A stretch of DNA of 64,000 bases from the human T2T-CHM13v2.0 reference genome, Homo sapiens. Positions 1 through 64,000 of this stretch are shown here, in pieces. A program made the translations under genes and the position numbers. Below the pieces are notes generated by a model. The model was given only the letters and a program-made list of their open reading frames with translations, ran no database searches and was not told the origin of the DNA. Location of the stretch: the NCBI RefSeq assembly GCF_009914755.1, contig NC_060925.1, one strand, 5' to 3'. Positions within the stretch are counted from its first letter, which is position 1, and the number at the start of each line of letters is the position of its first letter.

Positions 1-828
1 GAGTGAGACCCTTTCTCTAAAACACAGTAAAAACATAAAAAAGACTTAGAATGAACTTTGAGAATTGGCAGGTACAGTGAACAAGATCTTTCTTCAAAGG
101 GTTTTAAGACCCTTGATGAATGGAAATGATGTAATCCAAAGATGGGGCATGAGAGAGAAGAGCAGGGGCCCTCTAAATATGATCACCAGATCTCACAAGC
201 AAACCACAGCAAGGAGAACCCGGTCCTGCCTGACCAGAGGCCATTCCCTTTGCCAAGGAAGACATCAAATCTGACACCAGAACTCCAATCTAGCATTTCT
301 ACAGTTTGTTGTATATTTCTGCTTAACTGTGTGGTAAATCTAACATATGAAATTAGGCTAGGATTGTACACACGTTAAGAGGGCAGCTCTGCAGGCAGAA
401 CGTCTGTTGGTAGAGCCTGTCTCTACAACTTACTGAATGTGTGGCATGGGCTATGTTACTTAGCATTTCCGTTCAGGGCTGTGAAAGTGCTTAGCACAGT
501 GCCACACGTGACAGGAAATGGTAACGATTAATATCATCATTGGTTATGTTCTGGCTGTTAATTTCATAATTTCCAACTTAAACAGCCTTCCAGCTAGACA
601 ATTGACTTGATGGGCTCCTGTATGTATCCACTGATGTGAAAAGTTTAGCAACCAGAGCCCTTTTTTCGGAAGGGAAGATTTATTTCAGTCTAGATGCAGT
701 CAGCATCCAACTTTGCAGAATTTGCTAGAGAGGAAAAGCCTGGCTTCATAAACCTGGCTACCTACACATCGTTCACAAACAGCAGGTCAAAGTCAAGGAT
801 GAATCCAGGACACCTAAATCATACTGAC

Positions 829-1191
829 TGATATGGTTTGACTGTGGGCCCACCCAAGTCCCATCTTGAATTGTAGCTCCCATAATTCCGCATGTCATGG
901 GAGGGATCTGGTGGGAGGTAATTGAATCATGGATGTTGGTCTTTCCCATGCTTTTCTTGTGATAGTGAATAAGTCTCACGAGACCTGATGGTTTTATAAA
1001 GGGGAGATCCCCCACATAAGCTCTTTTGCCTGCTGCCATGGAAGACGTGCCTTTGCTTCTCCTTTGCCTTCTGCCATGATTGTGAGGCCTCCCCAGCCAT
1101 GCTGAACTGTGAGTCCATTAAACCTCTTCCCTTTATAAATTACCTAGTCTTGGGTATGTCTTTATTAGCAGCACGAGAACAGACTAATACA
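829..1191 (+). mobile_element. THE1 (THE1B-like) solo LTR, ERVL-MaLR
   Basis: TGATATGGTTTG...GACTAATACA termini; perfect 5-bp TSD CTGAC. Confidence 0.92.
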
Positions 1192-1736
1192 CTGACTGAC
1201 TGACCCAATTACCTTTTTTGTTGTTGTTTAATATAGAAACAACACATTTTAGGAGTCTTATAAGTATACATGTGGTGTTGATTTTGATTCAAAATATTAT
1301 TATACTTTACAAGTTTCTGTTTCTCCTGAATGCACTTGTCTATTAACTCTGATACAGGTTTGGATAGCTGCACTTGTCAAAGTGTGCAATTGTTATTCCT
1401 CTGGGCTCTCCGATACCAGAATCTCTATATGTGAGCCAGGTATAGAGGAATTCCCTGTCTTCTTAAGGGATGACATCAGAGAGAGGCTACATGCACAGGC
1501 TCTGCAGCCCTGACGCATGGTGCAAAAGTGGACTACCACACTTACTAGCTGTACTTCTTAACTTCATTTTTCCTGTCTGGAAAATATGGTTAATTGTGCC
1601 CACCTTATGGGGCTCCTGTGAAGATCAAACAAGTAACCATACATAAAATGTTTAGAACAATTCTGGGCACATGATGAGTACATTATACAAGCATTAGCTT
1701 TTATAATTATTCAGCTTCTACATCAAATGGAAGTTT

Positions 1737-2051
1737 TTTACTTTATTTCATTAGTTTTTGGGGAAGAGGTGGTTTTTGGTTACAAGGATAATTTCTTTAG
1801 TGGTGATATCTGAGATTTTGGTGCACCTGTCACCCAAGCAGTGTACACTATATCCAATGTGTAGTCTTTTATCCCTCACGACTCTCACCCTTCTCTGCGA
1901 GTCCATTATATCATTCTATGCACTTGCATCCTGATAGCTTAGCTCCCACTTATAAGTGAGAACATAAAGATATTTGGTTTTCCATTCCTGAGTTACTTCA
2001 CTTAGAATAATGGCCTCCAACTTCATCCAAGTTGCTGCCAATGCCATTATG
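1737..2051 (-). mobile_element. 5'-truncated L1 (L1PB-like) 3' end
   Basis: L1 3' UTR motifs (CTCCCACTTATAAGTGAGAACAT); TSD TGGAAGTTT at 1728-1736 and 2052-2060. Confidence 0.8.
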
Positions 2052-2959
2052 TGGAAGTTTATCCCAGTTCTCAGGTCACCCCTGTCTGGACCCTGACTCT
2101 GAACCTCAAGGACTTCCTTAAACAAGGGTGGAAAGAGGGCAGAGAGATGGCTTTTTCCAATGTAGAGATCTGCCTGATGCCTAAAACCTAGCCCCAGATT
2201 TAAGATTCTTCTACGAGGCAGAATGGAGTGGGAGGAAACGTTATGCGATTCACGCTACAGAATGCGGTTTGGCCCATTCTTGACACTTGCATACCACCTG
2301 TGTGTGTTCTGGGGCAGGTGGAGTCTCCCTTCTGAATCTCTGGTTCTCACCTGTGCAATAAGGTAGCAGTCCCTGTGGGAAGGAGCCCCCAGGCACTTCA
2401 GATCCAGGCAGACTTGCTGAGGCAGGGCAAGCCTAAGTGCCCACACATCCAAGCCACAGTCACCTGGATTCCCTTAAGGTCTGGAAAGTAGATGATGCCC
2501 AGAGGCCAGCTACTAGAAATGGGGCACAAGGACCCAAAGAACCTGGAAACCAAGCTGGCTTATGTTCAGATGCTTGCAAAATAAGTGGCTGAGGACTCTT
2601 ACACCCTCCAAATCTTATGACTTGTGTCCTCAGAGGCTGGGAGTAGGACAGCCTGTGAGTGAGTTCTGCAAGAACTACACGTCTCTGGGGCTGGCTTGTC
2701 CTTTCCATGCAGGCTACTTTCCAAGCCCTCTAGAATAAGCCAGGCCTCTCCAGTCTGCTCCAGCATCTGCTCTGACCCTCTGGTCCCGTTAGCACCATCT
2801 CCTGTTACTCCTACCATCCATGAGTTCTGTTAGTTGGCTATCCTTTGGTGGGAGGCCGTTCCACCTAACAGTCATGACCCAGTTGCAGTACTTGCCTACG
2901 GTTTGGGGGTTTGTATTTTTGAGAGGCAGTGCCACCAAGTGGATGCTGTATAGGCACTG

Positions 2960-3195
2960 GAGGGGTAATGGGCTGAGTTTGAATCTCAATTCTGTCATTT
3001 GTTAGCTACCTGACTTTGGGCAAGTTACTTTGCCTTTCTGATTCTCGGTTCCTTCACTATAGAGAAAATTATTCTTGTATAGGGGTCATAAGGATTAGGA
3101 ACAATAAACGTAAATTTCCTGCACAGTGCTTGACACATGGTAGGTGTTCAATAGGTGGAAGCTGCTACTTCTATCATAACTATCATTATTATCAT
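2960..3195 (+). mobile_element. MIR
   Basis: Core TTTGAATC...TTGGGCAAGTTACTT...GCACAGTGCTTGACACATGGTAGGTGTTCAATA. Many other MIR fragments occur (~375-540, 1490-1710, 4120-4580, 7640-7810, 11175-11420, 18190-18400, 23250-23460, 24040-24260, 33350-33580). Confidence 0.75.
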
Positions 3196-5725
3196 CTGTG
3201 ACTCCACATCCATGTCCAGGACTGCCAGAGGAGGGTAACACAGGTAGAGAATCATGCAACCATGAAGGTTATTCAAAAGGTCATTCTATCTTAGAGTACT
3301 AGAGGGACAGACTTCAATCTCACTTTTAGCCATATCTCAGAGTTTTGACCTAAAACCCTCACCAGAACCTTCACCAGAATTCTTCCATCCTCTGAGATCT
3401 CCAAGAAACCCTTTCCAGATAAGTGGGAAAACTAAACCCTCTGAGCGGAACTCCACAGCTTTGTGACTGCAGCCTTGGCCCTGCAGCCCCACAGGTATCC
3501 ACAAAGATAGTTGGCATCTTCAAAATACTTAATAATTTTCAGCCACAGTGATAATGACCATCATAGCATAAGGATAACAATAGCAGGTTTTAAAAGGACC
3601 GTATATTGACCACAAATAGGTGTAATCACACACTCTCCATGGTGCTGCTTAGGCTATCATTTTTCCTATGCAGCTCTGACCCAATTGCAGAAAGAGAAAT
3701 TCTGCAGAACTTGGAGAGGGTGAAAAGTGCCCATCTCCTGGGCTCCCTCACCATTCCTGAGCTCTCAGAATGAGTCTCTGTTCACCAGGAGGGCGCTAGT
3801 GTGCAGGAGACAGTGGCCAAGCCTCCACCACAGCTGCCTTGCCAGGTTCCTTGTCAATACCTGTTGACATTTCCCTGAGTAATCATTCTGGGCACCTCGG
3901 TATATTTTTTCATATCGCTGGATAGATTACGGGGGCTCTATTGATTTTGTGGTTTCATGTGTGAAAGATCTAATCTTAATCCTCAGTTGTTCATTTTCCT
4001 TAACCTTTTAATAACATGATACGGAGGGAAGCTGTCAGAATGGAAATTGTTTCTGAGGCATATTGTCATAAATATATGCCACACACTGTTTTATTTTACG
4101 GGTGCAGCCATATTTTTTGAAATAATAATAATGATAAAATTTGGATAGTGTATTGCAGTTTACAAAGCACTTTTCCTTATCAACTCGTTTGATCCGATGG
4201 CAATCCTGACAGGTAAGAGTTATTTTATTTCCTTTGATCTATTTATTCTCGGAGTCTTTCCACAACATGAATTTTTATTATTATTCGCTGTGTCACAGAT
4301 GAGAAACCTGCATTGCCCAAGGTCACACAGCTTTTAAAAATAAGGTTCAGAGTTAGAGAGATCTGCACTCAAATCCTGACACTGCTAGGTTGTTGCTGTA
4401 TCACTTTGAACATAAGACTTGGGCTCTCTGTGGCTCATTTCTTTATCTACAAAACGGGGATAATGCTATCTTTCTGGGATTTTGGAGGGATTAAAGATGA
4501 TGTGGGCAAACCATCTGCACAGTACCCAACGCTTAGGAGAGGATCAACAAAAGCTATTATAATCAAAATAATAATAATATCAAATATTTGAGAAGGGCAG
4601 GGTTTGGGCCAGGACTTTATGTCAAACCTCAGTTCTCTGTTCACTTTGTTGGAGAGCAATTAGAATCTTCTCTCTCACATGCATGCATGCTTGCTCTCTC
4701 TCATTTCTTTCCTCAATTTGTAAAGCCCCAGTGAATGACAATAAACTAAGGGCTCTTGAGACGAACACTTGGAAGTCTCTGTTGATGCTGGGGGTGAAGT
4801 ACAAGAGCCATCTGGGCAGCAATGCCCTTGAGTCTTCCTCCCTGGAGCAAGATTCCAGCCAGTGACCTGGAAATCGGCCTGCAGAAGTACAGTTCCCAGC
4901 CCTGGAGGCAGGCTGGCTACACCTGTGTCCTGAGTTAAGAAAGGCTGATGGAGGCATGCAGATGTTCTCACCATAGTTTAGAGAAGTTACATATGGAGAA
5001 GTTATTAGGGATTGTGGACTTGAGCCAGAAAACCAGAAGGACGGGGGCTTTCTTCCCAGCTTGAGGCTTTGAGAAAGTCATTTCCTTTACCCACGCCTCA
5101 GCTTTCTCATCCTTAAAATGACAGTGTTCAGTGTAATTTGTGTTTCCCAGCCCAAATATAGCTGAAAACCAAAAACTACTTAAATCCTGCCCCCTCTCAC
5201 ATCCCATTTCCAGTCCTAGAATGATGAACGGGGTGGATGAGGAGAAAAAGGCAGCAGGGCAGGGATGTATAAAAGGAAAAAGAAATGTTCATATTAGGAA
5301 ATTTGAGCTCAGATGACTTCTAAATTTCTTCTGAGGACTCACATTCCATGGCTTCAGCTTTCTGGAATTGAAGCTCATTGCCATACTAGCTGTTTCACAG
5401 CTTTCTTTGTTAGACTTGAGTATTACTCATCAATGCAAGTAAGATGGAAGCAAATAGATCCTTAGCACAAAATGGCATTTTTTTCTTTCCCTTCCCCTCT
5501 CCTCCTCTCCTCTTCCATCCTTTCCCATGAGTAAATGCATACCCTTCTAGATTAAATCCTGGATCTCCACCAATAAATCCTTATATTTCCTGACTTGTGC
5601 AACTTTGGTACATGTTGTTCCCTCTGTCACGTGGACTTTTTACTGGGGTCCTCATTCTCCATCTGGTAAAATCATGTTCATCTTTTCAAGATCCATCGCA
5701 AATGTCACTCCTACTTTGAGAAGCT

Positions 5726-6141
5726 TCTATCAGTCCGTTTCTGTGTTGCCATAAAGAAATACCTGAGGCTGGGTAATTTATAAAGAAAAGAGATTTAATA
5801 GGCTCATAGTTCTGCAGGCTGCACAGGAAGCATGGGGCTGGCATCTGCTTCTTGTGAGGGCCTCAGGAAGCTTGCAGTCATGGTGGAAGGCGAAGGGAAG
5901 CAGGAATATCACATGGGAAGAGCGCAAGCAAGAGAGTGATCGGGGGAAGCCCCAGACTTTTCAAAAACCAGATCTTGTGTGAACTGAGCAAGAACTCACT
6001 CATCAACAAGGAGGTTAGTGCAAAACCATTCATGAGGGATCCGCCCCCATGATCCAATCACCTTCCAGTAGGCCCCACCTCCGATATTGGGAATCACATT
6101 TCAACATAGATTTGGAGGGGACAAACAGTTGAACTTTATCA
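5726..6141 (-). mobile_element. MST (MSTA/B-like) solo LTR
   Basis: CCATAAAGAAATACCTGAGGCTGGGTAATTTATAAAGAAAAGAG...TTTGGAGGGGACAAAC; embedded in L2-like sequence. Confidence 0.85.
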
Positions 6142-7842
6142 GAAACTTTGCCTGACTATCCCAAGAAAAGAAACCATGTCTTATTTTGGCCCTTTAGCAC
6201 TATCTCTAGGATAGTATTTGCTGGTATTTGTGACACTGTGTTGTAATTCCTTGGCCATCTGTCCTTCCTTCTCCCTCCACCTGTGCATTCCTTCAAGGAG
6301 AGGACCATGTTCTCATTCATTTTGATATCTCTAGCACTTGTAGGGATGTCCTTCTATTATGATATTAGCTTGCTGATGGGAATGTTAATAACCCTGTCAA
6401 CATAGCTTTTATTCATTTATTCACTGATTCATTTATTATTCCTAGACTCAGAATATTTTACAACATTGTAAAGGGCATTACATGTATCTTCCAGCCTCTT
6501 CATTTGTTCAGAAATTGAGGCTCAGAGAGGTAAAGTTAACTTACCTGGTGCTACCCTGCTACCCACCTTAGCAGAAGTAGAGTTGGTAGTTAACTCCATG
6601 ACCTCTCCTTCAGCCCAGTGTCTTTCTCTCAGTCCTACATGTTCAGGAGACCTATCCAGCTCACCTACTATGTTTCAGGCACTGTGCTATGTGTACAGAA
6701 AGGATGTTAATATGATATGGTTCCTGCCTCCAAGCGATTTACAGTCTAGTAGGAAAGCAGAGACCTTTTCCACATACTCTAAACCACCTATGAAGATTTA
6801 TGCCTAACTGATTCACTGACCCCCTGACCGTCTCTTGAGAGTGGACTCCAGCCCACGTCCTTTCAGGGACTCTACTCTGCCTCTTTTGCTCCGAGCTGCC
6901 TCGTGTCCTGGCTCTGGATACATCCCTTTGTATTCTGATTTTGACAGCTGTTTTGGGTTTATCTAATTCTTCCTCTTGACATTTTAGACCCAGGCTCTCT
7001 TTCATGACCTTGAGGCTTTTCTCAAGCTGTCTCTCACTGTCTTGATAAAGACTTCCTGCTCAGTTTCCAGCACCATAAACCCCACTGCTGCCCTCCCCAC
7101 CATCTCTCTGGCTAGTCCCGCACCCACCATGAAATTAACTCAAAGCTGGAACAATTACAGAGATACTTCTGTGGGCCAGCCTCCTGTGCACCTCTGGCAT
7201 GTGGGTTTACTTTTAGAGGAGAATGAATCCACTAAAGCACATCTTTCTTGAAATGATGGTTTCCAGAGCAGCAAAAGTATAGCATGCACCATTTGCAAGG
7301 AGCAATTCTTGCTCTACCTAAAATGCCATCAGCACAAAGCATGGATGGCTTTGTAGATTGTTACTTTTTGAGTAAGCTCATGTGGAGTTTGATAAAACTT
7401 ATTCCTCATGATCCATAAGCCAGGTGTTTCTACTGAGATAACATATTATTATTTGTGTTGAATCTCAGCCATTAACATAACTGATATTGGCCAAGCATTT
7501 CCCATCCTCTGGTTAGGTAACTCTCAAAAGAGCTGGGCAAGGTATGATACCAGAACATGGCCCAGGAGCTTCCTAAAGCCAAGTGGATTGCAGGTGAAAA
7601 TGAGAGGACAGTCACTTCTCCCTTATGTTCTCCAGGAAGCATGGAATAGCAAAAGAACCAGAACTTTGGTATCTGTGAGTACAGGGATCTGGCTGTACCA
7701 TTTATCTGGAGAGGGTGTTTTACCACTTTTGAGCTTCAGTTTCTTGCTTTATAAAATGGGGATGAGAATGCCCACATTACAGGGGTCTTGTGAGAAAATG
7801 AAGAAGAATGTAGATATGCTAACTCCCCACCCTAAATACCAT

Positions 7843-8044
7843 CATATATATATATATATAGACATATATATATAGACATATATATATATAGACATATATA
7901 TATAGACATATATATATATAGACATATATATATATAGACATATATATAGACATATATATAGACATATATATAGACATATATATAGACATATATATAGACA
8001 TATATATAGACATATATATATATATATATATATATAGACATATA
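7843..8044. repeat. Compound (TA)n microsatellite with periodic GACA interruptions
   Basis: Units GACA(TA)n of mostly 12-16 bp, directly visible. Confidence 0.97.
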
Positions 8045-8047
8045 GCT

Positions 8048-8560
8048 GTAAGGAGAAGGTGGGAAAGAACAGGCTTGGTGGAAAGGGGAAAATGCGAATG
8101 ATAGATAGAGGTAATTGTGAGCTGCCTAAGGGGTGGACTCCTGGACTAGCTGTGCAGAGATGAAGAGATACACGGAGCTTGTCACAGGCCAAATAGCTAT
8201 GGCTACGGGGAGGGGACAACTAGGTCTGGCCTTGCCCAGCAAGGAGTCAGGCTGTGATTTCTGGGGGACTAAGGACTGATTTGAAGCAGAACTGCAGCCT
8301 GATAAGACAGGGAGATGATCCAGTGCCACACAGAGAAGAGGCCTGCTGCCAAAAAGCTTGTCAGAACCTCAGGCAGACCCATTGGCACCCTGGGGAGGAC
8401 ATCCTGTAGCATCAGAGTGGACATCACCTACTGGAATTGAAACACAGTTCCTAAGAATGGGCTCTCATGGCCAGGATCCAAAAGGAAGGCTGTGGTTCCA
8501 CGAGGAGACCTGTTCTGAGTCGAGATGACAAAGCTATCTCCAAACCCCACCTGCTAGGGA
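8048..8560 (+). repeat. Inverted duplication, arm A
   Basis: Reverse complement of 11481-11963; about 28 substitutions in ~483 aligned bases by hand, plus a 29-bp and a 1-bp indel. Confidence 0.95.
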
Positions 8561-10156
8561 GGATAAGATTGCTAACAACCAGCTCTGTGGTCAGAGCTGG
8601 CTCAGCTGCACAGGGTAGTGCTATTGGCAGCTAAAGATAGGGTGGGGGAAGAAGAGACCTACGAAGTGTTCCCAAAGCCCTCTCCAACTCCCCGTTTGGA
8701 CAAGAAAGCCTATCAAGGCTTCCGAGACATCTAAGGAGGAGAGCCAGTAACTGCTCAGAGTACATCTTTATGATGACATTCCAGAAAATTCACCACTTAC
8801 TGTAGTTTAATTCCTCCTTGTCTATTTGAATACCTGGGTGGAAATATCAGACTCACCCAGGCTCAGTTCTACAGGTAATGTGGAGCCAAGGAGGGTCTTA
8901 GAAGAGCAGAGTAGATGAGCAAAGCTGTGTTTCTCAGACACTGCTTAAGATGCATTTCAAAGGGCAAAGACAAGGTGACCTCTTAGGAGGCTTGTTCTGC
9001 AGTGCTAGCGGGGATGAAGAAGAGAGGCTAAGGGATAAGCATGGCTAAGGTGGGATTATCAGAATCCACCTGTAAAATTAGGGAGGAGGCATGGATGGCA
9101 GGGACCCAACAGACTTCAGGCAATACTCTGTCCTTTGCCCCATGAGGATAGCCTGTCTCCACAGGAGGAAGGCTGCGATTCTTCTCCCACCCACTCTTCC
9201 TTGCAATGGAGACACCTAGAGAGTTTGGGGTAGTAAGAAAGGGTAAGGTTGAGAACCCAGCCATGTGTATTGGCCCAGACAGAGCCTTGGAAGGGAGAAA
9301 AGGAGAGGGTCACAGAAACTCATTTCATAACCAAATTTCCAGCCACTTCTCCTCTACTGGGCCTCTGCTTCTGCATATGGAGGTGGGATTGGTGGTCACT
9401 GCTGCTTCTTAGAGAGGGTCACAAGGGAGTGTAAGGAGTGCCAGCAGCCAGGTGGGTGGGCATGAGAGCAGATCTCCCTGTGCTCCTCACCAGCGCTGGA
9501 CCTCAGGCATTTTATTGATATTTAACAAGCACAAATTTAGAATTTACCATGTGCTAGGCACTTTATAATTGCTAGCCCATTTATGCCTAATTACAGTGCT
9601 AACCTCATCTCAATTTTACAGATGAGGCTACGGCAGCTCTGAGAAGTTAACTCACCCAATGTCTCAGAGCTACTAAGTGATAGAACTGGAATCCCTGTAC
9701 TTTCCTGTAGGAATATTGTACCTAAATTTCATGTACACACATGTTGATCTATGTTGATCTATGTGTGCATGAAAGATGATCTTTCAAATCAATGGTTCAG
9801 TGAAAGAAAACAAGTTGTATGCATTGCATACTATTATTTATATTTTTTAAAAAGCAAACACCTATAAAACAAAAACTATGTATGTCTGTAGTAAACTTTT
9901 GTGAATGTAAATACCTAGGAGAATCTGGAAGGGCACACTGAATGGATAATTGTTTGTCTCTGGGAAAGAAACTAGGATAAAATGGCATGGTCAACAATTG
10001 GTTTTCTCTGTAATATTGTTATATTAAGAATGTGTTTATGGTCATGGTGTAATTAAAAATACATTTTTTAAAACTAATGGAAAAATAGGGTTGGCACAGT
10101 AAGGTTAGAAGCATAGAAGCAGACATGAAAGTTTTATATCTATGAATTTTATATAT

Positions 10157-10464
10157 TCTTTTTCTTTCTTTCTTTCTTTGGTTTTTTTTTTTTTTTTTTA
10201 GATGGAGTTTCGCTCTTTTTGCCCACGCTGGAGTGCAGTGGCATGATCTCGGCTCACTGAAACCTCCACATCCCAGGTTCAAGTGATTCTCCTGCCTCAG
10301 CCTCCCGAGTAGCTGGGGCTGTAGGTGCATGCCACCACGCCTGGCTAATTTTTGTATTTTTAGTAGAGATGGGGTTTCACCATGTTCGCCAGGCTGGTCA
10401 CAAACTCCTGACTTCAAGCCTTCCAAAGTGCTGGGTTTACAGGCATGAGCCACCACACCAGGCC
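10157..10464 (-). mobile_element. AluS with a short internal deletion
   Basis: Poly-T/CTTT tail and Alu consensus; ~20 bp missing near 10418. Confidence 0.9.
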
Positions 10465-11480
10465 TATATTTTATATTGTCTAAACTTTTTAATTTTTATG
10501 TTTACTAAAATAAAGGGTGTATACTAAATAAACATGCTGTTGTTCCTTTGCAAGTTGTAAATTATAAACAATAGGCTTTGTAGATTGACAAAGATATGCT
10601 TCCTTTGATCACAGCATGGCTTTCATGGGTGAGGTGAGGTTGGCAATGATGGTGCTATAATTTTGAGAAGAAAGGCAGATTGTGAGTGATTGGGAGTAGA
10701 AATCTCTGGGCCTTCTTCCTCCTCCAACTCACTGATGGCCATGATCTCTAAAATGCCTCTGTTTTTCAGAGCTGAGTTTTGTGTGTCTCCTGAGTTAGTA
10801 AAGTCATTGGCTGTGTAAGGTACGCAAGGGTCTGGTCTTGCCCAACCCGTTTTCACATCTCTTTTGAAGAATGCATAAAGTGCAGGGTGCTTGGTTTTTT
10901 TCTGATGGTCTCTTTGTGCCTGTTTAAGGATGAGAGTGTGTCATTCAAACCTTGTCCAAAGATCAAACTCTCTTTGAGGAGGGGATTGATGGAATTCCAC
11001 TGACTGCTTTATCAGTGTAGTTTGAAGCTTAGAGAGAGAAATTGCTTAAGTGCTTGTCAGTTTTGTTTTTGATCCCAAATCCTCTTCCTTTTTCTCCAAC
11101 ACACATTGCCCACTGTCACCAAACAACCTCTTCTAGTTCAATGAGTAACTTCTGGTCCTAATTAAGGAGTCAACTTGGAGTAATGATTAAGAACCTGAGT
11201 TCTAGAGTCAGACTCTGGATGTGAATTTTAGCCCTTCCAAGTGCAGCTTCTGTGACCTGTGAGCTTTCTCTCTAAGCCTCGGTGCCATTCTTGTAAAGTG
11301 GGAACAATAATAGTTTAAACCTTACAGGGCTGTTGTGAGGATGAACTGAGACAATCTAAGTAAAGCATCTCACATGGTGTTTAATACAAATTAAAAGCTC
11401 AACAAATACTTCCTATTATTATGACATCTGCATAGCATTTCATCACCTTGGTCTAAAGGTGGGGTTTGGAGATAGCATTG

Positions 11481-11963
11481 TCCCAGCAGGTGGGGTTTGG
11501 AGATAGCTTTATCATCTCGACTCAGAACAGGTCTCCTTGTGGAACCATGGCCTTCCTTTTGGATCCTGGCCATGAGAGCCCATTCTTAGGAACCATGTTT
11601 CAATTCCAGTAGGTGATGTCCACTCCAATGCAGCAGGATGTCCTCCCCAGGGTGCCAATGGGTCTGCCTGGGGTTCTAACAAGCTTTTTGGGACCAAACC
11701 CCTTCTCTGTGTGCTGCAGTTCTGCTTCAAATCAGTCCTTAGTCCCCTAGAAATCACAGCCTGACTCCTTGCTGGGCAAGGCCAGACCTAGTTGTCCCCT
11801 CCCCGTAGCCATAGCTATTTGGCCTGTGACAAGCCCCTTGTATCTCTTCACCTCTGCATTACTAGTCCAGGAGTCCACCCCTTAGGCAGCTCACAGTTAT
11901 CTCTATCTATCATTCACATTTTCCCCTTTCCACCAAGGCTGTTCTTTCCCACCTTCTCCTTAC
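11481..11963 (-). repeat. Inverted duplication, arm B
   Basis: Mirror of 8048-8560; also visible as near-identical ORF translations [14 protein letters not shown]... on opposite strands. Confidence 0.95.
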
Positions 11964-12074
11964 TACCAGTTCTTTTTATGTTTTCTTAATAACAAAAGTG
12001 TTGTTGGTTCTTAAAACAACATTTATTTTTTTCTGACTAAAAAAAGGATAGCTATTCAGTATAGAGAAACAGGA

Positions 12075-12128
12075 CAACATTGCACATGTATCCCGGAACT
12101 TAAAATTAAACTAAATTAAATTAAAAAG
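12075..12128 (+). mobile_element. Ultra-short L1PA 3' terminal insertion
   Basis: TGCACATGTATCCCGGAACTTAAA plus A-rich tail between 12-bp TSDs AGAGAAACAGGA (12063-12074, 12129-12140). Confidence 0.8.
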
Positions 12129-12292
12129 AGAGAAACAGGAAAACAAAATAAAAAACTTCAGTGCACAGAATAAAATGGAAATCATATGTAATCCTACTAC
12201 CTGGATTTTTACAGTTTTTTTTCTATGCTTATATGTGAGTATGTACATTTACCCAACCAAATTAGAAATGTAATGTATACATGATTGTATAC

Positions 12293-12583
12293 TTTTTTTT
12301 TTTGACAGGGTCTCGCTCTGTCACCCAGGCTGGAGTGCAGGCGTGCTATCTTGGCTCACTGCAACTTCTGCTTCCCGAGTTCAAGAGATCCTCATACCTC
12401 AGCCTCCTGAGTAGCCGGGACTACAGGCATGCGCCACCACACCCAGGTAATTTTTGTATTTTTAGTAGAGACAGGGTTTCATCATGTTGGCCAGGCTGGT
12501 CTTAAACTCCTGGCCTCATGTGATCTGCCTGCCTTGGCCTCCCAAAGTGCCAGGATTACGGGAGTGAGCCACTGCATCCGGCT
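12293..12583 (-). mobile_element. Alu (J or old S)
   Basis: Full dimer consensus, poly-T at left. Confidence 0.9.
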
Positions 12584-13449
12584 TGATTTTACACTTTGTT
12601 ATATTGAATGATTACTGAAAAACAGTCTGAAAAACAATGGGGTAAAATAGGTTCTGTAACATTGTAATGGCTGCATTCATAAACATTCATAAAATTACAC
12701 TGATTGATTGATGTGGAAAATAAATATAAGAGACATGGTCTCTGTCTTCAAGGAGTATATCAGTGATTATATAGTCATAGCATCCTATTCTACAAATATA
12801 ATATTTAGCTAGTTTTATATTATTTGAAATTTAGACTTCTAGTTTTTCTCTGTTATATATATAAAAAGTGAACATCTTAATACATATTCGTTCACTACGA
12901 CGGAAATTCCCATGTTTTAAATTCCAGTCTTATACATGGAATTGTCATGTTGAATATTATGTCCTTTTAAAAGTAATTGACTTAAAAATCTTTGAATCAA
13001 ACACTCGAAGTTGTTTGAGTGCCTTTTTCCTCATAGCCTCACCAACACAGATAATCACTTTTAAAATTATTGGTCATCTGATAGGCAAAAGTTATCTTGT
13101 TTTAACTTGAATTTTTGATTATAAAAATTGGTACATTAAAATGCTTTTGGGCTAATTAAAAATATTGGAAACAGAAAGTAGGTAGTAACATAACATTTCA
13201 AATAGCATACTGAGGTATAGATGGTAAGTTTGTTTTCTCCCACCCCAGGCTCCTACACCCCATCTCTGGAGCTGAACTCTCTAGTTAGCATGTGCTTAAC
13301 ATGACTGCATGAGGGCAAGGGCTTTGTTTTCCCAGCGTGTAGAATGATGGCTGGCACACAACAGGTACTCATTGGATGCTTATTAAATAAATAAGCACTT
13401 TCCTGAATAGAGTAATGAAAATTTTCTATGTAAACATAAACACCTACAT

Positions 13450-15230
13450 GCATACTTTTTAATCCTTTTTATATTATTAACAAAAATGGGAACTCACCAC
13501 ACACACTATTCTTAAATGTCTCGATATTGTTCCATATAAACATATTTAGACTCCTTTCACTTTTTGAAAAATGCTGCATAGTACGGTAATTTAGTTAATA
13601 TCCTTCCTATTGATGAAACATTTAGGGGCTTTATGTCTCTGGCTATTATTTATGGACGTTTCTTCTTCAGGAATTGTTTGCTCATGCTCTTTACTAATTT
13701 TGCTATAAACTTTTTCTATAAAGCTATTAGGAGCTTTCTGTACATTTAGAACAATAAAGCTTTGTTTATAATATATGCTGTAAATATTTTCCTAATTTCC
13801 CATGGTCTTTTAATTTATTTTTTTATATCAATTTTTGGTAAACCTATTCATATTTTTATAAATATTTATTTTCTGCATTTGGTGGTATACTTATAAGGAC
13901 CTTTTCTACCCCATATGAATATTCATTAATATTTTCCCATACACTTTCGTGTTTACATATGTTTAACTTATATGGAATTTAATTACCCATAAGGTATAAG
14001 GTAGAAATCTAACATTTTCTAGTAGTCTTTGTTATCCTAGATCCATTTATTGAATAGTATATTTTATCCCTGCTAATTAGAATATATTCAATCATAAATT
14101 AATTTCTTGAGTTTATTTCTGTACTTTATATTCTGTAAACCATGACTAGGTAAATAGAATAAATCACAGAATAATTTGTGAAAGCAAACACTTTAAATTA
14201 TTTTGGGTTTATTTTTGAGATCTGATCTGATAGTATAAGTTTATGATCATGACATTGAATTTTTTTCCTCAAATAATCTCACATTCTTATCTCTTTCAGA
14301 TATGACTTAGAATATGATTGAATATGAATACATGATTGAAGATATATTATAAAATTGAGATACTTGTTGCAGTAAGTTATAAATTAATTAGAGAGAGTTG
14401 GACCTTCTCTTTCAATTTGTTCTATTACTTTATGCCCTTCAACAAGCCTTTGTAGCTTTGTTTTGTTGGTTTTTTTTTTAATCTAGCTCTTAAATCTTCA
14501 GTATTAAATTTATTCTTGGGTATTCTCCTTTTGTTACTATCATTAATGGAATCTGTGTAAGTTTCCAGTAGGTTTTCTATAAGGTTACTTATGGCAATAT
14601 AAAAAATATTGATTTTTATATATTTATTTTTAAAGTAGCAACCTTAGGTAATTCTCTTATTTGTTCTTATCCCTTCTAATAGATATTTCCTGTTAGAAAA
14701 TATTATCTGCAAACACTGATAATGTTCTCATTTTAAACACTTGATTTCTTTTTCTTGCGTTAGTGCATTGCATTGCCTCAAATTTCAGAGCAATGTTAAA
14801 TGATAGAGGTAGTAGCTGCCACCTTGATCTCCATCTGATTTTAGCAGGGCTACCCTCAATTTTCACTGCTAAGTTTCATATTGGCTATTGGTTTGAGGAA
14901 GATGTTCTTTACTATGTGAAGGGAATATTACTATAATTCTAGTTTCCAGTTTTTTTTCTTGAAGAGGATAATGAATTTTATCAGATGCCTTTTTGGCATC
15001 CATTAAGATGAGACAGTCTCTCTTGAGCTATTAATTACATTCTGAAAGTCAACTTTATTTAGTCATGGTTTACAGCTATGTTTAAAATGTAGGAACTTCT
15101 GATTATCCATTGAAAAGATTAGGCTATAATTTGTATTTTTTTGATGTTTTGTTATTCTAGATTTGATATATGAATTGAGAAATTTTTTTTTCTGTTGTTC
15201 GACAGTTAAATGAGCATTATTTTCTGTCTT
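13450..15230 (-). mobile_element. Old L1M fragments
   Basis: Very T-rich degenerate L1 ORF2/3' UTR-like sequence; boundaries approximate. Confidence 0.55.
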
Positions 15231-15325
15231 CCTTTACAGCCACTCCAGGCATATCATGTGCACTGGCCCTGCTAGCTAATGCTCTTCCCTCCACTACCAT
15301 CACCTTATGGTAAACTCCTACTTAC

Positions 15326-15548
15326 TTCTTTTTTTTTTTTTTTTTTTTTTGAGACGGAGTCTCGCTCTGTCACCCAGGCTAGAGTGCAGTGGCGCGATCT
15401 CGGCTCACTGCATCACTGCAAGCTCCGCCTCCCGGGTTCAGGCCATTCTCCTGCCTCAGCCTCCCGAGTAGCTGGGACTACAGGCGCCTGCAACCACGCC
15501 TGGCTAATTTTTTGTATTTTTAGTAGAGACGGGGTTTCACTGTTAGCC
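15326..15548 (-). mobile_element. Truncated AluY-like element inside L2-like sequence
   Basis: GCAAGCTCCGCCTCCCGGGTTCA.GCCATTC diagnostics; 8-bp duplication TCACTGCA; most of the left monomer missing. Confidence 0.88.
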
Positions 15549-18436
15549 CAGTTTAACCATCAACACTTCCATAGAGCACTCTCCCACCACTCCCATAGTA
15601 TTAGCACATCCTTTATTCCAGCATTAATTCTACTACAGTTTACTTGTCTATTAACCTATTTTCCCCTCTAGAATCTGAGCTTCTTGAAGCAGGGACAGTC
15701 ATGTATGCATCTTAAAAAAATCTTCAACCTCCAGTGCTCATCAGAAGACCTGGCACATAGCACATTGTTAACAACTCTTTGTTATATGAAAAAGTCCATA
15801 ATGCATTTTTGCTTTAAACTTTGCCAGGGAAGAAAATTTGGATGCTGTTTGTGTATACTTCTTTGCCGTTCTTTGACAATAAAATAGAGATAATATCACT
15901 TACTGCCCTTCTTCACACCTGATAGAGTTACTGAGCTGGGATAATAGATGGGCAAGGTGAAAGTGAAAGAATTAAATACAAAAATCCATAATAGTGATTA
16001 GACTTTCTTTGATATTAACAACAGGTAACATGCATTGAGCGTTTACTATGTTCCAGGCATGAAATTATCAAATTTATTTCTTATAATAGCTGCAATTTTA
16101 GGTGAGTAAATGAAATTTTAGACAGTTTAAGTGACTTGTCTGAGGTGAAACAACTGGCAAGTCAAAGACTTTCTGAAATCAGGGTCCACTATGTGGAAAC
16201 TATTCTATATCGACTCACCAGTGAAGATAGTGTGCTCCACTTAAATGAGAAAAGCAACGAACAATAAGCCCAGGGTGAAGATTTGGTTACATACCCTGCT
16301 TCTCAGGTTTTGCTTAAGTTTAGCGCCCACCAGGAAGAAAGAAAACGATTATCTGCCTCCTTGACTTTTGCATCATTTGTCTTTCTTCTGATGAAAGTGG
16401 GACTAATCACTGAGTTAGGGTTTCCTTATTTTTAGTCTACACCATGTTGCTTTATCCTAAAAGGATAAATATGGGCTGTGTGATGGTTGACCACCTTTCT
16501 TCTTCCTTCTATGAAGGTCTGAAAGGGCACAAGACAGGTAAAAAGGAAACAGCTTTTCTTTAGTAACTAAGTTGCTAGATTTTTGATCTCATGGCCCTGA
16601 GCTACACGTGAATGACTTTGACCTGTAATCTGAAATAAGATAGACTTCAGAGTTCACCTCTCCCACCATTTCACTCCAAAGGTGAGATAAGGTAGAGTTG
16701 CTAAAGGTACAGTATGAAGGGCATGTGGCATTTTAGTGTTGACAGTATGCCAGCTCTAAGACCTGCTTCTTCCATCTCCAACCATTCCTGCTTGCTCCCC
16801 ACTCCAAGCTGTGATCCCCCCGAGTGAGTGATAGAAGTGGCAAGAGGTTGTTCGGAAGATTAAAGACCCAAGTCACCAGAGGCTGCCATCTCGCAAGAAT
16901 ATTTAGACATTTTTCCACTTGGCAGTCATTAATATTCTTCAGCAAAGAGTAAAAAGAAAGCCTGTTCAAAAAGCCTCCCTCTTCAGATCTCTGTACCTTG
17001 GAAGATAAAGTGAATGAAAGGGTTTTGTTATGAAATTAAATATTCATTGGATTGAGTTAGAGCTATTACTGTTCTTGAGAATAAAACTGGATTTTTCCTT
17101 TGTTTTAAATAACTACGGTCATTTTATGTAAGAATCCATTTCTGTACTGAATTGATCAGGGTAACGCATGGTGTGATTTTTCTAATATAATAGACACAAC
17201 AGGGAAATGAATACAGAAGGGCTCAAAGTATTTTATAGAGGGTATACGAGCAATTTGACGTCGCAGAAAACCTGTCAGAAAGAAGCACCATGGAATAGAG
17301 GAAAGAGGCCCGGAATCCAGCCCCGGGAACTGTGACAGCCTCTGGGTGAGATCTTTGGCTCTGTTAATTGATAGCTGTTGTGGAACACATCTGAGTTTCC
17401 GTTTCCTAACCTGTGACATGGAGAGCATATTCTTTTCCTCTTGGGGTTCGTGTAAAGATTTGGAAACAGTAGCTAGAAAATGAGTGGCACGGACAAAGCA
17501 GGAGCACAACGGTGGCAGTGATTATTCCCGTTTTCACATACATACCCAGACCGGTCACGAAATGGCTGGAAAGCCATTCACATCTGTTTACTTTCTCTCT
17601 CTTTTTAATCTTCCAGGCACCATTGCTCACATTTCCCTTGAATTTAAACTTCTTTTAAAAGCTTTCAAAGCTTTGAAGGTTGATTTCAATGAAACCTGTT
17701 TTTATTCTAGGTGTTTTTCCGACTGTCATTCTGAGTAAAACAAAAAACATTTACTGTCAAAACAACAAGGGCTTACTCTCAAGCACAAAATGAAAGCAGA
17801 TATGTCTGCCTCATTTATTTTGGCATCCACCTAGCAGTTAAATAGGACACCTTTTAATTTGTCACTTCTTTAAGATTCATTTAGGTTGGCAAAGTAAATC
17901 CCCAGTGCTTGGTTTCAGCTAAACTTCAACGAGTTGGGTAAAACAGTTTATTCTTTATCACTCAGACACACAAGCTTTGAAAGGTGCCGGTTAAAGATGG
18001 AACTATGTATTTAGCAGTGTAAGACAGTAACATCTAATGGATTTTAATTTTTACTTTGAATGGGAGGAACTTAGAAATTTAACTTATTACCAAAGATCCA
18101 CTAGCAGTCTGAGAAGAGACACAGAAGGTCAATGTTTTTCAAAAAACCTAGGTAGAACTATTTCAAACAGTGAATATCCAATTATTTTAAAATTAGACTC
18201 AAGTATGAGTAAAGAGACCCAATATTCAAATCTCAACTCTGCCATTTGCTGGCTGGGGAAGTTACTTAATTTACCTGAATCTCAGTTTCTTTATCTATAA
18301 ATTGGGATAATATCTATCCCTTCCAGGTTGTTTAGAAAATTAGCTGAGGCAATGGACATAGAGCAGCTAGCACCTGCCTGGCACATACTAGCTGTTCAAC
18401 ATGTGCAAGTCACTGTTTTTATTAAGAAAAACTTCT

Positions 18437-18773
<337 letters not shown>

Positions 18774-19676
18774 TCAGTCCAGGATTTAGCATTTCTAACT
18801 GTATGGAAATTGTTTCTTCTATCTGCTCCAAATGTACTTTGCTAGAATCTAAGCCCATTTTCTCATTTTCTCAAAGTTAGCAATAACATCTGTTTAATAC
18901 CTTCTTTGTAACAAGGCCAGATTGAGGGCTTGTGTTTATGCAGTCATTAACAAAACCATTCTTAAACAGTGGTGGTTTTTCGCATCTCAATGACCTAATT
19001 GTAATCTGGCTAATTATTTGATTTAGTTACAAAAGGAAATAAAAATCACACACACACACACACACACACGCATACATAAATATGTACACAACACCTACAT
19101 ATATTCATTTTTTTCTGTTCTTCAATACATACAATCCAGCTTCAGGCCTTTTTATTTTGGTGTGGATTTTGAGGGGAATGTAAAGAAAGATAAATGCTTC
19201 CTTCTTGAGTCCCTTAAAGCAGATGACCTTAAAATGAACGATGGGGAACTCTTTGACAGTCTAGATTAATCTCGGTTTTCCAATCAATAGTTTAATAGGT
19301 TTTTTTTGTTTTGTTTTAGGGGAAGACACAATCCACAGGGCTAGTCCCAGAGTCTTTCCCAGTTTTGAACGTCTCATGCTAAATGTGGTCCAAATACCAC
19401 ATCTACCCAGGGTTTGCTTTTTTTCTGACAACATCCTCCTTCCTGTCTGGGGCTGCTTTTCCAAGCATAGCAAGCACTTGAATTCAACTGAGGGCTGACA
19501 AATTGACCTTACTCCCCAATAAAGCTTGCTCTTTTTAGCTCAGGGCCAGGGAAACACAGGCTGTCACTTGGTCAGATGGAATCTTAGGTAAAGCAATTTC
19601 CTCTTCCGATCCAAGCCTGAATATCCAGTGGAAACTTGTAGAATAAAGCCAGGCTAAAGTGTTGTTCTCAAACATG

Positions 19677-19682
19677 TTTATT
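19677..19682 (-). terminator. DAB1: Distal polyadenylation signal AATAAA
   Basis: tttatt on plus; upstream UGUA elements; lies at the end of the repeat-free UTR block. Confidence 0.75.
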
Positions 19683-19868
19683 TGTAACAGTTTTACATGG
19701 TGTGTTACAGAAATTAATGGAAAATTTCTAAAAATTTTGCTGTTCTGTTGAATGCATTGTACATAAAGTTAAAAATAATGTGTCCATATATGTTAACAAA
19801 CTGTCATCTGAGGTAAAGTTAAAGTAGGTCTAGAAAGGTACTGCAACAGTCATTTTCTCTTTCTCATC

Positions 19869-19874
19869 TTTATT
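19869..19874 (-). terminator. DAB1: Candidate alternative polyadenylation signal AATAAA
   Basis: tttatt on plus, preceded on the mRNA strand by a U run. Confidence 0.4.
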
Positions 19875-22119
19875 AAAAAAATATGTGTCAGAACGCAGAA
19901 ATTGAAATGAACCAAACCCACAGAGTAAACATTTGTTTAAAAGAAGGTGCCCAGTACATTACATGATGGGGTTTCAGGAGACACTGGGATGAGTACGAGC
20001 TATCAAAAAAGTCTTGCGGCATGTAAAGATTGAAGAGCTATGGAGAATGGGGACAGAATGACAGGTGGTGTTTCCCTGGTTTCAAAATTTAAAGTGACAA
20101 ATTTAGTGCTAGTGGAGGATGAGGAATTAACAGTTGTACACATGGATTTTCTATTGATCTAACCAGAACCGTGCAGACTCCCCATGGTCTTTTGGTATTG
20201 GCACCTCAGCTCTTGCTTGGAAATTTCACTGTACTCCTGGGACAGGATACGGTGCTTCCAGGCTCACCAAACAGTGCTTGGAAAAAAATCAGAATTCTGC
20301 CAATGAGAATATGGATGGCAGTTGAAAAACTTGACTTTATTTCCCTTACTTTAATGCATCACTTGGGCATCTATCTTCTTGAAGTTCAGAGCCAGTTACA
20401 TTTTCAATCATGTTCAATGAAAGAGGACAATTCTCCTGGACTTTCACCTTCTGCTAGGAAATTAACTCCAGATGGTATACCTGAAACAGCAACATCAGCC
20501 AGAGTTCACTTTGAATGTGTCAGAAGCAACCCAAAGAATTGGTATAATGGTGTGATACTGCAAGACAAACTCAAGACAGCCATATTGAGGGAGAAGATAG
20601 CACCACTTGTTTAGAATCAAATCATAGGCAACAAAGCAATTTAAGCAATTTCCCATGGGAACTGCCTATCTTACCAAATCCCCAGAAAACAAACTGGTCT
20701 CAGGCCAACTCTTATGGTCATTCCACCTTTCCCATCTTCCCGTTCATGTGAAAGGGTTACCTAATCATAAAATGTTTGCTCATTTCTCAAGAAACTCTGT
20801 GGACCAACAGGTGATAGCTACAGAGGGAGGTAAACGGCCCTTCTCACTTTTCTGGTTCTTCGGACCTTCCACATTAGGATGATATTGACATATATTCTTG
20901 AATAGACGTTTGGTCAGTTTATCTAACTGAAAAAAAAATTAGACTCCTGTGACCTGATAGTGTAAAATGTGGGCTTTAAATGATAACCATTACCTTCATG
21001 TATCACTTTTCGCTTTGTGAACAAGTATACAATCATTTTTCAAATGAATCTCCCAAATCATTTTAGTTTCTATTGATATGAAGAATCAAATGCAGGCCTA
21101 TTCAAATCAATTGTCTCAATGGAAATTCTACTTTTCAAATCTAAAAACCAAATAATAATAATTATCCTCAAATCCAATTAATCACATGAATCTTTAAAGT
21201 TTTCTTCTTAGTGTTAAAACACTTTCAACATACTGTAACTGCATAGGAACATCAGGAAAACACACTTGACCTGTATAACAATTCTCTGTAGGGCAAAAAT
21301 ATATAGATTCTTTATGAAAATCATGTGCTAAACATACGAACCAAACACTGCACTTTTTGTCTCATAAGTGTAAAAAAAGGAAGCTTAGCCTCTTCTGTTT
21401 CACGTACAAACAGTCCAGTGATTTATATCGGGGGTAGGTGGGAGTGGGGAGGTGGGAGAGTTTCAGAATCTGAATTCTTCAGAATGTGAATTGTCTTTTT
21501 CTTGTGTTGCACGTAGGGTGGGGACTCTCGTGGAAAGGCTAGATGATGGAGTCACGTGCTCCCTTCCCGTTCACTAGCTGCTGATTGGCCAACTGCTCCT
21601 GCCAGCTGTCCCTGCACTCCAGCTTCCTACCATATGCTCCAGAATAACGTCTGGAAAGTGAGCCCCATCCATCAAGTTTGTCACACCTTGCACTCAATCT
21701 GCTACCTTCTCTACAGTGTAATGGCATTATTAAAAATCATTTTCATTAACATTTATATTTACAAAAAAAAGACAATTTTTTTTCATTAGAACTCCTTAAA
21801 GCCATTTCCCTTAAATATTTAAAGAGTTTAATGGTAAGGTTTTTTTTTCAAGTTATAAAATAAAAATCCCATTTGAATTTTCTGATGTACAAAAAGAGAT
21901 AGAGATGAACCATTTGGACCACAGAATCAGTTTGTTATTCTGAATATTTATGCCACCATTGTTCCATTAGAAAGTTGGTTTTTAAGATCCAAAACCACAT
22001 TACCAGAATTGTACCAGAATTATTTGGCAAATGACTTTTCTTTGAAAATGGCACGTGGAGAAGACACTTGTCTGCATAGCAACACAGCAGCAAGATATCG
22101 GAAAAATAAAAAATATCAT

Positions 22120-22125
22120 TTTATT
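22120..22125 (-). terminator. DAB1: Proximal polyadenylation signal AATAAA (short ~0.9-kb last exon)
   Basis: mRNA strand reads GTACAATAAAATG...TTTTTTATTTTTCC followed by the GU-rich TTGCTGCTGTGTTG. Confidence 0.6.
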
Positions 22126-24897
22126 GTACTTAGAGTTTAGAGCTTCTTAAGAAATCAGATGCATTTTTCATCTTTCTCATCAATGGGATCTGATGTCTTT
22201 TCCTACTCACAGAATGAAGGTTCGTACTGAAAGCTGTCTTTCTTCACCAGGATGCAGAATAGCTAAAGGACTGTTTTGGCAACATTCGTGATCATAATGA
22301 ATAATCAACCACTTATTTGTCTTGTAATTTCAAGTTAATTCATTTCACTGAGGCTTTTTTTCTCCCCAGTTAGATTTCTTCACCCATATCTAAAAAAAGT
22401 CAAAAGCAATACAAAAATTTGTACACCTATTAATTTTCAAACATGACAAAAAAAGGAAAGGGGGGAAAATGGCAGACCAGGCCCCATGGAGTGACAAAAA
22501 ACACATCATCCTATGTGAAAAGGCATATGGATGATGATATTGTGGTCACAGAAGACCCTTTGCTTTTGCTTAAAGAAGTCAGTTCCAACCCTGTTGTAAT
22601 CCTCTGATGCCTGTCACTCCAAATTTGGTGTCTCAACAGTGGTCAACAGGTAGAGAAATAAAAAGGGAATTAATAATTTTGCACACTGAGTCATCTTAAA
22701 CCCAGCTATGAGGGCTCAAATATTTGTTGGGTAAGCATTTGCTTGATTTCTGATTTAATGTTGGGTGGATCTTTCTATACTTTTTTTGTGTGCTGCCATA
22801 GATATCTGCCATTGGTTGCCAAAAATGCTTAGTTCCCTCTTCTGAGCGAGTTCCATTGGGCAATCATGAATTTCTTGTGGGAAGAGGTGAAAGAATACAA
22901 GAGAGCCTGTCGTGATGCTGATGTCCATGCCAGTCTTGAGCACCCACCACGAGCTCGCATCGATGCTATTTCTTAGGTCTGTTGATCTGCGCGTACAGAG
23001 GCTCTGGCTCCTGTGGATAAAGGAACAAAGTGAGGCCTGCTCTTTACACTTGCATGGATTTTCTGAGACAGCTTTGGGAAAAGGGGTTTAGGATTAAAAC
23101 AGAAAAGTGACAGTTTATGATGGATGACCTTAGGTTATTTTTGGAGTATTTGATCAGGGTGCATAACATTTTGGCAACATTTTTATTATCCAAAATAGCT
23201 ATGCACTCAGTTCTGTCTTTCGTTTTCAAGTTGGAACTGATTGCCCTGTTAGGGAAGTAGCATGGTATAGTAGGGAGAGTTAGAAAAGCTGTGTCATGTG
23301 GACAAGATACTTATCCTGAGTCTTGGTTTCTCCAACCACAAAATGGGAATAGTACTGTTTATCCTACGGGGTTCTTGAGGGAATTAGAGATTACACATAT
23401 AAAGTATCTAGCACAATGCTTGCTAGCAATACATCTTCAGAAATTGCTAACAATTACCATGAGACAAGTGGACATTTTTCCAACACAGTTTCATAAATGT
23501 CCACTTGAGAACCCTGAAATTCTATTTCAAATTGCTCTTCTACAAATAGTGATGCCTGGGTGCACTGTTGAGCCAGAGAAACAGCAAGTGTGTCTTTGTC
23601 TCTTAATCACAAACTTCTGGACTTGTTTCCATTCAGTCTGAGCCCTCCACTTTGGCCAGTCATTTGCCTGCACCCAGGGGGCTGTCCTGAAACACATACA
23701 GGGATTTTCAACCAGCATGTAATGCAGCAAACCTGCAATCCACACCTAGATAGGAAACAGCGTTCGGCCCTATTTAAACCCCGTCAGACTTCAGCTGATG
23801 TTGAGATGGCTCATTGTGCCTTGGCCAAGCAGATTTGATGGATACTGTGGTTTTAAGCATGCACAGGACCTTCTGTTAAAATTGACCTTTATGCTGTCAC
23901 TCTTGGAGGTCTGTGCCAGAATTAAACGGGCACAATGAAATCCTAATTTTACCATATTTGATATATTAGCTTGTCCCCTGCCTTGTCATATAGGTTCTTA
24001 TTATTTGCTTATTTTCTTGAAACTTCAAAATGAATTGGCATTCTGGGAGCCCCTACCATGTGTCTGGCACCATGCTAGGTATTTTCAAGTACATTGTCTT
24101 TTTATCTCATCACAACAGCCTTGTAAGGCAGATGCTTTATCTCTTTTGCAAGGGTGAAATTAAGCACAGAGAAGTTAAATAATTTGCCCATGGTCACACA
24201 GCTAGTAAGTCTAGAGACATGAGAACTGAAAACAGGGTCCAGGGGCCAGTGCTTTTTCTAATCTTTTACAACAGTGACCATGAGGAGGGAGAGACAGAGA
24301 GAGAGAGACCCCAATCTTTCCATCCATTGGTGCTTCAGAGTTTACAAAGCACCTCATGTCTTATTTATCTGCCTTATAGTCCTGAGGGTGGCTTTTATTT
24401 TTTGAGTCCTCCCTTTGCAGATAAAAACTGAAGTTCTGAAAGGTTGTGTGATCTCAAGGTCATTGTGCTGTCTCTTGTGTGTAGCATATCATATTGCTTG
24501 CTTTCTACTGTAAAGTGGAATGGCCTAGAAGATAAGGTTGTACTGGCCCATCATTGTACAGATGAGGAATCTGAAGTCCTGTGAAGACAGCTTTTGTTTC
24601 TTCAGAGTCACAGGGTTACTTAGTATCCATGCCAAGAGTAGACCCCAAGACTCCTGCCATCAGATCCAATTTCTGGTTCCTCTAGAACTTGTTATGTTTG
24701 TATTCTTCCAGTGGGAAGGAACTTCTTTCCTTGGAGGCACCCTATTATGCAGTGTAACAAAGTGCCAACTTGTCCCTCCATGCCTTCTGCCTGTAGACTT
24801 TCTACTGCCCTTGGAAATGTAAATAAGTACAATCCTTCGTCCAAATGTCTGATGACAGAAAAGTACGGAAGCCCATTCTTCCAAGTCCTACTTCTAG

Positions 24898-25226
<329 letters not shown>

Positions 25227-28200
25227 TCCTTCTGCCATTTTACAAATATGAACCTAGCACAGTAGGTCCTCAATGAGAGTCTGTTGAATTACTGAATGAT
25301 TATAATGCTGTTTCTAGTTTCCTCACAGTTCTGATCCCTTTGTCCTAAATACACTCCAATTTGGCTTTATTCTCTCAAAATCAAATGTAGCAAAATCTAT
25401 AGTAAGATTATGATTTATTAAACACCAAATCTATTCCTTTCCAGTCTCTTGAACTATTTCAAATACATGTTGTAAGGCTAAACATGTAACTTTATTGTGT
25501 GTTTGTGTTCTACAAGTGCAGTAGGTGGAGTCAAAAATAGTTAAGTACAACTACTGGGGAAAAATATTTCCTTTTGCCTGTGCTGGGCTTCAAGCACGCA
25601 TATTAATGTTTCCTGGATAGATGTTCTCAGCCCATTCTTCTTTTTGGATGCCCCAAGAAGTCAGGCTGCCTTGATCTCACCCTACAATTTGCTCTATTCT
25701 AATTTTGGAAACTAATTTATCCAACTGAAAATGACACCTAAAAACAGAAGAAGACAGCAGGCTCAGACAGGGTAATTAATGCCACACTGCATTAAGTTTC
25801 TGCAGCTGAGATAAATATTCACACATCTCCTACTTGCCCGAATTTAGCTTCAAATACCCATCACAACAGCAGTAACGACTGCAGTCAACTCTCAATTATC
25901 CCCACTAATGAAGGGGAGCAGTGGTGTGGAAAACCCCCAGCAGCAGATAATCCCAAAGTCTGACACTGTGATGCATTATACGTTTTGGCAATAGCTGTAC
26001 CTTCCTTATTATGGAATCTTAGACTGTCAGACTTAGAGGGGAGCTAAAGAATCATTGGATTCAGAAATTTCCAACCTGGCCTCTGTCAAGGTCATAACGG
26101 GGTCTTTGAGCTATTTTCAAAATTCCAAAAGCCTAAATGGAATCGCACATTAACATAACATGCTGTTGATGTTTTTGTTTGTTTGTTTGTTTTCTTTTGG
26201 CAGATTTGTCCACGTCTCTGCCCTGCTTCAAATCCTTCAGAGGCTCCCCATCACCCACAGGGTAGGTCAAAGCACCTTCGCCGGGCACACAAGGCCCATT
26301 AGTCTCTTAGTCCATTAGAGCTAATAAATACCCCTTCTAGAGCATGAATCAAAACTCTACCTTCAGGTCACGTAAATGATGTTAAAAAAATCTTTCTTTA
26401 TGTCTTTCCAGGATGATCTTTCTGAAATGGATTTGGCCATGCCAGTCTCCTGCCTGAAACAGCCCTCCTGGCTCCTTGTCACTCAAAGGAAAAGGCAAAC
26501 TCCTCAAGACTGCACATAATGCCCACCTTCCCAACCAGCCTCTCCTACTGCCACTCTCTCTCCTACACCCTACCTTCCAAACCCTACTTGGGGTTCACCC
26601 TCACATGCTGGAGTTTTCCCATCTCTGAGACTTCATTCAGGCAGTTCCTTCTGGCTTCGGAGGCTTCTTTGTTCCTAAAGTTCATACTTTAAGACCTAGC
26701 TGAAATATCAAGGCTTCCTGGACTCTGCAGGTGACACGAGCCACTGTGCTCCTGGATGCTTCAGAACCTGTGCAGATCTCTGTCTTCACTCCTACTATGG
26801 CATCTCCTAGCATGTTCTACACTGAGCTCCACTGGGCCTTGCATGTCAGTATCCCGAATTCTGAATGAAGCTTGGAACATGGGAGGTGCATCCACTAACA
26901 ACATGAAGAATGAAGACATGTGTGAGTAAATGAACAGTTCTCTTCTTAGTGGAAGTTGGCAAATAGTTGTGAACTTTAATATGATTCTGACATATTAATA
27001 TCTTTATTTTTAGATAACAGAGTAGATGGAAACCATATGGTAAAACCTAAAGCAAAATCCACCCTCTAACCTTTCTGTAAGTGAAACACCCAATTTTCTC
27101 GAAGGTGCAGTAAAAGAGCTAAAGCACAGGAGACTAAGTCATGCGGGCCTAGCTTAGTGTTCTCCTGCCAATGATCTGCTGCAAAGACCACCAGGGACAC
27201 ATCTGTAGTTGAACATGTTGGGTTATTCCTCAGCGCAGAGGGAGGAGCAATGAGGCATCTCTGAAAGAGGGTGTTAGAAAGAATGTATCACAAGATTTGG
27301 GCTTAAGGTAAGTAATTTTGGGGATGGTCAACAAAGTGGGGTTTTTCTCTGAATTGGATGCTGTCATAATGTGGGGGTAATTCTGTGATTATCCCAACAA
27401 TACTTATCTGGAAGGCAAGAAGAACAGAGCAAGGCTGAAACCAGGCTAGAGAAATGTTTGATCAGTTTTCCAATTTTGACAATGTTCATGTTTTGCCTGT
27501 GTTCAGCCATGATGACCTGGTGGTCTTGATTTTGTCTTGACCTATCATGGTCACTAAGTGGCCTTGCCTTATGCTGATGGTATGTGAAATGTTGATGTTC
27601 AACAGGAGAATGCCAGCACCTTGCTGTGGGGGTGGGCCTGCCCCTGACTGTCAGAGGCTGCTGTTCTTTTTCTTACCATCACACATTTAGCAGCCCTAGG
27701 ATTCTGTGCAGGGTACTTAACGTCTTTGGGTGCCAGTTTCCTCATCTGTAAAATGAGGCTAGAAATACCCTCTGTGAAGGAGAAAACATGTTGATTGTCT
27801 AGCACAGAGTCTGAAACATAGGAGATACTCCAAAAAACATTAGGTCCCTTATGTCTGGGAGTGTGGCTTTATCCTCCCTTTATAGACAATGGTTTTAGGC
27901 CTAATAATCACCTGTGGGTTTCTTTTCAAATGGCCTCTCCTTCATAGCACATAGGTGCAATTGCAGATGAGCTCTCAGTTATTAATAAAAGAATGGTGCT
28001 TGACCAGCCTAGGAAAATTGTGCAGAATGAATGTGGAGTTAATGCAAACAACCTGGCTGCAGGGCCCTGTGGATAACAGAAACTTCCACCGTTTGCAGAC
28101 TACTCCACATGTCCTTTAACTATCTATGAATTATGTGCTCGACTACAGCAGCCAAGTGGACTCACAGAACTGGAGTAATAATGGTATATCTCTACAGAAA

Positions 28201-28376
28201 CTTTTACAGTTTATATACGGTCTTTCCAATGTCACATAGTCTTACTTGAGCTACACACCAGGACTGTGCCTTTAGAGCTCCTGTCTTCATTTTACAGCAA
28301 AGAAACCTGGGCTCCCTGCAGTTGGGTGACCTGTGCAGTTACTCAGCCAGCACACAGCAGAGCTGGGACATACTGC

Positions 28377-28875
28377 TTTTTTTTTTTAATCTTTTTTAGA
28401 TTTTTATTTGTGGTGAAACATAAACAACATAACCTTTGCCATTTTAACCACGTTTAAGTGTACAATTCAGCAGCATTAATTACATTCACAATGTTGTGCA
28501 ACCATCAGCATCATTTCCAGAACTCTTTCATCACCCCAAACAGAAACTCTGTACCCATTAAGCAATTAACTCCCCATTCATTCCCCAAATCCCCAGCCCT
28601 AGTCTAATCTACTTTCCATCTCCACGATTTTACCTAGTCTTGTTTTTAAATCAATTTCAGTGAGGTATAATTTACATACAATGAAATGTACCCATTTTAA
28701 ATGTACAGTTTAATGAACTTGACAAATATATACACCCATGTCAGCTATAGAGCATTTCTTCACCCTAAAGACTTCTCTTGTGCCTTCTCAGTCAACTCCC
28801 TATCTCAGTGCCAGCTCTGATCTGCTTTTGATTGCTATAGACTAGGTTTGTTTTTTCTAGAGTTTCATGTAAACA
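28377..28875 (-). mobile_element. Two adjacent L1MB-like 3' end fragments
   Basis: TTTAAGTGTACAATTCAG...CATTCACAATGTTGTGCAACCATC and GAGGTATAATTTACATACAATGAAATG motifs. Confidence 0.7.
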
Positions 28876-30864
28876 TACTCAGGTCTTTTTAAGCCTACTA
28901 TCCTCTCCACTACCACGTGTTCCCTCTCATAGAAGGTTGAAGCTGGAAGGGCCCTCACACCTACAGCTCCTTTTCCGCATGAAGAAACTGAAGCCCCAGA
29001 CACAAGGGGTACTTTCCCAAAGCTATACAGGAGACAGTGGAGAGCCAGGGAGCAGCTCAGGGTTCAGACTCCCATTTCTGTGCTGGTTTCCTTGCTTTCT
29101 TCTCCCAGCCCCAGCTCTTTGGCATGAAGTATAAGGGCAAATGGTTTCCTATGTCACATTATAACAAGACGCTCTTGGAAGCTACCTAAATTGTGCTGAT
29201 TACTTTCTGCCCATTTAATATTTCTTGTATTTGTTTTTGGAAAGATTGACTACCTTTGACAAAAGTATGTCAAAAGCAATACATCTTACTAGTGGAGCGA
29301 AGACACTGCATGCTGACAAAGGTGATCTCAGATGTGAGGTCGATGGTGCGCCATGCAATCAGCTTGCTGAGTGAGCCTACTTATGCCCCATCCCGGGGGC
29401 CTAGGGTAAGAAAAGTGCCAAGCGAAGCTGAGGATCAGACTAAAGCTGGAAGGTGAGTCAAAGCTTGAGTCCCTCAGCATTACCCTGCCCAGGCAGCAAC
29501 TTCAGCCTCATGGTCTTTTAGCCCTAAAACTTAGGACTAGCTCAGTGGGAGTTTTACATTCCTTGGCTTGACAAATGAAAAAGGTATTGGTAGTCAGAGG
29601 GGAAAAAGGCTAAAATAACTCAAAGTTCTATCTGAATCCATGTGGAGGGTCAGGAAAAATGCATGGGTTTGGGGAGCCAGAAAGACCCCAGAAATCCTCC
29701 TAACTTCCGATATGAACTTAGGCGAGCATCTCACCTATCTGCACCCCAGTTCCTTCATTTGTAAAGTGGAGGGAATAACAACATCTACCTCATGGGACTG
29801 TGACAAGTTACAAGTGAGCTCGTATAACATGAAGTATCTTAAATGCTGGCAGCCTTCTTTTTCTTTATATTCAAACAAAAGGAAAAACAAAGCTTTCTGG
29901 CCACTTTGAGTCTGAAAGTCTGGCTGTTAGGGTAGAAAAGTCTTCTAAACACTGAATGGATTTGATGATAATCCCTTAGGGATTGACACTGCCGAATGCC
30001 CTTGTTCCTGGGGTCTTGGGTGCTGAAATCCGCTTGGTGCATACAGAGATGCACCACCTGAGTTTCGAGGCAACTGTGCATGTTCTGAAGAACATTCTAT
30101 TTCCCCGTCAATAATAACAACAATGATGGGCATCAATGATCTGTTTTGCACATGTACATCATCTTTTTTGGCCTTGTTATATAACAGATGATGACGCTGA
30201 AATTGCTGACACTAATTATCTACCATAAGCAGGAAGGCCTTTTCTGAGTAAGCTCCTGGTTACTGGGAGCAGGTTGCATCTAGGACTGATAGTCTCTGGG
30301 GATCCTAATGAAGTCAGCGTATTTTAGGGATTTCTGTCTTCTCCTTTGTTAGATGGGAATAGAGACAGCCTGAGGGAGAGATGCTGCTGGAAGATCTTAT
30401 TTGGGGATTGGTTCCATGCTGTAGCTGGGTGACTTTGGGCAAGTTAGATGGTCTTAAAATGTCAGAGCTGGAAGGACCTGTGGGAACTGTTTTACAGAAA
30501 AGGAAACCAAAGGTCAGAAATGAAACCATCTGCCTCATATCACACAGCTAAATTGATGTGATGCTATTAAAACCCAGGTGTCCTTCCTGATTCTGTTTGA
30601 GTGTGTTTGAATTACTTAATCTGGGTCTAGATTCAAATCCTGGTGCTATTACATGTGAATCTCAGGATTTTAGCAAGTTGTTAAACTCTCTACCTTGTCT
30701 GCAATATTTGTGAAATGGGAATAATAAAAATACCTGAGTGTTCCTGTGAGGATTAAATTAGGTGATGCTAGTAATTTTAAAATATATCTTATTATTATTA
30801 GTAAGTGAAAGGTATCATGATTACCTTCTGCAGTGGTTCTAGAAACAGTGAGCCTGATCTAATT

Positions 30865-31042
30865 CTGTTAGCCAATTCTGGTAGCTGCCTGTGTTTGTAA
30901 ATAAAGTCTTATTAGAACACAGCTACATTCATTCATTTATGTATCATCTTTTGCTGCTTTCCTGTGACAATGGTAGAGTAGCTGTAATAGAGACAGTATG
31001 GCCCACAAGGCACACATATTTACAGAGAGTTTGGCAACTTCT
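30865..31042. mobile_element. MER58A-like hAT DNA transposon
   Basis: TTTGTAAATAAAGT.TTATT.GAACACAGC...AGAGAC.GTATGGCCCACAA. Confidence 0.7.
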
Positions 31043-33295
31043 GGTTAGATGATCTGTGTATTCTACTTGCACTCACTACTCCAATGGCTGAAACCCATAT
31101 GGAAATCTCCATGTCTAGCCTTGATTTCTCTTTTGATCTCCAGAGGTTGTATCCAGCAGCCTACTGGCATCTCTACTTGGAAGTCTCATGGGCACCTTGA
31201 GTTCAGTTGGTCCCAAAGTAAACTTGTCTTCTTTCTGCTCAAACATGCTGCTTGTGTTCCTTAGCACAGTGACTGGCACCATGTAGATCCCCATGCCAGG
31301 AACCTGGGTGTCATCCTACCTTATGTCCTCTTCCTCACCTCCCATGTCTCTTCGGTCTTAACCTTCTGTTGATTTCAGCTTTTAAACATCTCTTGGCACT
31401 ATGCCTGAGGTCTTGGCTGACACTGCCCTTAGCTAGACCCTGGTCATCTTCTGCCTGATCCAGTGCCATCACTTTCTAGCTACAGGACCTCGACAGGGAG
31501 TCTGTTCATAAAGGTCCAAGGAAGTGGGACACTGTGCCCTCCAAAAACTTAGGTTGGACTTGTCATTGAGTTCTGTGTCCATAAAATAGGTCATTTTCTG
31601 TTGTTTTGTGGTTCTTTATTTTAAGGGTCTGTTGTTTGGTTGTATTTAAAAAGAGAATGGTAATAATAATCCCAAATACATGTACTTTACTTTCAAAGCT
31701 TATAAAACACTTTCATACTTATGATATTATTTGATTCTTGGACAGCTTGGGGAGAGAGCTATTGCAATTATCTGTATTTATCCATATGAAAGGATGTATG
31801 CTTACCTAAGGTGACCTGCTTTGGAAGTAGAAATCAGACCTAAGGCCCCTGACTCTGTGTTTTGTTTCTTCCTTTCTTTCCTTTTCTTCCCTTCCCTCCC
31901 TACCTCCTTTTTTTTCTCTCTCTCTCTTCCTCTCTCACTCTCTTAAGATTCGTCTTCCCAAAGCATCTGAGGTTTCAGCTTTCTTTTCCCTTGAACACTA
32001 GAAATCCATCAGGTAATATGTTATATGTCTTGCATTCCCACCACGAAGATCAGTATTAAAAAATGACAGCAACTTATTATTTATGGCAATATCTATTGTT
32101 ACTAAGGGAGGCAGACCAAACAATTCCCCATTGTTACAGATGCTACTCTGACTTGACAGCTGGGAAAGTCTGATAGGCAGTTTATTTACTTAGCCATTTA
32201 ACCAAATAAATGTTTTCATTTTTCTTTCATCTCCTCAAAAGCTAACATTTCGTCCTCAAAATTGCTCCAGCAACACATCAGTGAAGTATAAATTACCTGC
32301 CATTCCCATACCAGTCATTATAATATTATTTTGGTTCTTTTTTGCCCTTGTTGACCCAGTCTTTCAAAGACACGTGATTCTCCCAGATGGGAGGGTAGGG
32401 GGAAAAAAGTGAAGTAATTGAAGATACTTTCCTTTATTGCTAAAACAGCACTGCTGTTTGAGATTGGCCCTGAAGCTTCCACCTGTGGGGATTGAGTCCG
32501 TCTGTTTCCTCTTACTATGGTGTGATATGGCTTTAGCTTATCAACAGATGTCATCCCTACTTACTCAGAACTGTGCAGGTATTTCTAATAAAAAACAGCT
32601 GGTGATAATGGTTGCAAGGGTGATAAGAGAGACAGGACTCTTGCTTTCCAACCATATGAAAGCAGAGGGGAAAAAATAAAGCCATGGACATAACTTTCCC
32701 TGCATGGTCTCTCTTCTCCAAATGTTTGGAAAGGCACTAAGAAATTGCAGTCAGTAAATTTTCAGTTGGGTGGATGGGGGAATGGGATGGAGATGGAAAG
32801 ATTAAATGTGTCTTGTGCTGCTGTCGATGGAGGGACCCAGAATGGCTCTCCCAGACGTCCCCCATGTGTGTCATAGTGGCTATGTCTGCAAAGCTGGCAT
32901 CTGCCCCTTGGCACTTGAATCTTGATAACTGTGAAGTGGCCAGGCTAAGCTTTCAAAGGGAGAAAATTACTTCACCGAAGATTACAGTCCAGCCCTCCTC
33001 TGGAGCTGGGAGGTACTTATTTTGACTTGCATGTGATTCTAAGACAGCCCATTTTTTGGCAGTGAGCTGTGTGAGGCCCAAACCAGGGCCATTCTGATTA
33101 TGGGGTGGGGCAAGCCAGAGAGCTAAGCAGCAGGCTTTTTTCTTTTTTTCCCTTCCAAAGCTGTTGTGACACATATTGAAAATTAATTATCTGAAGACAA
33201 AGTACAAAGCAAAACCTCCCAACCAATGGCCTTATACATGAAAGCTAAATGTATAAAATCCAAGAGAGTGGGGAGCGTGCATTAATTGGATATAT

Positions 33296-33343
33296 GTGAT
33301 GATGATAATGATGATGATAATGATGATGGTGATGGTGATGATG
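33296..33343. repeat. (TGA)n-type microsatellite
   Basis: Imperfect GAT/AAT/GGT triplet run at a MIR tail. Confidence 0.85.
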
Positions 33344-34421
33344 AGGGTAGCTAGCATCTATTAGGTGCTTTCTATGTGCTATACACAGTGCTAAGAGCTT
33401 CACATATATCACTTTATTTAGTTCACATAATAACCCTATGAGGTGGACACTATTTTTATCCTTATTTTTCAAATGAAGAAAATAAGATAGAGAATAATTA
33501 TAAAATCACAGCAGTGTCACATAGCCAGGAAGTGGTGGAGCCAGATGCTGAACTCAAACAATGTTGTTCCAGAACCTAGATATTTTTTTTAAGCTGAATT
33601 TTAAGCTGATTACTCAGTGTCTGTCTCTGCGCTAGATACTCAACATAAACTATCTCAGTTACCATTATGGAGAATATAAGCCCCTTCTAGCAGATGAAGA
33701 AACCAAGACTCAAATTTTGGTTCTTGCCCAAGATTTCCCACTATTAAGTAGCTGAGTTAGGATTTAAACTCAAGTCCAAATCCTGAGTTCTTCCCACACT
33801 ACTATGCTATGTCCATTTACAGCTCAGCTGTGGCTTGGGGTACTGGACAGAGCATTAAATGTGGAACAGACCAAAGCCCCATGAAACAGTTTGGCTTGTA
33901 GGATTGTCTCAAGCTGAACAGGTTCATAAAGATGAGGGTTTAATACATTGATCTGCAAATGGTGTAAGTCATCTTTGTTTTCTAGAAGAACTTCAATTTT
34001 AGGATGATGTTTGCTGTTATCCTGATGAATGGCTCTTGTCACCTCTAGTTTATTCACCAAATTTTTCAAGGCAAGGTTGAGCACGTGAAATACAACTTAG
34101 GCGGGGGGTAAAATACCTCGTGGGGAATCATCCCAAGGAGTCTGCCTATAGTCCCCAACTTTTCTTTTTCCTGAAACATTGACTTTGCTTTCAATATATC
34201 AACTCCCGAAGTAGCTTTGCAAGAGTGAACTTCTAAGTGAATCGTAGGTGGTTTTGCATGGCATGACATATTATTATGTGCTATTGCACTGATACAAAAT
34301 GTGGCAACCTACACAGTGTGTTAGGTTCTTTAATAAAAATACCTGTTAACAAAATACACTTTCAAAATACCATATTAGCTTTCAGTAACTGTCTAACTTA
34401 CGTGTGGGCTAAGACTAATTC

Positions 34422-34473
34422 TGAGGTAGCCTCAGAATCCATTTATGAGGTAGCCTCCGAATCCATTTATGAG
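34422..34473. repeat. 24-bp tandem duplication
   Basis: TGAGGTAGCCTC(A/C)GAATCCATTTA twice, plus TGAG. Confidence 0.9.
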
Positions 34474-35335
34474 TGGAGAAAACTGTTTACCATTTTAATG
34501 GTTTTGACCATGCTGTTCAGAACTTAAAAAAGGAGCCTTTTGGGAATGGCCTTGCAGTCCTGTGTGTTTATAGAAAACTAAGAAGGTATCTGAAAATTGA
34601 ACATGTTTGTCAAGAAGTGACCTTAGAAATCATGTCTGGGTAACAAGGTGTACTTCTGTCTCCTAAGAAGGTTTGCTTCATCAGCTCCTCTTTCTTTCGA
34701 TCAAATCAGATGTATTGAAATTCAAGTGCCAAAAGCCACTTCTAGTAAATGTAAGTACATCTCTCTCAAAGTAGCTGCTGATGGAATCTGAAGTGATTTG
34801 GTGGCAATCCACATGCTGCAGCACAGGTGCAAACAGCACAGCCTCAGAAGTGAGTGCTACACATCTCTGGGCTTTGAATTTCACATCAGAAAGGATGCAG
34901 GGTGCAGGGTCCTTTCTGGCTAGACGAAAAGGGCTTCCTCTGATCTTACATCTCGATCAATCTTATTTCAAGCACTGCTTGTTTTTGCTTCTTAGTCTGG
35001 CTTCTCTGTGTGTTTGATTGGTGACCTCTTTAGATCTGCAGACTGTAGGCAAATGCAGTGACATTTTGCTTAAAAGATTAAAGCATCTGGACCATGGCTC
35101 ACTGAGAAATTATCAGGGTGGGCAGAATGTGTCCATCTCAAAATGTTGATGCTTCCAGAAACTAAATGCATGCTAAGTAGCATGGACCATGCCTCATTCT
35201 ATCACCACCAACCACGCAGAACATATTATTAATAAAATAATATGATCAGTTCCCACTTCTCACCCCTACCCCTACCTCCCAGGATATGTCAAAGGTCATG
35301 CATCCATGAGAAAAGGCAAAGTAGAACGTAGACAC

Positions 35336-35492
35336 CAGGCAAAGGGACATGGTGCAGACACTGGTGATATAGCTCAGGCAAGAAGAAATAGTGCAAACAT
35401 CAGGAATACAGTTCAGGGAAGGAGCGATGGTGCAAACATCAGCAATACAGCTCAGGCAAGGAGACATGGTGCAAACATTGAGGATGTGGCTT
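35336..35492. repeat. Degenerate 39-bp minisatellite, 4 copies
   Basis: Units start at 35336, 35375, 35414, 35453; consensus about CAGGCAAGGAGACATGGTGCAAACATCAGGAATACAGCT. Confidence 0.9.
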
Positions 35493-35580
35493 CAGAAGTG
35501 AAGAACAACCAAAAGGGAAAGCAGATAGCTTAAGGGTAAAGGAGATAAAAAGGACAGATACCTACCCAGACCTGCGCTAT

Positions 35581-35676
<96 letters not shown>

Positions 35677-35976
35677 CTAGAACACAAGAAGATAATACTT
35701 TTTTTTTTCTCTCTTTTCAAGCATTGAAAATATAAGACACCTGGATATACTTTCATGCAGCACAATCAGTTATTGTAAAGGAGGGTGCAACGGCATTTAG
35801 AGGATGCTACACCACAAATGTGGACTTGTAGTAACAATTTAATAAAAAGGCAGTCCTTTTCAGCTGACTCATTTGAACACAAAAGAAAGCCCCTTTAGCA
35901 ACCCCTTGAGAACTTATGAGATTGAGCCAGCATTCTTTTCTATGTAGGCTTCCTCATGCATTATCCATTTCAGTTA

Positions 35977-36348
<372 letters not shown>

Positions 36349-36382
36349 TCAGGAAGGAGCTCGTCCACACTGATAGGTAAGG

Positions 36383-36549
36383 CAGTGGTTCTCAAAGGAT
36401 GGTCCTTGGACAAGCAGCAGCAGTAGCATCTGGGAATTTGTTAGAAATGAAATTTTCTGACCCTACCCCAGATCTACTGAATCACAGACTCTGTGTTTGA
36501 ACAACCTGCTACAGGTTATTCTGATGCATGATCAAGCTGAGAACTACTG
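36383..36549. mobile_element. MER5A
   Basis: TIRs CAGTGGTTCTCA...TGAGAACTACTG. Confidence 0.8.
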
Positions 36550-37852
36550 GGCTATGGTTTGCTTTCTTCTTTCTGTGTTTCATCAGAGGGCACGTTATTG
36601 AGCGCCTTTCATGTGTCAAACACTGTTAGAAACTTTACAGACAATATCTCTAATCCTCATAAAACATCTTTGAGGTAGAGGTTATCCTAATTTGACAGGT
36701 AAGGAAAGTGAAGTTTGCTAATTTGCTCATGGCAACTGGTAGAACCAGATTCTGAATCCTGGCACATAGGAGGTATTCAATAAACACATGTTGAATAAAG
36801 AGAAAGTGTCTCAGTGATCTGGGAAAATGGATGTAGCTGATGGCAACTTCACAGCTGGTACTTGATTCTATAAGGACAAAGGATACGCATTTTCTGGGCT
36901 GACCCACCCACATCTCCTCTCATTTGTTTTAGAGGTTTAGAACAAATATGCCATTTGATACCACTCTTCTTTTAATAAATTCTAATTTGTCACTGAAAAT
37001 ACTGGTTACTGGCTAAGACCCAAGTGAGAGGGTGGCATGACTTCATTTAGCAGCTGAATTTTCCTAATGTTATAGAACTTAGAAATCAGACAGTGAATGA
37101 TTGTAAAACTTAGTGCATACTTTTTACTCTGATGAATCTATATATAGAAAGATGATGCTATTTCCTAACTTATTATTTATAATGTGCCAATGAGTTGGAC
37201 ACTGTGCTAGGCACTTCCCATTCATTATACACCTTAATATAAATACCTGCAAGTTGTTATCATAACTTTTTTGTTTCCCAGATGGAGAAATTGCAGCTCA
37301 GGGAGGTGAGGTGTCTTGCGAAGGGTTAACACAGCTATGAAATAGCAGCACTGGCATTTAACAGAGCTCTGTCTGACACTATCCAGTCCAACTGTGCTTT
37401 TCTGTTTCTATTTGAGGTTCACTTTTGATCCAACCAATCCTCTTCCCAAAACATTCTTAAGGGGATACTGATGGGTCAGAGGATATAAAGACTGGTTCTA
37501 ATTTTGTTCAAAATAAAACAGCAAGTTTTTGGAAAAAAATTTGCAATGAAATCTGTTTTGTTTCAGGAGATGACTATGGAACAAACTGTATTGAAAGTGG
37601 GTTTAAAGCTATATGCAAACACCCTGAAGGGTAGTAGATGTTTAATAAATATTAGCTTAATTAGATCCTGAATTGTATTTGAAGTGGATTTTTGCTTACT
37701 AAAGGTTGAGAACACAAGCTGAGTTGCCAGTTCTGGCAGGTATACTGCTCAGACTTACCTAATGAAATCAATGGAAAGCATAAGCAGGAGTTTATTTATG
37801 CAGGTGTCTTAATCTTTAGAAGGCTTTATAGGATGCTGCTAATACTCTAAAG

Positions 37853-38066
37853 CAGTGGTTCTCAGTCTGGGGCAATTTCATCCCTGGGGTACATTTGGCA
37901 ATGCTTGGAGTCATTTTTCTCGACACTAGAGGAAGGGGATATACGTTTCTCTCATAGAGTGATTAGAGGCCAGCGTTGCTGCTAAACATCCTACAATGGG
38001 ACAGCCTCTGAAACAAAGAATTATCTGGCCCAACATGTCCATAGTGCCGAGGTTGCCAACGATGCT
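37853..38066. mobile_element. MER20
   Basis: CAGTGGTTCTCA...CATTTGGCAATG...TGCTGCTAAACATCCTACAATG...AAAGAATTATCTGGCCCAA. Confidence 0.8.
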
Positions 38067-39745
38067 CTGAAACATAACAGTAGCTAAGTCATCTCCATTT
38101 TGTTTATTTCATTCTCTATAACCTTTCCCAAATGCCTCTCATGTCCCAGGCACTAAGCTAGCATTATGAGAAGTGTAGGAATGATGGAGCCAGTTCCTGC
38201 CCTCAAAGAACTTAAACTCTCCTCTTTCATTTGTAGCTGGCACACAAGTCCATTGAAAGAGAGATGTTTGTTTTTAAAAAGATGCTTGCTTATTTATGCA
38301 TGGCTGTCATTTCTTTAACATTTCATTTTTTATTCATTATTCCTCATTGAAACCCTGTGAGTCTGCATAAATAGAGATGCTGCCACTATGTAGATCATAT
38401 GGCCTGAGTGCAAGTGGGTTGTTTATACACGTTAAGGGCATTCATTTTCAGAATAGCATTCTGAACCTGGCTGAAATGGCACAATCTAATTGTATTAACA
38501 TTAGGGGTGTTTTTTTTTGACAGTTCACAGTATTGGCCATGCAGTGATCCATATCACCTGTGACAGTAATGAAACCGCCAAACTCACTGCAGCATGAGCC
38601 TTTTCTTTCCTCTTATCAGGTGTCAAGGCACAGGCTGAGTCATCAGAACACCTTCCCTGAATTGTGTCAAACAAGTGTACATGTGCTCAAGTGTATCTGG
38701 ATTCTGATTTGGCTGCACAGTCACTGTTTTCCAGATGTTTGCAGAAGAAATATGAGCTGGAGGAGACTCACTGAAAGCTGGAACTAGAAGGATGCACACT
38801 GCTCATCCAAGCCAATTCACTTATTTTACCAATGATAAAACTGAGTCTCAGAGAAGTCATACGCTTGCCCAAAGACACAGCTTGTGGTGGAGGAGTCAAC
38901 ACCAGAACTCTGGTCCAGGACTGCAAAAAAACACTTAACATGTGCTAATAATGAGGATAAAAGATACTTCAAATTCTGGGAGTTCTATAATGTTTGAGCA
39001 CATATACCATTGAATCCTTTTAATAACCCATCGCTTACACAGATGAGGAAACCAAGGCTCATAGAAATAAAGTGCTTTGCCAAAAGGCACAAAACTGGTC
39101 AGTAATAAATCTGATCTCCAGGTTCCCAGTCCAGAACTTTCTGCAGCACTATCTTTTTGTTCCCTTTAACTACCAGAAGCTTTAACCCAAAATGAGGCTT
39201 CAACTATAAAAGCTATTTAAGACCTTATGGCTGCGTATCTCTGCCCTAAGTTTTCTCTTGATCCTTATTTTATATTCTAATGTTTAAAACTTGTTCCCCA
39301 AATTTTTAAAGTTTGCATTCATTTTATTTCAATAAGCCACGCCAAAATCTGTGTGTCATAAGCTATCTATACGTAAATAAATGAACGAATGAATGAGCAA
39401 ACAAACAAAATCTTAAGAGGCAGAGTAACATGGTGGAAAAATACCAGGCTTACATTCAATTCAATACCACTTTGTCTATTGTCTTCATCTTTGAGCCTCA
39501 CTTTCATTATCTGTCAAACAGGTCTAACAAAATTTATCATTAAGCATTATTATAAGTCTAAAAATAAACATGGAACATATGAAGAAGGTTTGTATGTTAT
39601 CAGTGGTATCTAAATTGGCAGCTCATAGTAGTATTAGTAGTAATAATAATATAAACAAAGAAGCCTGATTAATGCAAGTGAGATGAGTTATTTGACTCCA
39701 GAAACCCCGCCTCCAGACATGAGTTACGGCTCTCATTGGGTTTTA

Positions 39746-40339
<594 letters not shown>

Positions 40340-41185
40340 TCAGGTGTTTCCCTGGTGTCCTGGGAAAGAAGGATGCATGGACTCAGGTAATTGACAGAAA
40401 TGTATCAAGCACCAACTAAGTGCCAGACTGTGTGCCAGGGACTGGGGATGCCAAGATGAACAAGACAAAGTCCTTGCTGTCATAGAGCCTATATCCCAGA
40501 GAAGTGGTCAGGGAAATCCTCTCTGAGGAGATGATCTGTAAGCAAAAACTAGAATGCTAGTAATCACATTTCTGTAGTTGCTAAAAGTTTCTAAAGTCTC
40601 ATAGCCTCAGAAGCTGTGTGTCTCAGGGACAGGGCAGAAGGATGGAAGGCAGGCCTCCTGGGTTTTCTCCTTGCCTCCTCTTCCTGCTGCACTTAGGACC
40701 CTCTCAATTGCATAAGCTCTCTAAGAGTCTGACTCTTTGTGGTAAAACCAGGTTATAATACCTTCCTTCACAGGACTTAGGCAGTGTGCAGAGTGAGTAA
40801 GAATCTGAATGTTGGAGTTTTAGAGACCTAGGTTAAAATTCAAATGGCCACTTCTTATCTATGTAATTTGGGGAGCAGTTCTTAAATCTGTCTAGGGCTC
40901 CATGACTTTATTTGTAAAATGGGTATAAACACCTTCTATCTCACTGGGTTGATTTGAAGATTAATTGATAGTACATATTTAATATGTGGAGTATTGTACC
41001 TGACACAGGATCAACATTCAGTAAATGTTAGTTAGTAGTACGGTTTGGATTAGATAGAGGCTAGAAAGTTACTTATTACGTTGCTTAATATACAAAAGCC
41101 ATGTAATAAATGGTAGCTAGAGGTATTATGCATGATTTCTGTATTATTATTCTTATTCCAATTTTAGAGAATAAAAAAAAAATAG

Positions 41186-41499
41186 GGCCAGATGTGGTGG
41201 CTTATGCTTGTAATCCTAGCACTTTGGGAGGTCCAGGTGGGAGGATTGCTTGAGGCTTGGAGTTTGAGACCAGCTTTAGCAACATAACAAGACCTCTTCT
41301 CTACCAAAAATTTTAAAAAATTAGTCAGGAATGGTGGCACATGCTCAGAGTTCCATAGTCTCGGCACTCAGGAGGCTGAGGCGGGAGGATCACTTGAGCC
41401 CAAGAGTTTGAAGCAGCACTGAGCTATGATCACCCTACTGCACTTCAGCCTGGGTAATAGAGTGAGACACTTGTCTCTAAAAAAAAAAAAAGAAAGAAA
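41186..41499 (+). mobile_element. AluJ
   Basis: Dimer consensus with A tail. Confidence 0.88.
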
Positions 41500-42765
41500 G
41501 TTATTGTCCACTCAGGGGCACCTCATGCATCAGTACAGGTTACACACTGCAAAACCCCACATCCTGTACTCACACGTATGATAATTGTTCACTGTATTAT
41601 TCTTTTTAGGTAAGACATATACATTTCAACAGGAGCACAAGCAACACTTGTTATAATAATAATAGTAACATAGTAACAGCAACAAGCTCCACTTATTAAA
41701 TGCCTACAACACGCCACGTACACTAGTAGGTGTTTTATGTCTTCACGAAATCCCGGCAGGGTAGGTATTATTATCTCTATTTTAGGGATGAAGAAATTGG
41801 TGCTCAAGGAAAAGCAACTTGCTCAGGGTCATACAGGTTGTATGAAGTAGGAGCAGGGTCAAACTGAGGTTGTCTGTCCCCCCAAAGCCAGGGTTCCTTC
41901 CTTTGTGCCACACACTGCCTCACCCAGATGGCCAAGACCAATTTCTGATCTTTGCAGTTAATAGACCTCCTTGCCTTCTATTTGATTGTATTAGAATACT
42001 GCAGGCCTGCAGGAAACTCCCATGTGCTTCCAGGGGTCCCCACCCTTCTCAGGGGACACAATGGCCACCTCTATGTGCAGTTGAGCCTGAGAGACAAGTT
42101 CTCAGGCTGGGCAGAGCAGAGAACAGAGAAGCTAGCTTTGCCTGGCCTCTCAAAACTAGCCTTTCCATGGCTGTCAGTAGGAATGTACCGAGGCAGTGTA
42201 CCAGGAAAAAAAGAGGAATGGATGCAGAGTATCCTAGCAACTTCCAAAGGGACAATGGGTGGGCGTTACGGCATTGATGACATTATGAGTCATCTCACTG
42301 ACTCTTGTGAGCCCAGAGAGATCCAATGCAGGGTGCCTCACTCCATGCTCAAGTCACAGATGTACCCGCCTTCATCTGACTGATACAGGCTAGAGCCAAT
42401 ATTCAAGGCCTGGTCATTTTCCTCGCAAGGTGCCCATTTCCTCTCATGCCGTGCTTCCCTAACAGGAGGCTCCAGAGAGGCACCAACAGGACACCTGGGC
42501 TTCTTGCTGATTAATCTCGCAGTGTTAAACACTTCTGCGGAATAAAACAATGATGTCAACAAACAAAATGGAGAATATCTTGTAAGACCACTTTGTCCAA
42601 CTGCACTGAAACAAGAGGGGTGAAGAGGCCCTGGAGCTGAAATTTCAAACGTGAAGCTTGCTTAGCTTGCCTCGCCCATGGCATAATAATGTAGTGGCTT
42701 AAATCTACCAACAGATGAAGAATCCGGCAACTCTGTCTTGTTTTCTGGTTTACTTTGATATGGCC

Positions 42766-43486
42766 CAGTGGTTCTCAGTGGGAGTGCTACTGCCCCCTAG
42801 GGGTGGCTAGAAAATTTGTGGGGTGTGTTTCGGTTGTCACAAGAGGAGGGGGTGGCACTACTGGCATTTAGGAGGCCCAAGCATTGACAGTAGACATCCT
42901 ATTATGTCTGAGACCAATGCGTACGACAAAGCATTATTCCACATCCTGTTTATGATCATTTGCACCTAGAATCGACTTTGAATTACATGGAAATTCAGTT
43001 ATCTTTGCATTTGATTTTAATGCATTTAATTTTCCAGGAATTCAACAACTGTGCACAGGAGAGAAGACTGTATTTTTGGTTTGGAACACTGTCAAAAGGT
43101 GTTCACTATTTTGGAAAATGGCAGTGCCTGACATCCCTGACAGAAGCGCTTCTCATGGTGGTGTAGCCACATGACACTTCTGTATTAGCCTGGACTTACA
43201 GCTGTGGCTTTCAGTAGTGATTCTACTTACAGGTATATACATCTGACTCTTATGTCTTCTAGTGTGCTCACGCCTGAGTATTTCCTTATTTAAATACATA
43301 TATTTTTATTACAAGTTCTCTTTCTTTTCTTTCTGCCTTATACTACAGTTAGAGAATTATATTCATTTTGAAAAATTATGTAGCTAGACTACATTATCTA
43401 TGAAATTCATTTCAAGGTGTGAAAGGAGGTATTGCAAATATTTGTAATAAGAAGGGGGTGCTGGGTCTGCAGGTGGAGAACTACCC
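42766..43486. mobile_element. MER20B-like hAT/Charlie element
   Basis: CAGTGGTTCTCA start, MER20-like 5' part, GAGAACTAC-like end. Confidence 0.6.
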
Positions 43487-46242
43487 ACAGATTCAATCAC
43501 CCAAGACCTGATGCCCATTTTGGTGAATGAGTGGATGTTTTCACTCTCTTGACATCAGCCTGTTTTTGGCTTTGCTTTTATTCCACCCTCCTTGCTGCCA
43601 TGAAGGACTGTTTTTAAATGCATATATGGTACTTCATTGTCTTAAGTATAAGGCTCAGATGTCTTAGCTTGGCTATGCGTCCTTGGGGGTCAGCTCCTTC
43701 CACCTCTTCATCACTATCTTCAATCCATATCCTCACTGCACCTTGCCCTCCAGCATTTGCAAACAAAACCCAACCTGCTGTCTCTTGTCTCTGCTGGCCC
43801 ATCTGCCTGGAAAGCCATCCCCCTGCTTCTGTGCTGTCTAACCCTGATTTGCTCTTGGAGACTCAGTTCGCTATCACCTCTGTTGGATGGCTTCTTGCTC
43901 CTGTCAGCACCACTGGTCCTTCTCTGGGCTTCCACAGTACCCTGTGCTCACCTCTATCATGACACTTGTCACACTGCCTTGCAATTGCCTGGTTGTTCTA
44001 TCTTCCCTGATGAGACTAGAAACCACCTGCTGGCAGGAACTCTTTATTCTCTCTCTCTTTCCACCCTGCCTAGCATGGTTTGGGACGGGAGAAAGGCCCT
44101 ACATAAAGGTAAATGAGTCCTAGTCAATACATTCACTGCATTTTTCCCGGTGTCTAATTAAACCCACAATGCATAAGTGCTGTGATCTCTGATGATTCTA
44201 CTGTTGGTGGCAGGTTTTTTTTCCCCTCCCATCTTTTATTTTTTTTCCACAAGGAGCTAACAGATGGGCTGTGCACACTTTTCTGGAGAGAGCTATTAGC
44301 ATGTCTCTCTGGCTTCATGCCATCTGCTCCAGACCAAAGTACAATATTCAAAAGAAAAAAGGCAGCACAGGGTAATTGGGTATCATGTTTAGGAGCCTGC
44401 AGGTCCCACTCACTTTTCCTAGGGGGTCCCTGCAGGCTGGCTCTCCTCGGCCTGTGAGTTAAGGCTGTCTGGCCACATGGTCTTGTGCATGAGCGAAGGG
44501 ACACGTCAGCAGCAGGACAGTGGTGGCACTGGACAGAGGGAGCCACTTGGTGGCTGCCACTGCAGCCACTTAACAGCTTGTTAACTGTTTACAATTAATG
44601 TCCAATAGTGGAGGGAGGAGGTACTAAGGAGCATCTGTTTATGCCGTGAAGTTCAGAGCAATCATAAATCTCCTTGCTGTGGAGTGAAAGGGAACACCTG
44701 CCTTGCTGCCTTACAGTTAGGTTTTTAAAAAGTGTTGAAAATTGTGATTTACAGCCAGATGCTGACACCTGGGGATGCCCCCATTATTTGAAAAAAGAAA
44801 AAAAGGCAGACTGAAATATAAGAAAAGCACTAAAAACGAAGGAACTCCTCCAACATTTATACAGAACTTGTATGACATCTCTTATCTACATTATCTCATT
44901 TGATGGATTCATTCATTCAAAAATACCTCCACTAGGTGCCAATCACTGCTTTAGTGTGTGGAGACAAAACAAAGAACAAAACAGTCACCAAAAAAAAAAA
45001 TTCTTACCCTGTGCAGCTTACATTTTTGTGAAGGTGATCCTTTCCACAAGCCTCTGGGGTGAGTGTGATTGCTATCTCTTTAATTTGTATAGGAGAAATT
45101 GCAACTCCATGAGGGAAAGATTTGATGCAGCTACACACTGTATGAATAGCAGATCCAAGGCTCCTGAAGAACCATGTAGCAAACATCTGTTGAGTGCTTA
45201 CTGATGGAAGCACTGCCAGGAACTGTTGTACCTATTTTACAATGTGCATTTACTCATGCAATCCTTAGAAAAACTCTATGAGGTAGAATTATGATCATCC
45301 CCATTAAAACGGGGTAAGTTCCCTGAGGCTCAGAAGATATTTATCTGAGTATGGTGCAGCTGGCTAGTGGCAGAGCTTGTGTTCATACATAGTACATTCT
45401 CCAGGCCACCCATTCTCCTGCTGTCTGCTATAAGCAGTCAAGAGGCTGAAGACCTAAACTTTATTACAGGCACTAATTTCCAGGTAAAGGAAAAAATATA
45501 GGTAGAACAGGACATATATTCATCTACTGTAGAAATCAGAGTAATCATAATAATACAGCATATTCTACACTAAATATTGATGATGTGCCAGCATTTTTCA
45601 GTGTGTAGTGATACCACTTCTACAGCTGCAGTTAATGTAGTGATTCATTTAATTCTCTTGATATTGTTGCAAAGTAAGTATTATTTTACACTCAGTTATA
45701 AAGATGAAGAAACTCTGACTCTGACAGGTCAAGTAATTTGCCCAGGAGTCTAAAGCTTAGAAATAAATGGCTGAATCAGGATCCAAACCTGGCCCATTAG
45801 ATTCAAAAGCCCCCAGGAGCCAGTCCATCCGTTGTATCACATACTCCAGTTCACTTCCCTGTCTCCTTATCACTGGCTGGACAATTAGTCACAAGGAGAT
45901 CGGGATTCAATAGCTACAGAAATTTTTATGGCCAGTTAAGGGAGAAATAGGGCACACAGTTTAACACCAACTGAAGCCAGTTCTGTCATATTAACTAGAG
46001 TCAGAAAGCAAAAACATGCTAATTGAAATTAATTTTAGACTCGTGTTCTAAAAGTTGAAATCTTGGAGGTAATCTATCAAAATTTTAGCAGCTAAAGAAA
46101 GGAAATCTGGATATGTGGAAGTGGCTTGTCCATAGCTTCCAATGTGGCTGGTTAAGCAGCAAGACTAAAACCCAGGTCTTCCAAGTCCCTAATCTGGTAC
46201 AGGTTTGAAAGAGGGCCCAGAGCAGTGCTGTGACTGACCCAG

Positions 46243-46581
46243 TGATATGGTTTGGCTGTGTCCCCACCCAAATCTCACCTTGAATTGTAATAATCCCCAT
46301 GTGGAGATAAATGAATCATGGGGGTGGTTTTCCCCACACCGTTCTCATGGTAGTGAATAAGTCTCATGAGATCTGATGGTTTTATAAAGGGGAGTTCCCC
46401 TGAACACAAGCCCTCTTGTCTGCCACCATGTAAGACATTCCTTTGCTCCTCCTTTTTCTTCCACCATGATTGTGAGGCCTACCCAGCCATGTGGAACAGT
46501 GAGTCCATTAAAACTCCTTCCTTTGTAAATTACCCGGTGTCAGGTATGTCTTTATCAGCAGCGTGAGAATGGACTAATACA
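46243..46581 (+). mobile_element. THE1 (THE1C-like) solo LTR
   Basis: TGATATGGTTTGGCTGTGTCCCC...GACTAATACA; TSD CCCAG; short internal deletion. Confidence 0.92.
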
Positions 46582-48211
46582 CCCAGGCAGGTCCTCAGCG
46601 TGTTTTTAATCAAATGTTAGGGCTGGAAGAGATATAAAATTGCATCTAGTCCCATCTTCTCAATTATAGAGAAGGGAATGGAGACTTGGGGGACCAAGTC
46701 ATTCCTCTGCCTGGAGTACCTGGAACTCTGATGCCTACTTGAGACTTTCCTGTCCCTGCTAGTCCTGTCACACGTCACCTAGGCAAGAGCCCCTCGTGAC
46801 TACAGGGGCTCCACTTACACCTGCCCTCTGCCTGCACTCAAAAGCCCCCATGCTCTGGTCTGCATTTTCTTTTGTCCCTATCACTTCTCATTTTTAAATA
46901 TATTATGCAAATTACTTATTTTTATGTTATTTCCTGTCTTCCCAGTAAAAGGTAGGCTCTCTGTCTGTTGTGTGGACTAGCACATCCCAAGCACCTACAC
47001 AGGACCTGGAACATAGAGGGCACCTGGTGAGCATTTTTGAAATGAACATGCCTGCAAATTTGTAAGTTTGGGGCCATCATCTGTCCCAGCATACCCTTTA
47101 CAGATAAAACAATGAGGACAAAGCATGGGCACTCCGAACACAAGACTCAAGCATAGAAGGGTGGTGCATTTCTGATGGAAAACTCTTACTCTTATTTAAA
47201 ATGGCATGTGCCATTATAGTAGTCCCATGGATATTTTAATATCTATTTTAGGTAAGGAAAACTAGTCATCATCACTATCCCTTTTTAAAGATTAGATTGG
47301 GAAACTTCACAATTGAATACATTTCTAGGCAATTTGCAGTCTAAACTGTAAGTTAGATCCAAGGGTTACCAACCTCTATTGCTTCTAAAAGTTCATAATG
47401 ATCCCTTAGCTCATGAGTAATAACCGTAACTATTTTAGAACAGGGTATGCATTTTTAATTTACTTTGAATAAAAGCACAGTTTATATTTGGTGGCAAGAA
47501 TTTGCTTCTAACCGTATGTAATTAAAAGTAATTATAGAAAAAAATGCAAGAAGATTGGTATTCTAAAATATTCAAACAACTCTATTTGCCATTTATAAGA
47601 ATAAAGGCAAGAAAGATAAAGCCACAGATTTCAAATACATAGTTAAAGAAAACCACAAAACCCTTTAAGGCTCCCATGTATGTCAAAAACAGAACTAAAC
47701 TACCTTTGGCTATTTGCAAGTACAGTGGCCTGGCCACATGGAACGCCTCATGCCATGGAAACAAGGTAAGATTGCTGGGCTCCATCCATTTGTAACTCAC
47801 CTGCAATACTGCCACTATATATTTTTTTAACTTGTTGTAAAAGTAGTAAATACATTTAAAGACTATTTGAAAAACAGAACACATACTTTCTAACTCACCA
47901 GGAGTCTCATTATTCTCACAACTCAGTTAGCAGTTTGCTCTTGTCCCATAGGGTGCTCCCCACTTTGTCTGGGGACCTTCCCTTTCCTTGAGTCAGCACC
48001 AAGTAAGGCAGACCCCTTCTATCCATCAGGTCTCAAGAAGTCTATAGAAAGCTGACTCCGTGTCCTCCCCTGCTTATTGCTTTCTCTCCTGGCAGAGGTG
48101 GAAGAGTGGAAATGGACTTGGGCTAATTGCACAGCTGTGCATATGCCATGCTCCCAAAAGCTGCACACCTGAGTAACATAGAATCTTGAGCTGTCTGGGT
48201 GAAAGACATCA

Positions 48212-48739
<528 letters not shown>

Positions 48740-50861
48740 TTATTTTACATTACTTAAATTTTTAGCACCGTGCATAGGCATGTAGTAGGTGCTTGGCAAA
48801 TAATGGCCAGTATCCTAATGATTTAGTTTGAGCCCCTACTCCCTGGGGGGTGTTTTCAGGTATCAAATTTTCCATAATATTTGGCACTCACCCTTTAGAG
48901 GTGGCCAACTCAAACTGAAATACACCCACTCAAGACCTACTGTGTGCCCAGCTCAGGGGTTGCAATTTAATACACGGTCAATGAGCAGTTGTTGACTAAA
49001 TCAACACACAAAATTTAGCAAGTGGTGCACAGACCCTTGTATCCTGGTGCCCCCCCGCCACACCCCCCGTCAGCGCCCCAGATTTTGCCTGAGTCTTCAT
49101 TTGCAAAAAGAAGTAAATATTTTCAAGAAGACAACAAGAAACAATGCTTGCACCACTGAAAATTCTACAGGGCCTAGTCGGTGCTGGAATTCCAAAAAGG
49201 TCTGCTGCATGGACTGGTGGGCAAGATGGGGGATACAGAAATGAAAACATCAGTACTCATAATTTTGTATATGTCCACACCTATTTATAGCAGGCTTTTG
49301 CCTACAGAGTGTAAATCTGTTCGATGCTGTAATATCCTTTTTTTTCCCCTTGGAATAGGCTGGGGCAAGCAATTAATCCTGAAATCATGGCAATTAGACA
49401 AGGCCATTTTTAGACTAGCAGCTTGCAGGACGAATGGCATTGTTCTGAGGATTATTAAATACCCATTTGGACTGCGCTTGGGTTCAGGGCCAGAAACACA
49501 GCCATGAGCTGCTGTGTTAAGCACTTTTAAACACAGTCAGCGCTGTTCTTTCTTTCCCCTTTGTGACCTTGGGTGAGTCACATGTCCTCTCTGGGACTCA
49601 GTTTGCTCATCTGTAAAATGAAGGGGATAAGGTTAGAAGATCTCTTCAACCCTTTCTAGCTGCATAGCCCTGCCGTTCTGCAACTCCAAGTTCCCAGGAA
49701 GAAGCTTTTAGCCCAGGATAAAGGGTAGAATGACAATCGCTAGAGCCATCCAGCTTCTTTGGGGACAGAGGCTGCAGTCCCCTCCCTCAAGGCTGCCTTG
49801 GACATCAGGTGTTGGCAGCAGGGCAGCTGTGCCTAGATTCCCTGGTGGCAGCAGTGGGCAGCAGTGTCTTGTGCCATCTGTCCTCAGTGGTGAGGTTACA
49901 GCCTTTTCTCTGTGAGGCGCATCTTGCCAATGAACCATAGCACCATCCCTCAGTTTGCACAACTGCGCAGTGCCCAGAGGAGCTGTCCCCTCCCGGCAGC
50001 TTCAGCTGGTGCAGCTGCGGCTGACTGCTCTCTGCCCTCCTCCGGGAATGGGCAGGGGAGGGGCTGGAGGGGCCATCTCGGCTCTTTTCTTTGCAGTGGT
50101 GGCAGAATTGCTTTTGAATGCATCCAGCACTGGGATTCTGTTTTGCTTTGGTGTTAATTCTGTTTTCTTCTTTTCGTTTTCAAATTAGGTTCTCCCTGCA
50201 ATCTCTGTCCTTTTGTAAGCACTGACTGAGGTACACTGGCTGAAGCTGTGGCTGGGAATCCAGAGCTTCTTGAGAAGCTCAGTGAGGCCCAGGTCATGGT
50301 CTGCAAAGCTGAAGGGCAGGCTGGAAGGGAGGGAAGAAACAAAAAGGAGGGAGAGAGGAAAGAAAGAGGGAAAGGAGAGAAGGATGGGCAGAGCAGGGTG
50401 TGGGGAGAAGATCCTTCCTTTACTGGGCTGACCACCTATGCTGTACTGGGCTTGGGGCAGGTGCTGACAAATGCCTCATCATATGTGCTATCCCGAGTTT
50501 CCTGCCTACAATCCCAACCAGACGATGTGCCCCTTGTAGTCAGGAAGCACATCTCCTTCGGGCCTTTCTTCTCAGACCACAGCAGAACAGCAAGCACCCA
50601 GGCAAGTCCTGTCATTGCTAAATGCATGGTCTCGTTTATTTCTCAAAACAGAGGCATATATCATACTTCCCCTTTATAAATAGCCAAGCAAATTAAGGAT
50701 CAGAATGACTAGTTAGTTTGTCCAAGTCACACAGCTTGAAAGAGTCAACACTGAAATCCACCAGCAGCCCTCTTTCACTCAAAGCCCATATTCTGGCCAC
50801 TGAGGGGATGTGTAAAGAAAGGAATTCAGAGAGCAGGGTTCAGAGAGCAATGCATACTTAC

Positions 50862-50924
50862 GGGGGGAGAGGTTATATCAGGGGGTGTGGACATGTCCCC
50901 AAAAAGTTCTAATTGGGTCACAGC
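50862..50924 (-). CDS. DAB1: DAB1 exon 10 (63 nt, AVTQLELFGDMSTPPDITSPP)
   Basis: Peptide inside ORF 50826..51062; pyrimidine tract plus CAG acceptor, GTAAGT donor. Confidence 0.97.
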
Positions 50925-51928
50925 CTGTAAAGACAAAAAGGTAATCATGTGACTACAAAGAAAGCTGGTGCTGCTGGGCCCTGCTTTACACACAGTATGG
51001 TATGGGGATACACATTTCTGTTTTTCATCATCTCTAGATAAACCGTAATCCTGATGGGTCATTACTATACCTCAGGATCCCAAAGGCAACATCTTGAATG
51101 CAGCCAGAATCAATTCTTGCTTCCTTGCATCTGGCTATTTATCTAGGCTTGGTCAAGACTGCCCATTAATCACTTCCCATAAGCAGTAATAACATTACTT
51201 CACACTTATTTACCATCAAATGCCAGCAATGTCTCTCTTTTCTAGGAGATAAAGGCAGGGAGGCAATCCCATCATTGGTTTTTCTCTCATGAGTGTATCC
51301 ACACATACAACTTGCCTTCCATGTGCAAGTATGGACATGACTTCATGGTCACGTCAGTAAGGGCTCCCAATAGCATTCACCCTGAGAGGTAGGAATCATC
51401 ATCCTCATTTTTACAAATAAATAAACTAAGTCTCAGGGATGTGGCATCAAGGTCATCCAGGCCACGATTTAAATTTTCTGAATACAGAGAATGCAGTCAA
51501 ACAGCACTCTCTGAAAGAGTCCATCTTTAGGATAAAAAAATGTGGTTGGAGGAAAAGAAAACATTTCATTTAATACCAGGAAAGGCATCAAAAACAACCC
51601 AGTGTATACACCATTAATCACTCCTAGGAACTCCATCACTGCAGACACTGCATCATCTCTCTCCCCATCCATCATATGGGAGTGTCTGAGCAAGGCCAGC
51701 CACAGCAGCTAAAGAAACCCTTTAAGATACACTTAGAAATTAATCTGCATAAACTGCCAGATTCACAGACTCTAGGGAGTCTATGGCGTGACTTAATTAT
51801 GACAAGTATGTAATCACATGCTTTGTACAAACCTGTCCACTAAGGAAAAACCACTTTTCCCTTATCTTCAGATCTTAAGTGATAGCTTCAAACTGGGGGA
51901 ACTTAGACATACCACTTAGTAGAAGGGA

Positions 51929-52441
51929 TGTGAAGAGTCCGACTGCCCTGCCACACAGGACTCCTGCACTCAAACCGCTCTAACCAGGTCATGGCTGGAT
52001 CTCTAGGTTCATCCAAAGAAGGGAATGTTCTTTCCTACTGGCAAGTGAGCAAGCTTTGGGCTCTGGAAAAGGTCCCACACTCCATGCCTGGGGGTGTGGA
52101 GTACTGGTAAGATAAACCACAAGAGAAAGGAGCCCCAGGTCAGGGAGGGTCCCAGATGGGGAAGAACAAGGAATAATTGTTCTGAGGGATGGTTAATCAC
52201 AAACAACCCAAGGGCACAACCACCTCGTTTGCAGGTAGCCCCTCCAGCACAACCCTATAAAACTTCCATCCAGCCCCTGCCTCTTTGCAGACAGCCCCTT
52301 CTCTGCTGTGCTGCCCACTGCAATCTTGCAATGTATTTTCATACTTTCTCTAATAAGTCTACCTTTCTTTACCCACAAATGTCTTCATAAATTCCTTTAC
52401 TGCCTGGACCGCTGGGCCCAGATAGTAGCTACCCCCCAACA
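51929..52441 (+). mobile_element. Solo LTR, ERV-type, family not assigned
   Basis: TG...CA ends, CCCTATAAAA TATA box (~52253-52262), degenerate polyA signal CTAATAAG, LTR-like layout. Confidence 0.65.
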
Positions 52442-52964
52442 GGGGGTATATTTGGATTCTACCACTTTCAATATCTGCAACTCCTCAGAATTACAGTTCC
52501 TTCATCTGGGCAATGGAGATGATAAGATCTCCTTTGCAGATGTATTGACAATATTAATAGGAGAACTTTCTTTGATGTTTGGTTAAGACTGGTTGAAAGA
52601 GCACAAAAGTCTCTTTTTGCTGAAAGGAGACAAGCTTGGCTTTGTTAACTTACTTGCAGCTCTTCCTTCCCTTTCAGCTTTCAGATTGAATAACAGTGCC
52701 TGGCACACAGTAGGGCCCTATAAGGACTGATTTTCTTTCCAGCTGCACAATAATTTTTTATAAATGTTCAACAACTGCTAGATGCTGGGCACTGTGCTAT
52801 GTGCTGGGAACATAAAAATGAGAAATGCCAACTCTCAGCCTGCAGAGAGTTTACAGACTGGTGGGGAGGTTATCCAATCTGTAGATGCAAATAATCTCAG
52901 GTAATGCAGCAGAAATAGCAACAGGGGTCTCTACAAGATGCTGTGGGAGTACCTAGAAGGAAAT

Positions 52965-55231
52965 TGATCTGGTTTGGCTGTGTCCCCACCCAAATCTCAA
53001 CTTGCATTGTATCTCCCAGAATTCCCACATGTTGTGGGAAGGACACACGGGGAGGTAATTGAATCATGGGGGCTGGTCTTTCCCATTCTGTTCTCATGAT
53101 AGTGAATAAGTCTCACAAGATCTGATGGGTTTATCAGGGGTTTCCAATTTTGCTTCTTCCTCACTTTCCCTTGCTGCTGCCATGTAAGATGTGCCTTTTG
53201 CCTTCCGCCATGATATTGAGGCCTCCCCAGCCATGTGGAATTGTGAGTCCAATTAAACCTCTTTTTCTTCCCAGTCTTGGGTATGTCTTTATCAGCAGCA
53301 TGAAAATGGACTAATACAGTAAAATTGTTACCAGTAGAGTGAGGTGTTGCTGAAAAGATACCCAAAAATGTGGAAGCAACTTTGGAACTGGGTAACAGGC
53401 AGAGGTTGAAACAGTATGAAGGGCTCAGAAGAAGACAGGAAAATGTGAGAAAGTTTGGAACTTCCTAGAGACTTGTTGAATGCCTTTGCCCAAAATGCTG
53501 ATAGTGATAAGGACAATAAAATTCAGGCTGAGGTGGTCTCAGATAGAGATGAGGAACTGGTTGGGAACTGGAGCAAAGATGACTCTTGCTATGTTTTAGC
53601 AAAGAGACCAGTGACATTTTGCCCCTGTCCTAGAGACTTGTGGAACTTTGAATTTGAGAGAGATAATTTAGGGTATCTGGCAGAAGAAATTTCCAAGCAG
53701 CAAAGCATTCAATAGGTAACTTGGGTGCTGTTAAAAGCATTCAGTTTTCTAAGGGAAGCAGAGCATAAAAGTTTGAAAAATTTGCAGCCTGACTACGTGA
53801 TAGAAAAAAAAAATTTCTGGGGAGAAATTCAAGCCAGCTGCAGAAATTTGCATAAGTAGCAAGGAGTCTAATGTTTATTCCCACAATCATGGGGAAAATG
53901 TCTCCAGGCCATGTCAGAGACCTTCATGGCAGCCCTTCCCATCACAGGCCTGGAGGCCCAGGAGGAAAAAGTGGTTTTGTGGGCTGGGCCCAGGGTTCCT
54001 GTGCTGTATACAGTCTAGGGACTTGGTGCCCTGTGTCCCAGCCACTCTAGCTGTGGCTGAAAGGGACCAATGTACAGCTCAGGCTGTGGCTTCTGAGGGT
54101 AGAAGCCCCAAGTCTTGGCAACTTCCATGTGGTATTGAGTCTACGGGTGCACAGAAGTCAAGAATTGAAGTTTGGGAACTTCCACCTAGATTTAAGATGA
54201 TGTATGGAAATGCCTGGATGCCCAGGCAGAAGTTTGCTGCAAGGACAGGGCCCTCAGGAAAACTCCTGCTAGGGCAGTGTGGAAGGGAAATGTGTGGTCA
54301 GAGCCTCCATACAGAGTCCTACTGGAGCTCTGCTTAGTGGAGCTGTGAGAATAGGGCCACTGTCCTCTAGACCCAGGAATGGTAGATCCACTGATAGCTT
54401 GTACCATGAGCCTGGAAAAGCCTCAGACACTCCATGCCTGCCCATGAAAGCAGCTGGGAGGGAGGCTGTACCCTGCAAAGCCACAGGGGAAGGGCTGCCC
54501 AAGACCATGGGAACCTACCTCTTGCATCAGCGTGACCTGGATGTGAGACCTGGTGTCAAACAAGATCATTTTGGAGCTTTAAAATTTGACTGCTCTGCTG
54601 GATTTCAGACTTGCATGGGCCCTGTAACCCTTTTGTTTTGGCCAATTTCTCCCATTTGGAATGGCTGTAATTACTCAATACCTGTACCTCCATTGTATCT
54701 TGGAAGTAACTAGCTTGCTTTTGATTTTACAGATCATAGGCAGAAGGGACTTGTCTTGTCTCAGATGAGACTTTGGACTGTGGACTTTTGGGTTAATGCT
54801 GAAATGAGTTAAGACTTTGGGGGACTGTTGGGAAGGCATGATTGGTTTTGAAATGTGAGGACATGAGATTTGGAGGGGCCAGGGGCAGAATGATATGGTT
54901 TGGCTGTGTCCCCACCCAAATCTCAACTTGAATTTTATCTCCCAGAATTCCCATTTGTTGTGGGAGGGACCCAGGGGGAGTTAATTCAATCATGGGGGCT
55001 GGTCTTTCCCATGTATTCTCATGATAGTGAATAAGTCTTATGAGATCTGATGGGTTTATCAGTGGTTTCTGCTTTTGCATCTTCCTCATTTTCTCTTGCT
55101 GCTGCCATGCGAGAAGTGCCCTTTGCCTTCTGCCTCTCCCCAGACAAGTGGAACTGTGAATACAATTAAACCTCTTTTTCTGTCCAGTCTTGGGTATGCT
55201 TTTATCAGCAGTATGAAAACAGACTAATACA
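52965..55231 (+). mobile_element. Full-length THE1A-like element (LTR 52965-53318, internal 53319-54890, LTR 54891-55231)
   Basis: Two direct LTRs, ~1.57-kb MaLR internal region, purine-rich tract before the 3' LTR. Confidence 0.93.
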
Positions 55232-57465
55232 GAGGCCCAACCAGCTTTTGGCAAAGTTTAAGAAGGTTTTCTAAAGGAAATAGCCAGGAGCTGAATCCTG
55301 AAGGAGAGGAGCCATGTGACCAAAAAGAGGAGACCATCCAGGCAGAGGAAACTGCTTAAAATGGCCAGAGGCCCAGAACAGAGTAGGTAGGTGGTAATGG
55401 AAGCAGTTCACTGTTACCAACATGAAGGTGGGAGAGAGGAGGCCAGTGTGGTGGACAAGGGCAAGGTTGTGGTGGGAATTTCATACCTTTCCCAGCCTTT
55501 TCCATCAATTCCTGGCTATCTTGTTTCTCTTTCATACAGTAACAGCCCAGCAGCTGATGGGAATGAGGTGGACAGCACACAGGTGCTCTCCCAAATCTTG
55601 CTGGACTTGAAATGTTCTTCTTTGGTAATCCTTCTCTAGCACGTTAGCAATATTTGATATTATTTGGTGAAGCTATGCTAGTCTTTTAGACCCTCTTCCA
55701 AATTCATAAAAGGAATGTTTATTTAATCAATTCAAATGAAGCTTCTGGGCTTCTTTGAGACTGCAACTCTATGCTTTTAAAATGGGTCACAACTATTTTC
55801 AGTGTTAGGAAAATATTAAAATGAAGTTATTAATTAAGTCACACAATTTACATTTCAAATGTGTTGAACTCATGGCATACTTTTACTAACATCATAAATA
55901 TAATTTATTGGCTAATTTTCTCCTTAAGCACAACTTTTAAAATAACCTTCATACTTGAGATATAGACTTTCCTTTTGCCAGATGATTTTCACTCAAGGAT
56001 TAAACGAGAAAAACATGTAGAGGCATAAAACATAGATTGTTATTTCATTCCATTGGTTTGCTGTTTAAATAGAACCTTGAGTTAATTAAATTTTATAGAA
56101 AAAGGGGATTCTTGGGCCATAAAATTAAAAATAATCCTAATAACCATATGTGGTCAAGAATCTGAAATAGTATCTATTTTCACAGGCCTCCTCCCCATGT
56201 TAACCCCAGTCCTTTTATTTGTAAGCTAATAAACCATGTTCCATCTGATAATACTGCTCTAATGAATCATTTTAAAAGCCTCAAGAGAATAAAACTAACA
56301 ATTCACATTTGCAAAACACTTTATAGTTTGCAATACAGTTTCAAATACATTATCATCGTGTTTGATACTCACTGAGCCCCGTAAAGTCAACAGCATAGGC
56401 GCCATTGTCACTATCTATGTTTCACAGATGAACTAGCTGAGGCTGAGGTTAAGTGACTCGCCTCTGATCAGTCAGCTAAAAGCAGCTGGGATGGACTTGA
56501 CCCACACACCCACCAGCATCTTGTTCATCGATCCATCACTTTACCAAACCTTAGTTAGCCTTGCTAAATAGTGGAAGTCCAGCTCTACAACATTCTCTAA
56601 CCAGAAATCTGGGTTGCTAGGAGGTCTTCCATGATGCACATCCATTTGAGGTCATTTGGAATGTCAGCTTGAGATGTCTATTTGCCAGAGAGTAAGGCCC
56701 TTCCATTACTGGCATTTCAAATGTCTCCTGGTAAAGAGAGATGTAGCTGGAGATGGCAGTTTTGCCCCTTTTTTAGCCCCCTGGGCATTTTCCAGGGGTA
56801 AGAAGAGTGATATTGGAAGGTGTACAGGACAGTGAAGGAAAAGTAGCTTCGATGTTTAGGGAGGTAGTCCCCCAGTATCTCCATCAGGCCTGTTCTCTCC
56901 CCAGTCATTCTTTGATATGAACAAGTGATGGTTTTTCAGTAATATCTAGTTCAAGATTAGTATACTGGTCCTTCCAACTAGATCACTGCAACTAGACCCC
57001 TAGGCCTTTCCCAAAGAGAAATTCTGAAGGCACCATTGATGGAGGCTGAGATGTCATGGCTGACCCCGAAAACACCTTCTCACAGACCCATTCCCTATGT
57101 TTTGGCATCAGGAGTTCTGTGACCCTTCAGTGGGCAGACATGGGAGTTCCTACCTTGCATCAGCTACCAAGAGCAAGGGCTACAGAGATAGGTAAGGCAC
57201 ATTCCTGTTCCTATTGTCATAAGCTGGCTGTTTTATGGAAACACAGACCCAGAGACACAATCAATGGAGGAGAGAAGCACAGGGGGTTATGAAAGAAGAG
57301 ACCATCTCAGGGTCTGACATGTGCTCCTCCTCCCACCTAGAACACTCATTCCTTCTCCCACACATCCTTCAGGACGCAAATTAGAAGGCTTTCTGTTTTG
57401 CTTCCTATGAAGTGGCTTCCTAACTCAATTTGTACCCTATTCCATTGCCCATGATACTCCCAGAT

Positions 57466-57637
57466 CAGTGGTTCTCAACCTTGGTTGCACATTGAGATCA
57501 TCTGCGGAAAAATTATTGATGCCTGGTTCCCACCCCTAAAGATTCAGAATTAATTGGTTTGAGGTAAAACCTAGTCACTGGAACTTGGAAAGCTCTCCTG
57601 ATGATTCCAATTTGATGCCAAGGTTGAAGATTTTTGT
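57466..57637. mobile_element. MER5A-like
   Basis: CAGTGGTTCTCAACCTTGG.TGCACATT...GATTC...TTAATTGGT. Confidence 0.7.
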
Positions 57638-58051
57638 CCTAGAGGTTTCCCAATACTGTATTTAGGAGTGGTAATATTCATTGGCTTCTGTATCAATCAA
57701 TTTGAACAGATGTTGACTGCAACCAATATATTTATACCAGGTTATACTGACTGAATAGCAACCTCGCCTGTTTTTTATTCCCAGTGGTGTACTTGGCACG
57801 TCCTGTTCATGTATCTGAATTCCTACTATATCATGTTATACTACATATATTACACTAAGCTAGGCGAGGCTCTACTGTCATATCTTATCCCAGGCAATGT
57901 TGCACTATGTTACACTGTGAGCTTCTTTAGGAAAGCCCCTTTCCTCCATCTCTAGCATCTGTTAGGATGCCTGGGACATGTTAGAGGTTTGAAAAATATT
58001 GCTGGATGAAAAGAAGGGGTGCTATCTCCTCTCCAACATACACTTTTGTTT

Positions 58052-58073
58052 ACACACACACACACACACACAC
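58052..58073. repeat. (CA)n microsatellite; (UG)n in DAB1 pre-mRNA
   Basis: Directly visible; another (CA)n lies at ~19047-19069. Confidence 0.9.
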
Positions 58074-58265
58074 GTGTACATACACTCTCACTATCTGACC
58101 TCATGGCAGGGCCCACCAATAGTCTTCCTGGGGACATTTGAATAGGTACCTACTAGAGCAGAGCAGGGCAGGAAATCTGCCATTCATGCAAGCTGGATGA
58201 AGAGAATATGGAATGCATGAGTATGAGCAGAACAACCTAATTTAACACAAACCTCAAGGCCTTAC

Positions 58266-58313
58266 CTTCGTTGCCTCAAAAATCTCATCAAAGTCTGTGG
58301 GCAGGTTTCTGTT
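58266..58313 (-). CDS. DAB1: DAB1 alternative exon 9c (48 nt, NRNLPTDFDEIFEATK)
   Basis: CAG acceptor (58314-58316) and GTAAGG donor; phase 0-0; second half of the long-isoform insert; 89-nt intron to 9b. Confidence 0.93.
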
Positions 58314-58320
58314 CTGTAAC

Positions 58321-58530
58321 CACAAGGCATGACTGATGAGCATGAAATGAATGATGAGAAAATGACATGAAACAGTTAACCAGAGAGGGCTGTAATTCTT
58401 ACCGGGGTGGCTGCAGCAAACCGTTCTTCAAAATCCTCAAACGAATAGCCATTCTGAAAGTGGAAGGGATGATGAATGAGGATGAAGTGAATGACACACA
58501 AATGACATGGATTTATGAGTTTAATGATGA
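58321..58530 (-). promoter_or_regulatory. NOVA-type YCAY clusters upstream of exons 9b and 9c (splicing silencers)
   Basis: About 12 YCAY in 58459-58530 and 8 TCAT in 58329-58370; NOVA2 repression of these Dab1 exons in neurons is established. Confidence 0.85.
58403..58453 (-). CDS. DAB1: DAB1 alternative exon 9b (51 nt, NGYSFEDFEERFAAATP)
   Basis: CAG acceptor (58454-58456) and GTAAGA donor; phase 0-0; peptide matches the first half of the 33-aa insert I recognise from the long DAB1 isoform. Too short for the ORF track. Confidence 0.93.
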
Positions 58531-58807
58531 CAGTATCTATGGTTCACACTTCCGTGGTCTCAGTAGGCGGGAGCTGTTTCCAATGTCTGTGAAAATCTTG
58601 GAATATGTTTCTAGCATAAGCAGATGATAAAACATGGGTCTGATTAGGAAATACAGCAATGGTAAATTTGTAAGTTTAAAGTCCATCTTCCTGCAATTAG
58701 AGACATTGCCCCGCAGTTACAGACATCAGCAATGACCATGGATAAGAGCATGCTGTTTACACCTGAGATTTTTCTTTTAAAAGAATAGAATGTCATCTTG
58801 TGCTTTA

Positions 58808-59350
<543 letters not shown>

Positions 59351-60721
59351 TCAAGCAGCTGGTAGAGGGTCTCCCCCTGCAGCTGGTAGAGGCTCTGGCA
59401 CATAGCAGTCCTCAAAAATACAGAAATGAATGCACATTCGAGAAGTAGCTGGCAGTGGGCAACATTTAATTGCTTTGTTAACTTTGTATTTTATTGTTTA
59501 TATTACACATTATAGGTATGTACAATATATCATATACATGTATATCTTAATGGCCATGTTCTAGTCTATGTATAAGCTAATTATTCTTTGGATGATTTCC
59601 AAATAGTAAAACATTAATATAAATCTGCTAATATGGACATTAAAATGGAGTTATTACGCATGAATAGTTTTGAGGAGAGCTTTTGGCAATGCAGGAGTGG
59701 GAAAACTATCACCCATAGCCTCGTAGTACTGTGCTTTGTCAGGATTTGCTTTCACCCTGTCTATAGGACATGTGACTGTTACTTCCCTCAGCCCCAGTTA
59801 CAAAGTGCAGAGCAGAGCAGAGTGGAAGAATCAATGTGCCCAGGCCCTCTAAGGCAGAGCCTTCAGGTCAACCACCAACCACCTGTTTCCACCAGCCCAT
59901 GGTTCAACATGACTTAACTGTGGCTTCAATGAGAGGAAAAGCCACCACATCAAATAACCATAGACATTATTATAATTATTATTTGGCCAGAGGTGGGGAG
60001 AGGTGGTGAGACAATATTAGTCTAAGTGATCCTATCATCTATGGTGTGGCCTAAGAGGTTAAGGTTATGTCGCTACATCCTTTATAAATTCACACACTCC
60101 TAGCAATTTATGGCAGAGCCCCTACCAACTAGCTCTGGGTCATAACTTTTAATAAAAACATTTTTTAGTGTCCAAAATCTCATTACATCTGTCCAATATA
60201 AAAAAGCAAATGGCTTCGGAGCATGATGGATGAATTAAATAAATTTGAAAAACAGCCTGTGGAAGAGGCTCATAAAACCCCCCACCATGTCCCATATAAT
60301 GAAAATGTGGGAGGATAACCAGTGTCAGCATGAGCGTGTTGTCACCTTCCTGGGAAAGGAGAGGTGGCCTTTGGAGAGGTGTGGAGCTGAGGTGTGATGA
60401 GGCGATTTCTTTGAATTCAGTTGAAGATTGATCTGAGCAGATGAACAAATGCATTTTTTTGGAATCACATAGATATGGACCGGGTCTTGGTCACGTCAGG
60501 CCATGGATGTGCTGGCCATGTAACCCTTGACAAGTCAATTAACCTCAGTTTTCTCATCTTTAAAGTGGAGTGGGTAATGACATCATGGCAAGTTTATTGA
60601 GCAGTTTAATTGAGATGTGTGTGCAAAGTCTTGTTTGGTGTTTAGCACATAGTAGATGCCCAAGGAATAGTAGCTATTATTATCTTCTCCTATTTTTGGC
60701 TCATTTCAGTAACGCACATGC

Positions 60722-61123
<402 letters not shown>

Positions 61124-62766
61124 TAGACCTCCCATCCTTACTCCTGAACCCTTCAATCCATTCTTGACTCCATCTTCTCTCTTTTGCCCTGCTCTTGGCT
61201 ACAGTCTTGCCTGATCATCTTCATCCCATCCGTATCTTTTTTTTACCTTGTGTCTACCTTACTGTTCTAACTCTGGCTCAGTCATTTCTCAGAGCTGCTC
61301 TCTTACAGCTACCTGTTTGGGGCAACCTTTGGAGACACCCAGTGCACTTCCTCCAGCCAGTGGGGAGATGCTGCCAGCTAATAAATACACTTTTTCCCAG
61401 GTGATTCTTATAGACAAAAACTGATCTACTCCCTAGTCTCTCCAAATTGCTAAATCTTGTTTTACCCACAATTACCACTTGAGTTCTAATTCATTTATAT
61501 TAAAGTCTTTTTTGTTTTGTTTCTTACAGATTTTTTTCATACTATCATAGCATGTACACAGTTTTGTATTCTTTTAAAAACTCAACATGACATCAAATTT
61601 ACTCGCAACTTAAGCTTCCAGTGAGGAAATATAAAAGAAGATATTCTCATGTTGTTTCAATATGGTTCTGGCTTGAATCATCATTAAAACATGGAAATAA
61701 AGTTCCCACAGGGAGTTTATCTTCCTATAATCTCTTTTCAAAACAGTGGGGACACTATGATTCCATTACTGAGTAAGGCAACAAGGAAGACCAGATTCAT
61801 GTTATTCTTACAGGAAAAATGACAGTGGATAAGGGACTTGGGATAAAAAAAATCTCACAAAGGAAGAAAATCTTTTTTATGGCTTCCAAATCAGAAACCT
61901 GCTGTGGTTCTCACTCCTGACTGCACAGTGTAATCCTTTGGGGCAGCTACTAATGCCAGAGCCACATCATCAGAGATTTGGATTGTACTGGTCTAGGGTG
62001 GGGCCCTGGCATCAGTAGGTTTTAAAAGCTCCCCACGCTATGCTAATGTGCAGCCGGATTTGCAAATCACCATGCTGGGGAATAAACTCTCAGTAGGAAT
62101 AATTAGCAGAAGGTTCCTAGGAAAACTGAAGCTGCCTTGATTGATTATGCAATTGATTAATTAGTTTCTTCAATGAACATTCACTGGGTGCTTTCCACAT
62201 GTCATGTCCTGGCTGGGCACTGGAGATACCTAGATGAATAACACATGGTCCTTCTTTTCATAAGGTCAGAGCAGAGCTATGCTGTATAATCTTTGTAGCT
62301 TGGGGTGGACAGTTGTGTGACAAGGACCACACAAGGCTTCTAGATCTAAACTCAGAGCTCAGACCAAGGCTGAAAAACAAAAAACACAAAACGAAACAAA
62401 AATTCAATTATCCATTTAGAAGGCTCAAGAGAAATGGATTAACTTAAGTGATTTGTAACTGCACTAAGGTGGGTACTATTAAGGACACCTACAGATTCCA
62501 GGCATCTGAATGCATGTTACATTTCCCTAATGAAGGATTTAACAAGGAAGACACATGCTAATGGAGACTAATTCCTTCTGGGTTATCTAGGAGTTTATGC
62601 TATGCTCTTTATCACCTTTACCCAAGAGTGAACAGCCACTTTCCCATTTCTTGGCAGAGAGAGATGGGAAAGCTCTGTTTGGCAATTGAAGAACAAGGGC
62701 AAGTGGCTTGAGGTGGGGAATAGAAACTCTGATTTTAATAAATGGTTTAATAAATGGTCTAGAGAC

Positions 62767-62963
62767 CAGCCCTGTCCAATAGAACTTCTTGGGATGATGT
62801 AAAGTTCTCTATCTGTGCTGTCCAATACAGCAGTCAGTAGATACATGCACACTTCAAATATGGCTAGCATGCCTGATGAACTAAATTTTAAATTTTATTA
62901 CATTTTCATTATTTTTGATTTAATAGCTTCATGTGGCTAGTGGCTACAGTATTGGACAGCACG
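62767..62963. mobile_element. MER3
   Basis: CTGTCCAATAGAACTT...TATTGGACAGC; flanked by TCTAGA-containing target sites. Confidence 0.8.
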
Positions 62964-64000
62964 ACTCTAGATAAAATATATTAAAAAATAAACTTCCAGT
63001 TAATGGGGTGCTTCCTAAATACTAGACATAGTCCTTCCTTACATATTCTCTTCTATTCTTTTAAAGAATATCCTATATTTGCATTGACTGGAAGATGTCT
63101 GTGGGAGAATTGATTTTTTTGCTATGTCTAGACAGTACCATGAAATCAAATTCAGTTTGCAAAAGCAGCCGACTTCTTCTAGCTATAAGAGGTTTTTTTT
63201 CATTGCCGGAGCTAAGTGAAAGCCAGATATTTGTGGAGTTTTTTAGAAGAAAGTTAAGATTCATGTTTCAAATGGAAATCCATGAAGCTTCATTAGAACT
63301 GAAACAAAATGGAATCCCATTTAATGCCAAAATGTGCCAGGCCTACTGAGATTTGGGGATCGGTGGTCTTGCTGGACTCAATACCTTGATCTAATAGAGA
63401 AATTGGTGCCTCTTTGAGGTTTTGTCTTTATAATGATTGAGACGTTGCCTCTAATTACTCCAATTTGGGCCTCACTTTAGCAGCTAATAGTCCTCCTTCT
63501 TCCAGCTTCCAATTCAGGAGGATCCCAAAGGTTGTACAGAAGGTTGGAGGATAAAGGGAAATGCTTCAATCTTACAATAAAAGTTACATCTTCCCTTGAA
63601 GTGCTCACACGTGTAATATATCCACAAATCCTTGGACAACAAAATATTTACATCCAGATTCTTACAAATTAAGCTGATTCTTGAAATGTTCTTTCTTAAT
63701 ATGCAAGGGGAAGTTCGGCATGGGGAATGTTGGTGCAAGGATTTTGCTGGCACCTTATTAAGACATTGCAAGAAACGCAGAACCCAGTGGACAAAGTTCA
63801 GGGTGCTAAGCTGACCTGAACGGGCTAACGCAAATGACAGGGCATAGCTGTGGGTAAAGCCTCTGCCTCTGGATTCTTGGCCTTCTCAACTTTCATCTAA
63901 TGTCAAGAAAACTAATTTGCTTGCAAGTGAAAACACTGAGCACTTTTAAAGTGAGAAATGTGATGGTTTCAGGAGAGGCAGAGTGAGGGAATGAAAAGTT

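What the first reader, a model, noticed from the sequence alone, without database searches (positions are those of the whole stretch)
22966..23010. Hidden in-frame C-terminal tail EPEPLYAQINRPKK* at the start of the 'non-coding' last exon
Seen: from the first base after the acceptor the minus strand reads GAG CCA GAG CCT CTG TAC GCG CAG ATC AAC AGA CCT AAG AAA TAG = EPEPLYAQINRPKK*. Exon 13 ends in phase 0, so skipping exon 14 gives ...SEEQEA-EPEPLYAQINRPKK* (538 aa instead of 555, using the recalled 555-aa form). The segment keeps CpGs in an otherwise CpG-poor UTR. Established: EPLYAQINR closely resembles EPIYA-class Src/Abl substrate motifs (H. pylori CagA EPIYAKVNK/EPIYAQVAK, Bartonella Bep EPLYAQVNK, Pragmin EPIYA) that bind the Csk SH2 domain, and DAB1 signals through Fyn/Src. 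Inference: a splice-switched DAB1 isoform with an extra phosphotyrosine docking site could recruit Csk or SHP2 and feed back on Reelin-activated Src-family kinases. It may also be the ancestral vertebrate C-terminus. I cannot tell whether it is already annotated.
Basis: partly seen in the sequence, partly recalled or inferred. Interest (0 to 1): 0.9.

Follow-up and report, generated by a model that had tools for sequence, protein, structure and literature searches.

The report
Conserved alternative DAB1 tail with tyrosine motif
The first 45 bases of the "non-coding" last exon of human DAB1 encode a real, very old alternative protein end carrying a tyrosine motif like those of bacterial EPIYA effectors; the splice form is already annotated and was cloned in pig, but the motif seems never to have been studied.

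Summary
The minus strand at 23010-22966 reads EPEPLYAQINRPKK* directly after the acceptor. Exon 13 ends in phase 0 and exon 14 is a 111-nt in-frame cassette. Fourteen open codons mean nothing alone: 45% of positions in this UTR do as well.

Conservation makes it real. Of 193 Dab1 cluster representatives fetched, 73 end in this tail with the Tyr intact. These are 33 mammalian exon13-to-tail models (macaque, mouse, rat, marsupials), 25 sauropsid ones, 11 that join exon 14 directly to the tail (10 are birds or turtles), and 4 birds with other junctions. L, Y, A, I and the last K are invariant in 28 aligned sequences. A hemichordate Dab homologue ends in EEPLYATVNKPKK.

The tail is not hidden. A pig liver cDNA (sDab1-Li, 2011) skips the 111-nt exon and stops 45 nt into the next.

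No held paper links Dab1 to EPIYA/EPLYA motifs or to Csk docking. The tail matches BepD at 7 of 9 positions, and the hemichordate tail matches BepE at 9 of 9. Phosphorylation and SH2 binding are inferred, not shown. Human junction reads could not be checked.

The parts
22966..23010 (-). Alternative coding tail EPEPLYAQINRPKK plus stop. Tyr codon 22995-22993, TAG 22968-22966.
   Evidence: The same tail ends 73 of 193 Dab1 cluster representatives. L, Y, A, I and the terminal K are invariant in alignment A1.
23011..23040 (-). Acceptor of the last exon: pyrimidine-rich tract cactttgttcctttatccacag ending in AG.
   Evidence: The pig equivalent is listed as ...agGAGCTG.
36031..36158 (-). Exon 13 (128 nt), ending SEEQEA in phase 0 with donor gct|gtaagt.
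   Evidence: It is the same size as pig exon 15.
35566..35676 (-). Exon 14, a 111-nt phase-0/phase-0 cassette. It encodes [31 protein letters not shown], the stop at 35583-35581, then 15 nt.
   Evidence: Pig exon 16 is also 111 nt and is the exon excluded in sDab1-Li.
35566..35592 (-). 27-nt stretch after the ISPQ codons (gcc ggt agc TAG ata gcg cag gtc tgg). It is absent from the bird and turtle proteins that run ISPQ straight into the tail. It carries the mammalian stop and is in frame with the tail.
   Evidence: translation AGS*IAQVW, then the tail. (sauropsid ...ISPQE[AT]EPLYAQINRPKK).
19660..22965 (-). Remainder of the last exon: 3' UTR in both splice forms.
   Evidence: Hub annotation. 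CpG profile.

Best explanation
The 45 bases are a genuine alternative coding end of DAB1, and they are the old C-terminus of the Disabled family. In birds, turtles and lizards the tail ends every model among the listed hits of the tail-directed search. It is joined either to exon 14 or directly to exon 13. In mammals exon 14 runs 27 nt further and carries a stop, so the main protein ends in ...AGS and the tail sits in the 3' UTR. Skipping the 111-nt, frame-neutral exon 14 joins exon 13 to the tail and restores it. That much is shown by sequence, by predicted isoforms and by one pig cDNA. Inferred: the tail works as a short linear tyrosine motif of the EPIYA/EPLYA class. It would be phosphorylated by Abl or Src-family kinases, and the phosphotyrosine followed by A-Q-I would dock an SH2 protein. 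Csk is the best candidate, because the nearest bacterial and host look-alikes bind Csk. Splicing would then decide whether a DAB1 molecule carries this extra docking site in place of the DPF-containing exon-14 peptide.
For: Sequence and frame.

Conservation: 73 of the 193 representatives fetched end in the tail with Tyr intact. They split into 58 exon13-to-tail models (33 mammals including 4 marsupials, 25 sauropsids), 11 exon14-to-tail models (10 sauropsids and 1 reindeer model) and 4 bird models with other junctions. In alignment A1 the invariant tail columns are L, Y, A, I and the last K. E525, E527 and K537 are conserved in at least 90% of rows.

Outgroup: 4 of the 150 listed representatives from the chicken Dab1 search end in EPLYA[TV]VNKP[KP]K, with a DPF motif 7-13 residues upstream. 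One of them is named, from the hemichordate Glandiceps talaboti. All four carry a PID/PTB domain. They branch outside the Dab1 and Dab2-like groups in a quick tree.

Transcript evidence: pig liver cDNA sDab1-Li has exon sizes 128/111/45, skips the 111-nt exon and stops in the next one.

Motif class: BepD EPLYAQVNK, BepE EPLYATVNK and CagA EPIYAKVNK are printed. BepE phosphorylated on Tyr37 and CagA EPIYA-A/B bind Csk (review passages). The p140Cap EPLYA motif is an Abl substrate and a Csk SH2 site (passages).
Against: No phosphorylation or binding data exist for this tail. The pig study probed only four site-specific antibodies, and it states that sDab1-Li carries only Y185 and Y197.

No human junction reads were available, and I could not establish whether human RefSeq or Ensembl list the form.

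All non-pig support rests on predicted models, which can copy one another by homology.

The two Rhinolophus bat models lose the Tyr through a frame shift (...LCADQQT), a pangolin model reads the exon out of frame, and Rousettus has lost the stop. Afrotherians read LYAHIIKSKK.

Two probable non-amniote Dab1 representatives end in ...SPQVGS and ...SPEAGS. The short end is therefore also old, and no fish or frog tail was seen.

The +3 residue is I, not the V of the bacterial EPxYAxV pattern.

The structure model was too poor to show disorder.
Confidence: 0.55

Rival explanations
1. The tail is a conserved motif that works without phosphorylation. Y-A-Q-I (Y-A-T-V in the hemichordate) fits the Y-x-x-hydrophobic pattern read by the AP-2 mu2 subunit. 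The basic P-K-K end could help bind acidic membranes. On this reading it is an endocytic or membrane signal on an adaptor of LDL-receptor-family proteins.
For: In all four outgroup proteins and in the sauropsid proteins, a DPF motif lies shortly upstream of the tail. That DPF is an AP-2 appendage-binding motif in Dab2 is recalled, not checked. The invariant residues are L, Y, A, I and the last K, so the +3 hydrophobic position and the basic end are both kept.
Against: Invariant A at +1 and the conserved E-P-L before the Tyr are not needed for a Y-x-x-hydrophobic signal, yet they are typical of Abl or Src substrates and of EPIYA motifs. Such signals normally sit on membrane proteins (recalled).
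Confidence: 0.2
2. In humans and other mammals the tail is a relic. It is functional where it ends every listed model (sauropsids). In mammals exon-14 skipping would be rare splicing noise, and the isoform would do nothing.
For: The main mammalian isoform stops before the tail. The tail varies more in mammals than in sauropsids (Q to K, H or T; N to H or I; R-P to K-S; P to C). It is frame-shifted in Rhinolophus. No human transcript evidence was available here.
Against: L-Y-A-x-I and the closing K are still kept in placentals, marsupials and afrotherians. A relic should have decayed over that span. A full-length pig liver cDNA carries the tail. 33 mammalian cluster representatives model it.
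Confidence: 0.15
3. The conservation belongs to the RNA (splice enhancer, UTR element) and not to a peptide.
For: The CpG-rich patch continues 55 nt past the stop. The Rousettus read-through translation still resembles the human UTR translation. This points to DNA-level conservation beyond the ORF.
Against: The peptide is kept in a hemichordate and in sauropsids, where it is plainly coding. Substitutions spare the L-Y-A-x-I core. The frame and the stop position are kept in 71 of the 73 tails; the exceptions are 2 Rousettus models.
Confidence: 0.05

Closest known systems
Pig sDab1-Li (liver Dab1 cDNA, GenBank EF444935; Long et al. 2011, PMC3044655)
   Same: It uses the same splice event. The 111-nt penultimate exon is excluded and the reading frame stops 45 nt into the last exon. 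Exon sizes are 128/111/45 and the acceptor reads ag|GAG.
   Different: The pig clone also lacks exons 7/8 and includes 9b/9c. The paper (passages read) does not discuss the tail peptide or its tyrosine. The present sequence is human, and no human transcript was seen here.
Bacterial EPIYA effectors of the 'KK' subtype (CagA EPIYA-A/B, Bartonella BepD/BepE, Anaplasma AnkA)
   Same: The core is E-P-[IL]-Y-A-x-[VI]-N-[KR]. The human tail matches BepD at 7 of 9 positions, and the hemichordate tail matches BepE at 9 of 9. Several of these bacterial segments bind Csk once phosphorylated.
   Different: The DAB1 tail is a host protein's extreme C-terminus, present in a single copy, with I at +3 in vertebrates. 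There are no phosphorylation or binding data.
Host EPIYA/EPLYA proteins: Pragmin (EPIYA) and p140Cap/SRCIN1 (EPLYA, EGLYA)
   Same: They are cytoplasmic adaptors whose E-P-[IL]-Y-A tyrosine is phosphorylated (by Abl for p140Cap) and binds the Csk SH2 domain.
   Different: Their flanks differ (Pragmin EPIYAES, p140Cap EPLYAAF). The DAB1 tail has the A-x-[VI]-N-K/R flank of the bacterial motifs, and it is present only in some splice forms.
Known DAB1 phosphotyrosine sites (Y185, Y198/200: YQxI; Y220, Y232: YxVP)
   Same: Each is a tyrosine followed by a hydrophobic residue at +3, in the same protein, and a target of Fyn or Src.
   Different: Those sites lie just after the PTB domain and are constitutive, or are switched by exons 7/8. 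The tail site is about 300 residues away and is switched by exon 14.

Membership tests
DAB1 exon-14-skipped isoform (pig sDab1-Li type C-terminus) | Penultimate coding exon is a frame-neutral cassette of 111 nt, flanked by a 128-nt exon ending in phase 0 | tested here: met
   (human 128 and 111 nt). (pig 128 and 111 nt).
DAB1 exon-14-skipped isoform (pig sDab1-Li type C-terminus) | Last exon gives 14 codons plus a stop in that frame, and the peptide is conserved | tested here: met
   Pig lists 45 nt.
DAB1 exon-14-skipped isoform (pig sDab1-Li type C-terminus) | The junction is present in human transcripts | not testable with these tools
   No RNA-seq or human transcript table was available. 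The nearest evidence is two predicted Macaca fascicularis isoforms with the identical tail.
EPIYA-class tyrosine phosphorylation motif | Core E-P-[I/L]-Y-A | tested here: met
   (EPLYA), compared with the printed motif table. The P is replaced by S in marsupials (ESLYA).
EPIYA-class tyrosine phosphorylation motif | Flank A-x-V of the EPxYAxV pattern reported as under-represented in mammalian proteomes | tested here: inconclusive
   Vertebrates have I, not V, at +3. The hemichordate and three unnamed homologues have V. The pattern is quoted from the review.
EPIYA-class tyrosine phosphorylation motif | Lies in an intrinsically disordered region | tested here: inconclusive
   The AlphaFold2 model of a 538-aa tail isoform shows no secondary structure after residue 190. 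However, mean pLDDT is 32.8 and even the PTB domain scored below 50, so the model says nothing reliable.
EPIYA-class tyrosine phosphorylation motif | Tyrosine phosphorylated by Src-family or Abl kinases in cells | not testable with these tools
   The pig study used only antibodies to pY185, pY198/200, pY220 and pY232.
EPIYA-class tyrosine phosphorylation motif | Phosphorylation-dependent binding of SH2 proteins (Csk, SHP2, Crk) | not testable with these tools
   No held paper links Dab1 with Csk docking or EPIYA. That the Csk SH2 domain prefers A/T/S at +1 and I/V/M at +3 is recalled, not checked.
Y-x-x-hydrophobic sorting signal | Y, two residues, then a bulky hydrophobic residue | tested here: met
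   YAQI and YATV or YAVV. Binding to AP-2 was not tested.

The most novel reading that the evidence does not exclude
The Disabled C-terminal motif DPF...EPLYAx[VI]N[KR]PKK is an ancient phosphotyrosine docking site, at least as old as the deuterostomes. It would bring Csk (or another SH2 regulator) to Dab-receptor complexes. It would also be the endogenous template that the 'KK-type' bacterial EPIYA segments (CagA A/B, BepD/E, AnkA) imitate, matching them more closely than Pragmin does. Mammals would then have put this site under splice control, through a stop codon in exon 14, which removes it from the main brain isoform.
Probability: 0.2. Interest if true: 0.8.

Novelty: new member of a known kind. 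Interest (0 to 1): 0.5.

Why it matters
DAB1 signalling is understood almost wholly through five tyrosines next to the PTB domain. A sixth tyrosine, deeply conserved and switched by splicing, at the far end of the protein would add a new input or feedback point to Reelin, Src-family and Abl signalling. This applies above all to the peripheral tissues where the pig form was found, and to birds and reptiles, where the tail ends every listed model.

It matters for the EPIYA field as well. A host protein whose ancestral end is letter-for-letter the BepE Csk-binding segment would be a better candidate for the mimicked motif than those proposed so far.

Common cloning designs cannot see the isoform. 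The human RT-PCR study read here placed its reverse primer on the exon-14 stop.

The splice form itself is not new.

Tried and rejected
I used the 42-aa exon 13 and then the last 40 residues of a returned 538-aa isoform instead.
- The search with the hemichordate's last 40 residues found only that protein itself: 1 hit among 10 candidates. It gave one organism name and no further tail-bearing taxa.
- Bar et al. 2003 (JBC), Gao and Godbout 2013 and Costagli et al. 2006 are not held. They may describe this end in human, mouse, chicken or zebrafish.
- The general search (78 papers; I saw the listing of the best 25) and the exon 14/15 search (2 papers, listing only) showed nothing on this end.
- The structure prediction failed, with mean pLDDT 32.8.
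- The tree is only the quick version, midpoint-rooted and with long branches.
- No vertebrate genomes or RNA-seq were at hand. Nucleotide alignment, PhyloCSF-type scoring, junction counts and a test of the bird donor site were therefore not done.
- I considered stop-codon read-through, since the 15 nt after the stop are in frame with the tail, and use of the CAG|GC site after ISPQ in mammals. One reindeer model, P0166, uses that site. I set both aside as unsupported.

Full report
**What is in the sequence**

Read on the minus strand, the last DAB1 exon begins at 23010, directly after ...ttatccacag. Its first 45 bases translate to EPEPLYAQINRPKK followed by TAG. Exon 13 (36158-36031) ends ...SEEQEA before gtaagt, in phase 0.

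Exon 14 (35676-35566) is 111 nt. It encodes [31 protein letters not shown], then a stop at 35583-35581, then 15 further exonic bases.

Openness alone carries no weight. 45% of positions in this same UTR have 14 or more open codons, and the neighbouring frame of the exon is open for 84 codons.

The CpG argument is weak. Six of the exon's 29 CpGs lie in its first 100 nt, but four of those six come after the stop.

**Is it coding? Evidence from relatives**

I searched the large protein collection twice.
- With the 42 residues of exon 13: 609 hits, of which the best 120 were listed.
- With the last 40 residues of a returned 538-aa vole isoform whose end is identical to the human prediction: 383 hits, of which the best 120 were listed.

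Together these gave 193 cluster representatives:

| End of protein | Count |
|---|---|
| Exon 13 joined to the tail | 58 |
| Exon 14 (...ISPQ) joined to the tail | 11 |
| Other junctions joined to the tail (birds) | 4 |
| Usual ...S end | 93 |
| Frame-shifted tail reading ...LCADQQT | 3 |
| Unspliced fragments or other ends | 24 |

The 58 exon13-to-tail models are 33 mammalian and 25 sauropsid. The mammals include Macaca fascicularis X19 and X24 (tail identical to human), Mus musculus X3, Rattus norvegicus X5, shrews, bats, a whale, cattle, an armadillo, an elephant, sirenians and four marsupials.

Of the 11 exon14-to-tail models, ten are birds or turtles, including three chicken isoforms. One is an unreviewed reindeer model.

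The 3 frame-shifted tails are two Rhinolophus species and a pangolin model.

The second search was aimed at the tail, so these proportions are not frequencies.

In a 28-sequence alignment the tail columns L, Y, A, I and the last K are invariant. Three further columns (E525, E527, K537) are conserved in at least 90% of rows. Variation sits at the second residue of the tail, and at Q (K, H, T), N (H, S, I), R-P (K-S, R-C) and the penultimate K (V).

Every sauropsid model among the listed hits of the tail-directed search ends in the tail, whether or not exon 14 is included. In mammals only the exon-14-skipped form does.

**How far back it goes**

A search of the 50%-identity representative library with chicken Dab1 returned 150 listed proteins. 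Four of them end in NEEPLYATVNKPKK, TEEPLYAVVNKPKKT or QEPLYATVNKPPKN[QH]. In each, a DPF motif lies 7-13 residues upstream, as in the sauropsid ...SDPFGEPTGDTISPQEAEPLYAQINRPKK.

One of the four is named: an uncharacterised protein of the acorn worm Glandiceps talaboti, a hemichordate. The other three could not be named. All four carry a PID/PTB domain. In a quick, midpoint-rooted tree they fall outside both the Dab1 and the Dab2-like groups. That tree has long branches and is only indicative.

Dab2-like proteins end in ...DPFGNPFA. The simplest reading is that DPF...EPLYAx[VI]N[KR]PKK was the end of the ancestral Disabled protein and was kept in Dab1.

Two Dab1 representatives are equidistant from mammals and sauropsids (73-77% and 66-69% identity). 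They branch outside amniotes. They end in ...SPQVGS and ...SPEAGS. The short end is therefore probably old too. I saw no fish or frog protein with the tail. Which end came first within vertebrates is not settled here.

**It is already described**

Long et al. 2011 (PMC3044655; abstract and passages read) cloned from pig liver a cDNA called sDab1-Li. In it 'exon 16 was excluded ... and it stopped at exon 17'. Their exon table lists 128 nt, 111 nt ('stop codon of sDab1') and 45 nt ('stop codon of sDab1-Li'), with acceptor ...agGAGCTG. Those sizes are exactly the human ones.

In the passages I read, the paper treats sDab1-Li as carrying 'only' Y185 and Y197. It probes four known sites and does not mention the tail tyrosine. 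Its tissue qPCR targeted exons 10/11, not this junction.

A human fetal retina study (PMC3232236, passages) placed its reverse primer on the exon-14 stop, so it could not see the form.

Bar et al. 2003, Gao and Godbout 2013 and Costagli et al. 2006 were not held. They may say more.

**What the tail resembles**

A printed table of effector motifs lists BepD EPLYAQVNK, BepE EPLYATVNK, CagA EPIYAKVNK and EPIYTQVAK, and AnkA EPIYATVKK, grouped as a 'KK motif'. Human EPLYAQINR matches BepD at 7 of 9 positions, and the other two differ conservatively. The hemichordate EPLYATVNK matches BepE at 9 of 9.

A review (PMC3593179, passages and one section read) makes four relevant statements:
- BepE phosphorylated on Tyr37 binds Csk, as do CagA EPIYA-A/B.
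- Pragmin is the proposed host counterpart.
- EPxYAxV was reported as under-represented in mammalian proteomes.
- Pragmin's EPIYAES does not match that pattern.

In p140Cap, the EPLYA tyrosine is an Abl substrate and a Csk SH2 site (PMC3561454, passages). A 2026 paper finds that EPLYA motifs with proline at +3 bind RasGAP and Crk.

No paper in the library joins Dab1 to these motifs:
- 'EPLYAQ' occurs in one paper, on effectors.
- 'EPLYA' occurs in 20 papers, 18 of which were listed, none of them on Dab1 by title.
- 'Dab1' with 'EPIYA' co-occur only in one reference list.
- 'Dab1', 'Csk' and 'Reelin' co-occur in 8 papers. I opened only the best-ranked one, and its Dab1 passages report no Dab1-Csk binding.

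Sequences printed only in figures or supplements would escape these searches.

**How it most likely works**

Shown: a frame-neutral cassette exon decides between two ends, and the tail peptide is under long-term constraint centred on L-Y-A-x-I and a basic end.

Inferred: the tyrosine is phosphorylated by Abl or Src-family kinases (E at -3, P at -2, L at -1, A at +1). The phosphorylated Y-A-Q-I then docks an SH2 protein, with Csk first among candidates. The Csk SH2 preference for A/T/S at +1 and I/V/M at +3 is recalled, not checked.

Including the tail removes the DPF-bearing exon-14 peptide in mammals, but not in sauropsids.

Rival readings:
- A phosphorylation-independent Y-x-x-hydrophobic or membrane signal.
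- A decaying relic in mammals.
- Conservation at the RNA level.

The frame shift in horseshoe bats and the looser mammalian sequence show that constraint in mammals is weaker than in sauropsids, though not absent.

**What failed or is missing**

The AlphaFold2 model was unusable, with mean pLDDT 32.8, so disorder is not shown. No transcript data, vertebrate genomes or phosphoproteomes could be consulted. Human use of the junction is inferred only from macaque, rodent and pig.

**Verdict**

The tail is a real and ancient coding end. The splice form is already annotated and in print, so it is not 'hidden'. The reading of it as an EPIYA-class docking site is plausible, apparently unpublished, and untested.

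Noticed in passing
window 35566-35592 (minus strand): The 27 nt after the ISPQ codons (AGS, stop, IAQVW) are a multiple of three. The exon-14 stop is therefore the only barrier between the main reading frame and the tail: read-through of that TAG would also append the tail. Marsupials and two probable non-amniote Dab1 proteins read V-G-S-stop here (GTN after the Q or E codon). This looks like a read-through of an older GT donor.
   Followed up: partly
window 35960, 35759, 35302 (minus strand): Three TGCATG (Rbfox-type) hexamers lie within 1.2 kb around exons 13-14. Two are in the 354-nt intron 13 and one is about 260 nt downstream of exon 14. The window average is 0.30 per kb. They may regulate exon 14.
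   Followed up: no
window 22911-22965 (minus strand): Four CpGs lie in the 55 nt just after the tail's stop, in a UTR that is otherwise CpG-poor. The Rousettus proteins that have lost the stop read on through a similar sequence. There may be a conserved UTR element here.
   Followed up: no
P0176, P0186 (Rhinolophus), P0035 (Smutsia), P0131 and P0133 (Rousettus): There are lineage-specific disruptions of the tail. Two horseshoe bats share a frame shift at the Tyr codon (...LCADQQT). A pangolin model reads the exon in another frame. Rousettus has T for A at +1 and has lost the stop.
   Followed up: partly
P0164, P0167, P0169 (birds); human intron 13 start at 36030: Some bird models insert VSSNK between exon 13 and the tail. 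This looks like a 15-nt downstream alternative donor of exon 13. The human intron begins gtaagtgac (V-S-D).
   Followed up: no
P0166 (Rangifer, 566 aa): This is the single mammalian model that joins ...ISPQ directly to the tail. That join would need the CAG|GC site after ISPQ. It may be an annotation artefact.
   Followed up: no
window 21517-23029 (plus strand, hub table): An exon of the lncRNA LOC112267900 lies antisense over the tail, the acceptor and 1.4 kb of the DAB1 3' UTR.
   Followed up: no
P0001-P0014, P0019, P0020, P0031: These are short unnamed ORFs from metagenome-type sources. They read mammalian exon 13 straight into intron 13 (SEEQEAVS...), which suggests host DNA in those collections.
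   Followed up: no
window 22756-23009 (minus strand, second frame of the last exon): An 84-codon open frame starts one base into the last exon. No upstream exon phase reaches it, and it was not searched further. It is probably chance.
   Followed up: no
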